Positions 1 through 64,000 of a stretch of 64,000 nucleotides of DNA are shown here, in pieces. The position numbers and the translations under genes are program-made. The notes under the pieces are model-generated. The model did no database searches and was not told the origin of the DNA. It worked only from the letters and a program-made list of their open reading frames with translations. The stretch's first letter is position 1, and every line of letters begins with the position of its first letter. Origin of the DNA: a bacterium (lineage in GTDB: Bacteria; Bacillota_I; Bacilli_A; RFN20; CAG-826); contig CAVIJK010000004.1 of the NCBI GenBank assembly GCA_963643345.1, positions 310 through 64,309 on the forward strand. Reading direction: 5' to 3'.

Positions 1-215
1 ACGCGATTGAATTCGGACATGTTCTTGCGTGACTAGCGTGAAGAGAGAGGCCCAGGGGATGGAAAGGGCTGACGAATAGATGCAAGGGTCTCACCGAATG
101 AGCGGTTGGGTGAAATCGGAAGAAAGTAATACCAAACGGGTAAGCCCGTAATAGCTAAAAGAGGGTCACACATAAGTGATAAACAAGAGTGGTACCACAG
201 GGATCTTAGACCTGT
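1..215 (+). promoter_or_regulatory. T-box leader, predicted Leu (CUC) specifier, controlling the liv-type ABC operon
   Basis: AGAGAG box at ~42-47. The stem I base ATTCGG (11-16) pairs with CCGAAT (94-99). CUC followed by A (90-93) sits directly 5' of that closing strand, as a specifier codon plus purine would. The conserved T-box sequence AGAGTGGTACCACAGG lies at ~186-202, with a U-rich tract before the SD of the next gene. Confidence 0.75.
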
Positions 216-260
216 CTCTTGACTACTAAGAGGAGTTATTTTCAAGGGGGAATCACAAAA

Positions 261-1433
261 ATGAAAACACTCAAACCATTTGCTGCTTCTGTCTTGGCCT
301 TCTCATCAGTAGCTCTACTCGCTGCTTGCGGCGGAAAGAATTACACGGCCAATAACAAAGCAATCATGATCGGAAACACCGGTCCTTTAACAGGCGCTTA
401 TGCCATTTACGGCACAGGCGTACAAAACGCTATTAACATGGCAGTAGAAGAAATCAATGCCGCTCAAGCAAAAAAAGATGGAGAAAATTTCACGTTCAGC
501 TATGTGGCAAAAGACGACCAGGCCGATGCTGAAATAGCAGCCCAGAACTTCAATACTCTTTATGAATCTGGCATGCAGGTTTCACTTGCCGGCGTCACTT
601 CAGGCGCATGCCTTGGGTTCGCAGGAGCCGACGAAGAGAACAACGTCTTCAAATTAACACCTTCTGCGACTGCTGATGCCGTTTATAAAGCTGGCGTCTA
701 CCAGATGTGCTTCTCCGATTCAGGTCAGGGAAAAGCTGCCGCTAAATACATCCAGGAAAACTATAAAGATAAGAAAGTTGGTGTCTTATATAACTCATCA
801 CAGGACTATTCAAAGGGAATCTACCAGAATTTTGTCTCGGTATTCGGTGAGGATAAGTTAACAGCAAAAGCTACATTTACAGATGACAACGCAGCAAGCT
901 TTGATGGACAAGTCTCAGCATTAAAGAACTGCGATCTTGTCTTCCTTCCAATCTATTACACACCAGCAACTACATTCATTAGAGCCGCCTATGGCCAACT
1001 CTCAAATGACGCTATTTACTTTGGCGCAGATGGACTTGATGGCATTGACGGTGTCGAAGGATTCAATGTAAACAGCTATCCACAAAGAATTTCAATGCTT
1101 TCACACTTCAATTCGGCGTCACAAGAAGAAGCTACAAAGAAATTCGTTACTGCATATAACGCAAAATACGATCCTGCATCCCTTAACCAGTTTGCAGCAT
1201 CAGCTTATGACTGTGTCTATGCTATATATGGTTTAATGGAACAGTATGAAGCAAAGGGAAATAAGATTTCTACAACTATCTCTGCAAAAGATTTGAACAC
1301 AATCTTAACTGGCGAAATTGCAAATTACACATTCAACGGTGTTACCGGCACCAACGTCAAATGGAACACAGATCATACAGTTGATAAAACTCCTATTGAG
1401 TATGTAATCAACAAAGATCGTGAATCTGCATAA
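261..1433 (+). CDS. livJ: Branched-chain amino acid ABC transporter substrate-binding lipoprotein (LivJ/LivK family)
   Basis: The ORF-track start (219) is TTG inside the T-box terminator. ATG 261 follows a GGGGG SD. Signal peptide with lipobox LLAAC-GG. Type I periplasmic-binding-protein-like sequence. First gene of a livHMGF-like operon. Confidence 0.85.
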   Translation: MKTLKPFAASVLAFSSVALLAACGGKNYTANNKAIMIGNTGPLTGAYAIYGTGVQNAINMAVEEINAAQAKKDGENFTFSYVAKDDQADAEIAAQNFNTLYESGMQVSLAGVTSGACLGFAGADEENNVFKLTPSATADAVYKAGVYQMCFSDSGQGKAAAKYIQENYKDKKVGVLYNSSQDYSKGIYQNFVSVFGEDKLTAKATFTDDNAASFDGQVSALKNCDLVFLPIYYTPATTFIRAAYGQLSNDAIYFGADGLDGIDGVEGFNVNSYPQRISMLSHFNSASQEEATKKFVTAYNAKYDPASLNQFAASAYDCVYAIYGLMEQYEAKGNKISTTISAKDLNTILTGEIANYTFNGVTGTNVKWNTDHTVDKTPIEYVINKDRESA

Positions 1434-1455
1434 TTTAAATAATTAATTATTTAGG

Positions 1456-1490
1456 AAGGTGACCCCAACCACGGTCACCTTTCTTCCGCT
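1456..1490 (+). terminator. Intra-operon hairpin or attenuator after the binding-protein gene
   Basis: AAGGTGACC (1456-1464) pairs with GGTCACCTT (1473-1481), then a T-rich tract. This arrangement is typical for giving excess binding-protein mRNA in ABC operons. Confidence 0.5.
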
Positions 1491-1517
1491 TTTAATAACT
1501 GGTTAGGAAGGATTAAT

Positions 1518-2381
1518 ATGCCTGAGTTTTTATCTCTTACATTGAGCGGGCTAGCATTAGGAGGCGTATATGCACTCATTGCGTTAGGCTATACGATGGT
1601 CTATGGTATCGCCAAGATGCTTAACTTCGCCCATGGTGACATCATCATGGTCGGCGCATACTCAATTTTAGTCACGTTCATGACATGCGGAATGCCGGTT
1701 TGGGTCTGCATAATCATAGCAATTATATTCTGTACAATTCTCGGAATAATAATTGAAAAAGTGGCTTATAAACCTCTTAGAGGAGCCTCTCCACTCGCAA
1801 TTCTTATCACCGCAATCGGTGTTTCTTACTTAATGGAGTCAATCGTTTATTTAATATTCGGCTCAGCTCCAAAAAATGTTGTCCTTTTTGAATCATTGCA
1901 GGGCAATCAAACCGCAACTGCACTTATCACATTAGGCGTTGCCATTGTAATTATGGTCGCTCTAGTCTTATTCATTGACTTCACAAAGATTGGAAAAGCA
2001 ATGCGCGCAGTATCAGAAGATAGGGGCGCAGCCCAATTAATGGGCATCAACGTAAACTTCGTTATCATGATCACGTTTGCTATCGGTAGTGCGCTTGCAG
2101 CAGTTGCCGCAATCTTCTGGCTGATGAAAACCCCGCTCGTGACATATACGATGGGTTCATTGCCTGGCATTAAAGCGTTCAGCGCTGCCGTTATCGGTGG
2201 CATTGGTTCAATCCCTGGGGCTATGATTGGGGGGATCCTCATGGGTCTCATCGAAACATATTGCGATGCCGTTCCTGGCCTATCAAGTTTCACTATGGCA
2301 ATCGAATTTGCAATCCTTGTCGTTATCCTCTTGGTTAGACCAAGCGGACTTTTAGGCAAGGCAAAAAGAGAGAAGGTATAA
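1518..2381 (+). CDS. livH: Branched-chain amino acid ABC transporter permease (LivH type)
   Basis: 287-aa polytopic membrane protein with LivH-like sequence, an SD GGAAGG upstream, and operon context. Confidence 0.9.
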   Translation: MPEFLSLTLSGLALGGVYALIALGYTMVYGIAKMLNFAHGDIIMVGAYSILVTFMTCGMPVWVCIIIAIIFCTILGIIIEKVAYKPLRGASPLAILITAIGVSYLMESIVYLIFGSAPKNVVLFESLQGNQTATALITLGVAIVIMVALVLFIDFTKIGKAMRAVSEDRGAAQLMGINVNFVIMITFAIGSALAAVAAIFWLMKTPLVTYTMGSLPGIKAFSAAVIGGIGSIPGAMIGGILMGLIETYCDAVPGLSSFTMAIEFAILVVILLVRPSGLLGKAKREKV

Positions 2382-2384
2382 GCT

Positions 2385-3626
2385 ATGGAACAAACGAAAA
2401 AAAGAACCTACTTCTCTTATTTTAAAAAAGGCTTAACCATCAGAAACTATTGGATGTACGCGTGTTTTACTACATTCATCATTGTAGGGATAATCCTTTC
2501 GACGTTAAACGCGCCTAAGAGCTCAACATACCAATTATTTGAGCAAATCGGCTACACAATTATCGCAGTTATTTCCCTTTCCTTGGTCGTAGGATTCCTA
2601 GGAGAATTGTCGCTAGGACACGCTGGGTTCATGTCAATCGGCGCATTTACCGGAATGTTCTTCCAGCAGGTTGCACTCAATTCATTGGCATCTAAAGACG
2701 GATTCCCTGCCGTGGTTGCGTTATTGATATCAATGCTTGTGGGCGGATCAATTGCAGCGGTATTCGGATTCATCATTGCCTTACCGGCGTTAAGACTAAA
2801 AGGAGACTACCTTGCCATCGTCACCTTAGCATTTGGCGAAATCGTTAAGATCGTCTTCCAAAATATAGATATCCAATCAATCACCAATTCAAAAGGATCG
2901 CCGGTTTGGTCAACAACAGGTGTTATTCATGATTTCCGTTTCAATTCGCATTGGCTCTATATCATAATATTCGCGGTAGCATTGCTATTCATTGTAATGA
3001 TTAGGAACTTGCTTAAATCCCCGCATGGTAGAAATATTATGGCAATTCGCGACAATGAAATCGCAGCAAAAGCAATGGGCGTCAATGTCACATTCTACAA
3101 AATATTCGTATTTGTCTTCTCTGCCTTTATTGCGGGCGTAGCGGGCGTTCTCTTTGGAGCATCACAATCCACTATCGCCGCTTCAAAGTTCGATTACAAC
3201 TATTCCATCAATAACATACTTGTTATCGTCGTCTTAGGCGGCATGGGCAACCTTGAAGGTTCGGTTATAGCCGCATTGGTTGTGGCTATCTTGAACAATA
3301 GACTGCAGTCAGTTCTTACCGGTGACCTCGCCTCATTAAAGAACATCATTTACGCCCTTATTCTTGTTCTTGTTGTTATTTATAACAATGCATCATTTAC
3401 TAAAACATTCCGCGAGAAGTACAACTTTAGAGTCTTATGGAACTTCATCAAGAAGAAGATTAGCAAACCTAAAGACCCGGCCGATCCGGAAAAAGATAAA
3501 GATGATCCATCTTATAGCGCAGACTGGTCCAAGATTCCTTCCAAGATTCCTATGGACGCAATTGTGTCTACAGATGTGATTCCTGAACCAGAAGATAATC
3601 AAGCAACGATGGAGGAGGAAAAATAA
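2385..3626 (+). CDS. livM: Branched-chain amino acid ABC transporter permease (LivM type) with an acidic/Pro-rich C-terminal tail
   Basis: 413 aa. Polytopic LivM-like core followed by a ~70-aa hydrophilic tail (KPKDPADPEKDKDDPSYSADW...PEPEDNQATMEEEK). Starts 4 nt after livH. Confidence 0.9.
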   Translation: MEQTKKRTYFSYFKKGLTIRNYWMYACFTTFIIVGIILSTLNAPKSSTYQLFEQIGYTIIAVISLSLVVGFLGELSLGHAGFMSIGAFTGMFFQQVALNSLASKDGFPAVVALLISMLVGGSIAAVFGFIIALPALRLKGDYLAIVTLAFGEIVKIVFQNIDIQSITNSKGSPVWSTTGVIHDFRFNSHWLYIIIFAVALLFIVMIRNLLKSPHGRNIMAIRDNEIAAKAMGVNVTFYKIFVFVFSAFIAGVAGVLFGASQSTIAASKFDYNYSINNILVIVVLGGMGNLEGSVIAALVVAILNNRLQSVLTGDLASLKNIIYALILVLVVIYNNASFTKTFREKYNFRVLWNFIKKKISKPKDPADPEKDKDDPSYSADWSKIPSKIPMDAIVSTDVIPEPEDNQATMEEEK

Positions 3627-3627
3627 T

Positions 3628-4425
3628 ATGGCAGAACCAGTATTAAAAACAGAAAATCTCTCCATTCAGTTTGGGGGGTTAAAAGCTGTCCAGAACTTCA
3701 ACATCGAGGTCAAGAAAAACGAAATCTACGGTTTAATTGGTCCTAATGGCGCCGGTAAAACCACAGTGTTCAACATCATCACAGGTGTTTATAAGCCTAC
3801 ATCAGGCAAGGTCTATCTTTGTGGGCAAGATGTCACAGGGTTGAAGCAAAAGGATGTGGCTAGAGCAGGCATTTCCCGTACATTCCAGAACATCAGGCTC
3901 TTCAACAACATGTCAGTTATTCATAATGTCATGGTGTCAATGTCCTCTAGACCTGAATACAAGGTCAATCTATTCCAGTCTTTCTTCCACACGAAGCACT
4001 ACTTCGACAACGAAAAGAAGATGAGAGACGAAGCGAAGGAATTGTTAAAAGTTTTCGGACTTTACGATTTGAGAAAAGAATTGGCCTCTTCCCTTCCTTA
4101 TGGAAAACAAAGGAAACTGGAAATCGCTAGAGCCTTAGCAACCAAACCGAAACTTCTCTTCTTGGATGAGCCTGCTGCAGGAATGAATCCAGAAGAGACC
4201 CAAGAATTGATGGATACAATCAAATTGGTCCGCGACAAATTCGACATGACAATCCTTTTGATTGAACATGATATGAAACTTGTCTCAGGCATCTGCGAGG
4301 AAGTTACTGTCTTAAGCTTTGGGCAGACCCTCACATCTGGAAACACCATGGAAGCCTTATCCAATCCAGAGGTTATCAAAGCGTATTTAGGAGATGACGA
4401 TGATGGCAATACTGGAAGTAAATAA
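3628..4425 (+). CDS. livG: Branched-chain amino acid ABC transporter ATP-binding protein (LivG type)
   Basis: Walker A GPNGAGKTT, signature-like LPYGKQRKLEIARAL, Walker B LLFLDEPAAGM. Confidence 0.92.
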   Translation: MAEPVLKTENLSIQFGGLKAVQNFNIEVKKNEIYGLIGPNGAGKTTVFNIITGVYKPTSGKVYLCGQDVTGLKQKDVARAGISRTFQNIRLFNNMSVIHNVMVSMSSRPEYKVNLFQSFFHTKHYFDNEKKMRDEAKELLKVFGLYDLRKELASSLPYGKQRKLEIARALATKPKLLFLDEPAAGMNPEETQELMDTIKLVRDKFDMTILLIEHDMKLVSGICEEVTVLSFGQTLTSGNTMEALSNPEVIKAYLGDDDDGNTGSK

Positions 4426-5155
4426 TTTACATGTCAGTTATGGCATGATCAAAGCCGTAAAAGGCATCAGCTTTGAGGTAAATGAAGGTGAAATCGTCGC
4501 CTTAATCGGTGCTAATGGGGCCGGCAAGACAACAACGATTCATGCGATTTCCGGCCTTTTAAAGACTAAAGAAGGTTCTATTAAACTAACGGTCAATAAG
4601 AAAGATAAAAAGACCGGAGAGGAAAAAACCGAACAGGTCGATTTAACAAAAACCTCCGCTAATAAAATCGTCTACCTGGGCTTAAGCCAGGTCCCAGAGG
4701 GACGTCATGTCTTCTCAGAATTAAGCGTTAAGGACAATCTCCTTATGGGAGCGTATTCTAGAAACAGCAAGAAAGAGATTGAAAGCACACTCAAACACGT
4801 CTATGAGAAATTCCCGATTCTCTTAGAAAGATCCAAACAAACCGCAGGAACCTTATCAGGCGGGGAACAGCAAATGCTCGCTGTTGGACGCGCGATGATG
4901 GCACATCCGAAAGTGTTGCTCCTCGATGAGCCATCCATGGGTCTTTCCCCTTTGTATGTTGACATCATCTTCAAAACAATTAAGGAAATCAATAAAGAAG
5001 GCACAACGATTGTCCTCGTTGAGCAAAATGCCAAAAAAGCCTTATCTATTGCTGATAGAGCTTATGTTATCGAAACCGGAGTAATCACAAAAACCGGTAC
5101 AGGTAAAGAATTGCTTGAAGACGAAGACGTTAGAAAAGCTTATCTTGGAGCATAA
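4400..5155 (+). CDS. livF: Branched-chain amino acid ABC transporter ATP-binding protein (LivF type)
   Basis: Walker A GANGAGKTT, signature LSGGEQQML, Walker B LLLDEPSMG. AGGAG at 4389-4393 favours ATG 4400 or 4403 over the ORF-track start 4394. Carries a ~20-aa Lys/Glu-rich insertion (TVNKKDKKTGEEKTEQVDL). Confidence 0.9.
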   Translation: MMAILEVNNLHVSYGMIKAVKGISFEVNEGEIVALIGANGAGKTTTIHAISGLLKTKEGSIKLTVNKKDKKTGEEKTEQVDLTKTSANKIVYLGLSQVPEGRHVFSELSVKDNLLMGAYSRNSKKEIESTLKHVYEKFPILLERSKQTAGTLSGGEQQMLAVGRAMMAHPKVLLLDEPSMGLSPLYVDIIFKTIKEINKEGTTIVLVEQNAKKALSIADRAYVIETGVITKTGTGKELLEDEDVRKAYLGA

Positions 5156-5190
5156 AAAAACACCACCTATCTTTCGTGGGTGGTGTTTTT
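5154..5190. terminator. Bidirectional rho-independent terminator between livF and pflA
   Basis: A7, then CACCACCTA...TGGGTGGTG (5161-5185), then T5. It can terminate transcripts from both convergent operons. Confidence 0.8.
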
Positions 5191-5191
5191 G

Positions 5192-5944
5192 TTACTTTAG
5201 ATATCCTTGATAATCTTTAACGTTAAGAATCGTTTCGGCTTTATCAATTAATTCCTGGTCAGGAGATACGACATCTCTTAGCTTATAGGGAATCCCATAT
5301 TTTTCATATTTGGCTAAAGCAAACGAATGATAAGGCAAAACTTCAAATCTTTGAACATTGTGAAGAGTCTTCACGAATTCATTTGTCTTCTTGAGTAGTT
5401 CCTCATCATCTGTATACCCAGGAACAAGAACGTACCTAATCCAAATAGGAAAGTTAGAGTCATCAAGATACTTGAACATCTCCAAACCGTTTTTTGAGGT
5501 ATGCCCGGTGATCTTTAAATGCGTTTCCTCATCAACCCCTTTGATATCAAGAAGGAATAGATCAATGTATTTGAGAAGTTCCTTAAATTTTGAGAAGAAT
5601 GGCTCTTCCTTTGTAAAAGGACCACCAGAGGTATCGATGGCTATGGTATAGCCCTTTGCTTTTGCCTCTTTTGCGAATTCGAGAACGAAATCAATCTGAG
5701 ACAAAGGCTCTCCACCTGAGATGGTGATTCCGCCGTGATCTCTCCAATACATCGAGTATCTACTGAGCATTTTTAAGGCATCTGAGGGAGAAATGGCATT
5801 GTCTTTAGTAAATTTCCATGTCTCCGGATTATGACAGTATAAACACCTAAAAGGACATCCTTGCAAAAAGAGGACGGACCTGACACCAGGACCGTCCACT
5901 AAGGCAAATGATTCTATTGAATTGTAATATCCAACAGATGCCAT
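5192..5944 (-). CDS. pflA: Pyruvate formate-lyase activating enzyme (glycyl-radical activase, radical SAM)
   Basis: CPFRCLYCHNP radical-SAM cluster motif and activase-like sequence. The ORF-track start 6112 lies inside pflB. ATG 5944 (MASVGYYNSIE...) is 4 nt after the pflB stop. Confidence 0.92.
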   Translation of the reverse strand: MASVGYYNSIESFALVDGPGVRSVLFLQGCPFRCLYCHNPETWKFTKDNAISPSDALKMLSRYSMYWRDHGGITISGGEPLSQIDFVLEFAKEAKAKGYTIAIDTSGGPFTKEEPFFSKFKELLKYIDLFLLDIKGVDEETHLKITGHTSKNGLEMFKYLDDSNFPIWIRYVLVPGYTDDEELLKKTNEFVKTLHNVQRFEVLPYHSFALAKYEKYGIPYKLRDVVSPDQELIDKAETILNVKDYQGYLK

Positions 5945-5948
5945 TCGA

Positions 5949-8207
5949 TTATAACCTCTCGTGGCAAGTTCTTGCGATGACGTCAAGCTGTTGCTCTCTT
6001 GTGAGATCGATGAACTTGACTGCATAGCCAGAAACACGGATTGTGAAGTTAGCGTATTCTTCTTTTTCTGGGTGCTCCATTGCGTCGATGAGCTTCTCTT
6101 TACCGAAGACATTGACGTTTAAGTGGTGTGCGCCCTGATCGAAATAGCCGTCTAAGACCTGAGCAAGGTTGACCTTTCTCTCGTCATCGTTGTGACCCAA
6201 TGCATCTGGGTTAATTGTCTGAGTGTTCGAGATTCCATCGAGTGCGTACTCATAAGGAAGTTTGGCAACGGAGTTAAGTGAAGCGAGTAAGCCGTTCTTT
6301 TCAGCGCCGTATGCTGGGTTAGCACCTGGGGAAAGTGGCTCGCCTTTCTTTCTTCCATCAGGAAGCGAACCTGTAGCTTTACCATAGACAACGTTGGATG
6401 TGATTGTAAGAATGGAGGTTGAAGGTTCGGAGTTTCTGTATGTGTGATGTCTTGAGATCTTTCTCATGAAAGTCTTTAAGAGCCAAACTGCAATCTTATC
6501 AGCTCTTTCATCATCATTTCCGTAGCGAGGGAAGTCTCCGTCAATTTCGAAGTCGACAACTACACCCTGCTCATCTCTGACGCATTTGACTTTAGCAAAT
6601 TTGATAGCGCATAAGGAGTCGACAACATGTGAGAATCCTGCAATACCAGTTGCGAATGAACGTCTGACGTTTGTATCGATGAGAGCCATTTCAGCTGCTT
6701 CATAGTAATACTTATCGTGCATATAGTGGATAGCATTCAATGTGTTCACATAGATTTCTGCTAACCATTCCATCATCTGGGAATACTTTGGTAAAACCTT
6801 ATCGATATCGAGGTATTCATCGGTGATAGGTGCATAAGATGGGCCGACCTGCTGGTGAGTGATTTCATCAACGCCGCCATTGATTGCGTAAAGTAAGCAT
6901 TTTGCAAGATTTGCTCTAGCGCCGAAGAACTGCATCTCTTTGCCGGTCTGTGTTGCGGAAACGCAGCAGCAGATTGCATAGTCATCGGTCCAGATTGGAC
7001 GCATGACGCAATCGTTTTCATACTGAACAGATGAAGTCTTGACTGAGATTAATGTTGCGTATTTCTTGAAGTTCTCTGGAAGTCTTGATGACCAAAGGAC
7101 TGTCATGTTAGGCTCTGGTGCTGGACCCATATTCTCGAGTGTATGTAAGAAACGGAAGTCATTCTTTGTGACAAGGGTTCTACCGTCTGATCCCATACCA
7201 GCAAGATTTAAGGTTGCCCAAACTGGGTCGCCTGAGAATAACTGATTATATGAAGGGATACGTGCGAATTTGACCATTCTGAACTTCATGACCATGTGGT
7301 CGACGAGTTCCTGGGCATCACTTTCGGTGATTAAGCCTTTTTCTAAGTCTCTCTCAATATAGCAATCGAGGAATGTTGAGATACGGCCAACTGACATAGC
7401 AGCACCGTTCTGAGTCTTGATAGCAGCTAAATATCCGAAATATAACCACTGGAATGCTTCACGAGCGTTTTCAGCTGGTCTGGAGATATCAAATCCATAA
7501 ACTGCAGCCATTTCCTTCATGCCCTTAAGAGCGCGAATCTGTTCGGAAACTTCTTCTCTTAATCTGACGACGTCTTCTGACATCTCACGAAGTCCGATAT
7601 GAGCTAAATCAACTTTCTTTTGGTCGATGATGTTGTCGATACCGTAAAGTGCGATTCTACGATAGTCACCAACAATTCTTCCTCTACCATATGTATCTGG
7701 AAGACCTGTGATGATCTTATTGTGACGGCATCTTAACATTTCATCTGTATAAACATCGAAGACTCCGTCATTGTGGGTCTTATGATACTTTGTGAAGATC
7801 TCCATGATTTTTGGAGATGGTGTATATCCGTATGTTGTGCAAGCCTGAGCAGCCATCTTGATGCCACCATAAGGCATGAAGGCTCTCTTTAAAGGCTTAT
7901 CTGTCTGAAGACCAACGACTTTCTCCAAATCCTTTGTGTCTTCTGAAATATACCCTGGACCATATGCGGTGAGTCCTGAGACAACTTCTGTCTCCATATC
8001 GAGAACTCCGCCTTTTGCTCTTTCTTCTTTCTGGAGAGCGCTTAATTTGCCCCAAAGAATTTTTGTTGCTTCTGTTGGGCCAGTTAAGAATGATTCATCA
8101 CCGGTATATGGGTGATAGTTGTCTTGAATGAATTCGCGAACGTCAATTTCGTCCTGCCAAGCAATGCCTTTAAATCCATCCCAAGCTGTTTCTGGTTTTT
8201 TAATCAT
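5949..8207 (-). CDS. pflB: Pyruvate formate-lyase (formate C-acetyltransferase)
   Basis: 752 aa. Glycyl-radical motif RVSGYAV near the C-terminus, active-site Cys pair within AICCCVS, and high overall PFL likeness. Confidence 0.97.
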
Positions 8208-8471
8208 GCTAGTTACCTTTCAATAAATGGACAACATTTTGTTGTTATCGGGATTATTAAACCACAATAACTAGGTAGTAGGAAAGCAAAACGCTTACAA
8301 TTGCATGAATTGTTATGAATTACTCGCAAATTGCCCTATATATTTCCAATAAACCTTGGAAATTAAAAATATCCGAAATGTGATATAAAAAAACGTCTCT
8401 ACACCACTCATCCAGCAAAATGGGATTTAAATATTCGTCATTCTTAAGTAAAATTTTCCAGGAGATTTTTT

Positions 8472-9980
8472 ATGGTCATTGCTTTAACTGGGTCTACAGG
8501 ATCCATGGGCAAGGAGACTTTAACGTCCTTGTCTGAGTTGAATGAAACGGTTCGCATTTTAATCAGGGATACTAAGAAGAACAGAAGATATGCCAAAAGA
8601 GCCAAGAAATTATTCGGTGGTCGATTGGAGGTCTTTTTTGGTGACATCATAAACTATGACGATTGTGTCGAATTCACAAAAAATGTTGATTATCTCTTAC
8701 ATTTAGCCGCGATTATACCGCCGAAAGCAGACCACGACGAAGAAAACACAATCGCCACAAACTACAATGGTACGAAAAATTTGGTCGATGCCGTCATTGC
8801 CAACGGCAACACCGCCAAATTCATTCACATATCCACCATCGCTCTATATGGCAATAGAAACGAGAAACACCCATACGGCAGAGTTGGCGATCCTCTTTTG
8901 GTGTCCGCATTCGATGTGTATGGCGCTTCAAAATTATACGGGGAGCGTTATTTGCTTGAATCAGGTTTGAAGAATTGGGCAGTTTTAAGACAAACAGGAA
9001 TCCTTTACGACAATCTCCTCATGAACAACATCAGCGATGGACTTATGTTTCATACCCCATGGAATGACCCTATCGAATGGGTAACCGCGAAAGATTCGGG
9101 AATCTTGATGAAAAACATAATCAAAAAAGACTCAGCAAATGAATGCCAAGCATTTTGGAAACGCGTTTATAACATCGGAGGTGGCGAGAAATGCCGCACT
9201 ACCGGATATGAAACATTTGATGATGGCTTCAAACTGATAGGCGGTTCAGTCAAAAAATTCTTTGAACCGCAATGGAATGCATATCAGAACTTTCATTGTT
9301 TCTGGTACGCTGATTCCGACATCCTTGAGAATATGTTTCATTTCAGAACGCAAGGATGCGAAGATTTTTGGAGTTGGTTTGCATCTAGACATAGAATTTA
9401 TTGGGCGGGGAGAATCGTTCCACCTTCGTTGTTAAGAGCAGCGATAATCAAACCACTTTTAAAGAATAACAATGCGCCGATGTACTGGAAAAATAACAAT
9501 CTTACCGCTAGAACATACGCAATTTGGGGCAAAAAAGATATCTCCAGTAAATGGGAAGATTTTGATTTGCTCTCAGAAAGAGGAAACTATCAGGAAATCA
9601 AGAAATGGAAAAAGGAGTATGACCTTGACCACGGATATGACGAAACCAAAGCCGACAGCGAGTTAGATATTGATGACATGAAACAAGCAGCAAATTTCCG
9701 CGGAGGAGAATGTTTATCCGAATCCATGGTTAAAGGTGACCTCTATACGAAGATCAAATGGAAATGCCACGATGGACACGAATTCATGTCTAGCCCATAT
9801 ACGATTTTAAAGGCAGGCCATTGGTGTCCGGAATGTTCCATGCCAAAAAAGAAATGGCAATTTGATAGATTGGCCAAAACGAACCCGTTCTTTGCACAGG
9901 TTTGGTATGATACCCACGATAAGGATGAGGAAATCACTTACGAAATAACAGAAAACGGCCCGGTAATGGAAAAGAAATAA
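8472..9980 (+). CDS. Extended SDR (NAD-dependent epimerase/dehydratase family) with a ~170-aa C-terminal extension ending in a zinc-ribbon-like module
   Basis: N-terminal Rossmann motif LTGSTGSMG and catalytic YGASK (YxxxK). C-terminal KWKCHDGHEF...GHWCPEC resembles a treble-clef/Zn-ribbon (DUF4379-like). Confidence 0.8.
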   Translation: MVIALTGSTGSMGKETLTSLSELNETVRILIRDTKKNRRYAKRAKKLFGGRLEVFFGDIINYDDCVEFTKNVDYLLHLAAIIPPKADHDEENTIATNYNGTKNLVDAVIANGNTAKFIHISTIALYGNRNEKHPYGRVGDPLLVSAFDVYGASKLYGERYLLESGLKNWAVLRQTGILYDNLLMNNISDGLMFHTPWNDPIEWVTAKDSGILMKNIIKKDSANECQAFWKRVYNIGGGEKCRTTGYETFDDGFKLIGGSVKKFFEPQWNAYQNFHCFWYADSDILENMFHFRTQGCEDFWSWFASRHRIYWAGRIVPPSLLRAAIIKPLLKNNNAPMYWKNNNLTARTYAIWGKKDISSKWEDFDLLSERGNYQEIKKWKKEYDLDHGYDETKADSELDIDDMKQAANFRGGECLSESMVKGDLYTKIKWKCHDGHEFMSSPYTILKAGHWCPECSMPKKKWQFDRLAKTNPFFAQVWYDTHDKDEEITYEITENGPVMEKK

Positions 9981-10831
9981 TGATTGGAATATACGTTTTC
10001 TCCGCAACAGGAAATACATATAAATGCGCCTCTTATATCAAAGAGGTTCTTTCTGGTACGGGGCAAGAAATAGAACTTAAAAGAATCGAGAATGGAAGTG
10101 AGACGGTAGATAAACATTATGAGACGCTTATCATTTGCTACCCAATCCATGGCTTTAATATGCCAACAAATGTATATTCATTCTGCAAGAATCTTAGAGA
10201 TGGAGCCGGGACAAATGTGTACTTTGTTGAATCATCCGGTGAGCCGCTCGAAATCAATCATGCCTCTTCGAAGAAAGCAGAGAAAGTCTTAACGAAGAAC
10301 GGTTTTAAATGCCTAGGCGATTACCACTACATCATGCCTTATAACATGATTTTCAAACACACAAACGAGATGGCCGCCAAAATGTGGGATGCCGCCAAAA
10401 GAAGAATTCGCGTGGATGCCATAAACATGACTGAGGCCAAACCGCATCATTTGAAAAGATCGCCATGGACAAAATTTGTTTGTTTTGTTGTAAGGATTGA
10501 ACATTGGGGCATGAGATTTAGCGGCCGTTTCTTCCATGTAAGAAAAAATAAGTGCATTAAATGCATGGCCTGCGTGCGGAATTGCCCAATGAAAAACATC
10601 ACTTACAATGAGGAAAAAGGCAAATTTAAATTCGGCGGCAAATGCCTTGGCTGTAATAGGTGTGCATTCCAGTGTCCAAAGGATGCAATATTCTTCGGAT
10701 TGATGGATTGGATGTCCGTAAATGGCCAGTACAACTTCAACGCGGATAAGGACAAGGCTATTATCGGAAAATACTGTCACAATGCATATGTCAAATATTT
10801 CAAAGAAACCGATGAACAGTATCCAAATTAA
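9980..10831 (+). CDS. Flavodoxin-like / 2x[4Fe-4S] ferredoxin-domain protein (EFR1-family-like)
   Basis: Its start overlaps the upstream stop (TAATG). Two CxxCxxCxxxCP motifs (CIKCMACVRNCP, CLGCNRCAFQCP) follow an N-terminal flavodoxin-like region. Confidence 0.8.
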   Translation: MIGIYVFSATGNTYKCASYIKEVLSGTGQEIELKRIENGSETVDKHYETLIICYPIHGFNMPTNVYSFCKNLRDGAGTNVYFVESSGEPLEINHASSKKAEKVLTKNGFKCLGDYHYIMPYNMIFKHTNEMAAKMWDAAKRRIRVDAINMTEAKPHHLKRSPWTKFVCFVVRIEHWGMRFSGRFFHVRKNKCIKCMACVRNCPMKNITYNEEKGKFKFGGKCLGCNRCAFQCPKDAIFFGLMDWMSVNGQYNFNADKDKAIIGKYCHNAYVKYFKETDEQYPN

Positions 10832-10859
10832 AACGTCTCAGCGGCCTGAGACGTCATCG

Positions 10860-12347
10860 TTATTTCGTTAAGTGATGAGCTTTAATATAGGAAGCGGCTT
10901 GTTCAGTAACGTCGATACCAACCTTTTTAAGAATGCCCAATTCGGTATCGGTTAGAATGCAAGATGCGTGAGCTTGAGCGCCTTTCAGTTTTGGAATTTG
11001 TTTTAAAGCGGCAGATGCAAGAGGATTGTTGTTTGATTGAATCGCTAGAGCGATCAAAACCTCAGAATCATTCATTCTCTTTGATGAAGAGATGAGATTT
11101 CTTTTCACATCTTTAACGGCATTGACGACATTTGGAGAGATTAAATCAAATGAATCGTCAATCTTCGCTAACGCCTTCAAGGCATTGATTAGAGCGGCAG
11201 CTGAAGCTGTAAGAACATCAGATTTCTTGCCAACAACGATTTTCCCGTTATTCAGTTGAATAGCAACTGTGTGAGTTCCTTTTTTGGCTTGAGCGTCTAA
11301 GCACGCTTTAACACATTTTCTGTCTTCCGGAGTTGCTCCAACCTGGTTCATGAGGAATTCTGCTTTTGCAACGGCTTTGTCGTCATATTTGCCTAGATAA
11401 CGGGATTTCAAGGCGCCGTAGTATCTTCTAATGATTTCATCTTTAGATGCTTGGCAAGCTGCCTCATCATTTACGATAGCAAAACCGGCCATGTTAACAC
11501 CCATGTCAGTTGGTGAATAATAAGGTGTTGTACCGTAGATTTTTGTGAAAATGCTCTTTAGGAGAGGGAAGGCTTCTACATCACGATTATAGTTGACTGC
11601 AAGCTTCCCGTATTTCTCTAAGTGATATGGGTCAATCATATTGACATCATCAAGGTCTAGAGTTGCGGCTTCATAAGCTAAATTAACCGGATGCTTTAGA
11701 GGGATCGACCAAATTGGGAATGTCTCATATTTAGCATATCCCGCTTTAATACCCCTGACTTCAGAGTTATAAACCTGCGACAAACAAGTCGCTAATTTTC
11801 CTGATCCTGGTCCTGGCGCGGTTACAACGACCAATGGCTTTGTAGTTTCGACAAACTCGTTTTTTCCAAGGCCCTCATCGCTTAATATAAGAGGGATATT
11901 TTGTGGATAACCAGCAATCCTGTAATGCTTATAAGTCTTAATACCCTCGTTTGCAAGTTTAGCCATGAATTCCCTGATAGAAGATGTATCTTCAAACATA
12001 GATATGACAACCGAGTTTACTGGAAGTCCACAGGAGTTATAGATTTCTACTAAGCGTTCCACTTCCGCCTGATACGATAATCCGGTATCGCCTCTAACCT
12101 TGTTGGTGTTGATGTCTCTGGCGTTAACAACAATGATGACTTCAGCATTGTCCTTTAACGAAAGTAATAATTGAAGTTTTGCATCTGGTTCAAATCCAGG
12201 CAAAACTCTTGAAGCGTGATAGTCATCGAAAAGTTTTCCTCCGAACTCCAAATAGAGTTTGGAACCAAATTGATTGATTCTTTTAAGAATGTTCTCTTTT
12301 TGAATCTTCAAATACTGTTTAGTATCGAATGCCTTTTTCTTTGCCAT
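10860..12347 (-). CDS. UPF0371 / DUF1846 family protein
   Basis: 495 aa. The N-terminus KYLKIQKENILKRI...LYLEFGGKLFDDYHASRVLPGFEPD is characteristic of the DUF1846 family. Function unknown. Confidence 0.85.
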   Translation of the reverse strand: MAKKKAFDTKQYLKIQKENILKRINQFGSKLYLEFGGKLFDDYHASRVLPGFEPDAKLQLLLSLKDNAEVIIVVNARDINTNKVRGDTGLSYQAEVERLVEIYNSCGLPVNSVVISMFEDTSSIREFMAKLANEGIKTYKHYRIAGYPQNIPLILSDEGLGKNEFVETTKPLVVVTAPGPGSGKLATCLSQVYNSEVRGIKAGYAKYETFPIWSIPLKHPVNLAYEAATLDLDDVNMIDPYHLEKYGKLAVNYNRDVEAFPLLKSIFTKIYGTTPYYSPTDMGVNMAGFAIVNDEAACQASKDEIIRRYYGALKSRYLGKYDDKAVAKAEFLMNQVGATPEDRKCVKACLDAQAKKGTHTVAIQLNNGKIVVGKKSDVLTASAAALINALKALAKIDDSFDLISPNVVNAVKDVKRNLISSSKRMNDSEVLIALAIQSNNNPLASAALKQIPKLKGAQAHASCILTDTELGILKKVGIDVTEQAASYIKAHHLTK

Positions 12348-12643
12348 ACAAAAATATCCCCGTTGATAAAATAGCTGTTAGCGGGCCAGGGTTAAGCAAC
12401 CTTGCCTAGTACAATAGTCTACAATAAAGGCCTTAGGGCTATAAATGGAAATTTTATGAAATTGATTACATTTACATAAAAATTGAAAATATGGCCATAT
12501 TAATCATCGTTATGTTCATTTTGCTCATTTGGTTTGCCTGATAATGCATATTCATCATTCTAGTAACAATAAATCGGTAATTTGTTACTTGTTATATGCG
12601 ATGGATATAAAATGGAAGCGTCATTAAACAAGGAGAAAAATAT

Positions 12644-13789
12644 ATGGCAAATCGTTTCATGTTGAATGAGACTTCCTATCATGGACACGGTGCTATCGAA
12701 AACATCGTTCCAGAAATACAGGCGAGGGGTTTCAAAAATGTTTTAGTCTGTTCAGATGCAAGTTTAATCAAGTTCGGAGTCGCCGCAAAAGTCACATCAT
12801 TGCTTGATAATGCAGGCATCAAGTACAACGTATATTCAGATATCAAACCAAATCCAACGATCGAAAATGTTGTAAACGGCGTTGCTGCAGCTAAGGCTTG
12901 CAATGCAGACTGCATAGTCGCTATCGGCGGAGGATCGTCAATGGATACCTCAAAAGCGATCGGAATAATTATCACAAATCCAGAATTTGCCGATGTCAGA
13001 TCGCTCGAAGGCGTTGCCCCCACAAAAAAGCCATGCTTACCAATCATCGCAGTGCCAACCACCGCCGGAACAGCGGCTGAGGTTACAATCAATTATGTCA
13101 TCACGGATGTTGAGAAGAAGAGAAAATTCGTTTGTGTTGACCCACACGATATGCCAGTCGTCGCGGTTGTTGATCCAGATATGATGGCTTCAATGCCAAA
13201 AGGTTTAACGGCCTCAACCGGTATGGATGCCTTAACACATGCGATTGAAGGCTACATCACCAAAGCCGCTTGGGAACTTTCAGACATGTTCCACATCAAA
13301 GCGATTGAAATCATCTCTAAGTCCCTTAGAAAAGCAGTCGAAAACGACCCAGATGGACGCGAAGGCATGGCATTAGGCCAGTACATCGCTGGAATGGGAT
13401 TCTCAAATGTAGGTTTAGGAATCGATCATTCGATGGCCCACACATTATCAGCGTACTATGATGTTCCACACGGAGTCGCATGCGCAATGCTCCTTCCTAT
13501 CGCAATGGAATACAACGCACCGGTCACAGGCGAGAAATATAGAGAAATCGCTAGAGTCATGGGTGTAAAGGGCGTTGATGAAATGTCGCAGGATGAATAT
13601 CGTGCTGCCGCTATCAACGCGGTCAAACAGCTCTCGCAAGACGTTGGAATTCCAACCAAGTGCGAGGCAATTAAGGAAGAGGATCTCGAGAATTTGGCAA
13701 GAGATGCTCTTGCTGATGCTTGCTGCCCAGGAAACCCAAGAACAGCAACAAAAGAAGATGTTCTTGTGATGTTCAGGAAGTTAATGTAA
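12644..13789 (+). CDS. fucO: Iron-containing alcohol dehydrogenase, lactaldehyde reductase / 1,2-propanediol oxidoreductase type
   Basis: 381 aa with long identical blocks to E. coli FucO as I recall it (NPEFADVRSLEG, PTTAGTAAEVTINYVITD, KFVCVDPHD, ALTHAIEGYIT, GFSNVGLG). SD AAGGAG upstream. Confidence 0.85.
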   Translation: MANRFMLNETSYHGHGAIENIVPEIQARGFKNVLVCSDASLIKFGVAAKVTSLLDNAGIKYNVYSDIKPNPTIENVVNGVAAAKACNADCIVAIGGGSSMDTSKAIGIIITNPEFADVRSLEGVAPTKKPCLPIIAVPTTAGTAAEVTINYVITDVEKKRKFVCVDPHDMPVVAVVDPDMMASMPKGLTASTGMDALTHAIEGYITKAAWELSDMFHIKAIEIISKSLRKAVENDPDGREGMALGQYIAGMGFSNVGLGIDHSMAHTLSAYYDVPHGVACAMLLPIAMEYNAPVTGEKYREIARVMGVKGVDEMSQDEYRAAAINAVKQLSQDVGIPTKCEAIKEEDLENLARDALADACCPGNPRTATKEDVLVMFRKLM

Positions 13790-13821
13790 GTCAGTCCAAC
13801 AAAAAAACCAAAAGGCTGTTG

Positions 13822-13866
13822 AAACCTATATGGTTATGACGGCCTTTTTCCATATAAAAATGAGGC
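13822..13866 (+). terminator. Probable terminator after fucO
   Basis: AAAGGCTG ... CGGCCTTT with a large loop, followed by TTT. Weaker than the other terminators in the window. Confidence 0.4.
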
Positions 13867-14104
13867 AAATAGCTCGCTTTTATCGGTAGCAATTCAAAAT
13901 ATTTTCTTTTTGAAATATGACAAACTCCAAAAAAACTATGTCCGGAGCCACGAAAACAATAAAACGTTTTCAATTGCGGCAAAGTCTTTTTCTTTGCTCG
14001 GATAAAAAATGGAAAATCTTCAATGGCGGTTTTCTAACCAATCCCCTTCTCAACAAAGTCAATTGATTAAATTTCGATAGATAACATTTTTTAAAGTGTT
14101 AATA

Positions 14105-14350
14105 TATTGCCAGGCTATGAAGGAAACAGAGTAGCGAGCACATAATCTTCTTTAGAGAGAATCCGGTTGGTGCAAGGATTAGAAGACGTGTTTGTGAATT
14201 ACATTCCGGAGCTGCTTAATGCCGGGGCCGCCCGATACAGCGGACGTCTGACCACCATAGGTTAGATACTAAGGAGTTAGGTGCGAACCTAACTTAAATT
14301 GAGGTGGTAACACGAGAAATTCGTCCTCTACATTAGGGGACGTTTTATTT
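14105..14350 (+). promoter_or_regulatory. T-box leader, Tyr (UAC) specifier, upstream of tyrS
   Basis: AGAGA box (~14153). GTGAA-TAC-A specifier context (TAC at 14200-14202). T-box sequence AATTGAGGTGGTAACACGAG (~14297-14316). Terminator CGTCCTC...GGGGACG (14322-14342) plus a T-run. Confidence 0.85.
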
Positions 14351-14373
14351 TGTCCCAAAGAAGGAGAACACAT

Positions 14374-15591
14374 ATGGGTGTTTATGAAGAGTTACAAGAA
14401 CGTGGCTTAATCGCGCAGGTCACAGATGAGAAGGAAATAAGAGATCTCATCAACAGGGGTGGGGCAAAATTCTACATCGGATTCGATCCAACAGCAGACT
14501 CATTGCATGTCGGCCACTTTATGGCACTTTGCCTAATGAGAAGATTGCAGTTAGCAGGCAACAAGCCGGTAGTCTTAATCGGCGGCGGTACAGGATATAT
14601 CGGGGATCCTTCCGGTAGAACCGACATGAGAGCAATGCTGACTCCAGAGACAATTCAACATAATTGCGACTGCTTCTATAAGCAAATGCAGAGATTCATC
14701 AAATTCGGACCGGATGACGCAATAATGGTTAACAATGCCGATTGGTTATTAGGCCTCAAATACGTCGATGTCTTAAGAGAAGTCGGCGCATGTTTCAGCG
14801 TCAATAACATGCTTAGAGCAGAGTGCTATAAGCAAAGAATGGAAAGAGGACTGTCTTTCTTAGAATTCAATTACATGATCATGCAGTCATATGATTTCTA
14901 CTACCTTCATGAACATTACGGATGCAACATGGAGTTCGGTGGTGACGATCAATGGTCAAACATGCTCGGCGGAACCGAATTAATTAGAAAGAAAACTGGT
15001 CACGATGCATATGCGATGACAATCACTCTTCTCCTCAATTCAGAGGGCAAGAAAATGGGCAAAACAGCATCTGGCGCTGTTTGGCTTGATCCAAACAAGA
15101 CATCTCCATTTGAATTCTTCCAATATTGGAGAAACATCGATGACGCCGATGTCACTAAATGCTTAAAGATGTTAACCTTCATCCCGCTTGATAAAATCAA
15201 AGAGATGGAAAGCTGGGATGCATCCAGAATCAATGAGAAGAAAGAGATTCTTGCATATGAATTAACCGCATTAGTCCACGGCGAGGACGAAGCGACCAAA
15301 TCTAGAGACATGGCGAGATCCCTCTTTGCTGGCGGCGGTGACAATATGCCAACATTCGAATTAACCGAAGCGAATCTTGTTGATGGAAAGATTACATTGA
15401 TTGATTGTTTGGTTCTCTCTGGACTCTCGACATCAAAAACAGAGGCTAGAAAACTCATTCAGGGAAACGGTGTTGCAGTTAATGACGTGAAAGTCGCAGA
15501 TATCGCTCTAAGCTTCACTGCTGAAGAACTTAAGCAAGGTGTCAAGATTAAGAAAGGCAAAAAAGTCTTCGAAAAAATCATCCTTAAATAG
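14374..15591 (+). CDS. tyrS: Tyrosine--tRNA ligase
   Basis: HIGH motif (LHVGH), KMSKS motif (KMGKT) and a C-terminal S4-like domain. The ORF-track start 14350 is TTG within the T-run. ATG 14374 follows AAGGAG. Confidence 0.95.
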   Translation: MGVYEELQERGLIAQVTDEKEIRDLINRGGAKFYIGFDPTADSLHVGHFMALCLMRRLQLAGNKPVVLIGGGTGYIGDPSGRTDMRAMLTPETIQHNCDCFYKQMQRFIKFGPDDAIMVNNADWLLGLKYVDVLREVGACFSVNNMLRAECYKQRMERGLSFLEFNYMIMQSYDFYYLHEHYGCNMEFGGDDQWSNMLGGTELIRKKTGHDAYAMTITLLLNSEGKKMGKTASGAVWLDPNKTSPFEFFQYWRNIDDADVTKCLKMLTFIPLDKIKEMESWDASRINEKKEILAYELTALVHGEDEATKSRDMARSLFAGGGDNMPTFELTEANLVDGKITLIDCLVLSGLSTSKTEARKLIQGNGVAVNDVKVADIALSFTAEELKQGVKIKKGKKVFEKIILK

Positions 15592-15607
15592 GAAACGATA
15601 AAAACTG

Positions 15608-15636
15608 AAAGCGGGATTTGAAAACCCGCTTTTAAT
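15608..15636. terminator. Terminator after tyrS (possibly shared with convergent recN)
   Basis: AAGCGGG...CCCGCTT hairpin (15609-15631) flanked by A-rich and T-rich tracts. Confidence 0.75.
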
Positions 15637-15701
15637 TATGTTTTTTCTGTATGTTAAAGATTTATATCAAACAAAAAGCGATTGCTTGATGGACGTGAAA
15701 A

Positions 15702-17369
15702 CTATTTGTCACTCATCACAAGTTCTTTTGCGTATTCCAGTTGTTTTTCTGTCACCTTGCCGCCCGAAATCAAATGAGCTATTTCACTAATCTTCCCATC
15801 TAAATCCAGTTCTTTGACCGAAGTGTATGTACGGCCAGATTTAACTTCTTTGCTAATCAAGATATGATGATCGCTTTTGGATGCGATCTGCGGCATATGA
15901 GTAATCGCAATGACTTGACTCGAATAAGAAATTTCCTTAATCTTTTTCGCCACCGCCTCTGCAGCTTCTCCAGATATACCTGTATCGATTTCATCAAATA
16001 TTACGGTAGCAATCTTATTGGCTTTGACGAATATTGCTTTAAAGGCAAGCATAATACGGCTGGCTTCTCCGCCAGAAACGACCTTTGCAAGGCTCTTTAA
16101 ACCTTCGCCTATATTTGTTTCAATCAAGAAATCAACAGTGTCCAGACCATCCTCTTTAAATAACGTATCATCTTTTGTTTTGTTAGAGAGGAAAGAAACC
16201 TCAAACCTAGCCTTCAATAAAAGGCTTGTAAGGTTATTCTCCACCTCTTTTTCAATGGATTTAGCAATCTTTGTTCTAACTTTGGTGAGGTCCAAACCTT
16301 TTTGATACGTTTTTTCGAATGCCTCATTGAGTGTTTCTTTTGCCTTTTGGATATCTTCTTCGAATGTGGAATCCTTACCTATCATCGTACATAATTCATC
16401 ACGGTATGCAATCATCTCTTCGATTGATTTACGATATTTTCTCTTGAGTGCATTTAAATCGCTTTGACGTTGTTGAAGAACGTCAAGTCTTTCTGGATCA
16501 TAATCGATGTTTTTAAAATTCTTCTTCAAGGTTTGGAATGTATCGTCAATCGAGTAATATTGCTCATCGAGTTTGTCATGGATTTCTTTATATTGCGGCT
16601 GAATGCTCGAAAGTTTCTCCAACACTTTATTGAGTTCATAAAGGCGGTCGATAAAATCCTCACGAATGATGGAGTCGGCTTCTTGAGATAATTCATAAAT
16701 TCTGTCGTAGTTCTTTAGAAGGGACAACTCTTGTTCAATCTCTTCCTCTTCTCCGATTCTAAGATCTGCAGCATTTAATTCCTTATATTGGAATTCATAG
16801 AAATCTCGCGCTTCTTCAAGTTTGTTTTTCTTCTCTAATAAAATTTGCAATTCATTCTTTTTATTGCAGTACACACCCAACAAATCGAGATAATCTTTCT
16901 TGTAAGATGATGTCATCTCATAAGAAAATCCATCGATAATTTCTAGATAGTTCTCAGGGTTTAAGATTTTCTCAAAATCGAATTGGCTATGGATGTCTGC
17001 CAAATGCTTAGAGATTCTATTTAAATCCTGAAGAGTTAGAACAACACCATTAGCTTTGATGACGCTTCTAGTTTTGCTAATTGTTCTTTCAATTTTAAGT
17101 TCGCCATCAATGAAGGGGATATCAAGTTTAGATAGAATTGCCTCCAGTCTTGGATTATGAATACTAAAATATCCAATAATCGTGGCTTTATCTTCTCCTT
17201 GCCTTATAAGTTCAGAGGCCGCTCTTGCCCCCAAAAGCAAAGATAAAGAATCAATAACAAGGCTTTTTCCTGCTCCAGTACCGCCTGTTAAAACAGTAAA
17301 GCCTTCGCGGAATTCGACATCGATATTCTCAATAATGGCTAGATTGTTAATTATTAATCGTTTAAGCAT
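15702..17369 (-). CDS. recN: DNA repair protein RecN
   Basis: 555 aa. N-terminal Walker A GGTGAGKS, long coiled-coil middle, C-terminal SMC-type signature/Walker B (SGGEASRIMLA ... VIFDEIDTG). Confidence 0.93.
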   Translation of the reverse strand: MLKRLIINNLAIIENIDVEFREGFTVLTGGTGAGKSLVIDSLSLLLGARAASELIRQGEDKATIIGYFSIHNPRLEAILSKLDIPFIDGELKIERTISKTRSVIKANGVVLTLQDLNRISKHLADIHSQFDFEKILNPENYLEIIDGFSYEMTSSYKKDYLDLLGVYCNKKNELQILLEKKNKLEEARDFYEFQYKELNAADLRIGEEEEIEQELSLLKNYDRIYELSQEADSIIREDFIDRLYELNKVLEKLSSIQPQYKEIHDKLDEQYYSIDDTFQTLKKNFKNIDYDPERLDVLQQRQSDLNALKRKYRKSIEEMIAYRDELCTMIGKDSTFEEDIQKAKETLNEAFEKTYQKGLDLTKVRTKIAKSIEKEVENNLTSLLLKARFEVSFLSNKTKDDTLFKEDGLDTVDFLIETNIGEGLKSLAKVVSGGEASRIMLAFKAIFVKANKIATVIFDEIDTGISGEAAEAVAKKIKEISYSSQVIAITHMPQIASKSDHHILISKEVKSGRTYTSVKELDLDGKISEIAHLISGGKVTEKQLEYAKELVMSDK

Positions 17370-17433
17370 GCCTTAATTATAGGGTGTACTGCATAAAGTG
17401 CACCAAAGATTATCGATTTTCTTATAGAAATTA

Positions 17434-17463
17434 AGAAAAGTGCCTCCCTTACGAGAAGCACTT
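17434..17463 (-). terminator. Terminator after ppdK
   Basis: On the minus strand, AGTGCTTC...GAGGCACT followed by a U-run (plus-strand arms 17439-17446 and 17455-17462). Confidence 0.7.
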
Positions 17464-17486
17464 TGTATTTTAGTTGATATAAGAAA

Positions 17487-20147
17487 TTAATACTTATATT
17501 TGCCTTCAGCGTGGATGGCAGCCTGAGCACAGGCAAGTCTAGCACCTGGAACACGGAATGGTGAGCAGGAGACATAGTCGCATCCATACTTGTGGAAGAG
17601 TTCGATTGACTCTGGGTCACCGCCAGCTTCGCCGCAAATACCACACTGGAGTGTAGGATTTGCTTCTTTGCCAGCTTTGACTGACATAGCAATGAGTGCA
17701 CCAACACCTGCATCATCAAGGGTCTTGAATGGATCGAAGTCGATGAGGTTATTTGAGAGATACTCATTGATGTATGTTGAGTAGTCGTTTCTTGAGAATC
17801 CGAATGTGAACTGTGTTAAATCGTTGGTTCCATATGAGAAGTAGTTAGCCTCTGGAGCGATTTCCCCAGCTGTAACTGCTGAACGTGGAGTTTCAATCAT
17901 TGTACCAACAACATATTCAAGCTCAACGCCTGCTGCTTTGATGAGTTTGTCTGCTTCAGCGGAAACGATCTTCTTGCAGAACTTGAATTCACGAGCTGCG
18001 ACGACCTGTGGGATCATCATGGAAGCTGTGACCTTTGTTCCAAGATCTTTCTGAGCACGGAGAGCTGCTTTGATGACAGCACGTCCCTGCATAGCGCCGA
18101 TTTCTGGATAAACGACATCGAGACGGCAGCCACGGAGACCCATCATTGGGTTGGTCATGTGGAGCCACTGGATTCTTGCCTTAACTTTTTCAACTGGTTT
18201 GCCAGCTGCGTTAGCTAATGCGACGATATCTTCTTCCTTCTGTGGAAGGTATTCATCTAGAGGTGGATCAAGTAAACGGACGTTGATGTTGATGTTCTTG
18301 CCGCCTTTGTTAGCTGACATATACATGTTGTAGAAGTCTTCTTCCTGGAACTTCTCTAACATATCGAGATATTTGCATCTCTCTTCTGTTGTTTCGGAAA
18401 GAATCATCTGCTGCATGATGAAGAGTCTGTCTTTACCACGGAACATGTGTTCTGTACGGCAAAGTCCAATCTTCTGAGCACCGAATCTGACTGCGTTAGC
18501 AACTTCCTCTGGTGTGTCTGCGTTTGCGTAGACGTGCATATGAGCATATTTGTCTGCCCAGTTAAGGATCTGAACAAAGTTCTCGTTGTCACCGCCTGCC
18601 TTTGTTTCAACAGCGCCATCATAGATTTCGCCTGTTGAACCATTGATGGAGATAATATCACCTTCGTGATATGTGTGTCCGCCAAGAACCATTGTCTTGT
18701 TGGCTTCATCAATCTTTGCCTCGCCACATCCTGTGACACAGCACTTACCAATTTGTCTTGCAACAACTGCTGCGTGTGAAGTCATACCTCCACGCATTGT
18801 TAAGATACCAGCTGCGGCAACCATACCGCCGAGGTCTTCTGGAGATGTTTCTGCACGGACGAGAACTAACTGAGCGTTCTTGTCTTTTGCAATAGCCTTC
18901 TGAGCATCATCTGCTGAGAAGACGATGTGACCGACACCTGCGCCAGGGCCAGCTGCGTTACCGTGTCCGATGACAACAGCTTTCTTCAATGCTTCTGGAA
19001 CGAATGTTGGGTGTAATAACTGATCAAGTGATCTTGGATCGACTCTGAGGAGAGCTTCTTCTTCACAGATCAAGCCTTCCTTGACAAGGTCTGTTGCGAT
19101 CTGGAGACCTGCAACACCTGTTCTCTTACCATTACGTGTCTGTAAGAAGTAAAGGACTCCGTCTTCGACTGTAAATTCGAAGTCCTGCATATCCTTGTAG
19201 TGTTTTTCAAGAATCTTTGCAGATGAAACGAGCTGCTCATAGATTTCTGGCTGCTGTTCTTTTAAAGCGTCGATTCTTAAAGGTGTTCTGATACCTGCAA
19301 CGACGTCTTCGCCCTGAGCGTTGATAAGATACTCAGCGAAGATTTTGTTTGTACCATCAGTTGGCTGTCTTGTGAATCCGACACCAGTGCCTGATGTATC
19401 GCCCATGTTACCGAATGCCATTGACTGGACGTTGACTGCGGTTCCCCATGAGTAAGGGATGTTGTTCATCTTTCTATAGAGATTTGCTCTCTCGTTATCC
19501 CATGAGTGGAAGACAGCCTTAACTGCTGTGATGAGTTGCTCTTCTGGATCGGTTGGGAATTCTTCACCGAATGTATTCTTGTAGTAAGCTTTGTACTTTG
19601 CAACTAACTCCTTGAGGTCCTCAACTGGGACATCTTTATCTGTTACATAGCCTTTCTTTTCCTTAACTTCTTCAAGCATTGCATCCATCTCAGTACGTGG
19701 ATGTCCTTTGGCGATGTTTGTGAACATAAGGATGAAACGTCTGAAGCAGTCATAAGCAAATCTTTCATTGCCTGACTTCTTAGCGAGAGCAGCGACTGTT
19801 TCGTCATTTAAACCAAGGTTAAGGATTGTATCCATCATACCAGGCATAGAGACTCTAGCGCCTGAACGAACGGAGACTAAGAGTGGGTTTGGACCGTGTC
19901 CGAATGACTTTCCTGTTCTGACTTGGAGATCAGCAACTGCGGCTTTGATTTCAGCGACGAGGTAATCTGGGAGTTCGTGTCCAGATTCGCTGTAAAGTGT
20001 GCATGCTTCTGTCGTGATTGTGAAACCATCTGGAATTCTGATTCCGATGTGTGACATCTCAGCGAGGCCTGCGCCTTTTCCTCCGAGAAGAGGCTTACCT
20101 AATCCGTAAGCGTCTTTGAAGGCATAAACGTATGTTTTGTTTGACAT
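17487..20147 (-). CDS. ppdK: Pyruvate, phosphate dikinase
   Basis: ~886 aa. Phosphohistidine region GGMTSHAAVVAR, PEP-utilizing TIM-barrel C-terminus (GLCRTEHMF, SCSPFRVP). ATG 20147 follows GGAGG. The ORF-track start 20198 is upstream of the SD. Confidence 0.96.
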   Translation of the reverse strand: MSNKTYVYAFKDAYGLGKPLLGGKGAGLAEMSHIGIRIPDGFTITTEACTLYSESGHELPDYLVAEIKAAVADLQVRTGKSFGHGPNPLLVSVRSGARVSMPGMMDTILNLGLNDETVAALAKKSGNERFAYDCFRRFILMFTNIAKGHPRTEMDAMLEEVKEKKGYVTDKDVPVEDLKELVAKYKAYYKNTFGEEFPTDPEEQLITAVKAVFHSWDNERANLYRKMNNIPYSWGTAVNVQSMAFGNMGDTSGTGVGFTRQPTDGTNKIFAEYLINAQGEDVVAGIRTPLRIDALKEQQPEIYEQLVSSAKILEKHYKDMQDFEFTVEDGVLYFLQTRNGKRTGVAGLQIATDLVKEGLICEEEALLRVDPRSLDQLLHPTFVPEALKKAVVIGHGNAAGPGAGVGHIVFSADDAQKAIAKDKNAQLVLVRAETSPEDLGGMVAAAGILTMRGGMTSHAAVVARQIGKCCVTGCGEAKIDEANKTMVLGGHTYHEGDIISINGSTGEIYDGAVETKAGGDNENFVQILNWADKYAHMHVYANADTPEEVANAVRFGAQKIGLCRTEHMFRGKDRLFIMQQMILSETTEERCKYLDMLEKFQEEDFYNMYMSANKGGKNININVRLLDPPLDEYLPQKEEDIVALANAAGKPVEKVKARIQWLHMTNPMMGLRGCRLDVVYPEIGAMQGRAVIKAALRAQKDLGTKVTASMMIPQVVAAREFKFCKKIVSAEADKLIKAAGVELEYVVGTMIETPRSAVTAGEIAPEANYFSYGTNDLTQFTFGFSRNDYSTYINEYLSNNLIDFDPFKTLDDAGVGALIAMSVKAGKEANPTLQCGICGEAGGDPESIELFHKYGCDYVSCSPFRVPGARLACAQAAIHAEGKYKY

Positions 20148-20271
20148 ATTGTCCTCCATAAATGCAATAAACATTACATTGCGTTGTGATTCTATCACAC
20201 GAGTAGTAGATAGTGAAATCTTTTGTCTATCAAAAGAATGAAATAGATAAAAAAATATCGATTTTTAAACG

Positions 20272-20296
20272 AAAATAAAAGCCTCTTTAGAGGCTT
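20272..20296 (-). terminator. Terminator after rlmA
   Basis: AAGCCTC-TTTA-GAGGCTT hairpin (20279-20296). On the minus strand it is followed by TTTTATTTT. Confidence 0.75.
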
Positions 20297-20316
20297 AATT
20301 GTTTTAAAATCAAAAA

Positions 20317-21132
20317 TTACACTCTATTATAAATGAATAGATTGAATTCCAATGTCATAAGAATGCTTTCAGTTGAAAAAAGACGTTTAATAGCATCCTG
20401 GCCGGTCTTGAAAGCGTATGGAGTCATCTCAAATAAATCCTTTACCTGTTGATTGGTGAGTTTAGCCTTATTCGAAACAGTCTTTTTGCCAATCAATTCG
20501 AATCCTTCTAATGCCTCTTCTTTTGGCTCGTTCAATCTAACATTTTCATAGAGTATTTCTTTCATTTCTAAAAGATGGTTTTTCCCTGGTAGCACTCGAA
20601 TGTATATCGCGCCTTTTTTTGCGATTCTGAAAAATTCTTTTTCGTTGATTGGAGCAAAACAATTTAACATGCAGTCAAACGATTCGTTCATGAATGGAAG
20701 ATAATCCAGGTTGCCAATGGAAAAATATAGGTTATCAAGCCTTTCAGCATTCTTTCTAATCGATGCGCAGTTAATTGCCGCTTTGGAAATATCAACACCG
20801 TAAGACTCGGCGTTGATTTCCTTGTGGATTCCAGTTGTGTAATATCCTTCACCGCAGGCCAAATCACAAAATGTTTTTGGATTAACACCTTTGATGATAG
20901 ATATAAGCTCATCTCTTAAGAATGAGTAAGCTCCGCTATTGAGGAATCTTGTTCTAGATTCAACGGACTCCTTTTTGTCCCCTTCCTCAATGAAATGGTT
21001 CCCTTGATTCGCAAGAAGAAGATTCACATAGCCTTTCTTAGCTATATCGTAAGAATGGTTCCTAGAACATTTGTATGTTTTCCCAATTAAACATAGAGAG
21101 CCGTCGCAAACGGGGCATTTATAAATTTCCAT
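20317..21132 (-). CDS. rlmA: 23S rRNA (guanine-N1)-methyltransferase, RlmA/RrmA family
   Basis: N-terminal Zn-finger CPVC...C..H (MEIYKCPVCDGSL...KCSRNHSYD), then a SAM-MTase core (DLACGEGYY). ATG 21132 is preferred to the TTG at 21147. Confidence 0.85.
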   Translation of the reverse strand: MEIYKCPVCDGSLCLIGKTYKCSRNHSYDIAKKGYVNLLLANQGNHFIEEGDKKESVESRTRFLNSGAYSFLRDELISIIKGVNPKTFCDLACGEGYYTTGIHKEINAESYGVDISKAAINCASIRKNAERLDNLYFSIGNLDYLPFMNESFDCMLNCFAPINEKEFFRIAKKGAIYIRVLPGKNHLLEMKEILYENVRLNEPKEEALEGFELIGKKTVSNKAKLTNQQVKDLFEMTPYAFKTGQDAIKRLFSTESILMTLEFNLFIYNRV

Positions 21133-21226
21133 ATTTAGATTATACAAAAAGATGAGCGATGTTGCTCACTAAGGCTGAAAATAAAGGCGATTGTCACACT
21201 AAAATTGCAGGTTTCAAAGATAATAA

Positions 21227-21254
21227 TTGACATAAGCGCTGCCAAAAATATAAT
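21227..21254 (+). promoter_or_regulatory. Near-consensus sigma-70-type promoter for the Ser T-box/serCA operon
   Basis: TTGACA (21227-21232), 16-nt spacer, TATAAT (21249-21254). Confidence 0.7.
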
Positions 21255-21259
21255 GGCGG

Positions 21260-21490
21260 CAAGCCCATAAAGAGACTATCTGCACATTGATTTCCCCTAA
21301 GAGAGATGGCGGTTGGTGAAAGCCATCGAGGATGTTGTGCAAGTCCACCTCTTTGGCGAATCTAACCAATTCCGGGGGTTCCCGTTATAGGACAGACAAG
21401 CGAGGAATACCTAATTAGGGTGGCACCGCGGATAAATAAAATTATTCGTCCCTACTTACTTTTAGCGAGTGGGGATTTTTATTTTAAGAA
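21260..21490 (+). promoter_or_regulatory. T-box leader, Ser (UCC) specifier
   Basis: AGAGA box (~21298). GTGCAAG-TCC-A specifier context (TCC at 21344-21346). T-box sequence AATTAGGGTGGCACCGCGG (~21413-21431). Terminator CCCTAC...GTGGGG plus a T-run (~21450-21485). Confidence 0.85.
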
Positions 21491-21499
21491 AGGGGAATT

Positions 21500-22582
21500 A
21501 TGGGACGCGTTTATAACTTCTCAGCAGGACCCGCAATGCTTCCAATTGAGGTCTTAGAGAGCATACAAAGAGAAATGTTGGATTATGATGGCACCGGAAT
21601 GTCCGTTTTGGAGATGTCTCATCGATCTAAGGCTTTTGAAGATATATTGAAGGATGCGATTAAGGATTTAAGGGAATTGATGAGCATCCCAGACAACTAC
21701 AAAGTTATTTTTGTCCAAGGTGGCGCTTCACAGCAATTCGCCGCAATACCCATGAACCTTATGAAGAAAAAGAAAGCGGATTATATTCTCACAGGAGAAT
21801 TTTCCACTAAAGCGTATAAGGAGGCGAAATTATTTGGAGATGCCAAAGCGATTGCGTCATCTGAGGATAGACAATTCTCTTATATTCCGGACTGCAGTGA
21901 CCTTCCAATTAGAAATGATGCAGATTATGTCTATATATGTGAGAACAACACAATTTATGGAACTAAGTTTCATAAGTTGCCAAACACAAAAGGGAAGGTT
22001 CTTGTCGCAGACCAATCATCATGTTTCTTATCTGAACCGGTTGATGTCTCTAAATATGGAGTAATCTACGCCGGAGTCCAAAAGAACGTTGGACCAGCGG
22101 GATTGGTTATCTTGATTATCAGAGAAGACTTGATTAGAGAAGACTTGGATATCGTTACGCCGACAATGCTCAAATGGAGCACACAGGTTAAAGCAAATTC
22201 CTTGTATAACACGCCTAATTGCTTCTCAATCTATGTCTGTGGGAAAGTATTCAAATGGCTGAAATCACTTGGAGGGCTTGAAGCCATGAAGAAGATAAAC
22301 GAGGAAAAAGCAAAATTGCTTTATGACTATCTCGATAATTCAAAATACATCGCAACCGCAGAGAAGAGTTCTCGTTCGATGATGAATGTAACATTCAGAA
22401 CCGGTGATAAAGATTTGGATGCATTATTCGTTCAAGAAGCATCAAATAAGGGCCTTGTTTCAATTAAAGGACATCGCGTTGTCGGTGGCATGAGGGCAAG
22501 CATCTATAATGCAATGCCCAAAGATGGCGTTAAAACCCTAATCGAATTTATGAAAGAATTTGAAAATAAATATCTAAAATAG
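21500..22582 (+). CDS. serC: Phosphoserine aminotransferase
   Basis: 360 aa. N-terminus YNFSAGPAMLP and class-V aminotransferase sequence, with a PLP-Lys region (GVQKNVGPAG). Confidence 0.95.
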   Translation: MGRVYNFSAGPAMLPIEVLESIQREMLDYDGTGMSVLEMSHRSKAFEDILKDAIKDLRELMSIPDNYKVIFVQGGASQQFAAIPMNLMKKKKADYILTGEFSTKAYKEAKLFGDAKAIASSEDRQFSYIPDCSDLPIRNDADYVYICENNTIYGTKFHKLPNTKGKVLVADQSSCFLSEPVDVSKYGVIYAGVQKNVGPAGLVILIIREDLIREDLDIVTPTMLKWSTQVKANSLYNTPNCFSIYVCGKVFKWLKSLGGLEAMKKINEEKAKLLYDYLDNSKYIATAEKSSRSMMNVTFRTGDKDLDALFVQEASNKGLVSIKGHRVVGGMRASIYNAMPKDGVKTLIEFMKEFENKYLK

Positions 22583-22592
22583 AGGATTATTT

Positions 22593-23759
22593 ATGTATAA
22601 ATACAGCTGTTTAAATGTAATGAAAGATGAAGCATTGAAGCTTTTCTCCAACAATTTTGAAAAAACACAAGGACTAGATGCGGACGTATTACTTGTTAGA
22701 TCCACAAATCTAAATGAGACGCCTACATTGCCTCCAACGGTCAAATTTATCGGTAGAGCCGGCATTGGAGTAAATACAATTCCACATAAAGAATATGCAA
22801 AACAAGGAATCGTTGTCTGCAATACACCTGGCGGAAACGCGAATAGCGTTAAAGAATTAACTACTCTTGCGCTCATCTTGGCCCAAAGAGACATATTTGG
22901 CGCAACGAGTTGGGTCCGCTCTTTAGCCGATGACCCAAATATCGTCGAAATTATTGAAAAGAAAAAGACCATATACACCGGAACGGAAATCAGTGGAAAG
23001 ACACTTGGCGTCATTGGGCTTGGCGCTATAGGCGGGCTTGTAGCGAATACTGCGATTGAACTCGGAATGGATGTTATTGGATACGATCCTTATATCTCGG
23101 TTGAACACGCCTGGGGTTTATCAAAATTTATTAAGAAAGTAGATTCCTTGGATGAATTATTCTCCACTGCCGATATCGTCACCGTCCACACGCCTTTAAA
23201 AGAAGATACAAAATATATGCTCGACAAATCGGCATTTGCAAAAATGAAAGACGGCGTTAAGGTCTTAAATCTTGCAAGAGCGGCATTAGTCAATGATGAT
23301 GACATGACTGAAGCTCTAGATAGCGGCAAAGTCGCAAAATACATAACCGACTTCCCAAATCCAAAATCGGTTAAAATGAAAAACACAATTGTGTTTCCTC
23401 ACATTGGTGGCGCATCCGATGAATCCGAAACCAAATGTTCTGCAATGGCAGTAAGACAAGCTATGGACTTCATCGAAAACGGTAATATCTCAAATTCGGT
23501 CAATTATCCAGATGTAAACGCAGGAAGATGTATGGCAAAGCAAAGAATCACAATCTGTCATATGAATACAACAGGCATGATCGGTGCATTTACAGACGCT
23601 TTAGCGGGGAATAACATTGCCAAAATGTTTAACAATTCACTTGATGATATTGCCTACACAATTTTTGATTTAGATAACGAAGTGAGTGATGATACGATTG
23701 AGGCAATCGAAAAAATACCTAATGTAATTAGAGTGAGAAAACTCAAAGGACTCAAATAA
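22593..23759 (+). CDS. serA: D-3-phosphoglycerate dehydrogenase (2-hydroxyacid dehydrogenase with C-terminal ACT-like domain)
   Basis: NAD-binding GVIGLGAIGG, catalytic region FPHIGGAS, C-terminal regulatory domain, and operon with serC. Confidence 0.9.
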   Translation: MYKYSCLNVMKDEALKLFSNNFEKTQGLDADVLLVRSTNLNETPTLPPTVKFIGRAGIGVNTIPHKEYAKQGIVVCNTPGGNANSVKELTTLALILAQRDIFGATSWVRSLADDPNIVEIIEKKKTIYTGTEISGKTLGVIGLGAIGGLVANTAIELGMDVIGYDPYISVEHAWGLSKFIKKVDSLDELFSTADIVTVHTPLKEDTKYMLDKSAFAKMKDGVKVLNLARAALVNDDDMTEALDSGKVAKYITDFPNPKSVKMKNTIVFPHIGGASDESETKCSAMAVRQAMDFIENGNISNSVNYPDVNAGRCMAKQRITICHMNTTGMIGAFTDALAGNNIAKMFNNSLDDIAYTIFDLDNEVSDDTIEAIEKIPNVIRVRKLKGLK

Positions 23760-24529
23760 TGAAACTTGGAATGCCAATCTTATATGAATACGACTCTTTA
23801 GAAGAGAATTTTAGATTAGCGAAAGAACTAGAGTTGGATTTTGTTGAGCTTAATTTGAATTATGGGTACTGCCGTAGGGAAATGGAAGAAGGCCATGTTG
23901 CAAAGCTACTGGAAAAATATGGTTTAGAAGCCACTCTTCACTTCTACGATGAGGCGGATTTAGGAACATACGATGAGGTTGTTGATGCATATTTGAGTTT
24001 ACTTGCTGAATATGCAAAATTAGGCAATGGCTACGTAAAGATGATTAATTTCCATAATAATGGAGGGCCGGTTGTAACGATATCGGGCACCAGAAACTAC
24101 ATCTACCAAAAAGAATACTCTACCTATCTTCCCAAACTATTAAACAACTTCAAGAAGGCTCAAACGATTTGTAAAGACAACGGTATAAGCATGGTTATTG
24201 AGAACGTGGATACCGCAAAAGGAGCCACATTCTTATTGGATAACTTTAAAGCGTTTAACAAAGAAGGATTCGGACTCAATTTAGATATCGGGCATGATTC
24301 GGTCATGGGCGGCGATTTCTTGAGACTAATCGAGAAAGAGAACCTTCCTTTAAAAGAAATTCACTTCCACGACAGCGATGGAACTAAATGTCATTTGTCT
24401 TTGGGCAATGGCGGCCTTGATTTGAAACATTATAAGGATTTAGCAATTAAAAACGATGCCTATGTCTTAATGGAAGTTAAGTCTAGTAAAGATTTAAGAG
24501 AATCTATCCCATTCTTTAGAAATCTCTAA
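23759..24529 (+). CDS. Xylose-isomerase-like TIM-barrel protein (sugar phosphate isomerase/epimerase, AP-endonuclease-2 superfamily)
   Basis: 256 aa. Its start overlaps the serA stop (TAATG). Pattern of E/D/H metal ligands (VIENV, LDIGH, HFHD) typical of this fold. Specific function unknown. Confidence 0.75.
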   Translation: MKLGMPILYEYDSLEENFRLAKELELDFVELNLNYGYCRREMEEGHVAKLLEKYGLEATLHFYDEADLGTYDEVVDAYLSLLAEYAKLGNGYVKMINFHNNGGPVVTISGTRNYIYQKEYSTYLPKLLNNFKKAQTICKDNGISMVIENVDTAKGATFLLDNFKAFNKEGFGLNLDIGHDSVMGGDFLRLIEKENLPLKEIHFHDSDGTKCHLSLGNGGLDLKHYKDLAIKNDAYVLMEVKSSKDLRESIPFFRNL

Positions 24530-24533
24530 CGTG

Positions 24534-25529
24534 ATGGTAAAATCTTCCGGGCAGAAAACGATGAAGAAGACAAAAACACTCACTGAACCACAAAAAATCG
24601 AGAGAACACTGGATAAGGAATTCAGATACACAATCTGGAGAAGATTTACAGCCGCTTTGCAAGAGTATGAACTCGTAAACGAAGGAGACAAGGTTGCAGT
24701 CTGCATTTCTGGTGGCAAAGACTCAATGCTTATGGCGCTCCTTTTCAAGCATCTGAAGAAATATTCGCCAGTCCATTTTGAACTGAAATATTTGGTCATG
24801 AATCCGGGTTATAACGAAAAGAATCTCGAACAAATTAGAATAAATTTAAAGAAGCTTGAAATACCCGCAACAATCGTTTCGACCGACATCTTTGATATAG
24901 CGAATAAAACGTATAAATCACCTTGTTATTTATGCGCAAAGATGAGACGCGGAGCTTTGTATAGAATCGCTAAAGATTTTGGTTGCAACAAGATTGCATT
25001 AGGACATCATTATGACGATGTTATCGGTACAACCTTGATGAATATGCTTAATGCCGGTTCGTTCCAAACAATGCTTCCAAAACTCCATTCAACTCATTAC
25101 GCGAATATGGAGATAATTCGCCCACTTTACTTTGTAAGAGAATCCGACATCATTGCTTGGAAGGACATGAACAATCTGACGTTCATTGCATGCGCTTGCA
25201 AATTAACAGAAAACACCGCCCGAGTTGGTTCGGAAGCCTCGTTTAGATTGAAGACGAAAGAATTAATTGCCGATTTAATGAAGAACTACTCTCCCTTTGT
25301 TGAAAAGAACATATTCAGCGCTGCCCAAAATGTCACACTAGAAATGTGTCTTGGCTGGACAGACTCAACCGGAGAACACAACTACCTCGAAACGTATGAG
25401 GAAGAAGGCAAAAGAATCAATGCAAAGATCGAGGATGAAGGAATTGAAAAGGCCGCTATCGAAAAAGCGGATCGAGAACACAAAGAATTCGTTATCGACG
25501 AAAGTTTAAACTTCGAAAAAGACAAATGA
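24534..25529 (+). CDS. PP-loop ATPase, TtcA-like tRNA thiolation enzyme with acidic C-terminal extension
   Basis: PP-loop SGGKDS, Cys motifs CYLCAKMRRG and CAC. An ~80-aa Glu/Lys-rich tail. Start uncertain (GTG 24531, ATG 24534 or ATG 24561); no clear SD. Confidence 0.8.
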   Translation: MVKSSGQKTMKKTKTLTEPQKIERTLDKEFRYTIWRRFTAALQEYELVNEGDKVAVCISGGKDSMLMALLFKHLKKYSPVHFELKYLVMNPGYNEKNLEQIRINLKKLEIPATIVSTDIFDIANKTYKSPCYLCAKMRRGALYRIAKDFGCNKIALGHHYDDVIGTTLMNMLNAGSFQTMLPKLHSTHYANMEIIRPLYFVRESDIIAWKDMNNLTFIACACKLTENTARVGSEASFRLKTKELIADLMKNYSPFVEKNIFSAAQNVTLEMCLGWTDSTGEHNYLETYEEEGKRINAKIEDEGIEKAAIEKADREHKEFVIDESLNFEKDK

Positions 25530-25563
25530 AAACAGGACCGAAATCCTGTTTTATTTTTATAAA

Positions 25564-26541
25564 TTAAAGAGTATGCGCTAACAGCTCATCGTAGCGTGCG
25601 CTTGCGATGTCTTTAGGCGCGATGTCAAAGACCGTCTTACATCCAACATCACCGCGTTTGTTCAACCTATAAACTGCTCTAGCATAAGCAATCAAAATAC
25701 TACCAGTGAATTCAGGGTTTGAATCGAGTTTAAGGCTATATTCGATGACATGTTTGCATTCCTCGGATGTAGAGCCGCTCCTTATGACAAATCCGCCGTG
25801 AGGAATACCTGAATGATTCTTTTTGAGTTCCTCTAATGTGATGAAATGGACAGTCGTATCATAATCCGAGAAGTAATTAGGCATCTCTTTGATTTCCTTT
25901 TCAATGCGGGCATGATCCGCTTCATTTGGAGCGACAACAAAGCATTCTCTGGTGTGTTTTTCTCTTGTTGTCAACTCTGGATTCTCACCATTACGGACTC
26001 TCTCAAGTGCGCTTTCTACCGGGATTGTGTATTGTCTAGCGTCAACTACGCCTTTGATTCTTCTTATGGCGTCACTGTGTCCCTGAGATACGCCCTTGCC
26101 CCAGAATGTATAATCCTTTCCATTAGGAAGGATAGCTTCCATGATTGCCCTATTCAGCGAGAACATTCCTGGATCCCAACCTGTTGAAATTAAGGCGGTT
26201 GTCCCGTTTTCCTTTGACGCTTTATCAACGTTTGCAAAGTGTTCTTGAACCCTAGCGTGTGTATCAAAAGAATCAACAACGCAGAAATCCTTTGCTAGAG
26301 CCGGTGTCATTGTCGGTAAATCTGTCGCAGAGCCACCACAAATGACCAAGACATCTATTTTATTTTTATAGGATAACACTTCTTTATCAGAAACAACCTT
26401 AACTCCTTCGGTTTTGATTGTAACCGTTGAAGGATCCCTTCTTGTAAAGACCGCAACAAGAGTCATGTCATCATTCATTTTGATGGCTTGTTCAACGCCT
26501 TTAGCAAGGTTTCCATATCCATAAATTCCAATTCTAATCAT
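25564..26541 (-). CDS. ddh: meso-Diaminopimelate D-dehydrogenase
   Basis: 325 aa. N-terminal IRIGIYGYGNLAKG Rossmann motif and Ddh-like sequence throughout. Confidence 0.88.
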   Translation of the reverse strand: MIRIGIYGYGNLAKGVEQAIKMNDDMTLVAVFTRRDPSTVTIKTEGVKVVSDKEVLSYKNKIDVLVICGGSATDLPTMTPALAKDFCVVDSFDTHARVQEHFANVDKASKENGTTALISTGWDPGMFSLNRAIMEAILPNGKDYTFWGKGVSQGHSDAIRRIKGVVDARQYTIPVESALERVRNGENPELTTREKHTRECFVVAPNEADHARIEKEIKEMPNYFSDYDTTVHFITLEELKKNHSGIPHGGFVIRSGSTSEECKHVIEYSLKLDSNPEFTGSILIAYARAVYRLNKRGDVGCKTVFDIAPKDIASARYDELLAHTL

Positions 26542-26699
26542 ATAATTAAGCCTCTTTTTAACGTCGAGATTATATCATCCGGACAAATACAGTCACTAAA
26601 AATAGGTGAAAACATTTTCATCTCAACTTTTTTAAAAATCATTACAAATTTTGCTTGCCTTTATTCGATATGGTGTTTAAATATGCCCAACGACATCGA

Positions 26700-26953
26700 A
26701 GAGGAAGAGTAGTCTCCACTTGCGTCTAAAGAGAGTCCCAGCAGCTGTGAAGGGATGACGAAACAGAGATGAACATGGCCTCGGAGTTGGCAGGGTGATA
26801 TGTAATCCTGTCCGGGGGAGCCCGTTAAAGCGAAAGAGTATGTTAGTACTCGATGAGGTCTAATCTAGTGATAGGTTGGATGAACTAAGGTGGTAACACG
26901 GGAATTTCTGTCTCGTCCTTAACAAGATTATTTTGTTAGGACGAGACTTTTTA
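26700..26953 (+). promoter_or_regulatory. T-box leader, Met (AUG) specifier, upstream of metNIQ
   Basis: AGAGAG box (~26731). GAAC-ATG-G specifier context (ATG 26775-26777). T-box sequence ACTAAGGTGGTAACACGGG (~26885-26903). Strong terminator GTCTCGTCCTTAACA...TGTTAGGACGAGAC (26910-26947) plus T5. Confidence 0.85.
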
Positions 26954-26985
26954 TTTGAAAGCGTCCTAAGAAAGGAGGACGTCGT

Positions 26986-27987
26986 ACGGCAGAAATCGAA
27001 ATTTGTAATCTCTCAAAGTCATTCGGAGACCGTAAGGTCTTAGATAATGTCTCCCTCGATGTTGAGAAAGGCGATATCTATGGAGTCTTAGGCTTATCCG
27101 GTGCTGGCAAAAGCACACTGGTAAGATGCATTAATGGTCTCGAGACATTCGACAAAGGTGAGATTTATTATCGGGGAAAGTTGCTTTGTTCCCCAAAAAA
27201 GAAGGTGGAAAGACTAGAGAAAAGAAAAATAGGAATGATCTTTCAATCTTTCAATCTTCTCCAGCAGAGAACGGTCCTTGGCAACGTAGAGCTTGCATTG
27301 GAAATTGCCGGAGTCAAAAACAAAAAAGAAAAAGCCTTGGAATGTATCGAAAAAGTCGGATTGACCGAGCATATCAACAAATATCCTTCTCAACTCTCTG
27401 GCGGCCAATGCCAAAGAGTCGCAATTGCAAGAGCCCTTGCCCTTGAGCCGGAAGTGCTACTATCGGATGAGGCCACCTCAGCTCTCGACCCAGAAACGAC
27501 GAATTCAATTCTTGATTTATTCAAAAAATTAAACAAGGAATTGGGATTAACCATCATCATGATCAGCCACCAAATGAATGCGATTGAGAGAATTTGTAAT
27601 AAAGTCGCCATCATAGATAAGGCTGTCATCGTGGAAAAAGGCGATCTCAGCGATGTGTTCTTGAATCCAAAAGCCGATATATCCAAACAGCTTATTTATT
27701 CAGGACACTTAAATACCAAACTTGATGATCAAAGGCTTATCCGAATCATATTTGAAGGCAACTCGGATGAACCGATACTCGCAAACATTATCCAGGAATG
27801 TGGAATCATAGTCTCAGTCGTCTTCGCTGATACGAAATTAATTGAAGGCAAGATATATGGGCAGATGCTGATAAAATGCCCTGCACGAGACAAAGATTTA
27901 ACAAAGCTCCGCAAATACTTGGCACTCCATAACATCACTTATAGAGAAGAGGACGCCAACGGAACTGAGTTGGAAGAGGGGGACTAA
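26986..27987 (+). CDS. metN: Methionine ABC transporter ATP-binding protein; non-canonical start
   Basis: The frame is open from 26959. AAAGGAGGA lies at 26971-26979. Walker A GLSGAGKST is at 27091-27117, which is upstream of the ORF-track start (TTG 27181). Signature LSGGQCQRV, Walker B LLSDEATSALD, and a C-terminal NIL/MetN regulatory domain. No ATG, GTG or TTG lies between the in-frame stop and Walker A, so the start is ACG 26986, ATC 26995 or ATT 27001. Confidence 0.85.
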   Translation, partial: TAEIEICNLSKSFGDRKVLDNVSLDVEKGDIYGVLGLSGAGKSTLVRCINGLETFDKGEIYYRGKLLCSPKKKVERLEKRKIGMIFQSFNLLQQRTVLGNVELALEIAGVKNKKEKALECIEKVGLTEHINKYPSQLSGGQCQRVAIARALALEPEVLLSDEATSALDPETTNSILDLFKKLNKELGLTIIMISHQMNAIERICNKVAIIDKAVIVEKGDLSDVFLNPKADISKQLIYSGHLNTKLDDQRLIRIIFEGNSDEPILANIIQECGIIVSVVFADTKLIEGKIYGQMLIKCPARDKDLTKLRKYLALHNITYREEDANGTELEEGD

Positions 27988-27991
27988 ATAA

Positions 27992-28666
27992 ATGGAAACC
28001 TTCTTAAACATATTGCAAATGATTGGTGAAACAATCGGAATGACATTCATCTCCACTGCCATCGCCTACCTGTTTGGAATTCCACTTGGAGTGTTGCTCA
28101 ATATCAGCGCAAAAAAAGGATTGAAACCAAACAAAATTCTCAATCTGATCATCGGAATTGTGGTTAACATTCTACGTTCGGTTCCATGTTTGATCGTTGT
28201 TGTCATCTGCATGCCATGGACAAGAGCATGGACGGGCAAAGGATCTGGTGAATGGTATACAATCCTGATACCTCTCTCAGTGTGTGCTCTCGGATATGTT
28301 GCACGTGTTGTTGAACAATCATTGAATGAGGTTCCTGCCGAAGAAATCGAAGGAATCAAGTCATTAGGCGCAACAAACTGGCAAATTATCACAAAAGTTT
28401 TAATCCCTGAAGCCAAAAGCAGTCTTATTACAGGCTGCGCGGTAACAGCGGTCAGCATCATAGGTTATACCTCGTTCGCTTATAATATCGGCGCCGGGGG
28501 GTTAATCGCCGGAGTTTACACATACTTCACAAGACATACGGGTGATTACATGGGAAGTTGGTACTTCTGGTTGCTGATCGTAATTGTGGTCGCAATCGTT
28601 CAAATCATCCAAGAACTCGGCTTGTATTTAGCCAAAAAAACAGATAAAAGGAGAAAACTTAAATGA
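27992..28666 (+). CDS. metI: Methionine ABC transporter permease
   Basis: 224-aa MetI-type permease with an EAA-like loop (EEIEGIKSLGAT), in operon with metN. Confidence 0.9.
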   Translation: METFLNILQMIGETIGMTFISTAIAYLFGIPLGVLLNISAKKGLKPNKILNLIIGIVVNILRSVPCLIVVVICMPWTRAWTGKGSGEWYTILIPLSVCALGYVARVVEQSLNEVPAEEIEGIKSLGATNWQIITKVLIPEAKSSLITGCAVTAVSIIGYTSFAYNIGAGGLIAGVYTYFTRHTGDYMGSWYFWLLIVIVVAIVQIIQELGLYLAKKTDKRRKLK

Positions 28667-29532
28667 AATTAACAAAATTATTTGCTGGTTCAGCACTCAC
28701 AATTCTCTCAGTTGGCGCACTCTTTGCTTGCGGCAACTCACAAGACAAGACAATCACCATCTGCGCTTCAGAAGTCCCGCACGCCGAAGTCCTCAATGAA
28801 TGCGTCAAAGACGAATTAAAGAAAAAAGGATACACATTAAAAGTGGATGTCCTTGACTGGACAATTCAGAACGACTCCGTTGCAAATGGCGATTATGACG
28901 CCAACTACTTCCAGCATGTGCCTTATCTCAGCCAATACAAGGGAAAGGTCGAACTTTTTGCAGCTTGCAAAGTTCATTATGAACCTTTAGGAATTTATTA
29001 TGGCAAAGCCACAAAAGGCACATCCATCAAGAGCGGCAAATCATTCGAAGTTTGCAACGATTCATCAAACGCCGTTCGCGCATTCCAACTCTTAAACGCA
29101 AAAGGTGTCATAACCGTCGCTGATGAGGGCGAAAACGCTCCATACACAGCAGATGGCGAATTATCCGCGGCTGTCAGCAAATCCAATAAATGGACATCAA
29201 AGGATGGTGTGCAAGTCACATTGATTGCGGAAGAACTCCTAGCACAATCAAGAAATGACTATGACTTCGCATGTTTACCATGCAACACTGCTTATACAGC
29301 AAAGATTTCTGTTGATGAACGTGCTGATGTTGAAAACGACCCAGAACAGGTTGCCGGAAAGGCTAACGTCATCGCAGCAAGAAAAAATGAATACTCATCA
29401 AATTCGACGTACAAAGCAAAGATCGATGCGTTGTGCGACGTAATGCTTTCAGAAACAGTCTCAGATTTCTTCGCTTCAAAATATTACGGCGCAATGACTT
29501 GTGATTCATCAACCCAAATTGATTTAAGATAA
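28663..29532 (+). CDS. metQ: Methionine-binding lipoprotein (MetQ/NlpA family)
   Basis: Signal peptide with lipobox LFAC-GNS and NlpA-like sequence. Overlaps the metI stop by 4 nt. Confidence 0.88.
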   Translation: MKLTKLFAGSALTILSVGALFACGNSQDKTITICASEVPHAEVLNECVKDELKKKGYTLKVDVLDWTIQNDSVANGDYDANYFQHVPYLSQYKGKVELFAACKVHYEPLGIYYGKATKGTSIKSGKSFEVCNDSSNAVRAFQLLNAKGVITVADEGENAPYTADGELSAAVSKSNKWTSKDGVQVTLIAEELLAQSRNDYDFACLPCNTAYTAKISVDERADVENDPEQVAGKANVIAARKNEYSSNSTYKAKIDALCDVMLSETVSDFFASKYYGAMTCDSSTQIDLR

Positions 29533-29551
29533 AAACGAGATTAAGAGTTTT

Positions 29552-29585
29552 ACGGGGTAGTCAGACTATCCCGTTTTCTTTTTAT
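29552..29585 (+). terminator. Terminator after metQ
   Basis: ACGGGGTAG...CTATCCCGT (29552-29573) followed by a TTTTCTTTTT tract. Confidence 0.8.
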
Positions 29586-29684
29586 GAATGTGTTTTAGTT
29601 TAATGGATAGGCTTTCATAATTCTTTTAAGTGACATAGTTATAAGCTGATGTTTATATATGCTTAATCAAGCGAGGTTTGAATT

Positions 29685-29957
29685 ATGAACAAAGCAATAA
29701 TAACTGTGGTTGGAAAAGACCAAGTCGGCATCATCGCGAAGGTTTGTACCTATTTATCATCAGTCCAAGCCAATGTGGAGGATATTTCCCAAACAATCGT
29801 CCAAGGATATTTCAACATGATGATGATAACCGATATCAAAGGTGCTTCAAAAGAATTCAAGGACATCAAAGATGAACTCAATAAACTCGGTGAAGGACTA
29901 TCGTGCATCATCAACATCCAAAAAGAAGAGATTTTTGACGCAATGCACAGGATTTAA
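29685..29957 (+). CDS. ACT-domain protein (UPF0237 family)
   Basis: 90 aa. [17 protein letters not shown] is the typical ACT beta-alpha start. Always-paired context with the next gene. Confidence 0.85.
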
Positions 29958-29959
29958 TT

Positions 29960-31324
29960 ATGATAACAATTAACGAAGTAATTGAAACAAACAAGATGAT
30001 TCACGAGATGAATCTTGATGTGAGAACAGTCACATTAGGCATCTCACTTCTTGATTGCATCGACACAGATGTAAATAAAACAAATGAAAAAATTTATAAA
30101 AAGATTACAAACCTCGCAAAAGACTTAGTGAAGACCGCAAATGATATCGGAAACGATTTTGGCATTCCAATTGTAAATAAGAGAATTGAGGTCACCCCAA
30201 TTTCCATCATCGGCGCCTCCTGTTGCAAAACCGTAGAAGACTATGTCTCAATCGCTAAAACATTAGATAAATGCGCGATGGACTGTGGAGTAAACTTCAT
30301 CGGCGGTTATACCGCTATCGTTCAGAAAGCAATGACTAATAACGAAACGCTTTTCATAAACTCAATACCATCTGCTCTAGCGTCAACTGAAAGGGTTTGT
30401 TCTTCGGTAAACCTTGCATCATCTAGGGTTGGCATCAACATGGATGCAGTCAACCTAATGGGGCAAAAAATCAAAGATCTAGCTTATTTAACTAAAGATA
30501 CCGATTCAATCGGCTGCGCTAAGTTAGTCGTATTTTGCAATGCTCCGGATGACAATCCGTTCATGGCGGGGGCATTTCATGGAATCTCCGAAGGGGATTG
30601 CTGTATCAATGTTGGTGTCTCAGGTCCCGGCGTTGTTAAAAAAGCCTTAGAAGAAGTAAAAGGAGCAGACTTTGAAACACTCTGCGAGACAATCAAAAGA
30701 ACCGCTTTTAAGATTACCCGCGTCGGACAACTTGTAGCCAAAGAGGCTGCCAAGAGGTTAAACGTTCCATTCGGAATAGTTGATTTATCACTTGCGCCTA
30801 CTCCTGCAATCGGAGATTCAATTGGAGAAATATTCGAGACAATGGGTCTAGAAAAAGCCGGTGCACCCGGTACAACCTGCGCATTAGCAATGTTAAATGA
30901 CCAGGTCAAAAAGGGTGGAATCATGGCTTCCTCATCTGTTGGAGGATTAAGCGGAGCCTTCATTCCAGTATCTGAAGACCATGCGATGATTGAAGCTGCT
31001 GAATGCGGTTCATTAAGCCTTGAGAAACTCGAGGCGATGACATGTGTTTGCTCAGTCGGATTGGATATGATCGCAATACCTGGCGATACCAGCGCAGCCA
31101 CTATTGCCGGCATCATTGCAGATGAAATGGCCATCGGCATGATCAATTCCAAGACCACCGCTGCTAGACTCATTCCAGTTTACGGCAAAGGTGTTGGAGA
31201 AAAAGCCATTTTCGGTGGTTTGCTAGGCGAAGCCCCTATCATGAAAGTCAATTCCTATAGATGTGATGAGTTTGTCTCTAAAAAAGGAAAAATTCCAGCT
31301 CCGATTCATTCGTTTAAGAACTAA
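29960..31324 (+). CDS. UPF0210 / DUF711 (PFL-like fold) family protein
   Basis: 454 aa. N-terminus [28 protein letters not shown] and overall sequence are typical of UPF0210. Starts 3 nt after the ACT gene. Confidence 0.85.
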
Positions 31325-31407
31325 AGTAAGCAACACGTAGTTTATCTCGAGCGCACAAGATATTAAACTATTAGGTAATATGACGGTTTTAACCGTGGCT
31401 AAATAAT

Positions 31408-33096
31408 ATGAACGCAAAAAATCTTTACAAGAAATGGGTTAAACACCCAACCATGGACGAGGCGTTGTTCAGTGAACTTAAGAATATGAACGATGCCCAG
31501 ATTGAGGACTCTTTTTATCGTGAACTCGAATTCGGAACAGGCGGTTTGAGAGGAGTTATCGGTGCTGGCACCAACAGGATGAACATCTATACGGTTGGAA
31601 AGGCATCGCTGGGCCTAGCTAAGCACATCCTTACAACAATCCCCGAAAATGACCGCAGCGTTGTCATTGGTAGAGATTCAAGGATCAATAGCGATTTATT
31701 TGCCAGAGTAGCGGCCGAGGTTTTCGCATCAAACGGAATTAAAGTGTATTTCTACAAAGAGATTTTCCCGGTACCAACCGTTTCTTTTGCAACAAGATAT
31801 CTAAAAACATCCTACGGCATAATGATTACGGCCTCACATAATCCATCAAAGTACAATGGTTACAAGGTTTATGGTGGGGATGGCTGCCAGATCACAAACG
31901 AGACGGCGGATTCGATTCTTTCAAAAATCAACGCGATCAACGCATTGAGGTTGCCTGAAAGAAAAACATTCGATGAATATATGTCAGATGGAATGATTGA
32001 ATACATACAAGATGAAGTTATCGACAAATATATCGAAAACGTGAAATCGCAATCGTTGCTTGGTAATGAAGAAGTGAACAAGAATGTTTCCATAGTTTAC
32101 TCACCACTCAACGGAACTGGACTTGTTCCTGTGTTAAGAGTGCTTAATGAGTCAGGTTATACAAACATCACTGTGGTTAAGGAACAAGAACAACCAGATG
32201 GCAATTTTCCAACATGCCCGTATCCAAACCCAGAAATTAAAGAAACTCTCGCTTTAGGCCTCGAATACTGCAAAAAGCACGATGCTGATTTGATGATCGC
32301 AACAGATCCTGATTGCGATAGAGTAGGTATCGCTGTCAAAAATACTGAAGGTGAACACGTCTTGTTGACAGGAAATGAAGTAGCGCTTCTTCTCCTTAAC
32401 TATATTTGTGAAAGAAGAAATGCTTTAGGGACGATGCCAGAGCACCCAATTATGGTTAAATCAATAGTTTCTATGGATTTAGCGGATAAGATTGCGGAAC
32501 ATTACGGCGTAGAAACAATCAATGTCTTAACTGGCTTCAAATACATCGGAGAGCAAATCGGTAAACTAGAATCAGAAGGAAGGGAAAATTCCTATATCTT
32601 TGGATTTGAAGAATCATATGGCTATTTAACCGGAACATATGTTCGAGACAAAGATGGCGTCAACGGAGCCTCCATGATTGTTGAAATGTTCGCATATTAC
32701 AAAACTAAAGGCATATCTCTACTGGATAAATTGGACGAGATTTGGAAAGAATATGGCTATTGTATGAACACGCTTCATTCCTACGAATTCAATGGTGCAA
32801 AAGGCATGGAGAAAATGAATGCAATAGTCGATTCGTTTAGAAACATTAATGACCGTTTTTGTAATCTCCCAGTTATAGAGAAAATCGATTACTCTAAAGG
32901 TGTTAACGGCCTTCCAAAATCGAACGTCGTCAAACTTTCACTGGCCGGAGGATACTCTCTTATAGTGAGGCCATCCGGAACGGAACCAAAACTTAAGGTT
33001 TATATATCCACTAAAGTTGACACAAAAGAAAGAGCCAGAATCATTGAGGCAAGGCTCACCCAGTTAATAAAAAGTTATTTTAGTCAAGGGATTTAA
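31408..33096 (+). CDS. pgcA: Phosphoglucomutase / phosphomannomutase (alpha-D-phosphohexomutase)
   Basis: 562 aa. Phosphoserine loop TASHNPSKYNGYKV, metal loop ATDPDCDR, sugar loop GFEESYG. Confidence 0.92.
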   Translation: MNAKNLYKKWVKHPTMDEALFSELKNMNDAQIEDSFYRELEFGTGGLRGVIGAGTNRMNIYTVGKASLGLAKHILTTIPENDRSVVIGRDSRINSDLFARVAAEVFASNGIKVYFYKEIFPVPTVSFATRYLKTSYGIMITASHNPSKYNGYKVYGGDGCQITNETADSILSKINAINALRLPERKTFDEYMSDGMIEYIQDEVIDKYIENVKSQSLLGNEEVNKNVSIVYSPLNGTGLVPVLRVLNESGYTNITVVKEQEQPDGNFPTCPYPNPEIKETLALGLEYCKKHDADLMIATDPDCDRVGIAVKNTEGEHVLLTGNEVALLLLNYICERRNALGTMPEHPIMVKSIVSMDLADKIAEHYGVETINVLTGFKYIGEQIGKLESEGRENSYIFGFEESYGYLTGTYVRDKDGVNGASMIVEMFAYYKTKGISLLDKLDEIWKEYGYCMNTLHSYEFNGAKGMEKMNAIVDSFRNINDRFCNLPVIEKIDYSKGVNGLPKSNVVKLSLAGGYSLIVRPSGTEPKLKVYISTKVDTKERARIIEARLTQLIKSYFSQGI

Positions 33097-33307
33097 TAAT
33101 CGATGGCTAATCCGTAGACTATTCGAATTCTAATCCGATAGCCAAAACGCATTACCCATTATCGTAGTTAATCGTTCCTTACGAACCCTCAATAAAAAGG
33201 TTAAATGAAAATTTGATAAGAGAGATCGATAAAACCGCTTTCAACTCTTCAAACCCGTATGCGTGCGTGATAATCTAATGTACGCAAATGTAGATTGGAG
33301 ATACATA

Positions 33308-34834
33308 ATGGCAAAACAAGAAATACTCGTATTGGACTTTGGTAGCCAATACAACCAGCTGATTGCTAGACGTATCCGTGACCTCGGAGTTTTTTCCGAA
33401 TTGGTTTCCTATGATATCAGCATCGAAGAAATCAAATCCAAGAACGTCATGGGTATCATTTTCAGCGGCGGCCCAAATAGTGTCTATGATGAAAAGTCAT
33501 TTCGTTGTGACCCGAAGATTCTTGAGCTTGGGATCCCTGTGCTAGGAATCTGCTATGGAATGCAATACTTGTCCTACATCTCAGGAGGTAAGGTTGTTCC
33601 TAGTACAAACCGCGAATATGGCGGTAAAAATATCACATTCAAAGACGGTGTCTTATTCAAAGGATTACCTGAAACTTGGCAGGTTTGGATGAGCCACGGC
33701 GACTCAGTTGTTGAATTACCTGAAGGATATGAGGTGCTCGCTAGCACGGATGATTGCCCAATTGTTTCTTTCCAAAATCTCGAAAAGAAATTATTCGGCG
33801 TTCAGTTTCATCCAGAAGTCAACGACTCCATTTATGGAAAAGAGTTATTAAGAAACTTCATTTACGAGGTCTGTGGATGTGAAAATTCATGGAATATGGA
33901 TGCCTACATCCAGGAAAAGATCGAAGACATAAGAGCAACTGTCGGAGACAAGAAAGTTCTCCTCGGCGTTTCGGGAGGAGTAGATTCAACAGTTGCGGCA
34001 GTCTTAATCAACAAAGCTATCGGAAATCAATTGACTTGCATGTTCATTGATCACGGACTTTTGAGAAAAGACGAGGGCAAAATCGTCATGGATAGATTCA
34101 ATAAATTCCATATCAACGTCGTCCCGATTGACGCTTCAGAACTCTTCTTATCTAGACTTGCCGGTGTAACAGACCCTGAACAAAAAAGAAAGATTATAGG
34201 AAACTCATTCGTCGAGGTTTTCGATAAAGAGTCTTCAAAGCTCGGTGAATTCGATTTCTTAGGACAAGGTACTCTATATACAGATGTCATTGAGTCAGGT
34301 ACAAAGACCGCCCAAACAATCAAATCACATCACAATGTCGGCGGACTTCCTAAATACATGAGAATGAAGCTTCTCGAACCACTTAACAAATTGTTCAAGG
34401 ATGAGGTGAGAGAGCTCGGAAGAAGACTTGATGTGGACGAGGAGCTCGTTTCTAGGCAACCATTCCCTGGACCAGGTCTTGCAATTCGTATCATCGGAGA
34501 TATCACAAAAGAGAAGATCAAACTCGTTCAGGATTCGGACTTAATTCTAAGAGAAGAGATCAAACGCGCTGGATTAGAGACAAAGATTTGGCAGTACTTC
34601 ACTGTTTTAACAAATGTCAGATCGGTCGGCGTTATGGGTGACCAAAGAACCTATATGTACACTCTTGCATTAAGGCTTGTTAACTCAATTGACGGAATGT
34701 CTGCTGACTACTTCAAACTTCCATATGATGTCATCGATATCATCTCAAGGCGCATCGTTAACGAGGTAAAGGGTATTAATAGGGTCGTTCTCGATGTCAC
34801 AAGTAAGCCTCCGGCAACTATTGAGTGGGAGTGA
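33308..34834 (+). CDS. guaA: GMP synthase (glutamine-hydrolysing)
   Basis: GATase domain (ICYGMQ, HPE), PP-loop SGGVDS, and C-terminal dimerisation domain ending [11 protein letters not shown] 33308 ([15 protein letters not shown]) is preferred to the ORF-track start 33263. Confidence 0.97.
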
Positions 34835-34852
34835 TATTTGGAGGTTCAGCAA

Positions 34853-35425
34853 ATGAAAGAAGTGCAAAGAAAAATTCTTAAGGATGGGGTCATCATAAAT
34901 AACGACATCCTTAAAGTTGATTCATTCTTAAATCATCAAATCGATACCGCCATGGTCGTTAGAACTTCTGCGTATATTGCGGCACAATTCGAGGATATCG
35001 ACAAGATTGTCACGGTAGAAACCTCGGGTATCGCATACGCAATAGCGGTCGCGATGGCATATGGAAATATACCGGTTGTATTCGCTAAAAAGACCAAAAG
35101 TGCAATCATGGATTACTCTAATGCATACCACGCAGCAGTTAAATCCTTTACAAGAGGCACGGTTTCGGAAATCTCGGTTGATAAAAGATTCCTTAAGGAA
35201 GGCGAAAGAGTCTTGATAGTTGATGACTTCCTTGCCGAAGGTAATGCGTCAATTGGGCTTGTCAACCTTTGCAAACAAGCGGGCGCTGAAGTTCAGGGCG
35301 TTGCAGTCATCGTCGAGAAAAGGTTCCAAGGCGGCAGAGATAGGCTCGAAGCTATGGGCATCAAAGTCGTTAGCTGTGCGAGCATTGCAAAGTTTGAAAA
35401 TAACAAACCAGTCTTTGCTGAATAA
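34853..35425 (+). CDS. xpt: Xanthine phosphoribosyltransferase
   Basis: ~190 aa. PRPP-binding loop VLIVDDFLAEGNA and Xpt-like N-terminus. ATG 34853 follows GGAGG; the ORF-track start 34838 is TTG. Confidence 0.9.
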   Translation: MKEVQRKILKDGVIINNDILKVDSFLNHQIDTAMVVRTSAYIAAQFEDIDKIVTVETSGIAYAIAVAMAYGNIPVVFAKKTKSAIMDYSNAYHAAVKSFTRGTVSEISVDKRFLKEGERVLIVDDFLAEGNASIGLVNLCKQAGAEVQGVAVIVEKRFQGGRDRLEAMGIKVVSCASIAKFENNKPVFAE

Positions 35426-35452
35426 GAAATAAGGCATACATAAAACGAAACT

Positions 35453-35485
35453 AAAAAGATGTGATTCAAAACCACATCTTTTTTC
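35453..35485. terminator. Bidirectional terminator between xpt and the lipid kinase gene
   Basis: AAGATGTG (35456-35463) pairs with CACATCTT (35473-35480). A-run upstream and T6 downstream. Confidence 0.8.
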
Positions 35486-35555
35486 TTAATAAGGCAAGCA
35501 CAATGATTCTCTCTCGTTCAGAATAAATTTTTTAGTATCCTATATTGTGAGTTTT

Positions 35556-36488
35556 TTAATTGTACTTTTTCTTATGTCTAAGAATTTCCTTAGGATCTAC
35601 AGGAGCAATTTTTGATTTGAAGTATCTTAATTCGTTATGTACAAGTTCCACTGTTATCGGAAACAAATCCGAAATCTCACCGTCGAGATTAACCCTAAGC
35701 CTAGGTTCCAAATCAATTTCCACTTTATGACATGGATAGTATTTAACAAGATTTGTCTTGTATAAATCGCCTTTCTGGAATTTTAAGAGCAAAGGGAGCA
35801 ACCTTAGTTTGCTGAATTTACGGATAACGGAGAATTCCATGACTCCATCATGCGGATCAGATTTCAAACTGAGTGGAAGCATGCCACCACCCCAAATGCC
35901 ATTTGTACAGTCAAACATGAACATATCTTGTGTATGTTCTTCCCCGTCGTCGATTTTGAATTTTATCTTCTCGAATTTGCATTTGAAGATAGTGTGTAAC
36001 AAAGCAGCACTATAAGAACGCTTATCTGAATATTTTTTGCGCATCTCTATTTCTTTTTCTAGCAAAAGAATATCAAAACCAGAGCCAACAACATTGAAGG
36101 CCTTTAATTTATTGTTAACGATCATGTAATCAAGATAAGTTGGTTCTTGTCCAATGATGTTGTCCAAACATTGATCAATATCGATTGTTATGCCAAGCGT
36201 TCTAACGAAATCATTTCCTGTTCCGGCAGGGATAAATCCGATTGGAACCTTCTTTGTATCCATGCCATTAAGAACTTCATAAAAAGTTCCATCTCCGCCC
36301 ATGACTATAATTGCTGTGCAATCAGCGGCTTCAGACGCCTCTTTTGCAAGTGAGATAGAATGACCTGCATATTCAGAGACCATCAACCTATATTGAACTC
36401 CTCTTTCCTGCAATTTCTTAATTAAAGTTTCGATGGCGCCTTCGCCAATCTTGGATTTCTTTTTACCGGAAGCAATTACATAATACAT
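35556..36488 (-). CDS. Diacylglycerol/lipid kinase, YegS/BmrU/DagK family
   Basis: 310 aa. DAGK catalytic motifs IIVMGGDGTFYEV and PAGTGNDF. Confidence 0.88.
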   Translation of the reverse strand: MYYVIASGKKKSKIGEGAIETLIKKLQERGVQYRLMVSEYAGHSISLAKEASEAADCTAIIVMGGDGTFYEVLNGMDTKKVPIGFIPAGTGNDFVRTLGITIDIDQCLDNIIGQEPTYLDYMIVNNKLKAFNVVGSGFDILLLEKEIEMRKKYSDKRSYSAALLHTIFKCKFEKIKFKIDDGEEHTQDMFMFDCTNGIWGGGMLPLSLKSDPHDGVMEFSVIRKFSKLRLLPLLLKFQKGDLYKTNLVKYYPCHKVEIDLEPRLRVNLDGEISDLFPITVELVHNELRYFKSKIAPVDPKEILRHKKKYN

Positions 36489-36756
36489 ATTGCGTTGATT
36501 ATAAAGTGTTTGCGTTGAATTTTTAATAAATATGTGTCAATTGAACGATATTCTACCATTAAAAATGGCCTTTTTGCGTTTGCAATTCAGCATTCCTTAT
36601 CTTGTATACGGCATTTCTTATTAAATATTTTTTTGATCAAAATCTACCTTAGCAATACGAGACCGGCATTAAACTTGTTATTGTTTAAACAAATAACCAT
36701 AATTTCAAAAATTTGCGCTCAATTTAAATCCATTACTTGATGTTAATCGATTCGTT

Positions 36757-36848
36757 TGTGCCAAAATGTCGATTTAAAATGTGCCAAAATGTCGATTTAA
36801 ATTGTGCCAAAATGTCGATTTAAATTGTGCCAAAATGTCGATTTAGAT
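36757..36848. repeat. Four abutting 23-bp direct repeats TGTGCCAAAATGTCGATTTAAA(A/T)
   Basis: Units at 36757-36779, 36780-36802, 36803-36825 and 36826-36848. Units 2 and 3 are identical; unit 1 differs at its last base and unit 4 at one base (TTTAGAT). Each unit holds two AAA(A/T)TGT submotifs 10 and 13 bp apart. Non-coding, between the lipid kinase promoter region and ssrA. Confidence 0.95.
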
Positions 36849-37008
36849 ATTGATTGATACATTGACTTGTCTTAAAAATTAGGAAACAGGAAGCAACCGA
36901 AACTTAAATTTTATTTTAGCCGACGAGTAGAAATGAATCGTTCCTCTTTTTTTGAAACGCAATTTAGCGAAACAACATGCCAATTGTTTTTTTGTATTTA
37001 CTTTTCTT

Positions 37009-37036
37009 TTGGATTTTGGAAAACCATCACTATAAT
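37009..37036 (+). promoter_or_regulatory. Candidate ssrA promoter
   Basis: TTGGAT (37009-37014), 16-nt spacer, TATAAT (37031-37036). It would give a ~30-nt 5' leader to be removed by RNase P. Confidence 0.4.
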
Positions 37037-37072
37037 ATCTTCACCAATATTGTTGATTGGTACAAGACATGT

Positions 37073-37474
37073 GGGGCCGTTCCGGTTTTGACGGGGGGTC
37101 TGTCCGGCCTTGGTTGCAGCGGCGTGATGAGCCATAACATCAAAAAAACAATAACTGACAACAATTCAGTAAAACCTTGGATGCTTGGTGCAAACCACGC
37201 AGCCTTCGCTCGCGCTTAATCTAGCCTCGATATAGAGCCCGCCTTTTGCGGGGGAGCAAGTCATACCACCATTTCTCGTCTATTGGCGGATATGGCTTAA
37301 TATCAAGACGATAAGCCTTGGCCATTGTTCGGTGACCTAGGACGAAAACCTTACGAACGCCGTCAGAGGAAGACCGATCTTGCCGAGCCTCTGATGTACA
37401 GGGCAAGACCTAAGCTGTAGACGCCACCGTTGGGGGTCCTTCGGACAGGGGTTCGATTCCCCTCGACTCCACCA
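37073..37474 (+). ncRNA. ssrA: tmRNA (SsrA), ~402 nt
   Basis: 5' GGGGCCGTTCCGGTTTTGACGGGG pairs with the 3' tRNA-like end GGACAGGGGTTCGATTCCCCTCGACTCCACCA. The internal tag frame 37157-37219 reads GAC AAC AAT ... GCT CGC GCT TAA, giving (A)DNNSVKPWMLGANHAAFARA. The resume codon was placed by analogy to the B. subtilis AAUAACU context. Confidence 0.93.
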
Positions 37475-37486
37475 CTTAAACTATAT

Positions 37487-37517
37487 AGGTCTGATACTTT
37501 GTACCAGACTTTTTTTG
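37487..37517 (+). terminator. Terminator after ssrA
   Basis: AGGTCTG...CAGACTT hairpin followed by T7. Confidence 0.8.
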
Positions 37518-37886
37518 TTCCAAAAAAGCCATATTGATCATTTTTAACTGATAATCTATTGGGAGAAATCAGAGATGGGATATTAGGTTTTGCTTCGACG
37601 AATTATACGATTTTTTTAAGGGCGCTAAACAATAACACGGTTATAGGTAGAGTTCTAAATTTTTACACGATTTACACGTTAGTAATACAGGATATCGCAA
37701 ATTTGTAATATTTAAAGTAAAATAAGAAATGTAAGAAAGCTAGTAAATTTTTATGTTGGTTTAATAAAAGAGATCTGCAGAGAGAATCTTGATTTACGGA
37801 AGATATAAGATTTGCGGAAATGTGTCAGCACTGCCGAGGCAAATATAATTATGACATCGCTGGAGACACAAAAAAGGAGCTCAAAT

Positions 37887-38756
37887 ATGAAAATATCTAT
37901 TAAATTTTATAATGATAAACCAGTAAGAGCGGTTTGGTATGAAGACGAAAATCAATGGTACTTCAGTGTCTTAGATGTTATTGGGGCAATTCGTAATGAA
38001 GACGATTATGAAAAAAATAGAAATTACTGGAAGTATTTTAAAAATAAATTAAAAAAAGAAAACAGTGAGTTGGTTAGTGCGACTACCCAACTGAAGTTAG
38101 AGGCTAAAGATGGCAAAAAATATAACTCCGACACCTTGAACTCAAATGGAATAATTTTGTTGGCAAAAGAATTTCCATCTAATTATGGTTCGAAATTTTT
38201 AGATTGGTTTACTAATTCGGATAATTCGTTAGATGGAAAAAGCAAACAAAAAGCATACGATTTGTTCGAAAGCGATTTGTTGGAAACTTTTGAAGTCGGA
38301 ACGGTAAAAGGATTACAACAAATACATGCTTATATTTTTGCGGGTTTATTCGATTTTGCTGGACAAATAAGAACCAAAACCATTTCCAAGGGTGGATTCG
38401 TTTTTGCTAATGGAGAGTTCTTGCCGCAAACATTAAAAGACGTTGAAAAAATGCCTGATTTTGATTTAGATCAAATATTAAACAAATACATCGAAATGAA
38501 TATAGCTCATCCATTTATGGAAGGGAATGGAAGATCCGCCAGAATTTGGCTAGATATCATTTTAAAAAACAGGCTTCATAAGTGTATTGATTGGTCCCAA
38601 ATTGACAAAAACGAATACTTGGCCGCAATGAAAGATAGCCCGTTGGATGATAAGCCAATTAAAAATCTGCTTTCATCCGCTTTGACGGACAAAATTTGCG
38701 ATAGAGAATTATTTATGAAAGGAATCGATTATTCGTATTATTACGAAGAAGAGTAG
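37887..38756 (+). CDS. BRO-N (DinD/antirepressor-type) domain fused to a Fic (AMPylase-type) domain
   Basis: ATG 37887 follows AAGGAG. The N-terminal ~110 aa (PVRAVWYEDENQWYFSVLDVIGAI ... LKLEAKDGKKYNSDTLN ... FLDWF) resembles BRO-N. The canonical Fic motif HPFMEGNGRSAR is at 38508-38543. The C-terminus is IDYSYYYEEE. Confidence 0.85.
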   Translation: MKISIKFYNDKPVRAVWYEDENQWYFSVLDVIGAIRNEDDYEKNRNYWKYFKNKLKKENSELVSATTQLKLEAKDGKKYNSDTLNSNGIILLAKEFPSNYGSKFLDWFTNSDNSLDGKSKQKAYDLFESDLLETFEVGTVKGLQQIHAYIFAGLFDFAGQIRTKTISKGGFVFANGEFLPQTLKDVEKMPDFDLDQILNKYIEMNIAHPFMEGNGRSARIWLDIILKNRLHKCIDWSQIDKNEYLAAMKDSPLDDKPIKNLLSSALTDKICDRELFMKGIDYSYYYEEE

Positions 38757-38785
38757 ATTTTTTAAACAAATCGGAGAAATGATAT

Positions 38786-39007
38786 ATGAAAGACGCAAGA
38801 GACGATAAATTTATTGTAAGTGTAAAAGTGGGTCCTAAAGGTCAAATTACTGTTCCTGCTGAAGCTAGAAGGATGTTTGACATACAAGAAGGCGATACCT
38901 TAATGGTTGTGGGAGATAAAACAAAAGGCCTTGCTTTAGTTAAGGCGGATGTTTTTTACCAGATATTTGGGGAGTTCGGGAACGGGAACGACAATAAAGA
39001 CAATTAG
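38786..39007 (+). CDS. AbrB/MazE/SpoVT-type DNA-binding domain protein
   Basis: 73 aa. [32 protein letters not shown] is the swapped-hairpin SpoVT-AbrB signature. SD GGAGAAA upstream. Confidence 0.8.
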
Positions 39008-39435
39008 TTTAACTAAAGCTTATAAAGACATTGTTGCGGTCGACAACTTAAATTTAGAAATCAAGAAAGGCGAGTTATTTTCGCTTTTAGGTGTAAATGG
39101 TGCTGGCAAAACGACAACGATAAAAATGCTATAAACACTTACAAAGCCAATGAGTGGTGATGCTTTAATTGATGGATATTCAGTGAATAAGGAACCTGAC
39201 AAGATTAAAGAATTAATAGATGTATCTATGTAAGAAAACCGCAATCGCAAGAAAGCTTACGGTAGAAGAGAATATAGAATTTTATACTAAGCTTTCAGGT
39301 ATGTGATTCCCAACTCAGGGATTAAGTGATGGTATGATAACATTCATGATGGTAATGCCATTTAAGAATGCCACAATGGTAGTTCAAAATATAATTACAG
39401 GTATAGATAATTCATCGAGCTTTTTATTTTCATAA
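38994..39435 (+). pseudogene. Decayed ABC transporter ATP-binding gene (ABC-2/bacitracin-type), possibly fused to the tail of its permease
   Basis: No start codon. Walker [10 protein letters not shown], then an in-frame TAA at 39132-39134 where the MLxxLxKPxSG motif continues (TLTKPMSGDALIDGY). A frameshift near 39230 restores KKTAIARKLTVEENIEFYTKLSGM. The signature and Walker B regions are deleted after ~39302. Confidence 0.8.
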
Positions 39436-39791
39436 GATTAGTTGATGAATTAGAACAAAGATAAATTGTGGCGAAGAAGAGCGTTATAACTACACAATAT
39501 CGGATGCCGGATTTGTTATAGATGAAATCGCCTAGAATATTTCACTGCCTACATGGACATTAACATTGGAAAAATTACTCACTAGTATTAATTCAAAAAA
39601 TTAATTCTAAACGCATGGACTTAAATTTTGTTTTCAGCGCAAACAAGGTTTTTCCTTAGTAAAAATAGCTATTGCCCATGAATATAAAGGAAAAGAATGA
39701 GACTATATGTTACGAATGAAATCGCAAAATTGTCGTTGTTGTTACCTTTTACAAGTTTAGGATAAACATATCAAATTTTGGAGGAAAATAG

Positions 39792-40445
39792 ATGAAAATA
39801 TTCGTTGATACAGCAATTACAGAGGAAATTCGCGAAGCATCAAAATTTGGAATTATTTCAGGGGTTACTACAAACCCATCATTGATGGCAAAAAGCGGAA
39901 GAACCTTAGAGGATGTCATAACCGAGATAATATCAATAGTTGATGGGCCAATCTCTGCAGAAGTCCAGGAAGCCGATGAAGAATCTATGTACAAACAGGC
40001 ACACGAAATTGTCGCAATGACAAACTTCTGCCCAAACATCACAATCAAGCTCCCTATGACGCCAGATGGAATCGCAACATGCAAAAGATTATCTAAAGAA
40101 GGAATTAAGACGAACGTCACATTGGTGTTCTCCGTTTCACAGGCCGTTTTAGCAATGGAAGCAGGAGCAACATTCATCTCGCCGTTCATGGGAAGAATGG
40201 ACGATAAATATGACGATACAGAATCAGGATACAAACTAATTAAGAAGATTAAACAGGTTAAGGATAACTTTGGATATCAATCTCAGATTATCGCAGCCTC
40301 TATCCGACACACAACACATGTTGAACAAGCAGCTTTAGCGGGCGCCGATATCGCAACCATCCCATTTAAAGTAATCAAGCAAATGTATAACCATGAATTA
40401 ACAACAGCCGGCTTACAAATCTTTAGGGATGCAGCAAAGAAATAA
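39792..40445 (+). CDS. Fructose-6-phosphate aldolase / small transaldolase (TalC/FsaA family)
   Basis: 217 aa. MKIFVDTA...GVTTNPSL and Schiff-base Lys context ITIKLP. SD GGAGG upstream. Confidence 0.9.
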   Translation: MKIFVDTAITEEIREASKFGIISGVTTNPSLMAKSGRTLEDVITEIISIVDGPISAEVQEADEESMYKQAHEIVAMTNFCPNITIKLPMTPDGIATCKRLSKEGIKTNVTLVFSVSQAVLAMEAGATFISPFMGRMDDKYDDTESGYKLIKKIKQVKDNFGYQSQIIAASIRHTTHVEQAALAGADIATIPFKVIKQMYNHELTTAGLQIFRDAAKK

Positions 40446-40488
40446 ATCAAATTCAAGGCAGAAACCCATTGTTACAGAATTACATAAA

Positions 40489-40522
40489 AGAAAAAATGCT
40501 CTCGGAAATGAGAGCATTTTTG
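40489..40522. terminator. Bidirectional terminator
   Basis: A6, then AATGCTCTC (40495-40503) pairing with GAGAGCATT (40510-40518), then T-run. Confidence 0.8.
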
Positions 40523-40536
40523 ATTAATCTCTAGCC

Positions 40537-41163
40537 TTATTCAGCCTTAGTTTCTTTCTCAACAACGACAACTGTAGTTGGGATGTTGACAAATGTTCCT
40601 AAAACCATGAAAACGCCGTAGATGGTGACTAAGATACCAAAGATGATGAGCTGAGCACCGCCGCTGATAACATCAGCTAAGCATAATGCGCCAAGAACGA
40701 TAGCAGCTGCTGCAATGACGTATCCAACGATAACGGATGCCAAAGCGTGCTTGATGTTCTTTTCCATGATAGCAGACACCAATTTGAATGTTGCGTCGAT
40801 GAATAAGATTCCGCCGATAACGACCAAGACATATGGGACAAAGCCAAGTAAGAGTTGGATTAATCCGAATGCTGTTTTCTCAACAACGAACCAAACGCCG
40901 ATGGCCATAGCAATGCCAGCAACGCCAACACCTGAAGCGAATCCTTTCTTTGCAAAGATTGATCCAACTAAGGCTAAGATAACACCTAACGATCCAACAA
41001 CGATGAATGCAATACCCAAAGTGATGGACATAGCGTTAACCGTGTCAACTGCGCTTGAGCTAGCGTTAGAGAACTGAGCGCCCGCAACGATGCAAAGAAT
41101 ACCGATTACCATGACAATGGCAGCTGTAATCCATGTACCAATTGATTTTTTAATAAATTCCAT
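40537..41163 (-). CDS. Polytopic membrane protein with repeated Gly/Ile/Val-rich helices (HdeD/DUF308-like by composition)
   Basis: 208 aa with ~6 predicted TM helices and an SD AGGAG upstream. Family assignment is tentative. Confidence 0.65.
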   Translation of the reverse strand: MEFIKKSIGTWITAAIVMVIGILCIVAGAQFSNASSSAVDTVNAMSITLGIAFIVVGSLGVILALVGSIFAKKGFASGVGVAGIAMAIGVWFVVEKTAFGLIQLLLGFVPYVLVVIGGILFIDATFKLVSAIMEKNIKHALASVIVGYVIAAAAIVLGALCLADVISGGAQLIIFGILVTIYGVFMVLGTFVNIPTTVVVVEKETKAE

Positions 41164-41245
41164 TTAAATAAATCTCCTTTCCGGCGATAGATTATAGTAC
41201 TTTTATTTAAAAAATGGGATGAATATTTGACATTTTTAATCAACT

Positions 41246-41272
41246 ATAAAAAGGCCCCGATAAACCGAGGCC
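41246..41272 (-). terminator. Terminator after the UDP-sugar pyrophosphorylase gene
   Basis: On the minus strand, GGCCTCGG-TTTAT-CGGGGCC followed by TTTTTA. Confidence 0.6.
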
Positions 41273-41287
41273 AAATTTATATTTGAA

Positions 41288-42508
41288 TTAGAGTTCAACT
41301 CCATTAAGTTTGAGCAGTTCACGCGCGGAATCAACAGAATCAACACCGTGAAGATTTTTGATTGGAGCGAATTCCTTTTGTCTATCAACTTCAAACGATA
41401 AACAGGTGTTAAGAAGCTTAATCATATCAAGAACCAACATTTCGTACTTGTAAGCGTTTGGCTCGGTTGGATTGACCAACTCACCCTTCTCGTTAACGTA
41501 TGCGGCTTTTTTGAATGCCTTGTGAAGAGGGAAGGCAGCGTCGACAATCTTAACAAGTTCCGTAACCTTGAAAAGATAGTTAAGAATGACACCGAAATTA
41601 TAAAGATACTCGCCATTTCCATCTTTAGCGTTTCTCAACTCATCGGTTAATTCATAGTACTCGGTAATTGATGGATGACCGTGATCATAGCAGATAACAC
41701 CAACTTTCTCATCTGGGTTAACTTTTCTAATTACTTTAGCGCCACAGTCACAACCCCTTCTCATTGTGGCACCAACGAATACAGGATCGGCGATTTGTTG
41801 CAAGACGTTATCTACCGCATAAACATTAATGTATTCAATGTGTTCTCTCTCGATAATGCTATAAAGCCCGGCATTGCATAAAGATGTAAACCAACCGCCG
41901 TTTCCGTTTGGAGAACAAGCGATTGTGTGTTTCCCTTCAAGCAAAACTTTGCCGTCATTCCCGACGATTGGTGCCATATCCTGGATGAAGAAATGGACAT
42001 ATTCACCTTTATAGCCAAAGTAGTTCTTTTCTTTAAAGAATGCTCTTGTCTTTGCATCATTCTTTGGAGATGTCATTATGAATAGATGGATATAATTCCC
42101 ACATTCGTTGACTCTCCTTAGGAGTGTCTTCATCTGACACTCAAAAATATATACATCGCGAGTTAAGCCGACATTATACATGCCTTTTGGATTGTCGGAA
42201 CCAAGTCTAGTGCCCATGCCACCAGCAAGAAGGAGCATAGCAACTTTGCCTTCTTTTAGAGCTTTGAGTCCAGCCTCTTTGTCCTCTTCCTCTTCTTTAG
42301 CGATTTCATCTAACGTCAAAGTTTTCATAGGAGACACGTCAGGCTCATTGTGTTCTTCTGACGCCGCCTTCTCTAAAACCGAGAAATCCGTCGATTCAAC
42401 CTGAGCGAGAAGGTCTTTCTTGTCTTCCTCGCTTAATTCATCGTAAAAACGGAGAAGTTGGGTTTGGCCATATTTCTCGAGTTTTGCTTTTGCCTCGTTG
42501 TAATTCAT
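41288..42508 (-). CDS. UDPGP type 1 family protein (eukaryotic-type UDP-N-acetylglucosamine / UDP-sugar pyrophosphorylase)
   Basis: 406 aa. Nucleotide-binding loop LLLAGGMGTRLGSDNPKGM and UAP1-like sequence downstream. Confidence 0.85.
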   Translation of the reverse strand: MNYNEAKAKLEKYGQTQLLRFYDELSEEDKKDLLAQVESTDFSVLEKAASEEHNEPDVSPMKTLTLDEIAKEEEEDKEAGLKALKEGKVAMLLLAGGMGTRLGSDNPKGMYNVGLTRDVYIFECQMKTLLRRVNECGNYIHLFIMTSPKNDAKTRAFFKEKNYFGYKGEYVHFFIQDMAPIVGNDGKVLLEGKHTIACSPNGNGGWFTSLCNAGLYSIIEREHIEYINVYAVDNVLQQIADPVFVGATMRRGCDCGAKVIRKVNPDEKVGVICYDHGHPSITEYYELTDELRNAKDGNGEYLYNFGVILNYLFKVTELVKIVDAAFPLHKAFKKAAYVNEKGELVNPTEPNAYKYEMLVLDMIKLLNTCLSFEVDRQKEFAPIKNLHGVDSVDSARELLKLNGVEL

Positions 42509-42852
42509 GATAATACCTAATCCTTTCTAAATTAATCCTGAAAAAGTATCTTCTTTATAATAAACATTCTTGCAAGGAATGAAAAAGAATAATGTCCAAT
42601 AAGACATAAAATAGTCCGGTTTGTTAAGATCGGATTGAAATTTATGAACGAGGAAAAAGAACGAACACAACATCATGGCAATGTTTGCTATCAGAAAAAA
42701 CAAGCCAAAATGTCTATAAAAACATATTGGGAGGATATTCTACTGCCAAGTCCAAGTGTCGAAAAACAAGGTACTCCCTTAGTTAAACTAATCGAGGCAT
42801 GCCCAATCATCAAAATTATTAGATAGATTGGCAAGTGGGATATCGGCAAAAA

Positions 42853-43389
42853 TTATTCGGGCTGACAGCCTAAAATACGTGGCAGCCATTTAAATGTTGC
42901 TAAATATAGAGGAACGCCAACGCAATAAACTGCCAAAGCCTCACCTCCGGCAACGATGCCAAATTCAACCCAATATGATGCCCAGCTTAATTCATCAGTT
43001 AAATTAAGAATCAAAACAATAGGCACTAATGCGGCGTTCAATAATACAAGGCCAACGCCAAATATGATTAATTTAAGTGGCTTATTCTTAATGAATCTAC
43101 CGACAAAATAGATAAATCCGCAGCCGATCAGAGTAGCGGCCGTGCCAATTGTGGCATCAAGAATGCCAAAGCCAAAAAACAAGTTATAAAAGAAACATCC
43201 GATGCTTGCTCCAAAAATAACTTCCGGCACAAATAGTGCAAATACGCAGAAACCTTCTGCAAGTCTGACATTCGCCATATAGCCTGAGGCTAGGTTCCCC
43301 TCTACGAGACACAGCACAAAATATAGTGCTGCAATCATCGCTGAGAATGTCATTTTTTTGATGAGGGAACGTTGGTTTGTTTTTTCCAT
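42853..43389 (-). CDS. queT: QueT-family queuosine-precursor transporter
   Basis: ~178 aa with 5-6 TM helices and a QueT-like sequence (FSAMIAALYFVL...VRLAEG...). ATG 43389 follows AAGGAG. A preQ1-riboswitch-like element lies in the leader. Confidence 0.7.
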   Translation of the reverse strand: MEKTNQRSLIKKMTFSAMIAALYFVLCLVEGNLASGYMANVRLAEGFCVFALFVPEVIFGASIGCFFYNLFFGFGILDATIGTAATLIGCGFIYFVGRFIKNKPLKLIIFGVGLVLLNAALVPIVLILNLTDELSWASYWVEFGIVAGGEALAVYCVGVPLYLATFKWLPRILGCQPE

Positions 43390-43449
43390 AAAAGAAAACT
43401 CCTTGTTCGCCACCGCCAAAACAAAGAGCATAAAATCAGTTTAATTTTA

Positions 43450-43495
43450 GTGTCCTAGTTTTGTTTAAAGGAAGGATGGTTCATGAACTCCCTGG
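43450..43495 (-). promoter_or_regulatory. Candidate preQ1-I riboswitch
   Basis: The minus strand reads GGGAG-UUCAUGAACCAUC-CUUCC-UUUAAACAAAACUAGGA. That is a 5-bp P1 plus an A-rich tail ending in CUAGG, closely parallel to the B. subtilis queC aptamer (AGAGG-UUCUAGCUACAC-CCUCU-AUAAAAAACUAAGG). Downstream, CUUUGUU...AACAAGG could sequester the SD. Confidence 0.5.
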
Positions 43496-43584
43496 TCGAA
43501 AGACCGCATATAATGTAAAGGTTAGTCGAAAAAGCTGCAAGAATTTTATAACAATTGAGGCCAATTTACTTATTAAATCCGACT

Positions 43585-44562
43585 TTAACGAAGCATATCG
43601 TTATAAACCGGGGTGTAGAGAAGTTCCTTAATCTTCTCTTTCTCATTTGTTACTCCCCTTATCCACATGAGTTTTGATACAAGTGATTCGATTGTCATGT
43701 CGTAGGATTCCAGTAAATCGTATTTTTCTTTTATTGTTTTGCCAACCTGATAGACAGATAAGTCGGAGCCTTCATATTGCACTTGAGTGGTAACCACAAC
43801 CGTCTTGTCCTTAAAAGTTGGGAATTCATCTTCTAGATAGACTGGCAAACCGCCAACACCAAAACCCTCAATGATTACTGCATCGTAATTTTTTAAAGCA
43901 AAATATAATTCTTTGTGATTGAATCCGGGAATGAGTTTAACAACAGTGACATTTGTGTCAAAATCCAGGTAGAACCTTACTTCATCATCCTTGTAATCTC
44001 TATTGATATACTGGATGACCTTCTTATCGATTATCCTGGCTATTTCCGGATAATTCACCGATGTAAAAGCATTGTATGATTTGCTTCTAACCTTTTTCGC
44101 CCTGGTGCCAATGATGACCTTATTGTCGAAAACAATCGTAACGCCATATGCACCTTCATATGAAGCATAAATAAAGGCGTTGGTGAGATTGCTTCTCGCA
44201 TCATTATCTCTCATATAAATCGATTTCTGAGATCCAGTGAAAACGATTGGCTTTTTGGAATTCTGAATCATATAAGAAATAGCGGAAGCAGCGTAAGCCA
44301 TCGTATCTGTTCCGTGGGTAATGACAAATCCATCATATTCAGCATATTTCTCTTTAATTACCCCTGCGAGCTTCGTCCACTCATGATAAGTCATGTTTGT
44401 GCTATCTAAATTGAACAATTGAACACACTCAATCGTGCATATATCACTTAAATCATCCAAATACGACAAAAGCTCATCACCGTCAAGTTCTGGAGCAAGT
44501 CCGTTCTCTTGCACTTTGCAGGCAATCGTTCCGCCTGTTGCGATCAATAAAATCTTTTTCAT
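43585..44562 (-). CDS. ansA: L-asparaginase, type I (cytoplasmic)
   Basis: 325 aa. Active-site ATGGTIA at the N-terminus and HGTDTM. Confidence 0.9.
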   Translation of the reverse strand: MKKILLIATGGTIACKVQENGLAPELDGDELLSYLDDLSDICTIECVQLFNLDSTNMTYHEWTKLAGVIKEKYAEYDGFVITHGTDTMAYAASAISYMIQNSKKPIVFTGSQKSIYMRDNDARSNLTNAFIYASYEGAYGVTIVFDNKVIIGTRAKKVRSKSYNAFTSVNYPEIARIIDKKVIQYINRDYKDDEVRFYLDFDTNVTVVKLIPGFNHKELYFALKNYDAVIIEGFGVGGLPVYLEDEFPTFKDKTVVVTTQVQYEGSDLSVYQVGKTIKEKYDLLESYDMTIESLVSKLMWIRGVTNEKEKIKELLYTPVYNDMLR

Positions 44563-44808
44563 GCGTATGTTTTAAACAACCGCAAAAGATTAGGCAAGTA
44601 AAACGTATCCCATCACATAATTTTGCATTCATTTTAGTAAGTTATTTATGGCTAATCGGTAAATCGGTATAAGATTACCACTTTTGAATGATTGAAAGAA
44701 ACTTAGACGTTATCGAATATTTTTGTTTTACGCCTTTCGTTGTATACATTTATGCACTATGTGGAAACGCTTGCAGGTGCAATAATTTACATAAATAAGA
44801 GGCACTAT

Positions 44809-46110
44809 ATGATTGCAAAAACCACACAAATAGGTGGCGTAGACAATTTGCTTTCGAAACGTCCAGCCATACCGGCCCCAATACCAGACGCCGTCTTTAT
44901 TGCGGTCGAGAACGCCAGATGTCCAAAGGCAGATATCTATGTCAAAGAAGGTGACCACGTTAACCTTTGCCAAGTCATCGGTATGAGACATGGTCCTTTC
45001 TTCGACCAGCCAATCCACTCAACAGTCAGTGGCACAATGGTCAAAATCGAAAAGCATTATCACCGCTGCGGTAAACTCGTCAACTTCATGAAGATTGAAA
45101 ATGACCACCTTGATACGCTTGATTCATCGGTCAAAGATAGAACTCCAGAAGAGGTCGCTGCCTTAACCAAAGACGAAATGATCGAAATCATCAAGAACTG
45201 CGCTTGCGTGGGTTTAGGAGGCTCAGGGTTCCCGACCTACATCAAATTGCAGACAAAAGAAAAAATTAATCACATTTTAATCAACGGCATCGAGTGCGAA
45301 CCATATCTCGATACCGATCAAAGATTCATGCTCGACAAAACAAAAGAAATCTTTGGCGGAATGAAAATTCTTATGCAAATGTTTGATTGCAACGATGCAA
45401 GAATCTGCGTCAAGAATATCCACCCGGATATCATCAAACATTTAAATGAGATGATTGAAAAGTATTATCCAAATCAAGGGTTATCGGTTTCACCTATGAA
45501 GAACTTCTACCCGCAGGGATGGGAAGTCGCAATGGTCAAAACGGCTCTTGGCATAAAGATGGCCCCAGGAAAAATCCCTCCGGCATACGGAGTTATGAAC
45601 GTCAATGTCACCACCTGCGCATCTCTATATGATGCAATTTGGCATAACAGGCCAATCATCGAAAGATATATGTCAGTTAATGGAGACGGGATCAACGCCC
45701 CAAGCAACTTCGTCGTACGCATTGGTACCCCAGTCATCAATCTAGTTCATGCGGCAGGCGGGTATAAAGGAGACGAGAATAAGGTTCTTATCTTCGGGGG
45801 ACCTATGATGGGCGCGGCGCTTCCAAACGAAGACTGTATCGCAACCAAGACCGTCACGTCTCTCATCGTTATGAACGAGAGCAAAAAGCCAGAGGCTCCA
45901 TGCATTCATTGCGGATCGTGTGTTTTATCTTGTCCACAGGGACTTCAGCCGGTCCTGATTATGGAGGCAGTTAAGAGTGTGAACCGAGAGCGAATCAAGA
46001 TGCTCAATCCTCTCAATTGCATGGAATGCGGACTTTGCACATACAGCTGCACATCTGGCATCCGTGTCACCGATTTTGTAAGGAGGGCAAAGCTTTTGGC
46101 AAAGCTATAA
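44809..46110 (+). CDS. rnfC: Rnf electron-transport complex subunit C
   Basis: NADH/FMN-binding GLGGSGFPT, two 4Fe-4S motifs CIHCGSCVLSCP and CMECGLCTYSC. ATG 44809 follows AAGAGG; the ORF-track start 44740 has no SD. Confidence 0.93.
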   Translation: MIAKTTQIGGVDNLLSKRPAIPAPIPDAVFIAVENARCPKADIYVKEGDHVNLCQVIGMRHGPFFDQPIHSTVSGTMVKIEKHYHRCGKLVNFMKIENDHLDTLDSSVKDRTPEEVAALTKDEMIEIIKNCACVGLGGSGFPTYIKLQTKEKINHILINGIECEPYLDTDQRFMLDKTKEIFGGMKILMQMFDCNDARICVKNIHPDIIKHLNEMIEKYYPNQGLSVSPMKNFYPQGWEVAMVKTALGIKMAPGKIPPAYGVMNVNVTTCASLYDAIWHNRPIIERYMSVNGDGINAPSNFVVRIGTPVINLVHAAGGYKGDENKVLIFGGPMMGAALPNEDCIATKTVTSLIVMNESKKPEAPCIHCGSCVLSCPQGLQPVLIMEAVKSVNRERIKMLNPLNCMECGLCTYSCTSGIRVTDFVRRAKLLAKL

Positions 46111-46114
46111 AACT

Positions 46115-47167
46115 ATGCAATTTGTTAAAGAAACATCTCCACACATCAAACGCAAAGACTCCTTAATGATGATGCTCCTCAATGTGATAATCGCCTTGAT
46201 GCCTGTTGTGATATGGGCATTCGTGGCTTATCCATTATCTTGTTTACGCATCATCCCATTATCGCTAGTTACCTGCCTTTTGTGTGAATTTTTATTCGTT
46301 ATCATCACAAAGAAGGATCCAAAAGCCTTCAAGATCGAAAATATCCTATCATCAATTATTACCGCATTAATCTATGCGTTATGTTTGCCAACAGACCTAG
46401 GATTTGCATCGGGTACCGGATATTTCGTGGTAATTGCAGGCGCTGCAATAGGTATCGTTTTAGGTAAGTTAGTATTCGGAGGTCTAGGCAACAACATCTT
46501 CAATCCAGCAGCCTTAGGTATGATCGTTGTAAGACTCTTCTGGGGCGGCATATCAGGGGTAACAAAAGATTCCTCGATCTTTATTGATTCATCAATCACA
46601 ACGGGCGCAACAGCTTTAGCCTTTGACGATATCACAAATGTGAATCTCCTTGATTTGTTCCTTGGAAAAATCCCTGGCGCGCTAGGCGAAACTTTTCACA
46701 TCGCGATCATCATTGGACTCATCTATTTATTGATTACTAAGACAATCGATTGGAGAGTCTTAGTCTCCTACCTTGGCACATTCTTGGCCTTAACATTCAT
46801 CGCTGGACTTATCTATCAACTAAAAGGCGGTGCTAATTGTGTATATTATACGATTTATCAGTTAATGTCCGGCGGCGTTTTATTCGGAGCCGTTTATATG
46901 ATAACCGATCCTGTTACCGGTCCGGTTGGAAATCCAGCCAGAGTGTTATTCGGCGCATTTGCAGGTGTCATGACGGTCGTTATTCGTTTATTTGCCGGAA
47001 CAGAAGGCGTTGGGTTCTCAATCTTGTTCGCCAACATGATTGCTCCGGTTCTCAACTACCCACAATGGTCATCATCAAAATGGAAAAAGTGGCATTTCAT
47101 CACAGCTGGAGTTATGGCTTCGGTTGCGCTGCTTGTGGTCATCTTGCCGCTTGCCACATCTAAATAA
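46115..47167 (+). CDS. rnfD: Rnf complex subunit D
   Basis: 350-aa polytopic NqrB/RnfD-like protein with flavinylation motif TGAT (SSITTGATALAF). Confidence 0.92.
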   Translation: MQFVKETSPHIKRKDSLMMMLLNVIIALMPVVIWAFVAYPLSCLRIIPLSLVTCLLCEFLFVIITKKDPKAFKIENILSSIITALIYALCLPTDLGFASGTGYFVVIAGAAIGIVLGKLVFGGLGNNIFNPAALGMIVVRLFWGGISGVTKDSSIFIDSSITTGATALAFDDITNVNLLDLFLGKIPGALGETFHIAIIIGLIYLLITKTIDWRVLVSYLGTFLALTFIAGLIYQLKGGANCVYYTIYQLMSGGVLFGAVYMITDPVTGPVGNPARVLFGAFAGVMTVVIRLFAGTEGVGFSILFANMIAPVLNYPQWSSSKWKKWHFITAGVMASVALLVVILPLATSK

Positions 47168-47179
47168 GGGGGCACACAA

Positions 47180-47779
47180 ATGATTAAGAATACTTATATT
47201 AAATGTGCATTAGTCCTTGGGTGCATATGTGTAGCTTCTGCTGGATTAATCGGCGGATTAAACGCATTTGCAACATATTACAAAGCAAACCACAAATCGA
47301 CTGAAACACCATCCTCAATCAAAGCGTTGAAAGACGGAGCGACATTTGTTGAAGTAACAGATACGCTTCCGAAGGCAGTTATATCGAACTCAACCAAGGT
47401 TACCTTCGAATCAATCTATGCCCTCCAAGAAGAAGGGGAAACAACCGGATACGCATATATAGTCAACTGTTCGAAAGTTAAATCAAGCGACATTGAATTG
47501 TCCGTCCTTTATGAAGGCGCGGCAACAGAAGCGACGAAGAGCGCAGTTAAGCCAAGCGCAATCAACGTTATATCCGGCGGTGATATAGGCTACGACGTAA
47601 ATGTTCTGACTCTTGCGGAAACGATTCCAAACGGCACCGCGACAATGAACGATTACGCAAACGTTGTTACTGGCGGTACACAATCTCAGAAGTTCTTCAT
47701 CGACGGACTTCAGGTCGCAAGAGACGATTACGTCGTTAGAATCAACAGCAACTCTAACGTTCAAGACGTTGTTGGATAA
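47180..47779 (+). CDS. rnfG: Rnf complex subunit G (FMN-binding)
   Basis: N-terminal TM anchor, FMN_bind-like domain, flavinylation-type motif VTGGTQS near the C-terminus, and operon position. Confidence 0.85.
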   Translation: MIKNTYIKCALVLGCICVASAGLIGGLNAFATYYKANHKSTETPSSIKALKDGATFVEVTDTLPKAVISNSTKVTFESIYALQEEGETTGYAYIVNCSKVKSSDIELSVLYEGAATEATKSAVKPSAINVISGGDIGYDVNVLTLAETIPNGTATMNDYANVVTGGTQSQKFFIDGLQVARDDYVVRINSNSNVQDVVG

Positions 47780-47791
47780 GGAGGGAAGTTT

Positions 47792-48502
47792 ATGGATCAG
47801 AAACCCAGCAAATTAAGAGTCTTGTTAGACCCTCTACTTAAAGCGAATCCGTTATTCGTGATGATACTCGGGACATGCCCCGCTATCGCTGTTACAACAT
47901 CGGTTGAAGCCGCACTCGGAATGGGTATTCTCTTTACGTTCGTCGTCTTCTGCTCAAATCTCATCATCTCGTTGTTGCGGAACATTATCCCAGATGAGGT
48001 CAGAACCCCTTGCTATATTGTTGTTATCGCGACATTCGTCACTGTAGTGAAGATTCTAACTTCAACCTTCCTCCCAGCCTTATATAGTTCGCTTGGAGTC
48101 TTCATCTCGTTGCTCGTAGTCAACTGCATTGTCTTAGGGCGAGCAGAAGCGTTCGCTAGCAAGAACACCATTGTTGACTCAATGCTCGATGGACTCGGGA
48201 ACGGCCTTGGCTATACATGGGCCATTATGGCAATCGCTTTGGTCCGTGAAGTTCTAGGAACAGGCACATTGACATTTGGAAAAGTCTTCACGTTCATTCC
48301 TAAAGTCACAATCCCGATTCTTTCTGGATATAAGGGGACAAAATTCTCAATGGCAATACCACTACTTAATTCTTCAGCCGGTGGCTTCTTAGTCCTGGGT
48401 TTGGCCTTGGCAATCATTGCCGCTGTCAATAACTACAAAAACAAGAAGGCTAAAGAAAAAGCCAGAGCAGCCAAAGCGGCTGCTAAAGGAGGCGCAAAAT
48501 AA
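47792..48502 (+). CDS. rnfE: Rnf complex subunit E
   Basis: NqrD/RnfE-like polytopic protein (NPLFVMILGTCPA). Lys/Ala-rich C-terminal tail. Confidence 0.92.
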   Translation: MDQKPSKLRVLLDPLLKANPLFVMILGTCPAIAVTTSVEAALGMGILFTFVVFCSNLIISLLRNIIPDEVRTPCYIVVIATFVTVVKILTSTFLPALYSSLGVFISLLVVNCIVLGRAEAFASKNTIVDSMLDGLGNGLGYTWAIMAIALVREVLGTGTLTFGKVFTFIPKVTIPILSGYKGTKFSMAIPLLNSSAGGFLVLGLALAIIAAVNNYKNKKAKEKARAAKAAAKGGAK

Positions 48503-49104
48503 TGCAATACATAGTTTCCTTTATACTCGCTATTGTCTCCTATATGGTAATCGACAATGTCATTCTCTCCAGATATTTTGGAATTTGTTCCTTTGTTGGT
48601 GTTGGAAATAAAGTCAAATCAGCGGTAGGAATGGGCTTAGCGGTTCTCTTTGTCATCGTGATGTCATCGCTAGTATGTTGGCCGCTCTACACCTTTATTC
48701 TTGTGCCAGCCGGAATGGAATATATGGAGACTATCGTCTTCATCCTCGTCATCGCCTCGCTTGTCCAGATGGTTGGGTTCTTTATCAAGAAGAAATCAAT
48801 CAGCTTGTACAAGACTCTCGGCATCTATTTGCCTCTAATCACCACTAATTGCGCGGTTCTAGGAGTCGTTGAAACCAACATGGCTTACGATTTTGGACGT
48901 TCAATGGCAAACGCATTGGGAACATCATTGGGTTTTGTTCTCGTCATCTTCTTATTCGCTTGCATACGTGTCAAGCTTGAAGGCTCGGATATTCCAAAAG
49001 CATTTAAAGGTGTTCCAATCGCACTAATCCTTGCTGGACTTATGGCCGTCGTCTTCATGGGACTGAGTGGTATCATCGACGTTGGTTCCTGGGGACTCAT
49101 ATAA
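48502..49104 (+). CDS. rnfA: Rnf complex subunit A
   Basis: NqrE/RnfA-like polytopic protein (LPLITTNCAVLGV). Its start overlaps the rnfE stop. Confidence 0.92.
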   Translation: MQYIVSFILAIVSYMVIDNVILSRYFGICSFVGVGNKVKSAVGMGLAVLFVIVMSSLVCWPLYTFILVPAGMEYMETIVFILVIASLVQMVGFFIKKKSISLYKTLGIYLPLITTNCAVLGVVETNMAYDFGRSMANALGTSLGFVLVIFLFACIRVKLEGSDIPKAFKGVPIALILAGLMAVVFMGLSGIIDVGSWGLI

Positions 49105-49349
49105 TGAATCAAACGGGCTATATAATACTAACCATCGCAATAGTGGTAATTCTGGTCGCAATCTTCGTATTCAGTTTTGTGGTTTACGTTAAAACGCCAG
49201 CCCCAAAAGGCTGTGAAAGAGGCAAAGGGCCAAATTGCGAAAACTGCGATCAGGCAAGTTGCAAATTCTATGCATACGCAGAGGAACTGGCAGAAAAGAA
49301 ACGTCTAGAGGCCGAAATGAAAGCCTCTACCGAGAAAGGGAATGAATAA
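49104..49349 (+). CDS. Small single-pass membrane protein with cytoplasmic C-x8-C-x2-C-x5-C motif, embedded in the rnf operon
   Basis: 81 aa. One TM helix (YIILTIAIVVILVAIFVFSFVVYV), then CERGKGPNCENCDQASC, then a charged tail. Its start overlaps the rnfA stop (TAATG) and its end overlaps the rnfB start by 8 nt. Confidence 0.65.
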   Translation: MNQTGYIILTIAIVVILVAIFVFSFVVYVKTPAPKGCERGKGPNCENCDQASCKFYAYAEELAEKKRLEAEMKASTEKGNE

Positions 49350-49668
49350 CATGGATATTTTATGGGCAGTCTTATTAATGTTAGGCTTAGCGGTTGGTTT
49401 ATCGTGCTTAATCGTTTTATTCTCCATCATATTCCACGTCGAGGAAGATCCGAGAATCGATAAAGTCGCAAGCATGCTCCCAGGAGCAAACTGCGGCGCC
49501 TGTGGCAAGGCGGGATGCCGCGATTTAGCCGAGTCGCTTGTCACTGGCGAAATCAAGAAAGTCACTACCTGCAAAGCCGGAAGAAAAGATAAGAACTTCG
49601 ATCCGATAATCACTTATCTAAAGGAAACTCCAGGACCGGACGGAAAGACAGTGGACGTCACAATGTAA
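49342..49668 (+). CDS. rnfB: Short RnfB: membrane anchor plus N-terminal Fe-S domain only, no 2x[4Fe-4S] ferredoxin domains
   Basis: 108 aa. One TM helix, then the LPGANCGACGKAGCRDLAESL...C RnfB-type cluster motif. The ORF stops (49666-49668) and a terminator follows directly. Confidence 0.8.
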   Translation: MNNMDILWAVLLMLGLAVGLSCLIVLFSIIFHVEEDPRIDKVASMLPGANCGACGKAGCRDLAESLVTGEIKKVTTCKAGRKDKNFDPIITYLKETPGPDGKTVDVTM

Positions 49669-49676
49669 TATTGATT

Positions 49677-49700
49677 AGGACACTTTGTGTCCTTTTCTTT
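49677..49700 (+). terminator. Terminator after rnfB
   Basis: AGGACAC-TTT-GTGTCCT (49677-49693) followed by a TTTTCTTT tract. Confidence 0.8.
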
Positions 49701-49739
49701 CGCTTGTAGTAAGTTTTACACCCTATTATCATAATAATC

Positions 49740-50762
49740 ATGAAAAGAAGAATCGGCCTTATTTTATTAGCCCCTTTAATCCTTGCCGGTTGCAGTAACA
49801 AAATTGGAGAAACCTATAGCTCCACCGCTATCGTTTTCAATAGTTTTTTCACCTGCAAATACTTTTCAAACGCCGGTTCACTAAATGATGAGATAAACGC
49901 AACCGTCAACAAAATCAATCAATTGGCAGACCCATACACGGATTATAACGGGCTGAATAACTTATATAAAATCAATGAAACCAATGAGGCAATTACAGTT
50001 GACCCAATTCTTTTTGATTTGGTTAAAACCGCTATGGATTTGTATCAAAAAACCGAACACAACTTCAATCCGTTCATCGGCAAGATAACTAGCGTTTGGA
50101 AAACGGTCTTATTTGGAGAGAGCGGTGACTCATCATTCAGCGGGCCCACCGTTTCATCAATCGAGGAGACGAAAGCTCTGATACCATCTCTTTTGAATGA
50201 GGCAAATTCCACAAGTGTGCTTCTCAATGAAGACAACTGTACCATAACCAGAGTCGGCCAAGGCCATATTGATTTAGGAGGCTTAACCAAAGGCTATGCC
50301 GTTGAGCAAGTGAAAAAGATGCTTAAGGCAAAAGATATCGGGGTTTATTTAGTCAATGGCGGCCAGAGCTCTTTGGGACTAGGCAAAACCCAAGATGGCG
50401 GGGAATTCAAAGTGGATCTCAAATATTCAAAAGAACAATATGAGAATAGATACTCTCTAGGAGAAATTGATACATCCACCTCCGCAATATATGAGCAATC
50501 AATCATCGTGGATGGCACAACCTATTCGCATATCATCAACCCAACAACAGGCATGCCATTGACGGCTTATTCGATGGCTTTTTTGGTGGGCGAGGATAGC
50601 ACGCTTCTAGACGCTTTCTCTACATCATGCATAATCGCAGGACCGGAAAAGGCAGAAGAATGGGGCAACAAATACGGATTCTCCTATTCTCTATTCAAAG
50701 ATGATGGAGGTTATACAAAACTAGTTAAAGAATCTGATTCATTGAGCAAGGCTAGAATTTAA
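49740..50762 (+). CDS. apbE: FAD:protein FMN transferase (ApbE family) lipoprotein
   Basis: Signal peptide with lipobox ILAGC-SN and ApbE-like motifs (DLGGLTKGYA, YSHIINPTTG). Confidence 0.9.
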   Translation: MKRRIGLILLAPLILAGCSNKIGETYSSTAIVFNSFFTCKYFSNAGSLNDEINATVNKINQLADPYTDYNGLNNLYKINETNEAITVDPILFDLVKTAMDLYQKTEHNFNPFIGKITSVWKTVLFGESGDSSFSGPTVSSIEETKALIPSLLNEANSTSVLLNEDNCTITRVGQGHIDLGGLTKGYAVEQVKKMLKAKDIGVYLVNGGQSSLGLGKTQDGGEFKVDLKYSKEQYENRYSLGEIDTSTSAIYEQSIIVDGTTYSHIINPTTGMPLTAYSMAFLVGEDSTLLDAFSTSCIIAGPEKAEEWGNKYGFSYSLFKDDGGYTKLVKESDSLSKARI

Positions 50763-51235
50763 TGGTCATAGAAGAAACGCAAACGCAATCTAACAAAACA
50801 CCAAGGAAAAAGAAGAATTTCTTCTTAAAACACCTTTGGGATTTTATTCTCTTGGGCGTTCTTTTAATTGGTACATCTGCGTTTTATATCGCTAGAGCCA
50901 TATCCAAGGGAAGCGCCACTAATGAAGACATCTCCGCGACGATCCTCTATGAAGGGAAAGCAATTGAAATACTGGACTCCAGGGGAAAGAATAGAAACCC
51001 TCTCAACTTGGAAGAGATTGAAAACTACGAGGAAATCGAAATCAATGGAAAACACACAACTTTAATTATAGGCGTCAAACACAACGCCATATGCGTAGTT
51101 AAATCTGGATGTCCGGGACAGGAATGCGTGCATGAAGGGTGGATAAGCGAGGCAAACCATCCGATAATCTGTGCGCATAACGAAATTTATATAGAGGTAT
51201 CCACTAGCGATTGGGGAGATATATCCCAAGGATAG
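50762..51235 (+). CDS. NusG domain II-containing membrane-anchored protein (DUF1312-like)
   Basis: 157 aa. N-terminal TM anchor. C-terminal SGCPGQECVHEGWISEANHPIICAHNEIYIEV matches the CPxxxC...W...C.HN pattern of NusG_II proteins. Its start overlaps the apbE stop. Confidence 0.75.
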   Translation: MVIEETQTQSNKTPRKKKNFFLKHLWDFILLGVLLIGTSAFYIARAISKGSATNEDISATILYEGKAIEILDSRGKNRNPLNLEEIENYEEIEINGKHTTLIIGVKHNAICVVKSGCPGQECVHEGWISEANHPIICAHNEIYIEVSTSDWGDISQG

Positions 51236-51237
51236 TT

Positions 51238-51780
51238 ATGAAAGGTAAGTTTGGTATTAAACAAATCGCACTCATTGCAATGCTATTATCCCTCGCTTTA
51301 GTGTTAAGCATTGCTGAGAGTTTCATTCCTTTTGGCATACCGGGATTAAAACTCGGATTGGCGAATATGGTTATATTGCTAGCCATATATTACTTCGGAT
51401 TCTGGGTTGCATTGGCAATTGATGTTTTGAGAGTATTTATATCTTCGATTGCTTTGGGCACTTTCCTCGCAATGGGCTTTGCAATGTCCATGGCAGGCGC
51501 TTTATTAAGCTTCTTTATCATGTACGTATTCTATCGTTGGTTAAAGATGTTTACTCCGGTTGGAATTTCAATTGCAGGGGCATACTCCCATGCCTTAGCC
51601 CAAATTTTCGTAGGTGTAATTTATTTAGGTACCTGGGGCGTTTTCTATTATTTCCCCGTTATGGCTCTAGCCTCCTTAATTAGCGGTACATTCAATGGCA
51701 TTGTCGTTGAACTAATCTTAAATAACAAATATTTGTCCACCGTTGTCGGATATGTAAATAGAGAAGAAAACAACAATTGA
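51238..51780 (+). CDS. Gx transporter family protein (Hpre_diP_synt_I-like membrane protein)
   Basis: ~180 aa with 5 TM helices. LALVLSIAESFIPFGIPGLKLGLANMVILLAIY is typical of this family. ATG 51238 is 3 nt after the upstream stop. Confidence 0.8.
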   Translation: MKGKFGIKQIALIAMLLSLALVLSIAESFIPFGIPGLKLGLANMVILLAIYYFGFWVALAIDVLRVFISSIALGTFLAMGFAMSMAGALLSFFIMYVFYRWLKMFTPVGISIAGAYSHALAQIFVGVIYLGTWGVFYYFPVMALASLISGTFNGIVVELILNNKYLSTVVGYVNREENNN

Positions 51781-51843
51781 GCATGCACGATTATAAACAT
51801 GAAAGTTTATAAAATTTTTTCATAGTGGTTAAATATAGTAGTT

Positions 51844-53688
51844 ATGTTGAAAATCAAAGAATATTGGCAATCAATTGGCGGCAATCCGGAAACGACAGAC
51901 CCGTTTGAAAGAAACGAGGAAAAGGCAAATTGCAGCATCAGTTTGTACATGTGCCTTCATGGCGTCGTAAGCGTCATTGCAATCATTTTAGCGGCAGTCG
52001 GTTTTTTTAACGTAAAGACATCTGGCATCTATTTGATCGGATTGGAAACTTTCTTAATCATCGCTCCATCCATCGCATGCTTGAGCGTAAAAGGCAAAGG
52101 CAAAGCATTCAAATACACGCTGATTGTACAATTTTTGGTATATTCCGCTGTCACTAGAGCATACATCGGAGAGTTCGGATTGCTCCTCATTTGTGTTGGA
52201 GTCTTAATGTCATCCCGTTATTTCAATAAAGGGTTCACAAATGCAATCATAGGCATAGCGTGCGTGGCTTTCCTGAGTTCAGAATTCGGTTATTGTTTCG
52301 GGTACACCCCGGATGCAACAATCGGAGGAACAACGGTAAAAGTCCTCCTAAATTCTAATGGAACAGGCTATACCTTTGAGGTGGCCGATGGAAAAATGTG
52401 GCAATATGTAGGGCTTGTGTGGAGATATAACGGTCTCCCTTGCGGTTTATTGCTCATCCTCATCTTCATCATCACCTACTCATTAACCTTAGCGGGTAGA
52501 CGCCTGGTGGATGATAAATCAAAACAATTGGCAAAACAGGCAGTTATGTCCGGAGAGCTAGATATGGCACGAGAAATTCAGAAGAACATGCTCCCGAAAA
52601 CATTCCCTTTGTTCCCAGAATACGAAGACATCAATGTTTATGCAATCATGAATCCCGCAAAAGAGGTAGGCGGTGATTTCTACGACGCTTTTACGGTTGA
52701 TGAAGATCATGTTGCGTTCCTTATCGCCGATGTGTCAGGAAAAGGCATTCCTGCAGCGATGTTCATGGCCTTATCTAAAGTCATCATCAAAACCCAAGAA
52801 ATTGCCAGTGTTGATCCGGGTAAAGCTTTCACGGCAGTCAATGACACATTGAGAGAAGGGAATGACATCAATTTCTTTGTTAGCGCATGGATTGGCGTCA
52901 TGAACACAAAGACCGGCGAACTTAAATATGTAAATGCCGGCCACAATCCACCGCTATTCGCCAGAAAAAGCGGGCATTACGAGTTCTTAAAAGACATCTC
53001 AGGCCCAGTACTAACCGCACTTGGAGGTTTTCCTTATAAAGTCCACACCATCCAACTTCAAAAAGGTGACCGCCTATTCCTTTATACCGACGGCGTGACT
53101 GAGGCGGAGAATGCATCCCAAGAGAAATACGGAGCCAAAAGACTAAAGAATTTCCTGAACACAGCTTCGAAAATATCAATTCGATCAATCGTCAAGGAAG
53201 TTAGATGCGACGTTAACAAATTCGTAGATGGAAACCCTCCTAGCGATGATATAACCATCTTGATGTTTGAATACGGGACATTCTCCAAATCTTTCTATAT
53301 CAATAAGACAAGCATCTCCACAATCATCGAGATATGTAATCGCTATATGGCAAAATACGGTGCAGATAATAGAAGCGTAAATCAGATCGATGTCGTCTTA
53401 GACGAGGCTTTAGCAAACATCTACCAATACGCCTACAATCCAAACGTTGAGGGAACCGTTACCGTTTCCTTGAACTTCGAGCAGGAAACTAGCGAGGTCA
53501 CTCTCGCCTTGAGCGATAAGGGAAAACCATTCAACCCATTAGAAAAAGAAGCACCAGACACCACTTTATCCAGCAAGGACAGGGAAATCGGTGGTCTAGG
53601 AATCCATATGGTCAAGCAACTGGCGGACAACATTGAATACCGTAGATTCGATGACGAAAACATCTTGATCATAACTAAGAAAATATAA
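51844..53688 (+). CDS. Membrane sensor fused to a SpoIIE/PP2C phosphatase and an RsbW/SpoIIAB-type HATPase kinase
   Basis: 614 aa. ~6-7 TM helices in residues ~40-230. PP2C motifs GGDFYD, ADVSGKGIPAA, YTDGVTEA, SDDITIL. C-terminal HATPase_c-like N box (DEALANIYQYAY), G1 (SDKGKPFNP) and G2 (GGLGIHMV). Confidence 0.85.
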   Translation: MLKIKEYWQSIGGNPETTDPFERNEEKANCSISLYMCLHGVVSVIAIILAAVGFFNVKTSGIYLIGLETFLIIAPSIACLSVKGKGKAFKYTLIVQFLVYSAVTRAYIGEFGLLLICVGVLMSSRYFNKGFTNAIIGIACVAFLSSEFGYCFGYTPDATIGGTTVKVLLNSNGTGYTFEVADGKMWQYVGLVWRYNGLPCGLLLILIFIITYSLTLAGRRLVDDKSKQLAKQAVMSGELDMAREIQKNMLPKTFPLFPEYEDINVYAIMNPAKEVGGDFYDAFTVDEDHVAFLIADVSGKGIPAAMFMALSKVIIKTQEIASVDPGKAFTAVNDTLREGNDINFFVSAWIGVMNTKTGELKYVNAGHNPPLFARKSGHYEFLKDISGPVLTALGGFPYKVHTIQLQKGDRLFLYTDGVTEAENASQEKYGAKRLKNFLNTASKISIRSIVKEVRCDVNKFVDGNPPSDDITILMFEYGTFSKSFYINKTSISTIIEICNRYMAKYGADNRSVNQIDVVLDEALANIYQYAYNPNVEGTVTVSLNFEQETSEVTLALSDKGKPFNPLEKEAPDTTLSSKDREIGGLGIHMVKQLADNIEYRRFDDENILIITKKI

Positions 53689-53702
53689 GGAGCGCAATAT
53701 TT

Positions 53703-54875
53703 ATGGAACACGCATTAAAAGATAACGCATTAACCGTTACACTACACGGCCGAATCGATACAGTCACCTCTCCCGATGTTGAAAAGGAACTATCCTCAAT
53801 TCTATCTAAAAGCAAATTCACAGCTCTTATATTGGATTTAGCGGATGTTGATTTCGTCTCATCAGCGGGATTGCGTATTTTTCTGCGCACTAAACAAACC
53901 CATGACAACCTCTCCATAATTAATGTCAAACAAGAGGTATATGAAGTGTTTGAGATGACCGGTTTTACCGAGATTATGGACGTTGAGAAAGCCTATCGGC
54001 AATTCTCCATTGAAGGGTGCGAGGTGATTGGCAAAGGGGCTGTTGGAACCGTTTATAGATATTCTGACGACACGATTGTTAAAGTCTTTAGTGAAGACAC
54101 TAGCCTCGAAGAGATTAAACGTGAGATAGACATCTCTCATAAGGCTTTCATTTTGGGCATTCCTACCGCTATTTCTTATGATGTTGTTAAGGTTGGAGGC
54201 TCATTTGGAACAGTGTATGAGCTGCTTAATTGCGAGACGATGAAAGGCTTAATCCTTAAAGACCAACAACATCTTGGCAAATACGCGAAGATGTATTCAG
54301 ACGTTCTTCACGCATTGCACAAGAGCAAAGTGGAACCGGGAGAGTTGCCAAGCGTCAGAGAACACGACTTGAAAGTCGCTAAGATCGTGGCTCCGCTATT
54401 ACCAGAAAAAGAATCCCATAAATATTTGAAAATGGTTAATGAAATACCTGATGATTACAATGTTTGTCATGGTGATTGCCATATCAAAAACATCATGGTT
54501 CAAAACGGCGAGCCATTGTTCATCGATATGGAAACCTTAAGTTATGGCAATCCTGTATTCGACTTTTCTAGAGCGTATAACACATATTTCGGATATACCG
54601 AACTCTTAAATCAACAAGACGACATGTTTATCGGGCTTCCATATGACACGGTAAAAGAATTTTGGAAACTTACCCTGATGGAATACTTCAAAACTAAAGA
54701 CCCCGTAAGAATAGAACAGCTTGAGAATAAGTTCGCCTTGCTTGGAAATGCATATTTGCTCTACAAAGTCACAACACTTCCTGATTTCGCCAATAAGGCC
54801 GGAGAAGAAAAAATCGAGTGGTTGAAGAAAACAATCTGCGAAGAGATAGATAAAGCGGACAATCTCTTACTTTAA
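53703..54875 (+). CDS. STAS (anti-sigma antagonist-like) domain fused to an APH/choline-kinase-like protein kinase-fold domain
   Basis: 390 aa. The N-terminal ~95 aa are RsbV/SpoIIAA-like, with a conserved phospho-acceptor context DFVSSAGLRIF (Ser53, nt 53859-53861). The C-terminal domain has a Gly-rich loop IGKGAVGTVY, VKVF Lys, Brenner motif HGDCHIKNIMV and FIDMETLSYGNPVFDF. Confidence 0.85.
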   Translation: MEHALKDNALTVTLHGRIDTVTSPDVEKELSSILSKSKFTALILDLADVDFVSSAGLRIFLRTKQTHDNLSIINVKQEVYEVFEMTGFTEIMDVEKAYRQFSIEGCEVIGKGAVGTVYRYSDDTIVKVFSEDTSLEEIKREIDISHKAFILGIPTAISYDVVKVGGSFGTVYELLNCETMKGLILKDQQHLGKYAKMYSDVLHALHKSKVEPGELPSVREHDLKVAKIVAPLLPEKESHKYLKMVNEIPDDYNVCHGDCHIKNIMVQNGEPLFIDMETLSYGNPVFDFSRAYNTYFGYTELLNQQDDMFIGLPYDTVKEFWKLTLMEYFKTKDPVRIEQLENKFALLGNAYLLYKVTTLPDFANKAGEEKIEWLKKTICEEIDKADNLLL

Positions 54876-55062
54876 TTTGAAATAGTCAGTAACAAGGATG
54901 GCAGGAGTATGTCCAATCACGAAAACAGGCGATTAATTGTAGTTTTTTAAATGTTTTTGCTTAAGACAAAAAAATCCGGAGGCATCCGCCGAAGGAAGGA
55001 TGTCTACCACACTTGAGGCTTGCGCCCTTATGTGGCTAGGTTATAATTAAATTGTTCTTTTT

Positions 55063-55097
55063 GGTCCTCCCAGTTTGCGCTGAGAGGAACCTTTTTA
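55063..55097 (+). terminator. Plus-strand terminator abutting the stop codon of the convergent small ORF
   Basis: GGTCCTC (55063-55069) pairs with GAGGAACC (55084-91, one bulge), then T5 (55092-55096). It is the first terminator downstream of the STAS-kinase gene, which has a 220-nt tail. Confidence 0.7.
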
Positions 55098-55157
55098 TTT
55101 CAACAATCTAACTACTATCGTGATAAGCAACACGGCCGCAATCGCGACTAGCAGCAT
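55095..55157 (-). CDS. Candidate 20-aa hydrophobic peptide MLLVAIAAVLLITIVVRLLK (type I toxin-like)
   Basis: ATG 55157 is preceded by the purine-rich GGAAAGGGGAAAGGG. A single TM-length hydrophobic helix ends in RLLK. It stands alone in a 690-bp non-coding gap. It forms the last 20 codons of the implausible 117-aa ORF in the track. Confidence 0.4.
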   Translation of the reverse strand: MLLVAIAAVLLITIVVRLLK

Positions 55158-55561
55158 ATCCGACCCTTTCCCCTTTCCGGCGGATGGCGATTGTAGAGCG
55201 CATAGATGATGCCCTCCACTAATATATAGATGAGTTTTTCTGGATTTTTCCCAAAATCGTATTCTTTTGCTAAAAATCGTTATTTTTCGGTACAACGACC
55301 ATTCTAAAAATAATTGAACAAAGAAATCTAAAAACAATGTCTTAAATGAAAAAGCAATTCTAAATTGAATTTGAGTATTAAAAAATAGATGTTTATTTAT
55401 GCATGATATTGCCTTTGATTGCTTTTGTTTATCACTAACAAAGACCATTAATCACGGAACGTTGAAAAGTAAGAAATACTTTTAGTGCTTCCATTTTTCT
55501 TTGTATAACTCGCTCGTTTAGTGTATTGTTTGTTTGCTAAAAAGCAAAAGAGAATATCGAT

Positions 55562-56692
55562 ATGTCAAACACAAGAAAAATTAAAGCAAAGAAAGTGAGC
55601 CAGCCAAAGAAGACAAGTGCCTGGTCAAAAATTTGGTCTGGAACGAAATATTTCCTCAAATCATTATTCAGCAATGACGTATGCGTCGATGCTAGAACAA
55701 AAAAATGGTACTGGGCGATTCTCATCGCCGTGGTATCTCTAGTTGTCGCAACTATCCCGACCATGGTCAACTATTTCAAGGTTAAAGGCGGAAGCTTCCT
55801 CGACAGCACAACCTACAACTATGATTCGCAAATCTACGCATTCACTCAGGATATGGAAGCCAACGGAATAAAACTCAAAGTTGAAAACGGAACATTGGTT
55901 GACGAAGGCAACACATGCAAAGTTGACGATTCCAACATCATCTACAAACACATTGTCTCAATGGATGTAGTCTATAAGGACAGCACATCGGGCGAGATTG
56001 TTTCAACAACAGACAAATACGTTGATTTCGCAGTCTACTTCTACCCGGATGCTGTCTACTCAAAGAAAAAGAGCGACACAACCCACACAAGACTCTCTGA
56101 TTTAGTAACCAATGTTATAGGTGGCAAAAACCCTAAGGCAGATAACGAGGAAATCGGCGAGAAATACACAATCAACGCCCTTTTCTTGGGAAAAGAGTCA
56201 TTCACCGCCGTCAAGTACACCGGAATAAGCTCTTCAGGTTCTGTCTCTAGATCTTCTATCACCTATAAGTATCAAGGCGCAAACCAGAATGGCGATACAA
56301 CCTTCTACCTTAAAGATTTATTGGGTACTGATAAGGCCGCAACCGTCAGCAATTGGAAGGTTTATCTCAATAACGCTTACATGCCAATCAAATTAGCAAC
56401 TGGTTGGGCATCAACCGGAATCACATTCGGTATCTACACAGCATTAACAATCCTTTTGGGATTCGTCGTCTGGATCATGACAAGAGGCAAGAACAATCCA
56501 TTCCGCATCTACACTTTCTGGGAATGTCAAAAGATTGCCTATTGGGCGGCACTAACTCCTGCCATCATCGGAATGTTAATCGGATTCTTCATGTCCAGCA
56601 TGGTCATGTTGGGATTCATCCTCTGCTATGGCGTGAGAATCATGTGGATGTCCATGAGGTCCTTAAGACCATATCAGGACGAACAGAAATAA
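55562..56692 (+). CDS. Membrane protein of unknown function (basic N-terminus, TM, ~220-aa extracytoplasmic domain, 3 C-terminal TM helices)
   Basis: 376-aa uninterrupted ORF with a clear TM pattern and a terminator immediately downstream. No motif recognised. Confidence 0.75.
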   Translation: MSNTRKIKAKKVSQPKKTSAWSKIWSGTKYFLKSLFSNDVCVDARTKKWYWAILIAVVSLVVATIPTMVNYFKVKGGSFLDSTTYNYDSQIYAFTQDMEANGIKLKVENGTLVDEGNTCKVDDSNIIYKHIVSMDVVYKDSTSGEIVSTTDKYVDFAVYFYPDAVYSKKKSDTTHTRLSDLVTNVIGGKNPKADNEEIGEKYTINALFLGKESFTAVKYTGISSSGSVSRSSITYKYQGANQNGDTTFYLKDLLGTDKAATVSNWKVYLNNAYMPIKLATGWASTGITFGIYTALTILLGFVVWIMTRGKNNPFRIYTFWECQKIAYWAALTPAIIGMLIGFFMSSMVMLGFILCYGVRIMWMSMRSLRPYQDEQK

Positions 56693-56699
56693 GTTCACT

Positions 56700-56740
56700 A
56701 AAACAAAACCCTCAGAACATAATGCTGAGGGTTTTTGTTT
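56700..56740. terminator. Bidirectional terminator
   Basis: AACCCTCAG (56707-56715) pairs with CTGAGGGTT (56725-56733), flanked by A-rich and T-rich tracts. Confidence 0.85.
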
Positions 56741-56746
56741 TATTCA

Positions 56747-57085
56747 CTAGTCGCCGTAATCGGAGCCTCTGCTCTTATCTTCAACAAATACGCAGAGTGG
56801 GTCGGTTATATCGGTTATCTCTCTAAAGATATAACCTTCTTTATCGAAGAACGGTGTCTCATAATTACCGGTGAAGATAACATGCTCATTTTCCATCACA
56901 ACCTTATCGATTGCTTCCATTATTCTTGGAAAATCCTCCTCTTTCTTCTCCTTCATCCCCTGGAGTCCATAATAGAATCCCGGCTCAACATAGAAATCAT
57001 TGCCGTTTGATGTCTGATAATGATTAATCATCCAACTATCTTTATCTTCAATCAGTCTATATTGTTCAAATTCTGGATATTTCAT
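56747..57085 (-). CDS. Hypothetical cytoplasmic protein
   Basis: 112 aa with no recognised motif. Compact spacing to rlmH (9 nt) suggests co-transcription. Confidence 0.6.
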   Translation of the reverse strand: MKYPEFEQYRLIEDKDSWMINHYQTSNGNDFYVEPGFYYGLQGMKEKKEEDFPRIMEAIDKVVMENEHVIFTGNYETPFFDKEGYIFREITDITDPLCVFVEDKSRGSDYGD

Positions 57086-57094
57086 ATGTTCTCC

Positions 57095-57574
57095 CTATTT
57101 ATGATATGGTTCATGATTAAGGATTTTGAATCCCCTATATATCTGCTCGAGAAGTATGACCCTGGTCATTTGGTGGGTAAAGGTCAGTTTAGATAAAGAC
57201 ATTGAAGCGTTTGCGCGCGCACGTATAGCTTCGCTTACGCCGAGTGAGCCGCCGATGATGAAGGTAACGCTGGAACCGCCCCTTCTCATCATATCCTCTA
57301 ATTGTTTGGATAATTCAATGGAATCCGGTTCCTTTTTGTTCAAATCAAGAACGCAGACATACTCGCTGGATTTGATTTTCGCGAGCAATTTTTCGCTTTC
57401 TTTGTTTTTGATTCCCTCTTCAATTGAGGGGGAAGCACCATCTGGAGTTGGCAGGTCCGGGAATTCCTCAATCGACACCGAAGCGTATGGGGTAATGCGT
57501 TTAACGTATTCCTTCTCCGCCTCTCTCCAATAGGATTCCTTGAGAGTGCCTATGCACATGATTCTAATCTTCAT
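57095..57574 (-). CDS. rlmH: 23S rRNA (pseudouridine1915-N3)-methyltransferase RlmH
   Basis: SPOUT fold, MKIRIMCIGTLK start, C-terminal HQMTRVILLEQIYRGFKI. ATG 57574 follows AGAGG; the ORF-track start 57583 is GTG. Confidence 0.92.
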   Translation of the reverse strand: MKIRIMCIGTLKESYWREAEKEYVKRITPYASVSIEEFPDLPTPDGASPSIEEGIKNKESEKLLAKIKSSEYVCVLDLNKKEPDSIELSKQLEDMMRRGGSSVTFIIGGSLGVSEAIRARANASMSLSKLTFTHQMTRVILLEQIYRGFKILNHEPYHK

Positions 57575-58313
57575 CGTGGCCACCTCTAGTTATCTTCCAC
57601 TGATATAACGGAATAATCGGTCCACCATATTTAACGCCCAATTTCTTGAAATTTCTCCAATAGGTGTTTACCGCTTTTTCCGGTGTGTTACATTCCTCCG
57701 ATAAATGGGCAAGATATATCGTCTTAGTCTTATCTCCCACTAATTGAGACATATAGACCGCGGAATCGTGGTTGCTCAAGTGTCCATAATCGCCACGTAT
57801 CCTATCTTTTAGAAATTTAGGTCTGCTGGATTGTCTTAGCATCGTTAAATCGTGGTTGCTTTCAATGATGTAATAATCGTGATTCTTCATATAAGGGAGA
57901 GATTCCTCAGGAATCACTCCGGTATCGGTCATGTAAAGAAGACTTTCATCTTTATCCATAAATAAGAATCCTATTGGGTTAGTCGCATCGTGACTTGTTC
58001 TTAAAGGAATAACATCGAAAGAGCCGATTTGAAGGCTTTCAAACGGTTCGATTACAAAGTCTATATGTTCGAGATTACCCTTTGCCGTATAGGTTGAAAC
58101 GCCACTTAAATAAGAAACCGTCCCGATATGATCCCTGTGATCATGGGTGATAAACAAAGCTTGGATATCCTTAACATCTTTGTTTAACAAAGAAAGAGTC
58201 TCCCTAACGCGTTTCAAAGAAACACCCATATCAACTTGGATAAGGGTGTCTTCGTTATATATCAATGTTGCATTTCCCTTTGAACCGGAACCGATATTAA
58301 TAAACTTAATCAT
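57564..58313 (-). CDS. yycJ: MBL-fold metallo-hydrolase, YycJ/WalJ type
   Basis: HxHxDH motif (THDHRDH) and N-terminus MIKFINIGSGSKGNATLIY. ATG 58313 overlaps the dnaB stop (GATGATTAA). Confidence 0.85.
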   Translation of the reverse strand: MIKFINIGSGSKGNATLIYNEDTLIQVDMGVSLKRVRETLSLLNKDVKDIQALFITHDHRDHIGTVSYLSGVSTYTAKGNLEHIDFVIEPFESLQIGSFDVIPLRTSHDATNPIGFLFMDKDESLLYMTDTGVIPEESLPYMKNHDYYIIESNHDLTMLRQSSRPKFLKDRIRGDYGHLSNHDSAVYMSQLVGDKTKTIYLAHLSEECNTPEKAVNTYWRNFKKLGVKYGGPIIPLYQWKITRGGHDED

Positions 58314-59760
58314 CTGTCTCGCCGTATTTCTTGGCCATCTCTTCCGATGGGTTATCAAATAGCTGATAGGCCTTAGAGAAGAGCAAATAGCTCATGCCAA
58401 TCTGACCGTTTCTGTTCTTGGCAACGTTAACGCAGACGACTGAGATATCATTTTTGTTGTTATCTTTTGCGGCGGCTGCATCAACCTGGGCTTGGAAGCT
58501 CTCTTCCATTGTTGGAGCCTTCGTCCCGCCGTTCGGGTCGGTTTGGTTATTCCCTTGGTTCTTATAGTAGTCACGTCTATGCATAAGCATGACAATATCC
58601 GCGTCCTGCTCAATGGAGCCTGATTCCTTCAAGTTGGAAAGCATTGGGATGTGGTTATCATTCTGCTCAGCGGCACGGTTCAACTGGCAAAGAGCGATTA
58701 AAGGGCAGTTAAGAGTTCTTGCCAATTGCTTAAGTGTCTTAGTGACAAGAGAGACTTCTTCTTGTCTGGAATTAAGTTTTCTATCAACGGTGATAAGGTT
58801 CAAATAGTCGATGACAATCATTCCAAGCTTGTGATCTGCATCTAGTTTCTTGGCTTTAGCAACAAGGTCACCGAGTTTTGGGGTTGGAGTATCATCGATG
58901 AAGAGATTAACCCCGTCAAGCTGCTCGCAGGCGGCACTGATCATCTGCTTATCTTTGCCGAAGAGCTGACCCGTGGAAATGTGATCAAGCTCAACATGGG
59001 CGACAGCGGATATGATACGCTGCATGATTTTATCCTCACCCATTTCGCAAGAGAAGAAGGCAACATTCTTACCGTCTTGCGCCGCTTTGTACATGAGATT
59101 TAAGGCAAATGCGGTCTTACCAACAGATGGACGAGCGGCAAGGATAATCAAATCGCCATTCTGCCAACCATGGGTGAGCTTATTGAGTCTCTTATAACCG
59201 GTGTTAACACCAGTTAAGCCGCCACTCATGCGTTTGGTTTCTTCAATGGATTTGGCGACTTCATATGAGATATCTCCGGCTCGTCTGAATGACTTATTGG
59301 TGTTTGCAGATGCAATCTGAGATAAAGTCTCAACGGTTGAGTTGGTGAACTGATGGATATCATCATAGTTGCCCGTGATGTATCTATTTTGAAAGTTTTC
59401 GGTTTCCTTGAGGAAGTCTCTTAAAAGCGCTTGGTCTTTAACGATATTGATGTAGTATTCAACGTTATCTGGGTTAATGACGGAATTTAAGAGTTCCATT
59501 ATATAGGAAACGCCTCCGGCATCCTCCAAAGTTTTACTGTTAGAAAGTTGATCGATAACAGAGGTTGAATCAATCGGCTTTTCTAAGTCATTTAATTCCC
59601 TCATGGCACGGAAAATTAAAACGTTTCTTCTATCCTCGCCACTGAAGTGTTTCTCATCAATTGAGGAGATAGACATCTTGGCTTGTTCAGAATCCAGTAA
59701 GAAAGCGCCCAAAACAACGCGTTCTGCTTCTAAATTTGCAGGAGTTTGGTATTTAGCCAT
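58306..59760 (-). CDS. dnaB: Replicative DNA helicase (DnaB family; DnaC in B. subtilis nomenclature)
   Basis: 484 aa. N-terminus PANLEAERVVLGA, Walker A ARPSVGKTAFAL, Walker B VIDYL. An inserted Gln/Asn-rich loop near the C-terminus. Confidence 0.96.
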   Translation of the reverse strand: MAKYQTPANLEAERVVLGAFLLDSEQAKMSISSIDEKHFSGEDRRNVLIFRAMRELNDLEKPIDSTSVIDQLSNSKTLEDAGGVSYIMELLNSVINPDNVEYYINIVKDQALLRDFLKETENFQNRYITGNYDDIHQFTNSTVETLSQIASANTNKSFRRAGDISYEVAKSIEETKRMSGGLTGVNTGYKRLNKLTHGWQNGDLIILAARPSVGKTAFALNLMYKAAQDGKNVAFFSCEMGEDKIMQRIISAVAHVELDHISTGQLFGKDKQMISAACEQLDGVNLFIDDTPTPKLGDLVAKAKKLDADHKLGMIVIDYLNLITVDRKLNSRQEEVSLVTKTLKQLARTLNCPLIALCQLNRAAEQNDNHIPMLSNLKESGSIEQDADIVMLMHRRDYYKNQGNNQTDPNGGTKAPTMEESFQAQVDAAAAKDNNKNDISVVCVNVAKNRNGQIGMSYLLFSKAYQLFDNPSEEMAKKYGETDD

Positions 59761-59763
59761 ATC

Positions 59764-60225
59764 TTATTTCGCCTCACTGATATGGACAGTTACCACACCT
59801 GTGACGACACCTTCGCTGCCTTTATATAACTCAATTTTGAGTTTAGTGAATCCTAAAGCGTTTGCAGGGTATTTATCGATGAATTTTCTCTTATCGATGA
59901 CGATTCCCCACTGTTCTTTCATTCCATCTTCGATTTCTTTTGGCGAGATTGTACCAAACATTCTGCCATCTTTTCCAACTTTGGCTTTGAATTCGACCTG
60001 GATGTGCTCAAGACGAGAGGACAATTCCTCCGCTTCTTTCTTGAGTGCTTTTTGCCTAGCTGCTTCTTCAGCGTTATTCTTAGCAAGCTGAGCTTGGCTG
60101 GTTTCGGTTGAATTAACCGCTAATTTTCTAGGGATCAAATAGTTTTTGGCATAGCCATCGCTAACGCTGATGGTGTCGCCTTTTTTGCCATATCCCTTAA
60201 CATCCTGAAGCAAAATTACTTTCAT
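59764..60225 (-). CDS. rplI: 50S ribosomal protein L9
   Basis: MKVILLQDVKGYGKKGD start, 153 aa, conserved gdpP-rplI-dnaB order. Confidence 0.96.
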   Translation of the reverse strand: MKVILLQDVKGYGKKGDTISVSDGYAKNYLIPRKLAVNSTETSQAQLAKNNAEEAARQKALKKEAEELSSRLEHIQVEFKAKVGKDGRMFGTISPKEIEDGMKEQWGIVIDKRKFIDKYPANALGFTKLKIELYKGSEGVVTGVVTVHISEAK

Positions 60226-60227
60226 AA

Positions 60228-62270
60228 TTATTCTCCTTCTCCGTGATATTTGTCGCCTCTAGCCTGATCTAGGTAGCTATTGAGCACACTGACGACCTGA
60301 GCGTGGGCTTTTGTAACGTCTGATAAGTCTCTAAATGTGATTGCGGCTGCACCGAAGTGTCCACCACCGTTCAATTTTTCGCAGATTAATTGAACGTTGA
60401 CGGTTCCGTCTGATCTAGCGGAGCAGTTGCAGGTATTAGATGCCGTCTTGCCTAAGACAAAACACGCATTGATTCCTTTAAGATCCATGATTCTATTAGC
60501 CACTTTTGCTAATGTTTCTTTCTCAACAAGATCGGTCGTGTTCATTGTGGTTGCGATGCCAGGGAACGGGAATCTAACCTGCGAGACCATCTCGTTGATG
60601 AGTTGATATTCTTGGAGTTCATCCTTTAAGAATTCAGAAGCAAGAGAGTTATCTGCGCCATAACCCTTAAGGATTTCACACGCTTCGAATGTCTTCATTC
60701 CGGTAGTTTTGGCCTTGAAGTACATAGAATCGAGGAAGATACCCGATAACATGATTGTCGCAAACGATGAAGGTATTTCGATCTTAGGGTTCGCCGTTGC
60801 GAATCTAATCATTTCAGCGACAAGTTCTGAAGCAGATGATGCACCTGGATCTGAAACATCGAGGACAACGTTGTTCTCAATGACATAATTGCCTTTTCTA
60901 TGGTGATCGATGAGAACTATCTTAGAGGCTTTGTCTAAGAGTTTTGGCGCCATAGTGGCTAAAGGCACTCTAACATCACACACAATCAATAACGTAGATT
61001 CTTTAATTAAGCCTAAAGCCTCATCTGGTGTGCACGATATTTCAGCGACTTGCTCTTTGGAGAATGATGAGTTGAAGGCATCTCTAGTCTTCATCTCAAC
61101 CTGCTTAGGGAGATAGACCACTTTAGCCGGTTTCTCACACCAATCACAGATGGCTTTAACACCTAAACATGAACCTAAAGCATCCATGTCCATCTTATCA
61201 TGACCCATGATGATGATGTTAGATGAGGTCTTAATATCATTAATAAGGGAATCGGCGCGTGAACGCATCTTGACTTTGGAGGTTGATTCAACGCCGGTTG
61301 TTTTTCCGCCGAAGTACTGAGGATCCTTGCCATATTCGGAGACAACGCACTGATCGCCTCCACGTGCAAGAGCGCTTTGTAAAGCGATACCTGCGGCTTC
61401 ATTAAGTTTTGCGTAATCTGCAAATTTATACGAGAAACCAATTGATAAGGTTAATGGGGTGTCTTCTTCCTTACCCGCCTCTCTAGCCTTCTGAAGAAGA
61501 GAGAACCCGTTCTTGATCATGTTGCATAATGCTTCATAGTTGCAGACGGTGAAGTAAGTGTCTGACTTAACACGTCTTAGAACCACCTTAAATTCTTTAG
61601 CGTAATCAAAGATGATGTTTCTGATGACGTTGATTGCTGCAGCAGCATCATCCGTATCCGTTGCGAATTCATCAAAGTTGTCGATGTTGATAATGCCAAG
61701 TACTACCCCTTCTTTTGTGGAATAGTTGAGCAAATCCTGATATTCAGTTACATCTTTAAGAATAAATAATCGTGGTTCTGATAAATACTTAACGTCGAAC
61801 TCTCTATTTGAGAATGAGATTCTAATAACTTTATTGACAGGTGCGTTTACTAAATCTCCAAGTGATGGCTGCCATTCAAAGACATTGGAATCAACGATAT
61901 CCAATCTCAATTCTTTGAACAATCCATTTGTCCAGATGATGAGGTTGTTCTCATCGATGACAACCATTCCGACTTTACCGAAGTCATAAGCGTCTTCGAT
62001 ATCTCCGCCAATCAATTGAGCGGCATCGAGATCATTCTTTTGTCTAGCCTTTTTCAATGTGGCAATCGAGAAATAGAAGAACAGCACATCGAATACGAGG
62101 AATATTGTGATGAGCAATATGAAGGCGTATAGAACCTTTAATTCATCTAATCCGGAATTGGCGATGACACCGGTGAAGAAATAAAGAACCGAAGCGGTGA
62201 TTATTAAGACTGCTTCAATGAGGAATATTACAAATGTTGCTGTGCGTAATTTAGATAAGGTTTTATTCAT
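60228..62270 (-). CDS. gdpP: Membrane-anchored DHH/DHHA1 phosphodiesterase, GdpP (c-di-AMP phosphodiesterase) type
   Basis: Two N-terminal TM helices, a PAS-like and degenerate GGDEF region, DHH motifs (GHDKMDMDALGS, IDHHRKG) and DHHA1 GGGH. ATG 62270 was chosen because the ORF-track TTG 62351 lies inside the upstream terminator. No SD is visible. Confidence 0.88.
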   Translation of the reverse strand: MNKTLSKLRTATFVIFLIEAVLIITASVLYFFTGVIANSGLDELKVLYAFILLITIFLVFDVLFFYFSIATLKKARQKNDLDAAQLIGGDIEDAYDFGKVGMVVIDENNLIIWTNGLFKELRLDIVDSNVFEWQPSLGDLVNAPVNKVIRISFSNREFDVKYLSEPRLFILKDVTEYQDLLNYSTKEGVVLGIINIDNFDEFATDTDDAAAAINVIRNIIFDYAKEFKVVLRRVKSDTYFTVCNYEALCNMIKNGFSLLQKAREAGKEEDTPLTLSIGFSYKFADYAKLNEAAGIALQSALARGGDQCVVSEYGKDPQYFGGKTTGVESTSKVKMRSRADSLINDIKTSSNIIIMGHDKMDMDALGSCLGVKAICDWCEKPAKVVYLPKQVEMKTRDAFNSSFSKEQVAEISCTPDEALGLIKESTLLIVCDVRVPLATMAPKLLDKASKIVLIDHHRKGNYVIENNVVLDVSDPGASSASELVAEMIRFATANPKIEIPSSFATIMLSGIFLDSMYFKAKTTGMKTFEACEILKGYGADNSLASEFLKDELQEYQLINEMVSQVRFPFPGIATTMNTTDLVEKETLAKVANRIMDLKGINACFVLGKTASNTCNCSARSDGTVNVQLICEKLNGGGHFGAAAITFRDLSDVTKAHAQVVSVLNSYLDQARGDKYHGEGE

Positions 62271-62325
62271 AGTAATGTTAATTATAGACTTGAGAACAAA
62301 GACTAATAAAGAAGTCTTTGAAAAA

Positions 62326-62356
62326 TAATAAAAAAGAAACCCTGTTGCCAAGGCTT
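62326..62356 (-). terminator. Terminator after the surface-protein gene
   Basis: On the minus strand, AAGCCUUG-GCAA-CAGGGUUU followed by CTTTTTTATT. Confidence 0.7.
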
Positions 62357-62374
62357 CTAAACGTTAATGAGTTA

Positions 62375-64000
62375 TTAGGTAGACGTTGAAGATGATGTCC
62401 AAATTGCAGATGTGCTATCCTCAACATTTTCCGGAGATGCGGTCTTCAATAAAGTAATGGTGAAATTTGACCCATCACCAGCGTGGTAATAAAGGAGAGA
62501 TTCACTATAACGTTTGAAGTAAATCTTTGAATCGCCAGTTGCAGCTGCAGTTGCAATTGTGAACAATATGTCAACATACGAGTCGCCTTTAGTGGTCTCA
62601 TCCTTGATTTCATGAACATAGCGAACGTTATTGATGGTGTAAGAGCCTCCCGATGAGCCACCTCCAGAATCACCCGCATTGGAACCGATATCGAGATACA
62701 AAATGAATGAAGACATGTTTTTTGTGTCATCAGCTCCAAACCAATAGTCACCAGAATTTAGAGGTATTTCGATATAGTAAGCACATTTTTGTTTAAAACA
62801 TCCAGAATACATTTTTTCCAGATTACAAACTTCAGTGGCATCCGATGGAATAGAATCTGTGGTGTTGTCAGAATATTTATAATAATAAATCCCGGATGAT
62901 TCATAAACGTGAGTGATTTTTTTATAGGATTCAACAGTCTTATTATCCGATGAACGGTTGACTTTATAAATTGCAGGCAACACTGAATCTTGAGTTGTCC
63001 CGCTTTTGGACGCGGCATATGCTCCTAAAACTATTTTAACGGAACCATTTTGCGATAATTCAAAATCGATGCCGCCATCAATCATTTCAAAACTATCATA
63101 TGCTGTTGAACCATTAATTTTAACGTTTGAGTATGTACTTTTGCTCATAGCATTCGATGTAGGTCCAAAGAATTGGAGAGCATTAAGGTTAATAGTATTT
63201 GCCTTAACAATCGTGTCCGTTTGTTGGTCTGATAACATTTTTGCGAATTTATTTTTAACGTCATAATAACCGGTTTTTACATCACCGAATCCACAATTTG
63301 TGACATCTTTTGTATTTGACGTTACGTTTGTTGACCAAGTTGAACTAGAATTATCAGTATCAGTAATTCTAAAAGAATTACCTGAAGTATCGACATAAAA
63401 AATGAAATATATTTGGGCTGGAACATGTCATAAATAGAATATGTTTCAGTCCCTATAACTAAATCAGATTTTGTCGTGGAATAAGTCGTTCTTGATGTAT
63501 CATCCGATTGATATATAGAGTACTCGATGCCATTGGTATCATTTGTGGAGTCAAAATATTTACTATGAAGACGTGGTGTTGCATTACCTTTTTCAAGCTT
63601 TCCAGTTATATAACCTGTGTTTGTATCTAAGATAGGTTCGGTTGTATTTGATCCTCCGGTATAATAACTACCCATATCGCCCGAATATGTTCCAGATATC
63701 GTTGCTTTCGTTAAATCGATGTTTAAAGGTAAATACGTACTAGTTTGCAGGGCAACATATTGACCATATTTATATGTTGTATCCCAATCAAAACCCCTAT
63801 TGTAGTAATATAATGACGCATTAAAAGCTTTGTATTCCGAATACGACGATGGCGTATTATGGCCAGCAACCTTGCTTTTGGCAATGAAATTAATACGTTT
63901 TGAGAGAGAAGAAAGATCGATACTTCCACCCCAATCATTTCCTTGGCCACCACCACTGCCAGAATCGTACGCATCCTTCCATCCGGTATCTTCGGTATCA
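62375..64000 (-). CDS. Large Ser/Thr/Asn/Tyr/Gly-rich secreted or surface protein, 5'-truncated by the window edge and interrupted by one frameshift
   Basis: The frame containing ORF 63322-63675 is open all the way to nt 64000 (…DTEDTGWKDAYDSGSGGGQGNDWGG…YLPLNIDLTKATISGTYSGDMGSYY…). The frame of ORF 62375-63238 is open up to 63427. The two overlap across an A6 run (63397-63402). Composition is identical on both sides. The ORF-track entry 63723-63974 is in the wrong frame. Confidence 0.7.

Follow-up and report, generated by a model that had tools for sequence, protein, structure and literature searches.

A minimal RnfB with a single [4Fe-4S] domain is the inherited norm of a Bacilli branch, and a small Cys-motif membrane protein is encoded beside it

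Current structural models of the Rnf complex have ferredoxin docking on the C-terminal part of RnfB, a multi-cluster module to which a 2025 review assigns two to seven clusters and the role of ferredoxin acceptor (PMC12174285). RnfB also has a mobile domain with a single [4Fe-4S] cluster, called FdI in Clostridium tetanomorphum and B8 in Acetobacterium woodii (PMC9588780, PMC11889175), and FdI is held on a flexible tether (PMC12174285). Vitt et al. 2022 proposed that FdI shuttles to the RnfA/E centre by a swinging movement, and related the domain to the N-terminal [4Fe-4S] domain of CFeSP (PMC9588780). In the work of Kumar et al. 2025, B8 comprises residues 30-100 and inserts itself between RnfA and RnfE (PMC11889175).

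A much smaller RnfB, with FdI and no polyferredoxin module, has already been published for Thermotoga maritima (PMC7414866, PMC9588780). Kuhns et al. 2020 described this protein as 10.56 kDa with one predicted 4Fe-4S centre; with reduced ferredoxin from C. pasteurianum as the donor, NAD+ was reduced both by T. maritima membranes and by the purified Rnf preparation, and Na+ was pumped after reconstitution (PMC7414866). Mass spectrometry of the preparation identified RnfC, RnfD and RnfG only (PMC7414866), which leaves RnfB a presumed member of the active complex.

The window, by which we mean the whole 64,000-nucleotide stretch of DNA that was analysed, contains an intact rnf operon in the order rnfC-D-G-E-A-(mini)-B, closed by rnfB, where 'mini' stands for a small open reading frame described below. 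All features of this locus given here are on the forward (+) strand. The gene for the NAD(H)-side subunit, rnfC (44740..46110), scores 330.8 bits against TIGR01945, above the cut-off, and matches Pfam RnfC_N, Complex1_51K, SLBB and Fer4_7; its true start is probably the ATG at 44809, which would give a protein of ∼433 aa like its relatives. It is followed by rnfD (46115..47167; PF03116, E = 6.4e-73), rnfE (47792..48502; PF02508, E = 5.1e-58; NF009070, 227 bits) and rnfA (48502..49104; PF02508, E = 6.9e-51; TIGR01943, 219.5 bits). The divergent rnfG (47180..47779) was recognized from its position between rnfD and rnfE and from the motif VVTGGTQSQ near the C-terminus of its product, which gave no match to Pfam FMN_bind even at E<=10. 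RnfA retains C29 and C117, and RnfE C29 and C112, the four ligands of the [2Fe-2S] cluster that these two subunits share. An earlier note on this DNA had described the subunits other than RnfB as complete, with flavinylation motifs in RnfD (TGAT) and RnfG (TGGT) and two 4Fe-4S motifs in RnfC; the profile searches and the translation bear this out, the RnfC motifs both being of the form CxxCxxCxxxC. The operon is followed by apbE (49740..50762; PF02424, E = 4.3e-43), encoding a flavin transferase predicted to flavinylate RnfD and RnfG, and apbE adjoins rnf in many related loci.

The rnfB gene (49342..49668) encodes a protein of 108 aa and 11.6 kDa. Its sole Pfam match is PF04060 (FeS) over residues 46-77 (E = 2.1e-10), and the Pfam search found no Fer4-type domain in it. 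The [4Fe-4S] domain core (49477..49572) holds C51, C54, C59 and C77 in a CX2CX4CX17C motif, preceded by a single membrane helix (residues 3-30; 49348..49431) and followed by a basic patch, KAGRKDK, and a conserved tail, YLxxTPGPDG (49573..49665; defined from an alignment of 22 short forms), so that the C-terminus lies ∼30 residues past the fourth cluster Cys. The protein thus has the membrane helix and four-Cys PF04060 domain that make up the N-terminal part of RnfB/RsxB (TIGR01944, K03616) and lacks the C-terminal 2x[4Fe-4S] ferredoxin domain(s) of that family. It scores 54.1 bits against TIGR01944, below the cut-off of 68.7, with model positions 5-80 of 190 aligned, and for the NCBIfam RnfB models in general the first ∼80 positions alone align. 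As the final gene of rnfCDGEA(B), with intact partner subunits, it occupies the operon position of an rnfB, and the same arrangement is found in at least 30 related loci. An AlphaFold2 model built with 22 homologues as input (pLDDT 84.9) has two parts: the membrane helix (pLDDT 87-96), which corresponds in alignment to the TM helix seen in 9eri_B and 7zc6_B, and a small domain made up of helices at 37-45, 59-68, 78-81 and 87-95. The description of a 108-aa protein with a TM helix and one Cys-cluster domain, made earlier from the letters alone, is therefore confirmed by PF04060 and by the model. In a Foldseek search of the PDB, the best matches to this model were the CFeSP N-terminal [4Fe-4S] domain (4c1n_G, 4djd_C, 2ycl_A); RnfB chains were not retrieved from the PDB, a probable reason being that these structures leave FdI unmodelled or resolve it poorly.

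Long RnfB/RsxB proteins of known structure, from A. woodii (9eri_B, 333 aa), C. tetanomorphum (7zc6_B, 274 aa) and A. vinelandii (8ahx_B, 174 aa), share with the 108-aa protein the TM helix, the CX2CX4CX17C domain and the operon position, and alignment to them is confined to residues ∼6-80. They differ from it in having the 2-7-cluster C-terminal domain, which is held to be the ferredoxin dock and also touches RnfC (PMC12174285, PMC9588780, PMC11889175), and in the residues after the fourth Cys, which read CP(V)GG in the long proteins and CK(P/V)GKK in the short ones. The likeness to T. maritima is closer: the gene order there is also rnfCDGEAB, RnfB is again a protein of ∼10-12 kDa with a membrane anchor, one predicted [4Fe-4S] domain and no polyferredoxin module, and the organism is likewise a fermenter that makes reduced ferredoxin. 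This comparison is drawn from the published description and spans different phyla. The T. maritima Rnf has been assayed biochemically; that of the Bacilli clade is described here from its genes. The window protein agrees with the published FdI-only description in size (∼10 kDa), in its one predicted cluster and in its rnfCDGEAB operon, and, judged by sequence, is of this known kind, found clade-wide in a phylum other than that of T. maritima.

The short form is widespread. A word-indexed search returned 260 short RnfB homologues with lengths of 96-127 aa. In an exhaustive search of representatives, full-length matches (query residues 4-107) were proteins of 105-111 aa, while RnfBs of 266-393 aa were matched over query residues ∼5-85 only. 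PF04060 was matched in 50 of 61 genomes of the same order; each RnfB-type frame there has a length within 102-132 aa, and the other matches are proteins of another kind (∼560-630 aa). Across 250 genomes of the same class, RnfB-type frames are nearly all 86-133 aa, with two long ones of 268 and 273 aa. In a scan that also reached other phyla, the named carriers of a short RnfB are Acholeplasmataceae, Erysipelotrichaceae, Izemoplasma, Candidatus Onthovivens, Solobacterium and Anaerorhabdus; RnfBs of the other phyla in that scan measure 265-390 aa, save for two Bacteroidales MAGs at 138 and 140 aa. The earlier note had proposed a comparison of lengths with RnfB orthologues as a check, and by it a short RnfB is the rule in this branch. 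In an alignment of 22 short RnfBs the four cluster cysteines are invariant, as are I89, Y92 and G101 of the tail, and L93, P97 and D100 are nearly so. The gene is under purifying selection, with pN of 0.05-0.33 against pS of 0.70-1.02, the synonymous sites being saturated.

A tree was built from concatenated RnfC, RnfE and RnfA (830 columns) of 50 operons, 30 with a short and 20 with a long RnfB. All 30 short-RnfB operons form one clade (SH-aLRT 100) and the 20 long ones fall outside it, including the two long-RnfB operons of the same class, one of which groups with Clostridia. Shortening therefore needs a single change, one loss. The multi-cluster module disappeared a single time, in the ancestral operon from which the rnf operons of Erysipelotrichaceae, Acholeplasmataceae, Izemoplasma and related gut Bacilli descend, and the ∼100-aa RnfB is the inherited norm of the whole Bacilli branch and not a decay product.

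It had been noted that the polyferredoxin domains are missing and are not encoded nearby. This holds for the whole of the organism's own genome (1.56 Mb, 98% complete), which was searched with Cys-motif scans of all open reading frames, with Fer4_7 and PF04060, and by phmmer with six long-RnfB C-termini. A split-off RnfB C-terminus, raised earlier as a possibility, was not found by any of these, the phmmer matches being generic Fer4 hits of at most 25 bits; PF04060 has one match in the genome, and no stand-alone polyferredoxin was found there. Ferredoxin-type motifs are confined to RnfC, PFOR, a GltD-like protein, two aldo-keto reductases, a NapH-like protein, an EFR1-family protein and a 60-aa ferredoxin. 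With the polyferredoxin part missing and no separate gene for it in the genome, electrons must enter through an interface unlike the one in long RnfBs, and this part of the earlier proposal stands.

The genome encodes a plausible source of electrons for such an interface: a PFOR of 1193 aa, with a ferredoxin-like domain of its own, and the 60-aa single-cluster ferredoxin, which is strongly acidic (net charge -9, pI 4.05). This ferredoxin is present in 58 of 61 relatives, including genomes without Rnf, so that its co-occurrence is uninformative on a specific link to Rnf, and it was set aside as an Rnf-specific partner. The ten residues after the fourth Cys of RnfB carry a mean net charge of +1.5 in short RnfBs (n = 44) and -0.64 in long RnfBs (n = 64; Mann-Whitney p = 1e-13, for points that are phylogenetically non-independent, the short forms being one clade). 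Most likely, the acidic ferredoxin docks directly on the mobile single-cluster domain, although we infer both this docking and the role of the patch. In the proposed mechanism, pyruvate:ferredoxin oxidoreductase would reduce the 60-aa ferredoxin, which would then dock on the tethered FdI, helped by the conserved Lys-rich patch beside the fourth Cys ligand. FdI would swing into the cytoplasmic groove of RnfA/E and reduce the intramembrane [2Fe-2S] cluster, from which electrons would pass via RnfG-FMN to RnfD, RnfC and NAD+, coupled to Na+/H+ export.

We thus favour, as the probable reading, an intact minimal RnfB that is predicted to be functional, whose C-terminal module was lost once and whose FdI serves as the docking site for ferredoxin. 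It is based on the anatomy of the protein, its conservation, its single origin, the failure to find a split C-terminus in the genome, and the presence of PFOR and ferredoxin; the use of ferredoxin and the pumping of Na+ by an FdI-only Rnf are predicted by analogy with the T. maritima literature. The short RnfB is no oddity of this genome. The earlier note had named, as a finding that would count against its view, a functional, well-characterized Rnf clade with short RnfB as the norm. Since the preparation from T. maritima, whose rnfB encodes the FdI-only form, works with ferredoxin and pumps Na+, this is largely what is now seen. A Bacilli branch that includes common gut and oral genera runs Rnf without the C-terminal module, as does T. 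maritima, and hence the mobile single-cluster domain must suffice for receiving electrons. The clade also offers mesophilic and partly cultured organisms in which the meeting of ferredoxin with a minimal RnfB could be tested. For RnfB itself, the result mainly clarifies annotation: the short gene is normal and should be labelled as a functional RnfB, not as a fragment.

The less ordinary feature of the locus is the small membrane protein with a Cys motif encoded just upstream of rnfB (49104..49349; 81 aa), in the gap between rnfA and rnfB. The reading frame overlaps both neighbours, in TAATG at the stop of rnfA and again, with its own stop, at the start of rnfB. An N-terminal membrane helix is followed directly by a conserved KTPxPxGCE segment, the whole reading KTPAPKGCE-x8-CxxC-x5-C; C45 and C48 are fully conserved and C53 almost fully, and some members swap the first Cys or add a His. 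Of 45 short-RnfB operons, 39 have the gene in this gap; among 23 operons in which rnfA adjoins a long rnfB, none does. Matches to a profile of 30 members are confined to open reading frames in this gap, and the profile found no second copy in the organism's own genome. Its pN lies far below pS, as expected for purifying selection. On the RnfC+E+A tree both branches of the first split within the short clade contain the mini-protein, so that it arose at about the node of RnfB shortening, either the same node or one near it; it was then lost twice (in L023, and in L014, L029 and L061) and is therefore dispensable. AlphaFold2 was confident for the membrane helix alone, giving the Cys region a pLDDT of 55-67 and no defined fold.

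The protein appears to be undescribed. No curated family matched it, and the one recurring weak match was PF12669 (FeoB_associated), whose members, prevalent in Firmicutes, likewise combine a membrane helix with a short Cys motif (Cx3-5Cx2-3Cx6-8C, commonly tied to iron binding; PMC8749426). The best score against PF12669 was 18.9 bits, below the gathering threshold of 27, with weak matches in 5 of 30 members; the Cys spacing differs, and the mini-protein gene is not beside feoB. In architecture only, it also resembles NqrM, which is a small membrane-bound Fe-S maturation protein encoded in the nqr operon next to apbE (PMC12174285). Both have a single membrane helix and a conserved Cys cluster and belong to a pump operon near apbE, although the positions in the operon differ. 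Kostyrko and colleagues in 2016 reportedly described NqrM as having a single membrane helix and four conserved cysteines; it is the presumed supplier of iron to the NqrD/E centre, to which the [2Fe-2S] cluster of RnfA/E is homologous. Membership of the NqrM family (DUF539, PF04400) was rejected, as the profile gave no match at E<=10 for five members or at E<=0.05 for 30 members.

Of the two proteins put forward in the earlier note as suppliers of the missing interface, the Cys-rich mini-protein remains a live candidate; it travels with short RnfB only. It would most likely be an accessory of Rnf, either a small extra subunit or an NqrM-like helper in metal or Fe-S assembly. Long-RnfB rnf operons lack the gene, an absence for which a role as an assembly factor alone gives no explanation. 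The near-exclusive association with short RnfB could also mean that FdI alone is less than the whole input site. It is possible, if on balance doubtful, that the mini-protein belongs, as a genuine seventh component, to a minimal-input Rnf of Erysipelotrichaceae, Acholeplasmataceae, Izemoplasma and related gut Bacilli, whether as a metal or Fe-S subunit forming the ferredoxin entry together with the FdI-only RnfB, or as the first Rnf-specific counterpart of NqrM, one that loads the intramembrane [2Fe-2S] cluster. An unannotated micro-protein of this clade may be an extra subunit or assembly factor.

The strongest rival to direct docking on FdI gives the mini-protein the first of these roles outright: as a seventh, redox-active subunit, it would bind Fe or Fe-S through its three or four membrane-proximal Cys (with His in some members) and, with FdI, replace the polyferredoxin entry or relay. 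Its distribution among operons, the translational coupling to both neighbours implied by the overlaps, the conserved cysteines and KTPxPxGCE segment, the purifying selection and a gain that maps to the same basal branch as RnfB shortening are all as expected for such a subunit. However, the two lineages that lost it retain a short RnfB and a full operon, several members have three Cys only, the Cys region has no defined predicted fold, and the T. maritima Rnf, with a gene encoding an FdI-only RnfB, accepts ferredoxin (PMC7414866). Moreover, co-occurrence with short RnfB is one evolutionary event and so has no statistical weight as a functional link. We consider this role unlikely.

Less probable again is that no free ferredoxin is used, and that PFOR or a flavodoxin reduces the tethered FdI directly, FdI itself serving as a membrane-bound ferredoxin. 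The ferredoxin-like domain within PFOR, a flavodoxin-like protein of 185 aa on contig C42 and the flexible tether of FdI (PMC12174285) would suit such a route. The conservation of the soluble ferredoxin in nearly all relatives argues against it, as do the acceptance of free clostridial ferredoxin by the T. maritima Rnf (PMC7414866) and the absence of any linkage within the window between rnf and genes for PFOR or flavodoxin.

It is more improbable still that the C-terminal module is replaced by a soluble Fe-S protein with a gene of its own, which would dock on the complex. The candidate, which the earlier note had named as the other possible supplier, is the EFR1-family protein at 9980-10831, which combines a flavodoxin domain with a 2x[4Fe-4S] dicluster ferredoxin domain and gave the best match in the genome to long-RnfB C-termini, of 19-25 bits only. 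This similarity is generic to Fer4, with RnfC, PFOR and the GltD-like protein scoring alike, and 39 kb separate the gene from the rnf operon. Only 24 of 61 relatives carry a protein that attains the EFR1 family cut-off, and seven Rnf-positive genomes (G001, G012, G014, G020, G024, G027 and G028) have no match whatever. Lacking co-conservation with Rnf, the protein was rejected as an obligatory partner. Finally, that the short rnfB is a truncation (pseudogene, frameshift or assembly artefact) in an Rnf being dismantled, a reading that draws its sole support from the length contrast with textbook RnfBs, is almost certainly wrong, and conservation refutes it: length and stop-proximal motif are the same in hundreds of homologues, drawn from independent assemblies, the gene is under purifying selection, and no damage is seen in the other five subunits, in any of the cofactor motifs or in apbE.

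Between the rnfB stop and apbE lies a terminator-like hairpin (AGGACAC-TTT-GTGTCCT, 49677-49693) with a T-run, together spanning 49677..49703. The earlier note had called this terminator strong; the hairpin and T-run are there, but with 7 pairs, 4 of them G-C, the strength is moderate, and sites of this type show no enrichment over shuffled sequence. Beyond apbE are genes for a NusG_II-domain protein (50762-51235; PF07009) and a Hpre_diP_synt_I membrane protein (51211-51780; PF07456). The same trio, of apbE, NusG_II and Hpre_diP_synt_I, also occurs at loci L021, L030, L031, L032 and L117, and accompanies short- and long-RnfB operons alike.

The small frame between rnfA and rnfB encodes an 81-aa micro-protein (49104-49349, + strand) that combines a membrane segment with a Cys motif and is translationally coupled to both of its neighbours. 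It matched no curated family. Among the rnf loci compared, the micro-protein was kept in 39 of the 45 operons with a short RnfB, and none of the 23 operons with a long RnfB carried a copy. One related locus, L018 (G193:C1:604000-623800), contains two rnf operons separated by ∼5 kb, each with a short RnfB; in the first of these (rnfD-G-E-A-B), phmmer found neither RnfC nor the mini-ORF.

Two ferredoxin-type proteins of the source genome were considered. The EFR1-family protein at 9980-10831 (+ strand; NF038196, 125.8 bits), in which a flavodoxin domain is fused to a 2x[4Fe-4S] domain, has a patchy distribution, with matches that reach the cut-off in 24 of the 61 relatives, and has no link to Rnf. 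No small soluble ferredoxin was found in this genome other than a very acidic 60-aa single-cluster protein with a CIGCGAC...CP motif, which is encoded outside the window (C9:23162-23341, − strand) and was found in 58/61 relatives.

Other proteins with RnfB-like features were seen in further genomes. Some members of the class (genomes G123, G145, G156 and G095; proteins P0125 and P0129) have RnfB-like proteins of 148-194 aa, in which a membrane helix is followed by two tandem PF04060 FeS domains, without Fer4 domains. In two Bacteroidales MAGs (loci L049 and L056), the RnfB frames are 138 and 140 aa long and their tails are unrelated; the usual RnfB length in that phylum is about 290-330 aa, and these short frames may reflect independent shortening or an assembly problem. 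Many relatives also have a protein of ∼560-630 aa with an internal PF04060 domain and Fer4 motifs (for example, G021:C5:95644-95733 and G054:C4:85471-85560), none of which is present in the source genome.

The RnfG of the window (47180-47779, + strand) is highly divergent. It still has, close to the C-terminus, a TGGT motif of the flavinylation type, gave no match to the Pfam FMN_bind family even at E ≤ 10 and, as a phmmer query, recovered RnfG in just one related locus. Size variation was seen in other rnf loci, with enlarged RnfD frames of 476-637 aa, which may be RnfD-RnfG fusions, in L014, L019, L021 and L032, and a giant RnfG of 1412 aa in L117, whose FMN_bind match is faint.

Downstream of rnf lies a trio of genes (49740-51780, + strand) encoding ApbE, a NusG_II-domain protein and a Hpre_diP_synt_I membrane protein. 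The same trio is found 3′ of rnf in L021, L030, L031, L032 and L117, and accompanies loci with short as well as long RnfB.

Follow-up and report, generated by a model that had tools for sequence, protein, structure and literature searches.

Two adjacent genes from a Faecalibacillus-like gut bacterium of the Bacillota may encode a regulatory switch that is built from the parts of partner switching and that acts on an enzyme in place of a sigma factor. In the window, by which we mean the whole 64-kb stretch of DNA that was analysed, gene 1 encodes a membrane protein that combines a PP2C phosphatase with an RsbW-type serine kinase, and gene 2 encodes a STAS domain that continues into an APH/ChoK-like kinase domain on the same polypeptide. 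On balance, we lean towards reading the pair as a sigma-less, partner-switching-like phospho-switch that gates the STAS-fused kinase. The features on which the discussion draws are as follows.

51844..53688, + strand: gene 1, membrane sensor, PP2C phosphatase and RsbW-type serine kinase, 614 aa (ORF, Pfam)
51844..52530, + strand: N-terminal membrane sensor domain, aa 1 to ~229 (hydropathy, AF2)
52699..53271, + strand: SpoIIE/PP2C phosphatase domain, aa 286-476 (PF07228, E 1.4e-45)
53308..53679, + strand: HATPase_c_2 domain, RsbW/SpoIIAB-type serine kinase, aa 489-612 (PF13581, E 6.4e-22)
53689..53702, + strand: intergenic spacer, 14 nt, with a GGAG ribosome-binding site (sequence TAA ggagcgcaatattt ATG)
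53703..54875, + strand: gene 2, STAS and APH/ChoK-like kinase domain, 390 aa (ORF, Pfam, NCBIfam)
53718..53990, + strand: STAS domain, aa 6-96 (PF01740, E 6.6e-15)
53859..53864, + strand: codons of S53 and S54 (HMMER alignment to SpoIIAA)
54021..54872, + strand: APH/ChoK-like kinase domain of protein-kinase-like fold, aa 107-390 (PF01636)
55063..55100, + strand: terminator-like hairpin and U-run, candidate 3' end of the operon (folding -14 kcal/mol, z -2.65, then UUUUUAUUU)

Both ORFs lie where the initial annotation had placed them, and Pfam agrees with its description of a single 614-aa protein that unites SpoIIE/PP2C with HATPase_c_2 and of a downstream product in which STAS is joined to a kinase-fold (APH) domain. 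All four domains score above their Pfam cut-offs in the HMM searches that it had proposed, and the gap between the genes is corrected from 15 nt to 14 nt. The pair makes up one operon, and the same tight order recurs in relatives (loci L002, L003, L088 and L098); L002 keeps the gene pair while its flanking genes differ from those of the window. The hairpin downstream of gene 2, which is missing from the list of a consensus terminator scan, probably belongs to this operon. The 64-kb window holds no further STAS, HATPase_c_2, PP2C or HD_4 ORF.

No Pfam family was matched by the N-terminal domain of gene 1 (aa 1 to ~229), and Pfam finds no PAS, Response_reg or STAS domain anywhere in the product. 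Hydropathy analysis gives five hydrophobic segments (aa 37-55, 64-82, 103-124, 134-152 and 198-216), and the AF2 model has helices at 20-51, 59-81, 89-108, 110-126, 129-152 and 182-248, the loop at 154-181 being modeled with low confidence. These data support the ~230-aa multi-TM sensor first proposed and suggest a membrane domain of roughly five to six helices, in which N24, E25, A28, K90, R125 and G218 are invariant among 32 homologues of 32-92% identity. The phosphatase and kinase domains had been described as complete, a description that conservation in 34 fused homologues bears out: the PP2C metal-binding Asp residues, which lie in the motifs GGDFYD (D278/D281), DVSGKG (D296), TDG (D416) and DDIT (D468/D469), are at least 90% conserved, as are the N-box (E521/N525), G1 (D558/G560) and G2 (G583-G586) residues of the HATPase domain. 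The NCBIfam equivalog models for RsbW and SpoIIAB are not reached (29-34 bits versus cut-offs of 135-155). Gene 1 has more than 8000 homologues, the best 120 of which are almost all ~620 aa long with the same architecture.

The STAS domain of gene 2 has profile matches to the SpoIIAA, RsbV and TM1442 structures, and it passes the TIGR00377 anti-sigma antagonist model of NCBIfam (63.3 bits versus a cut-off of 53.45). The initial annotation had named S53 as the phospho-acceptor. Its serine motif is indeed nearly invariant, since neither S53 nor S54 varies among 25 members and both reach at least 90% conservation in a set of 150 STAS-APH representatives (at most 50% identity), as do G56 and L57 in that set. 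The choice of serine did not hold. HMMER aligns FVSSAGL with FMDSSGL of 1th8 and FMDASGL of 1tid, the latter chain having Ala in place of the first Ser of DSSGL, and S54 falls opposite the residue that we take to be the SpoIIAA phospho-serine. The alignment thus identifies S54, not S53, as the predicted homologue of that serine.

The Pfam APH match in gene 2 covers aa 107-297 (E 1.1e-14, 55.2 bits versus a cut-off of 23.2), and the catalytic set is whole, as initially claimed: Gly-loop G110/G112, beta3 K127, alphaC E141, H256-G-D258-x-H-x-x-N263 and the metal-binding D275. Across the same 150 representatives, no variation is seen at G112, K127, D258 and D275, conservation at E141, H256 and N263 reaches at least 90%, and G110 belongs to one or the other of these two classes. 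The AF2 model of gene 2 (pLDDT 91, pTM 0.80) has an all-helical C-terminal lobe (helices 285-384), a trait of the APH/ChoK type. Foldseek matches the kinase part best to APH(3'), MTR kinase, APH(2'') and N-acetylhexosamine kinase (E from 5e-10), with small-molecule kinases throughout the best 50 structural matches and TM-scores to APH enzymes of 0.5-0.57. The sole significant sequence-profile match in the PDB is hygromycin-B 4-O-kinase (E 3e-5). TIGR02172 is the best-scoring NCBIfam model (109.2 bits, E 2.7e-31, cut-off 228.2), to which the domain is related without being a member, and the resistance models APH_3p (15.5 bits versus 205) and APH_6 (13.7 versus 325) are not reached. The domain most resembles small-molecule kinases and is predicted to be catalytically competent.

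In canonical partner switching, the kinase/anti-sigma factor captures a sigma factor and lets it go again, and this sigma factor is usually encoded in the same operon. With E. coli RpoD, FliA and RpoE as jackhmmer seeds, no sigma-70-family ORF was detected anywhere in the 64 kb of the window, in accord with the original claim. A consistently adjacent sigma partner was also sought in relatives of the locus, and a sigma factor occurs within 6 kb in only 4 of 84 STAS-APH loci and at no fixed position; by this test, the module does not look like an ordinary Rsb system, although a sigma factor could still be encoded elsewhere in the genome.

The STAS-APH fusion forms ~610 clusters at 50% identity. 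It is present in the genomes of at least 561 species, most of which are gut Clostridia and Erysipelotrichales, and as a variant of partner switching it is widespread but unstudied. STAS is found in 114 and APH in 113 of 115 family representatives, and databases label the proteins "anti-sigma factor antagonist". We took a census of 84 loci, with flanks of up to 6 kb. HATPase_c_2 adjoins STAS-APH in 54 of them and PP2C in 40, and in 34 of these 40 the neighbor is a fused PP2C-HATPase. Co-conservation of the pair is evident from the STAS-APH side and from the sensor side, where six sampled gene 1 homologues (35-37% identity) all have an adjacent STAS-domain gene. This gene is STAS-APH in three of the six, and the pairing of the other half with different STAS proteins indicates that the sensor is not specific to a STAS-APH output; one homologous sensor lies beside a Metallophos-5'-nucleotidase-STAS fusion. 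The genes lie side by side, are conserved together and are in some cases fused, and the phosphatase and kinase may be dedicated to the fused STAS. HATPase_c_2 is found fused at either end (STAS-APH-HATPase_c_2 and HATPase_c_2-STAS-APH), and these Rosetta-stone fusions strongly tie the RsbW-like kinase to the STAS protein. Other rare fusions are STAS-APH-PHP, HD-CE-STAS-APH and STAS-APH-PolyA_pol. In at least 10 loci whose 6-kb flanks are complete, STAS-APH has no PP2C, HATPase or STAS neighbor, and the kinase can thus occur with no controller beside it. As a chromosomal module flanked by housekeeping genes, the family is conserved among anaerobic gut Firmicutes, and no mobile-element context was seen around its loci.

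The typical family locus has two parts more than the window, namely a second stand-alone STAS (46 of 84 loci) that carries the same SSAGLR motif intact and a gene for a RelA/SpoT-type HD_4 hydrolase (51 of 84), and the window carries the minimal two-gene form that lacks both. The second STAS hints that two STAS partners truly compete, something that the two-gene version does not allow. HD_4 was an unexpected neighbor for STAS-APH. It retains the RelA/SpoT hydrolase motifs HP..VA, LHD..ED and DKLsNmR, and the kinase gene overlaps or abuts the HD_4 gene in most relatives.

A mechanism can be proposed in which the membrane protein would sense a signal through its conserved domain of five to six helices, and its RsbW-type serine kinase (HATPase_c_2) and PP2C phosphatase, working in opposition, would set the phosphorylation of Ser54 on the STAS domain. 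Unphosphorylated STAS would probably dock on the HATPase domain at the membrane, and the STAS state would control the fused APH/ChoK-like kinase domain. The gene 1 kinase is presumed to phosphorylate Ser54; phosphorylation would then regulate the APH domain in one direction or the other, with the kinase presumably being the output of the switch rather than its input. The substrate of the APH domain may be nucleotide-like, an idea whose basis is gene neighborhood and four single fusion examples, with the window itself having no HD_4 gene. Given the close linkage of kinase and HD_4 genes in most relatives, the most likely kind of output is a phosphorylated nucleotide-like metabolite that the kinase would make and the hydrolase remove. 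A more specific and rather improbable version holds that the STAS-gated kinase and HD_4 are synthase and hydrolase of an undescribed phosphorylated nucleotide- or nucleoside-type signal, or that they carry out reversible RNA/nucleotide-end phosphorylation, with a membrane partner-switch sensor in control. If true, a kinase-made "alarmone" or second messenger would be widespread in gut Clostridia and Erysipelotrichales, and the window would be a hydrolase-less minimal version of such a signaling system.

The same parts could also make up a classical partner switch whose output lies elsewhere, with the HATPase_c_2 domain sequestering a sigma factor or other regulator and STAS-APH acting as the antagonist, its kinase-like domain serving as an ATP or metabolite input as in the non-STAS domain of RsbR. 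The second stand-alone STAS would give the HATPase domain at least two competing STAS partners, which is a hallmark of true partner switching, the database name of the family agrees with an antagonist role, and the ten full-length loci without nearby partners indicate that components can act in trans. We nevertheless consider this explanation unlikely. The window has no sigma-70-family gene and such genes are rare and variably placed in the census, the HATPase domain is part of the same chain as a membrane phosphatase, and the invariance or near-invariance of K127, E141, D258, N263 and D275 in 150 representatives argues for catalysis and not mere ligand sensing. The tight coupling of the kinase gene to a hydrolase gene is likewise sensible for an enzyme output.

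If the APH domain is an enzyme, its substrate could be a protein, as for the bacterial PKL-fold kinases YihE/SrkA, CotS/CotI or Bud32, in a two-tier cascade from sensor to phospho-STAS to protein phosphorylation. Weak NCBIfam matches to CotS (E 4e-5), MAD6 kinase (E 2e-4), PRK11768 Ser/Thr kinase (E 1e-3), NleH and Bud32, together with weak TCAD9 matches in some members, point in this direction. These NCBIfam matches are far below cut-offs and mainly cover the shared Brenner motif, however, and the all-helical lobe at 285-384, the hygromycin-B kinase match and the best 50 structural matches, which are all to small-molecule enzymes (APH(3'), APH(2''), MTR kinase and N-acetylhexosamine kinase), make a protein kinase improbable. 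The lead of aminoglycoside phosphotransferases among the fold matches, the profile match to hygromycin-B 4-O-kinase (E 3e-5) and the Pfam family name, APH, would fit an inducible antibiotic-modifying enzyme of the aminoglycoside/hygromycin type, whose activity would be turned on when a membrane sensor registers envelope or antibiotic stress. We regard this as very unlikely, given that NCBIfam resistance models score ~14-16 bits against cut-offs of 205-325, that the TM-scores to APH enzymes stay at 0.5-0.57 and that the family is conserved on the chromosomes of anaerobic gut Firmicutes, among housekeeping genes and with no mobile-element context seen. Its coupling to a RelA/SpoT-like hydrolase and to STAS partners would also make no sense for drug modification.

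A phospho-switch gating a STAS-fused kinase can be set beside several known systems. The RsbU/RsbW/RsbV and SpoIIE/SpoIIAB/SpoIIAA systems share the same three folds and the same serine-containing STAS motif with our gene pair, which differs in having phosphatase and kinase fused, STAS fused to an enzyme and no sigma factor. On the enzyme side, gene 2 has the fold and all of the catalytic motifs of APH(3'), APH(2''), MTR kinase, NahK and hygromycin-B kinase, but its identity to any solved kinase is at most 19% and gene 2 adds an N-terminal STAS. The best PDB match of gene 1 in both sequence (E 3.9e-14) and fold (Foldseek E 2e-19) is RsbU and RsbW of Rv1364c from Mycobacterium tuberculosis (3ke6), a PAS-RsbU-RsbW-RsbV protein that likewise has PP2C followed by HATPase_c_2 in a single chain. 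Rv1364c is a cytoplasmic protein with a link to sigma F regulation; its sensor is a PAS domain, and it ends in a STAS domain of its own. Gene 1 instead has a membrane sensor, and the STAS that goes with it is encoded by another gene as part of a kinase fusion. HsbR of Pseudomonas also fuses kinase and PP2C domains and has as its partner the STAS protein HsbA, which itself carries the output; in both HsbR and SypE, a phosphorelay feeds the receiver domain that serves as input. Both resemble gene 1 in placing an RsbW-like kinase and PP2C on one polypeptide, and they differ from it in that the gene 1 input is a membrane domain. In Vibrio fischeri, SypE acts through these two activities on the STAS protein SypA, which is itself the output and controls biofilm formation via a non-sigma target (PMC8256260). 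SypA and HsbA are STAS-only, whereas the STAS of gene 2 carries a fused enzyme.

Two further precedents lack a sigma factor and place an output on the STAS protein itself. The published abstract on CapK/CapS describes a sigma-less pair of an anti-sigma-type kinase and a STAS-like transcriptional repressor, encoded upstream of immune operons, in which phosphorylation of CapS directly alters the activity of the fused or embedded output. There the kinase senses ssDNA as its input, and the output consists in DNA binding; the abstract mentions no PP2C partner, in contrast to gene 1, and PADLOC, which might have reported an immune context, gave no match here. In the All4160/HenR/Alr3423 module of Anabaena sp. 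PCC 7120, a STAS-glycosyltransferase is reported to be under a PP2C phosphatase and RsbW-like kinases, with no sigma factor and with the STAS phospho-state regulating the enzyme. Our gene pair is alike in fusing STAS to an enzyme and in encoding PP2C and anti-sigma-type serine kinase functions. It differs in its host phylum, in the fusion of phosphatase and kinase in one membrane protein encoded in the same operon as the target, and in its output, a predicted APH/ChoK-like kinase where the Anabaena system has a glycosyltransferase. Since fused PP2C-HATPase regulators (Rv1364c, SypE, HsbR) and STAS-fused outputs (All4160/HenR, CapK/CapS) are already known, the arrangement is less unprecedented than the initial annotation implied.

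Two open reading frames (ORFs) on the same strand of the window make up the candidate partner-switching pair, and their called boundaries match those in the initial annotation exactly:

51844-53688, forward strand: gene 1, ORF of 614 aa (protein 1, the membrane sensor)
53703-54875, forward strand: gene 2, ORF of 390 aa (protein 2, STAS-APH)

The genes are coupled as an operon through a spacer, previously given as 15 nt, that is actually 14 nt long (TAA-ggagcgcaatattt-ATG) and carries a GGAG ribosome-binding site. The four domains that had been read from the sequence are all supported by Pfam, far over the gathering scores:

Protein 1, aa 286-476: SpoIIE/PP2C, E 1.4e-45
Protein 1, aa 489-612: HATPase_c_2, E 6.4e-22
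Protein 2, aa 6-96: STAS, E 6.6e-15
Protein 2, aa 107-297: APH, E 1.1e-14

Among NCBIfam models, the anti-sigma antagonist superfamily model recognizes protein 2 at 63 bits (cut-off 53), the RsbW/SpoIIAB-like matches in protein 1 fall under their equivalog cut-offs, and TIGR02172, the best-fitting model over the protein 2 kinase region, reaches 109 bits, under its cut-off of 228.

Protein 1 has >8000 homologues, and the best 120 are nearly all SpoIIE+HATPase_c_2 proteins of ~620 aa in which the membrane domain is also covered. No family model covers the first ~230 residues, where five hydrophobic segments occur and an AF2 model places helices at residues 20-152 and 182-248 with a low-confidence loop (154-181) between them. 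N24, E25, A28, K90, R125, and G218 are invariant among 32 homologues at 32-92% identity, so this region is a conserved sensor-like module and more than an anchor. The description of the phosphatase and kinase domains as complete was borne out by 34 fused PP2C-HATPase homologues drawn from related loci, in which the PP2C aspartates D278, D281, D296, D416, D468, and D469 and the GHKL boxes (N-box E521/N525, G1 D558/G560, G2 G583-G586) are ≥90% conserved; all of these residues are present in the window protein. The best match of protein 1 is the RsbU+RsbW portion of Rv1364c (3ke6), by sequence (E 3.9e-14) and by fold (E 2e-19), and Rv1364c is likewise a fused kinase-phosphatase regulator.

Conservation in STAS-APH was assessed over 150 representatives of ≤50% mutual identity, plus a 25-sequence alignment. 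G112, K127, E173, D258, and D275 are invariant among the representatives, and S53, S54, G56, L57, R58, E141, H256, and N263 are each ≥90% conserved, which agrees with the kinase motifs having been called intact and with conservation of the acceptor serine motif in orthologues. Together these residues make up the complete catalytic complement of a protein-kinase-like enzyme and the STAS serine motif. The choice of S53 as phospho-acceptor needs correction. The SpoIIAA acceptor is S58, the first Ser of DSSGL, and HMMER aligns FVS53S54AGL to FMDS58SGL of SpoIIAA (1th8) and to FMDASGL of 1tid, whose chain has Ala in place of the first Ser in the DSSGL of 1th8. S54, not S53, is the homologous acceptor because S58 lies opposite it in this alignment.

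STAS-APH forms a large signalling family of gut anaerobes that is mis-annotated and has gone unstudied; the window carries an ordinary member of it in reduced form. A protein search gave >5598 matches to STAS-APH, and the best 120 of these are all ~390 aa, contain STAS plus APH, and carry the names "anti-sigma factor antagonist" or "phosphotransferase". Among 1.84 billion 50%-identity representatives, 610 matched at E ≤1e-30, and a Pfam domain census of representatives found STAS in 114/115 and APH in 113/115. At least 561 loci were confirmed in a species-genome collection; their hosts are Clostridia (Oscillospiraceae, Lachnospiraceae, Acutalibacteraceae, Christensenella, Mogibacterium), Erysipelotrichales, some Spirochaetia, and one Coriobacteriales MAG.

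To define the neighbourhood of the family, ORFs were called in 84 non-duplicate loci within 6 kb on either side of STAS-APH and searched with HMMs built from the same loci.

Genes near STAS-APH in 84 non-duplicate loci
HATPase_c_2: 54/84 loci
Fused PP2C-HATPase, among the HATPase_c_2 loci: 34
Stand-alone HATPase_c_2 of about 135 aa, among the HATPase_c_2 loci: 19
Triple fusion STAS-APH-HATPase, among the HATPase_c_2 loci: 6
PP2C: 40/84 loci
Stand-alone STAS of about 98 aa: 46/84 loci
HD_4 protein (RelA/SpoT-type hydrolase) of about 190 aa: 51/84 loci
No PP2C, HATPase, or STAS: 19/84 loci, ~10 of the 19 with full flanks

The modal locus reads [STAS] [membrane PP2C-HATPase] [HD_4] [STAS-APH] [STAS], as in L004, L007, L097, and L099. 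The HD_4 gene lies directly upstream in all 51 of its loci, often overlapping the STAS-APH start, and in the 38 loci where it was clustered it is always on the same strand at a median of 5 nt from that start (for example L007:5429-6004, L028:4662-5240, and L097:5881-6468). Its product matches PF13328 (E 1e-17) and a RelA/SpoT model over the hydrolase region (E 5.6e-23), and the consensus retains HP..VA, LHD..ED, and DKLsNmR, the RelA/SpoT hydrolase motifs, with the HD and ED motifs intact. This arrangement suggests that HD_4 and STAS-APH may form a kinase/hydrolase pair on one phosphorylated substrate. The stand-alone STAS proteins of related loci (for example L004:3503-3799, L001:7193-7489, and L099:7083-7376) all keep the SSAG/ALR motif, and where such a second STAS is present the HATPase domain would have two competing STAS partners. 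Neither HD_4 nor a second STAS was found in the 64 kb of the window; L002/L003, L088, and L098 (the last from Clostridia) share this minimal two-gene pair.

Rare longer variants (P0124, P0127, P0161, P0171, P0174, and P0202; loci L043, L053, L079, L080, and L083) have the architectures HATPase_c_2-STAS-APH, STAS-APH-HATPase_c_2, STAS-APH-PHP, HD-CE-STAS-APH, and STAS-APH-PolyA_pol head. The HATPase_c_2 fusions provide direct Rosetta-stone evidence that an RsbW-like kinase acts on STAS-APH. Co-conservation of the pair was also seen from the sensor side, where the neighbours of six protein 1 homologues at 35-37% identity were examined.

STAS partners of six sensor homologues
L094: STAS only
L095: STAS, with a second STAS and an HD-CE gene close by
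L096: Metallophos + 5'-nucleotidase-C + STAS fusion
L097: STAS-APH, via HD_4
L098: STAS-APH
L099: STAS-APH

A STAS-domain gene is adjacent in all six, so the sensor phosphatase/kinase is a general controller of STAS proteins, with STAS-APH its commonest yet not its sole output in this set. The 681-aa fusion at L096:1928-3973, which adjoins the sensor homologue P0322, is another STAS-fused nucleotide-related enzyme output of the same kind of sensor; beside it, at L096:1-1899, lie genes for a PAS-guanylate/adenylate cyclase and a cNMP-binding protein. Together with the HD_4 neighbour and this nucleotidase-STAS protein, the PHP, HD-CE, and PolyA_pol fusions, each known from one example, point to phosphoester or nucleotide chemistry.

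Sigma factors were sought by jackhmmer, with RpoD, FliA, and RpoE of E. coli as seeds. No sigma-70-family ORF was found among all ORFs of the window, as had been claimed, and one was found in only 4 of the 84 loci (L009, L019, L044, and L070), at differing positions; orthologues thus have no consistent sigma neighbour, although a gene in another part of the genome could still encode a sigma factor.

The window is collinear with a contig of Faecalibacillus sp. (Erysipelotrichales, Coprobacillaceae) at 84-88% DNA identity, and neighbouring genes were named from the Pfam gene-call annotation of relative L088:

44740-51780, forward strand: rnfCDGEA(B)-like operon, then ApbE, a NusG_II protein, and a membrane Hpre_diP_synt_I-like protein
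60228-62351, reverse strand: GdpP-type protein (GGDEF_GdpP + DHH + DHHA1 in the L088 orthologue)

The rnf-ApbE context directly upstream of the pair is not kept in more distant relatives. Downstream lies a membrane protein of unknown function and beyond it, on the other strand, rlmH, an MBL-fold gene, dnaB, rplI, and gdpP. The GdpP-type protein belongs to a c-di-AMP phosphodiesterase family; its gene sits in the dnaB-rplI cluster, with no evident link to the pair. A 67%-identical relative retains the pair between wholly different flanks (ABC transporter, Na/H exchanger), so the pair is an autonomous module. In the 63-nt gap 5' of gene 1, an 8-bp inverted repeat (TTATAAAC-N6-GTTTATAA, 51791-51812) could be an operator or a chance occurrence in AT-rich DNA. 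A ~690-nt spacer without a called gene (54876-55561) follows the STAS-APH stop codon, exactly where the Faecalibacillus relative ceases to align at the DNA level, the alignment restarting at 55428. This spacer holds a terminator-like hairpin (55063-55091) plus a U-run, and the end of minus-strand ORF 55095-55448 may encode a small hydrophobic peptide (MLLVAIAAVLLITIVVRLLK). Rfam gave no match in or beside the pair at the gathering threshold; the only Rfam match there, a sub-threshold L10 leader in the downstream spacer (E 0.2), was taken as chance. A consensus promoter/terminator scan of 49500-55700 found no more sites than in shuffled sequence. Elsewhere the window carries a tmRNA gene (37073-37474, forward strand; RF00023, 117 bits) and two T-box leaders (RF00230) at 14108-14331 and 26687-26923 (both forward strand; 98.5 and 111.7 bits), which precede ORFs 14350-15591 and 27181-27987, respectively.

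The evidence best supports reading the pair as a sigma-less phospho-switch that resembles partner switching. In this reading the membrane sensor would balance its own RsbW-type kinase against its own PP2C phosphatase, and the two would together set phospho-S54 of the STAS domain. The fused kinase would be controlled by the STAS state and probably also by the unphosphorylated form docking onto the HATPase domain. If SypA and All4160 are a guide, unphosphorylated STAS-APH would be the active form. The proposal that STAS phosphorylation gates a kinase is partly supported: it withstood all of the computational attempts at refutation, and the domain identities, conserved motifs, operon coupling, co-conservation in both directions, fusions, and lack of sigma factors are established, whereas the phosphotransfer itself, the gating of the APH domain and its sign, the kinase as output, and its substrate are what we infer. 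The APH domain could instead be an input, with the true output elsewhere, which we consider unlikely.

No record of the exact sequence of the window's STAS-APH protein was found, and the 91%-identical homologue P0002 stood in for it. The AF2 model of STAS-APH is confident (pLDDT 91, pTM 0.80), and its best PDB folds, APH(3'), 5-methylthioribose kinase, APH(2''), and N-acetylhexosamine kinase, are all small-molecule kinases (E from 5e-10, with target-normalised TM-scores of only 0.4-0.57 and identity ≤19%). The kinase domain is thus a distinct subfamily without a characterised close relative. That the domain is a protein kinase was weighed and ranked low, as rather improbable. The sole significant sequence-profile match of the kinase part is to hygromycin-B kinase (E 3e-5), and an inducible drug-modifying enzyme, the antibiotic-resistance reading, was also weighed and ranked lower still, as very improbable. 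A defence-island reading was dropped because PADLOC gave no defence-system match for either protein, the HD_4 neighbour, or the downstream membrane protein.

Partner-switching modules are usually read as regulators of sigma factors, and for this reason databases name STAS-APH an "anti-sigma factor antagonist". In STAS-APH the same switch would be wired straight to an uncharacterised kinase that is catalytically intact by sequence, in a family that covers hundreds of gut-anaerobe species, mostly without genetic study. The conserved tie to a RelA/SpoT-like hydrolase raises the question of which phosphorylated metabolite is made and broken by the kinase/hydrolase pair. In literature searches on STAS-APH or STAS-phosphotransferase fusions, no description of a STAS-APH protein came up, and those on TIGR02172, HD-CE/TCAD9, or small alarmone hydrolases with STAS returned nothing on STAS-APH, no paper on TIGR02172, and none tying STAS to small alarmone hydrolases.

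The novelty of the arrangement had been overstated. HsbR is a fused kinase-phosphatase regulator by domain composition and, together with Rv1364c and SypE, is a precedent for kinase and phosphatase on one protein, as in protein 1. SypE is a dual serine kinase/phosphatase, and SypA is a sigma-less output of a STAS switch (PMC8256260). Further sigma-less outputs are All4160, a STAS-glycosyltransferase under the control of HenR and RsbW-like kinases (PMC13555669), and CapK/CapS. Because fused regulators and sigma-less STAS outputs are already known, the principle of the pair is not new; the novelty lies in the output enzyme, in the fusion to a membrane sensor, and in the conserved partnership with a hydrolase. 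If the mechanism is true, a systematic mis-annotation would be corrected, and post-translational, enzyme-level control by phospho-STAS would reach beyond a single cyanobacterial glycosyltransferase and take in a large family of kinases.

What the first reader, a model, noticed from the sequence alone, without database searches (positions are those of the whole stretch)
54960..55260. Stand-alone 20-aa hydrophobic peptide gene with convergent overlapping transcription: type I toxin-antitoxin-like locus
A 690-bp gap otherwise devoid of genes contains ATG-MLLVAIAAVLLITIVVRLLK-TAA (55157-55095, minus strand) behind a purine-rich SD region.
- The peptide is a single TM-length helix with a basic C-terminus, which is the hallmark of type I toxins (Fst/Ibs/TxpA-like).
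- A plus-strand rho-independent terminator (55063-55097) ends exactly on the peptide's stop codon.
- The minus-strand transcript has no terminator until a weak hairpin plus U7 at ~54968-54990.
- So plus- and minus-strand RNAs must overlap by ~130 nt across the toxin 3' UTR. TxpA/RatA and BsrG/SR4 are arranged this way.

The antisense partner could be a dedicated sRNA or simply the 220-nt 3' tail of the STAS-kinase operon. In the second case the locus would be coupled to the partner-switching module.
Basis: inference. Interest (0 to 1): 0.6.

Follow-up and report, generated by a model that had tools for sequence, protein, structure and literature searches.

The report
Multicopy competence-linked type I toxin–antitoxin family
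The 20-residue membrane-peptide gene is real. It is one of about a dozen copies of a new toxin/antisense-RNA (type I toxin-antitoxin-like) family in an uncultured gut Faecalibacillus-like bacterium, and its promoter carries the same motif as the DNA-uptake and recombination genes recA, dprA, comEA, radC and ssb.

Summary

- **Copy number.** The ~282-nt unit (window 54975-55256, minus strand) occurs ~12 times in this genome. It is multicopy in three sister species and present in distant form in another genus.
- **Coding.** The 19-21-aa ORF is kept in every full copy and is under purifying selection (pN/pS 0.34, against 0.90 and 3.16 in the shifted frames).
- **mRNA fold.** The ~245-nt mRNA is closed by a 5'-3' long-distance helix that covaries. 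A CU-rich 3' segment pairs with the purine-rich SD region.
- **Antisense RNA.** On the opposite strand, all 30 distinct copies keep TTG, a 16-17-nt spacer, a TATAAT-type hexamer, a hairpin and a T-run ending at the toxin stop codon. This is a dedicated ~32-48-nt antisense RNA, not the tail of the STAS-kinase operon.
- **Paralogue divergence.** Paralogues differ most in the antisense 5' tail and the hairpin loop.
- **Regulon.** Toxin promoters share a 38-nt motif with recA, recX, dprA, radC, ssb, comEA-type and T2SSE genes. This looks like a competence-type regulon in which about half the sites drive toxins.

No Pfam or Rfam family matches. I classify it as a new variant of a known kind.

The parts
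55219..55256 (-). 38-nt shared promoter motif TTTTGGGAAAAATCCAGAAAAACTCATCTATATATTAG. It is com-box-like, and the transcription start is inferred at about 55216-55220.
   Evidence: A PWM scan gives about 26 sites in the genome with a clear score gap. The same motif precedes recA, recX, dprA, radC, rpsF-ssb, comEA-type, T2SSE ATPase and C39 peptidase genes. It is conserved in front of toxin copies in three sister species.
55193..55219 (-). 5'-terminal stem-loop of the toxin mRNA.
   Evidence: RNAalifold consensus. This is helix 1 of 10 pairs; 9 pairs show double changes and 92.9% of cells are paired.
55169..55188 (-). 5' strand of the long-distance helix (GCCAUCCGCCGGAAAGGGGA). It runs into the purine-rich SD region, which spans 55164-55178.
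   Evidence: The helix has 11-12 pairs, is 98% paired, and shows compensatory changes in a model-independent MAFFT alignment (8 of 11 pairs).
55095..55157 (-). Toxin ORF of 20 aa, MLLVAIAAVLLITIVVRLLK, plus TAA stop.
   Evidence: A 19-21-aa ORF is kept in all full copies in four species (which also lists 21-aa MYLTFAIAVVLIITILVKMRK). Variable columns by codon position are 12/6/16. pN/pS is 0.34, against 0.90 and 3.16 in shifted frames.
55063..55091 (-). Hairpin immediately 3' of the stop codon in the mRNA. It is the target of the antisense RNA and has no U-tract on this strand.
   Evidence: This is helix 9 of 9 pairs; all covary and 95% of cells are paired. The loop is among the least conserved segments between paralogues (identity 0.69).
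55007..55035 (-). 3'-UTR hairpin capped by a GCAA tetraloop. Its complement carries the antisense -35 element.
   Evidence: Helices 10 and 11 covary.
54981..55000 (-). 3' strand of the long-distance helix, including the CU-rich anti-SD (UCCUUCCUUCGGCGGAUGCC). Family conservation ends at 54978.
   Evidence: Paralogue identity is 0.97.
54968..54974 (-). U7 tract after the unit. It is a possible terminator tail but is present in this copy only.
   Evidence: It is absent from the other copies and from the syntenic orthologue in G073.
55020..55047 (+). Promoter of the antisense RNA: -35 TTGCGC (55020-55025), 16-nt spacer, -10 TATAAT (55042-55047).
   Evidence: All 30 distinct copies in five genomes have TTG 16-17 nt upstream of a TATAAT-type hexamer (TATAGT once, TATACT once), while the spacer varies. 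The consensus scanner did not flag it.
55054..55100 (+). Predicted antisense (antitoxin) RNA of about 45 nt. It has a single-stranded 5' tail, terminator hairpin 55063-55091 and T-run 55092-55100 that overlaps the toxin stop codon.
   Evidence: Hairpin dG is -9 to -18 kcal/mol with a T-run in all 31 copies, and predicted length is 32-48 nt. The 5'-tail target is the most diverged segment between paralogues (identity 0.57).

Best explanation
This is one copy of a multicopy type I toxin-antitoxin-like family.

**Toxin mRNA.** A promoter bearing a 38-nt motif drives a ~245-nt mRNA for a 19-21-aa single-helix membrane peptide with a basic C-terminus. The same motif is shared with the DNA-uptake and recombination genes. 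The full-length mRNA folds into a closed form. A 5'-terminal hairpin is followed by an 11-12-bp helix between the segment just upstream of the SD and a segment near the 3' end. This helix extends into pairing of a CU-rich anti-SD with the purine-rich SD region, so the primary transcript should be poorly translated.

**Antisense RNA.** Inside the 3' UTR, on the other strand, a constitutive-looking sigma-A-type promoter drives a ~32-48-nt antisense RNA. It consists of a short 5' tail and a terminator hairpin that ends on the toxin's stop codon. The RNA is perfectly complementary to the stop codon, the post-stop hairpin and about 15 nt beyond. Pairing is most likely started by the loop or the 5' tail, the parts that differ most between paralogues, which would give each copy its own partner. 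Pairing would then trigger decay of the toxin mRNA, for example by RNase III as in 3'-overlapping Gram-positive systems, or lock it in the inactive fold.

**When toxin is made.** Toxin would be produced only when the shared promoter motif is switched on strongly enough to outrun the antisense RNA. That would give membrane damage or growth arrest in cells that have entered the competence-like state.

**Shown here.** Multicopy family, coding selection, covarying fold, conserved antisense promoter and terminator, shared promoter motif.

**Inferred.** Both transcripts, toxicity, repression by the antisense RNA, the decay route, and competence induction.
For: - **Copy number and distribution.** There are 11-12 copies in the genome, with 12, 10 and 6 in three same-genus genomes. 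A related 19-aa family occurs in another genus.
- **Coding.** The ORF is retained with its start and stop in all full copies. Entropy by codon position is 10.4/2.8/18.2, and pN/pS is 0.34 against 0.90 and 3.16 out of frame.
- **Fold.** Minus-strand fold z = -5.97. 58 of 73 pairs show double-sided changes, and 90.4% of cells are paired against 37-45% in slid controls. The long-distance helix is recovered on an independent MAFFT alignment, with 8 of 11 pairs compensated.
- **Antisense RNA.** The promoter (TTG at 16-17 nt, then a TATAAT-type hexamer) is present in 30 of 30 distinct copies, and hairpin plus T-run in 31 of 31.
- **Paralogue divergence.** Divergence is concentrated in the antisense 5' tail target (0.57) and the loop (0.69), while the promoter hexamers and the long-distance helix stay at 0.85-0.97.
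- **Shared promoter motif.** It precedes RecA, RecX, DprA, RadC, SSB, ComEA-type, T2SSE ATPase and C39 peptidase genes. It is conserved at orthologous promoters in the sister species.
- **Synteny.** The copy is conserved next to the STAS-kinase orthologue in G073.
- **RNase III.** The gene is present.
- **Precedent.** Gram-positive type I families place the antisense RNA on the 3' side of the toxin mRNA (PMC8594479).
Against:
- Toxicity is untested, and no sequence similarity to any known toxin family was found.
- A 32-48-nt antitoxin would be shorter than the ~60-220-nt type I antitoxin RNAs I recall from the literature.
- The antisense -35 is weak (TTGCGC), and the consensus scanner did not call the promoter or the terminator.
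- Most copies have no obvious terminator for the toxin mRNA, so its 3' end is unknown.
- Cleaving the duplex would separate the ORF from its 3' anti-SD, so the sign of regulation is not self-evident.
- The alignment used for the full covariation count was fitted to the model.
- The regulator behind the shared promoter motif is unknown. There is no ComK, and only RpoD plus one ECF-like sigma were detected.
Confidence: 0.72

Rival explanations
1. The ORF encodes a non-toxic small membrane protein of the competence-like programme, for example a modulator of a membrane complex. Its level is merely tuned by a cis-antisense RNA. It is not a toxin-antitoxin pair.
For: It shares the promoter motif with the DNA-uptake and recombination genes. 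Another motif-driven transcript encodes a 61-aa membrane protein upstream of radC. Many small hydrophobic proteins are regulators rather than toxins (PMC10730256).
Against: There are twelve near-identical paralogues per genome, each with its own antisense gene. Distribution is patchy, at 4 of 78 genomes in the genus. The SD is elaborately occluded by a covarying long-distance helix. Paralogues diverge in the antisense recognition elements. These features are typical of type I toxins, not of housekeeping subunits.
Confidence: 0.16
2. The main antisense partner is the read-through 3' tail of the convergent STAS-kinase operon. This is the first reader's second option, and it would couple the locus to the partner-switching module.
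For: No plus-strand terminator is evident between 54876 and 55062, so operon read-through would end at the same terminator. The convergent STAS-kinase/toxin arrangement is conserved in G073.
Against: The terminator and its own promoter are part of the repeat in all 31 copies. The other copies have unrelated neighbours in either orientation. Two sister species with many copies lack the STAS-kinase gene.
Confidence: 0.06
3. The unit is a non-coding repeated element, such as a structured sRNA, a 6S-like RNA or a MITE, and its ORF is incidental.
For: The fold is a highly structured closed rod, the element is multicopy, and several copies sit at contig ends.
Against: Three-base periodicity and pN/pS of 0.34 appear only in the ORF frame. 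Start, stop and SD are kept in all full copies across species while the UTRs diverge. There is no Rfam match and no match in plasmid or phage collections. Each unit carries two promoters.
Confidence: 0.04

Closest known systems
TxpA/RatA and BsrG/SR4, BsrE/SR5, YonT/SR6 of Bacillus subtilis (3'-overlapping type I TA systems)
   Same: Both are Gram-positive. Toxin mRNA and antitoxin RNA are transcribed convergently and overlap at the toxin's 3' end. Duplex-triggered decay by RNase III is the expected route (own knowledge; PMC3531473, PMC8594479).
   Different: Toxins there are 30-59 aa and the antitoxins 180-220 nt, and they sit on prophage-like elements as single copies. Here the peptide is 19-21 aa. 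The antisense RNA is about 32-48 nt and lies wholly inside the mRNA's 3' UTR. The family is 6-12-copy, and there is no sequence similarity.
Fst/RNAII (par locus of pAD1 and chromosomal Fst-like loci)
   Same: Both have a small hydrophobic toxin, a short (~65 nt) convergent antitoxin RNA, and a hairpin at the junction of the two genes that serves as terminator.
   Different: In par the terminator is bidirectional and ends both RNAs, and the RNAs also pair through 5' direct repeats over the RBS. Here the hairpin has a U-tract on the antisense strand only, and the mRNA runs about 95 nt further to carry the anti-SD. There is no Fst_toxin Pfam match.
Ibs/Sib of Escherichia coli
   Same: Both have very short (18-19 aa) fully hydrophobic peptides. 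Both are multicopy paralogues, each with its own antisense RNA that lies wholly within the mRNA. In both, paralogues diverge in the recognition elements.
   Different: Ibs/Sib is proteobacterial, and Sib (~140 nt) covers the whole ORF and RBS. Here the antisense covers only the stop codon and 3' UTR. There is no Ibs_toxin match.
hok/Sok and AapA1/IsoA1 (mRNA-folding control)
   Same: In all of them a 5'-3' long-distance interaction keeps the full-length toxin mRNA translationally inert, with the SD sequestered by CU-rich partners (PMC6733600, PMC9841398).
   Different: Those are Gram-negative systems whose antisense RNA acts at the 5' or RBS side of a 3'-processed mRNA. Processing of this mRNA is unknown.
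TisB/IstR-1, DinQ/AgrB (SOS regulon) and the competence-regulated toxTA of Haemophilus influenzae
   Same: In each, the toxin gene is wired into a DNA-damage or DNA-uptake regulon through the regulon's own promoter element. For toxTA see PMC6957337. The S. aureus competence programme also induces putative TA systems (PMC10182052).
   Different: TisB and DinQ depend on LexA. toxTA is a type II (protein-protein) pair and single-copy. Here about half of all motif sites in the genome drive type I-like toxins.

Membership tests
Type I toxin-antitoxin systems (class) | Small (<60 aa) hydrophobic, membrane-helix toxin ORF that is genuinely coding | tested here: met
   The ORF is 19-21 aa, a single TM-length helix with a basic C-terminus. 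It is under purifying selection in its own frame only.
Type I toxin-antitoxin systems (class) | Cis-encoded antisense RNA gene overlapping the toxin mRNA | tested here: met
   A conserved TTG-16/17-TATAAT promoter plus intrinsic terminator lies on the opposite strand of every copy. This is sequence evidence only, with no transcript data.
Type I toxin-antitoxin systems (class) | Both RNAs are expressed, and the antisense RNA blocks toxin synthesis or destabilises the mRNA | not testable with these tools
Type I toxin-antitoxin systems (class) | Peptide is toxic when overexpressed | not testable with these tools
   This needs an experiment.
Fst/RNAII (par) | Toxin belongs to the Fst/Ldr family (Pfam Fst_toxin) | tested here: not met
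   No Pfam family matched at E <= 1.
Fst/RNAII (par) | Bidirectional terminator shared by toxin and antitoxin RNAs | tested here: not met
   On the mRNA strand the hairpin is flanked by A-runs. The conserved mRNA continues about 95 nt to the anti-SD.
Ibs/Sib | Ibs_toxin sequence family, with the antisense RNA spanning the whole ORF | tested here: not met
   There is no Pfam match. The predicted antisense RNA ends at the stop codon.
TxpA/RatA and BsrG/SR4-type 3'-overlapping systems | Homology of toxin or antitoxin to TxpA, BsrG, BsrE or YonT and their sRNAs | tested here: not met
   No Pfam hit. No Rfam hit, even at E <= 10, over 54800-55620.
TxpA/RatA and BsrG/SR4-type 3'-overlapping systems | Convergent transcription with overlap at the toxin 3' end | tested here: met
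   The antisense unit 55054-55100 is complementary to the stop codon and proximal 3' UTR.
hok/AapA1-type folding control | 5'-3' long-distance interaction occluding the translation initiation region | tested here: met
   The 11-12-bp helix has compensatory changes and extends into SD/anti-SD pairing. The effect on translation was not tested.
Any Rfam RNA family (6S, SRP, known sRNAs, leaders) | Match at the gathering threshold | tested here: not met
   Only tmRNA and two T-box leaders were found elsewhere in the window. The best local hit was L10_leader at 23 bits against a gathering score of 44.

The most novel reading that the evidence does not exclude
The family may be a competence-triggered self-intoxication module. 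In a subclade of gut Faecalibacillus-like bacteria, about half of all promoters of the DNA-uptake and recombination regulon would drive paralogous type I toxins, each held in check by its own ~32-48-nt antisense RNA. Entry into the competent state would then be coupled to membrane depolarisation, growth arrest or lysis. This would be analogous to TisB in the SOS response or to streptococcal fratricide, but built from RNA-controlled 20-aa peptides.
Probability: 0.35. Interest if true: 0.8.

Novelty: new variant of a known kind. Interest (0 to 1): 0.66.

Why it matters
**For type I TA biology**
- Type I TA systems are hard to find by homology. T1TAdb catalogues the families I could check (PMC8594479), and a full-text search pairing 'type I toxin' or 'T1TAdb' with 'Erysipelotrich*' listed no paper describing one in Erysipelotrichia, a major group of gut bacteria.
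- This family combines features so far seen separately. The peptide is Ibs-sized. The 5'-3' folding lock resembles hok and AapA1. The 3'-side convergent antisense is typical of Gram-positive systems.
- The antitoxin RNA is only about 32-48 nt.
- The family therefore offers a compact natural set of about 30 sequence variants for studying cognate RNA-RNA specificity.

**For competence biology**
- The shared 38-nt promoter motif defines a candidate competence regulon in an uncultured lineage.
- It suggests that toxins are a large part of that regulon's output. This is directly testable with reporters and inducible constructs in laboratory hosts.

Tried and rejected
- **Rfam.** The whole window at gathering threshold, and 54800-55620 at E <= 10, gave no family for the element.
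- **Pfam.** Four peptide variants gave nothing.
- **Consensus scan.** The promoter/terminator scan missed the antisense promoter and terminator. It flagged only a coding-region hairpin and a distant weak promoter.
- **BLASTN.** A search of the unit in 40 relatives found nothing outside the own genome. The covariance model was needed.
- **Gapped pattern scan of named genomes.** This returned mostly chance hits in GC-rich genomes. Only 'Faecalibacillus sp. H07605-L1_cleanbin_000015' (= G073) was real.
- **Plasmid and phage collections.** No match, so there is no evidence for a mobile-element origin.
- **Sortase sorting signal.** I considered a degraded signal (…SPSAGKGKGSD + TM + basic tail). 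There is no coding sequence upstream, and 'PSAG' is simply the long-distance helix read as codons.
- **Longer 31-aa ORF.** An ORF starting 11 codons upstream has an in-frame TTG or ATG in only a few copies and none in the window copy.
- **MITE or 6S-like RNA.** Rejected by the coding signal.
- **Broader model.** A 134-position model was used instead.
- **Regulator of the motif.** There is no ComK. Only RpoD and an ECF-like sigma with an adjacent anti-sigma were found. This is unresolved.

Full report
**1. Observation**

The sequence is as described.
- On the minus strand, ATG at 55157 opens MLLVAIAAVLLITIVVRLLK, ending at TAA 55097-55095. It is preceded by GGAAAGGGGAAAGGG.
- The flanking genes are a SpoIIE-phosphatase/HATPase_c_2 fusion and a STAS-APH-kinase fusion on the plus strand, ending at 54875. 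A 376-aa membrane protein starts at 55562.
- The plus-strand hairpin 55063-55091 with T-run 55092-55100 overlaps the stop codon.
- A U7 (54974-54968) follows on the minus strand.
- The minus-strand RNA folds far better than shuffles (z = -5.97). The plus strand does not (z = -1.24).
- Rfam has no family for it.

**2. It is a multicopy family**

- The 282-nt unit (54975-55256) recurs 11-12 times in the same genome at 75-95% identity, twice in tandem and several times at contig ends.
- A covariance model built from nine copies finds 12, 10 and 6 copies in three other genomes of the genus. Two more hits in a fourth genome are an analogous 28-aa family. In all, 5 of the 78 genomes searched have a match, counting the window's own.
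- It finds almost nothing in 301 genomes of the order.
- A shorter, broader model searched over 401 genomes of the family adds one other genus. That genus has at least 6 copies of a related 19-aa gene (MQYLLVLVIILLVICLLVK) with the same layout. There is also one weak hit in a further genus.
- One carrier genome is deposited as 'Faecalibacillus sp.' (Erysipelotrichales, Coprobacillaceae).
- Plasmid and phage collections hold nothing similar.

**3. The ORF is coding**

- Every full-length copy in four species keeps a 19-21-aa ORF. Most copies read M[IL]LVAIAA..(I/V)I.I.VR..(K), with start codon, SD and stop in place, while the UTRs diverge.
- Across 26 distinct coding sequences, variable columns by codon position are 12/6/16 and summed entropy is 10.4/2.8/18.2.
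- pN/pS is 0.34 in frame, against 0.90 and 3.16 in the two shifted frames.
- An RNA-only or MITE reading cannot produce this pattern.
- Pfam has no family for the peptide.

**4. The mRNA fold**

RNAalifold on the paralogues gives four elements:
- a 5'-terminal hairpin;
- a long-distance helix between 55188-55169 and 55000-54981, which continues into pairing of the purine-rich SD region with a CU-rich 3' segment;
- a long hairpin made of the ORF's 3' end, the post-stop hairpin and the following segment;
- a GCAA-capped 3' hairpin.

On 30 distinct sequences aligned to the model, the counts are as follows:
- 58 of 73 pairs show double-sided changes;
- 90.4% of cells pair, against 37-45% when partners are slid by 1-3 columns;
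- the covariation score is 0.357, against 0.05-0.08;
- the 12-pair long-distance helix is 98% paired and every pair covaries.

That alignment is fitted to the model, so I repeated the test on a plain MAFFT alignment of 21 sequences. RNAalifold again recovers the long-distance helix. It has 11 pairs, 8 of them with compensatory changes, and only 2 broken cells.

**5. A dedicated antisense gene**

I read the opposite strand of all 31 copies.
- A TATAAT-type hexamer (TATAGT and TATACT once each) sits at the homologous place in all of them.
- All 30 distinct sequences have TTG exactly 16 nt (22 copies) or 17 nt (8 copies) upstream, although the spacer has diverged.
- About 15 nt downstream comes a hairpin (dG -9 to -18 kcal/mol) and a T-run that ends at the toxin stop codon.
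- The predicted RNA is 32-48 nt. In the window it runs from about 55054 to 55100.
- The analogous 28-aa family has the same layout.
- Among paralogues of one genome, the least conserved segments are the target of the antisense 5' tail (identity 0.57), the hairpin loop (0.69) and the promoter spacer (0.68). The hexamers (0.85-0.92) and the long-distance helix (0.94-0.97) are kept.
- This is the pattern expected if each copy has its own cognate antisense RNA.
- On the mRNA strand the hairpin is flanked by A-runs, so it terminates only the antisense RNA.
- RNase III is encoded in the genome.

**6. Not tied to the partner-switching module**

- The 12 copies have unrelated neighbours in either orientation, for example downstream of groEL.
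- Two species rich in copies lack the STAS-kinase gene.
- In G073 the 91%-identical STAS-kinase orthologue is again followed, about 108 nt later, by a convergent copy.
- Operon read-through into the same terminator may add antisense RNA locally, but it is not the family's mechanism.

**7. Promoter and regulon**

- The first 38 nt of the unit (55256-55219) also occur alone elsewhere.
- A PWM gives about 26 sites with a clear gap from background.
- About 12 sites head toxin copies, and 2-3 head a second toxin-like family.
- The rest head recA, a recX-like gene, dprA(-topA), a 61-aa membrane protein plus radC, rpsF-ssb-rpsR, a comEA-type gene (SLBB+HHH_3), an operon containing a T2SSE ATPase, a C39-peptidase protein, an ABC transporter and two sRNA-like transcripts.
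- In recA and dprA the motif ends a few nucleotides before the SD. Transcription must therefore start at about the GTGGAGGG that also begins the toxin mRNA.
- The core pattern occurs 17-20 times in each of the four toxin-bearing species and never in eight other genomes of the genus. Orthologous radC, recA and recX sites are conserved.
- The gene set is that of a late-competence regulon.
- The -10-like part (TAYWWATTA) is not a good sigma-A hexamer and loosely recalls the streptococcal com-box (own knowledge).
- No ComK and only RpoD plus an ECF-like sigma were detected, so the regulator is unknown.

**8. Mechanism proposed**

- The shared promoter motif drives an mRNA that is born translationally closed by the 5'-3' helix and anti-SD.
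- A constitutive ~32-48-nt antisense RNA pairs with the stop-codon and 3'-UTR hairpin region. It either triggers decay, as in the 3'-overlapping Bacillus systems, or stabilises the closed form.
- Strong induction of the regulon lets toxin escape.
- Shown: family, coding selection, fold, antisense promoter and terminator, shared motif.
- Inferred: transcription of both RNAs, toxicity, direction and route of antisense control, competence induction.

**9. Comparison with known systems**

- Functionally it combines an Ibs-sized peptide and multicopy cognate pairs (as in Ibs/Sib), a 5'-3' folding lock (as in hok and AapA1; PMC6733600), and 3'-side convergent antisense (as in TxpA/RatA, BsrG/SR4 and Fst/RNAII; PMC8594479).
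- It is not a sequence member of any of these. It also fails defining architectural features of Fst (bidirectional terminator) and Ibs (antisense over the whole ORF).
- Toxins wired into DNA-stress or uptake regulons are known: TisB and DinQ with LexA, the type II toxTA of H. influenzae (PMC6957337), and putative TAs in the S. aureus competence programme (PMC10182052).
- My literature searches did not turn up a multicopy type I family occupying half of a com-box regulon.

**10. Limits**

- E-values from the home-made models are rough.
- The genome search scored at most 8 candidates per genome in the large searches, so copy numbers there are lower bounds.

Noticed in passing
own genome outside the window: C9:31392 (recA), C9:6754 (recX-like), C15:16778 (dprA), C17:30975 (61-aa TM protein + radC), C19:7201 (rpsF-ssb), C10:-11858 (comEA-type), C12:36271 (operon with T2SSE ATPase), C18:8839 (C39 peptidase), C9:38027 (ABC transporter); C10:-11858 is a minus-strand offset, the others are plus-strand positions: A 38-nt promoter motif, TTTTGGGAAAAAAT-N12-TCTATATATTAG, defines a competence-type regulon of about 26 sites. 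It is conserved in four species of the genus and absent from eight others. Its regulator is unknown: there is no ComK, and only RpoD plus one ECF-like sigma were found.
   Followed up: partly
own genome C51:4357(+), C51:1450-1482(-) (6193 in minus-strand offset) and a weaker site C51:62-109(-) (7571 in minus-strand offset); G044 loci L025:1501-1738 and L030:1501-1735: A second toxin-like family sits behind the same kind of promoter. It encodes 28-29-aa peptides with a hydrophobic N-half and a charged tail (MNEVIAALLLILLTLLEPKNKRGRHYTYS with a TTG start; MDIASIVMILILILLIESQKNSNGRKGR in G044). It has its own 5'-3' helix, and a TATAAT plus terminator on the opposite strand. One C51 copy lacks an obvious start codon.
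   Followed up: partly
own genome C22:25356-25560(+) and C35:7882-8150(+); C35:7665-7748(+): Two motif-driven transcripts have no convincing ORF and look like sRNAs. The C22 one ends in a strong terminator. C35 also carries a degenerate promoterless relic of the toxin gene (MLPVAIATTIVISIPVKLWETIAI).
   Followed up: no
G330 loci L096:1501-1693(+), L097:389-583(-), L098:1501-1716(-): A different genus of the same family has at least 6 copies of a related gene for the 19-aa peptide MQYLLVLVIILLVICLLVK. It has the same post-stop hairpin and antisense TATAAT but a different upstream region.
   Followed up: partly
window 55095-55448 (-): The toxin frame stays open for 117 codons upstream through AT-rich non-coding DNA. 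Gene callers could report a spurious 117-aa protein here and miss the 20-aa gene.
   Followed up: yes
window 37073-37474 (+), 14108-14331 (+), 26687-26923 (+): A tmRNA gene and two T-box leaders were found by Rfam at gathering threshold.
   Followed up: no
G073:C29:18616-20139 (L101, L032): The copy is orthologous to the window's, next to a 91%-identical STAS-kinase gene. Its antisense hairpin and loop have been almost completely rewritten with compensatory changes, while the peptide differs at 2-3 residues. Either the RNA recognition region evolves quickly or paralogues have been swapped.
   Followed up: partly
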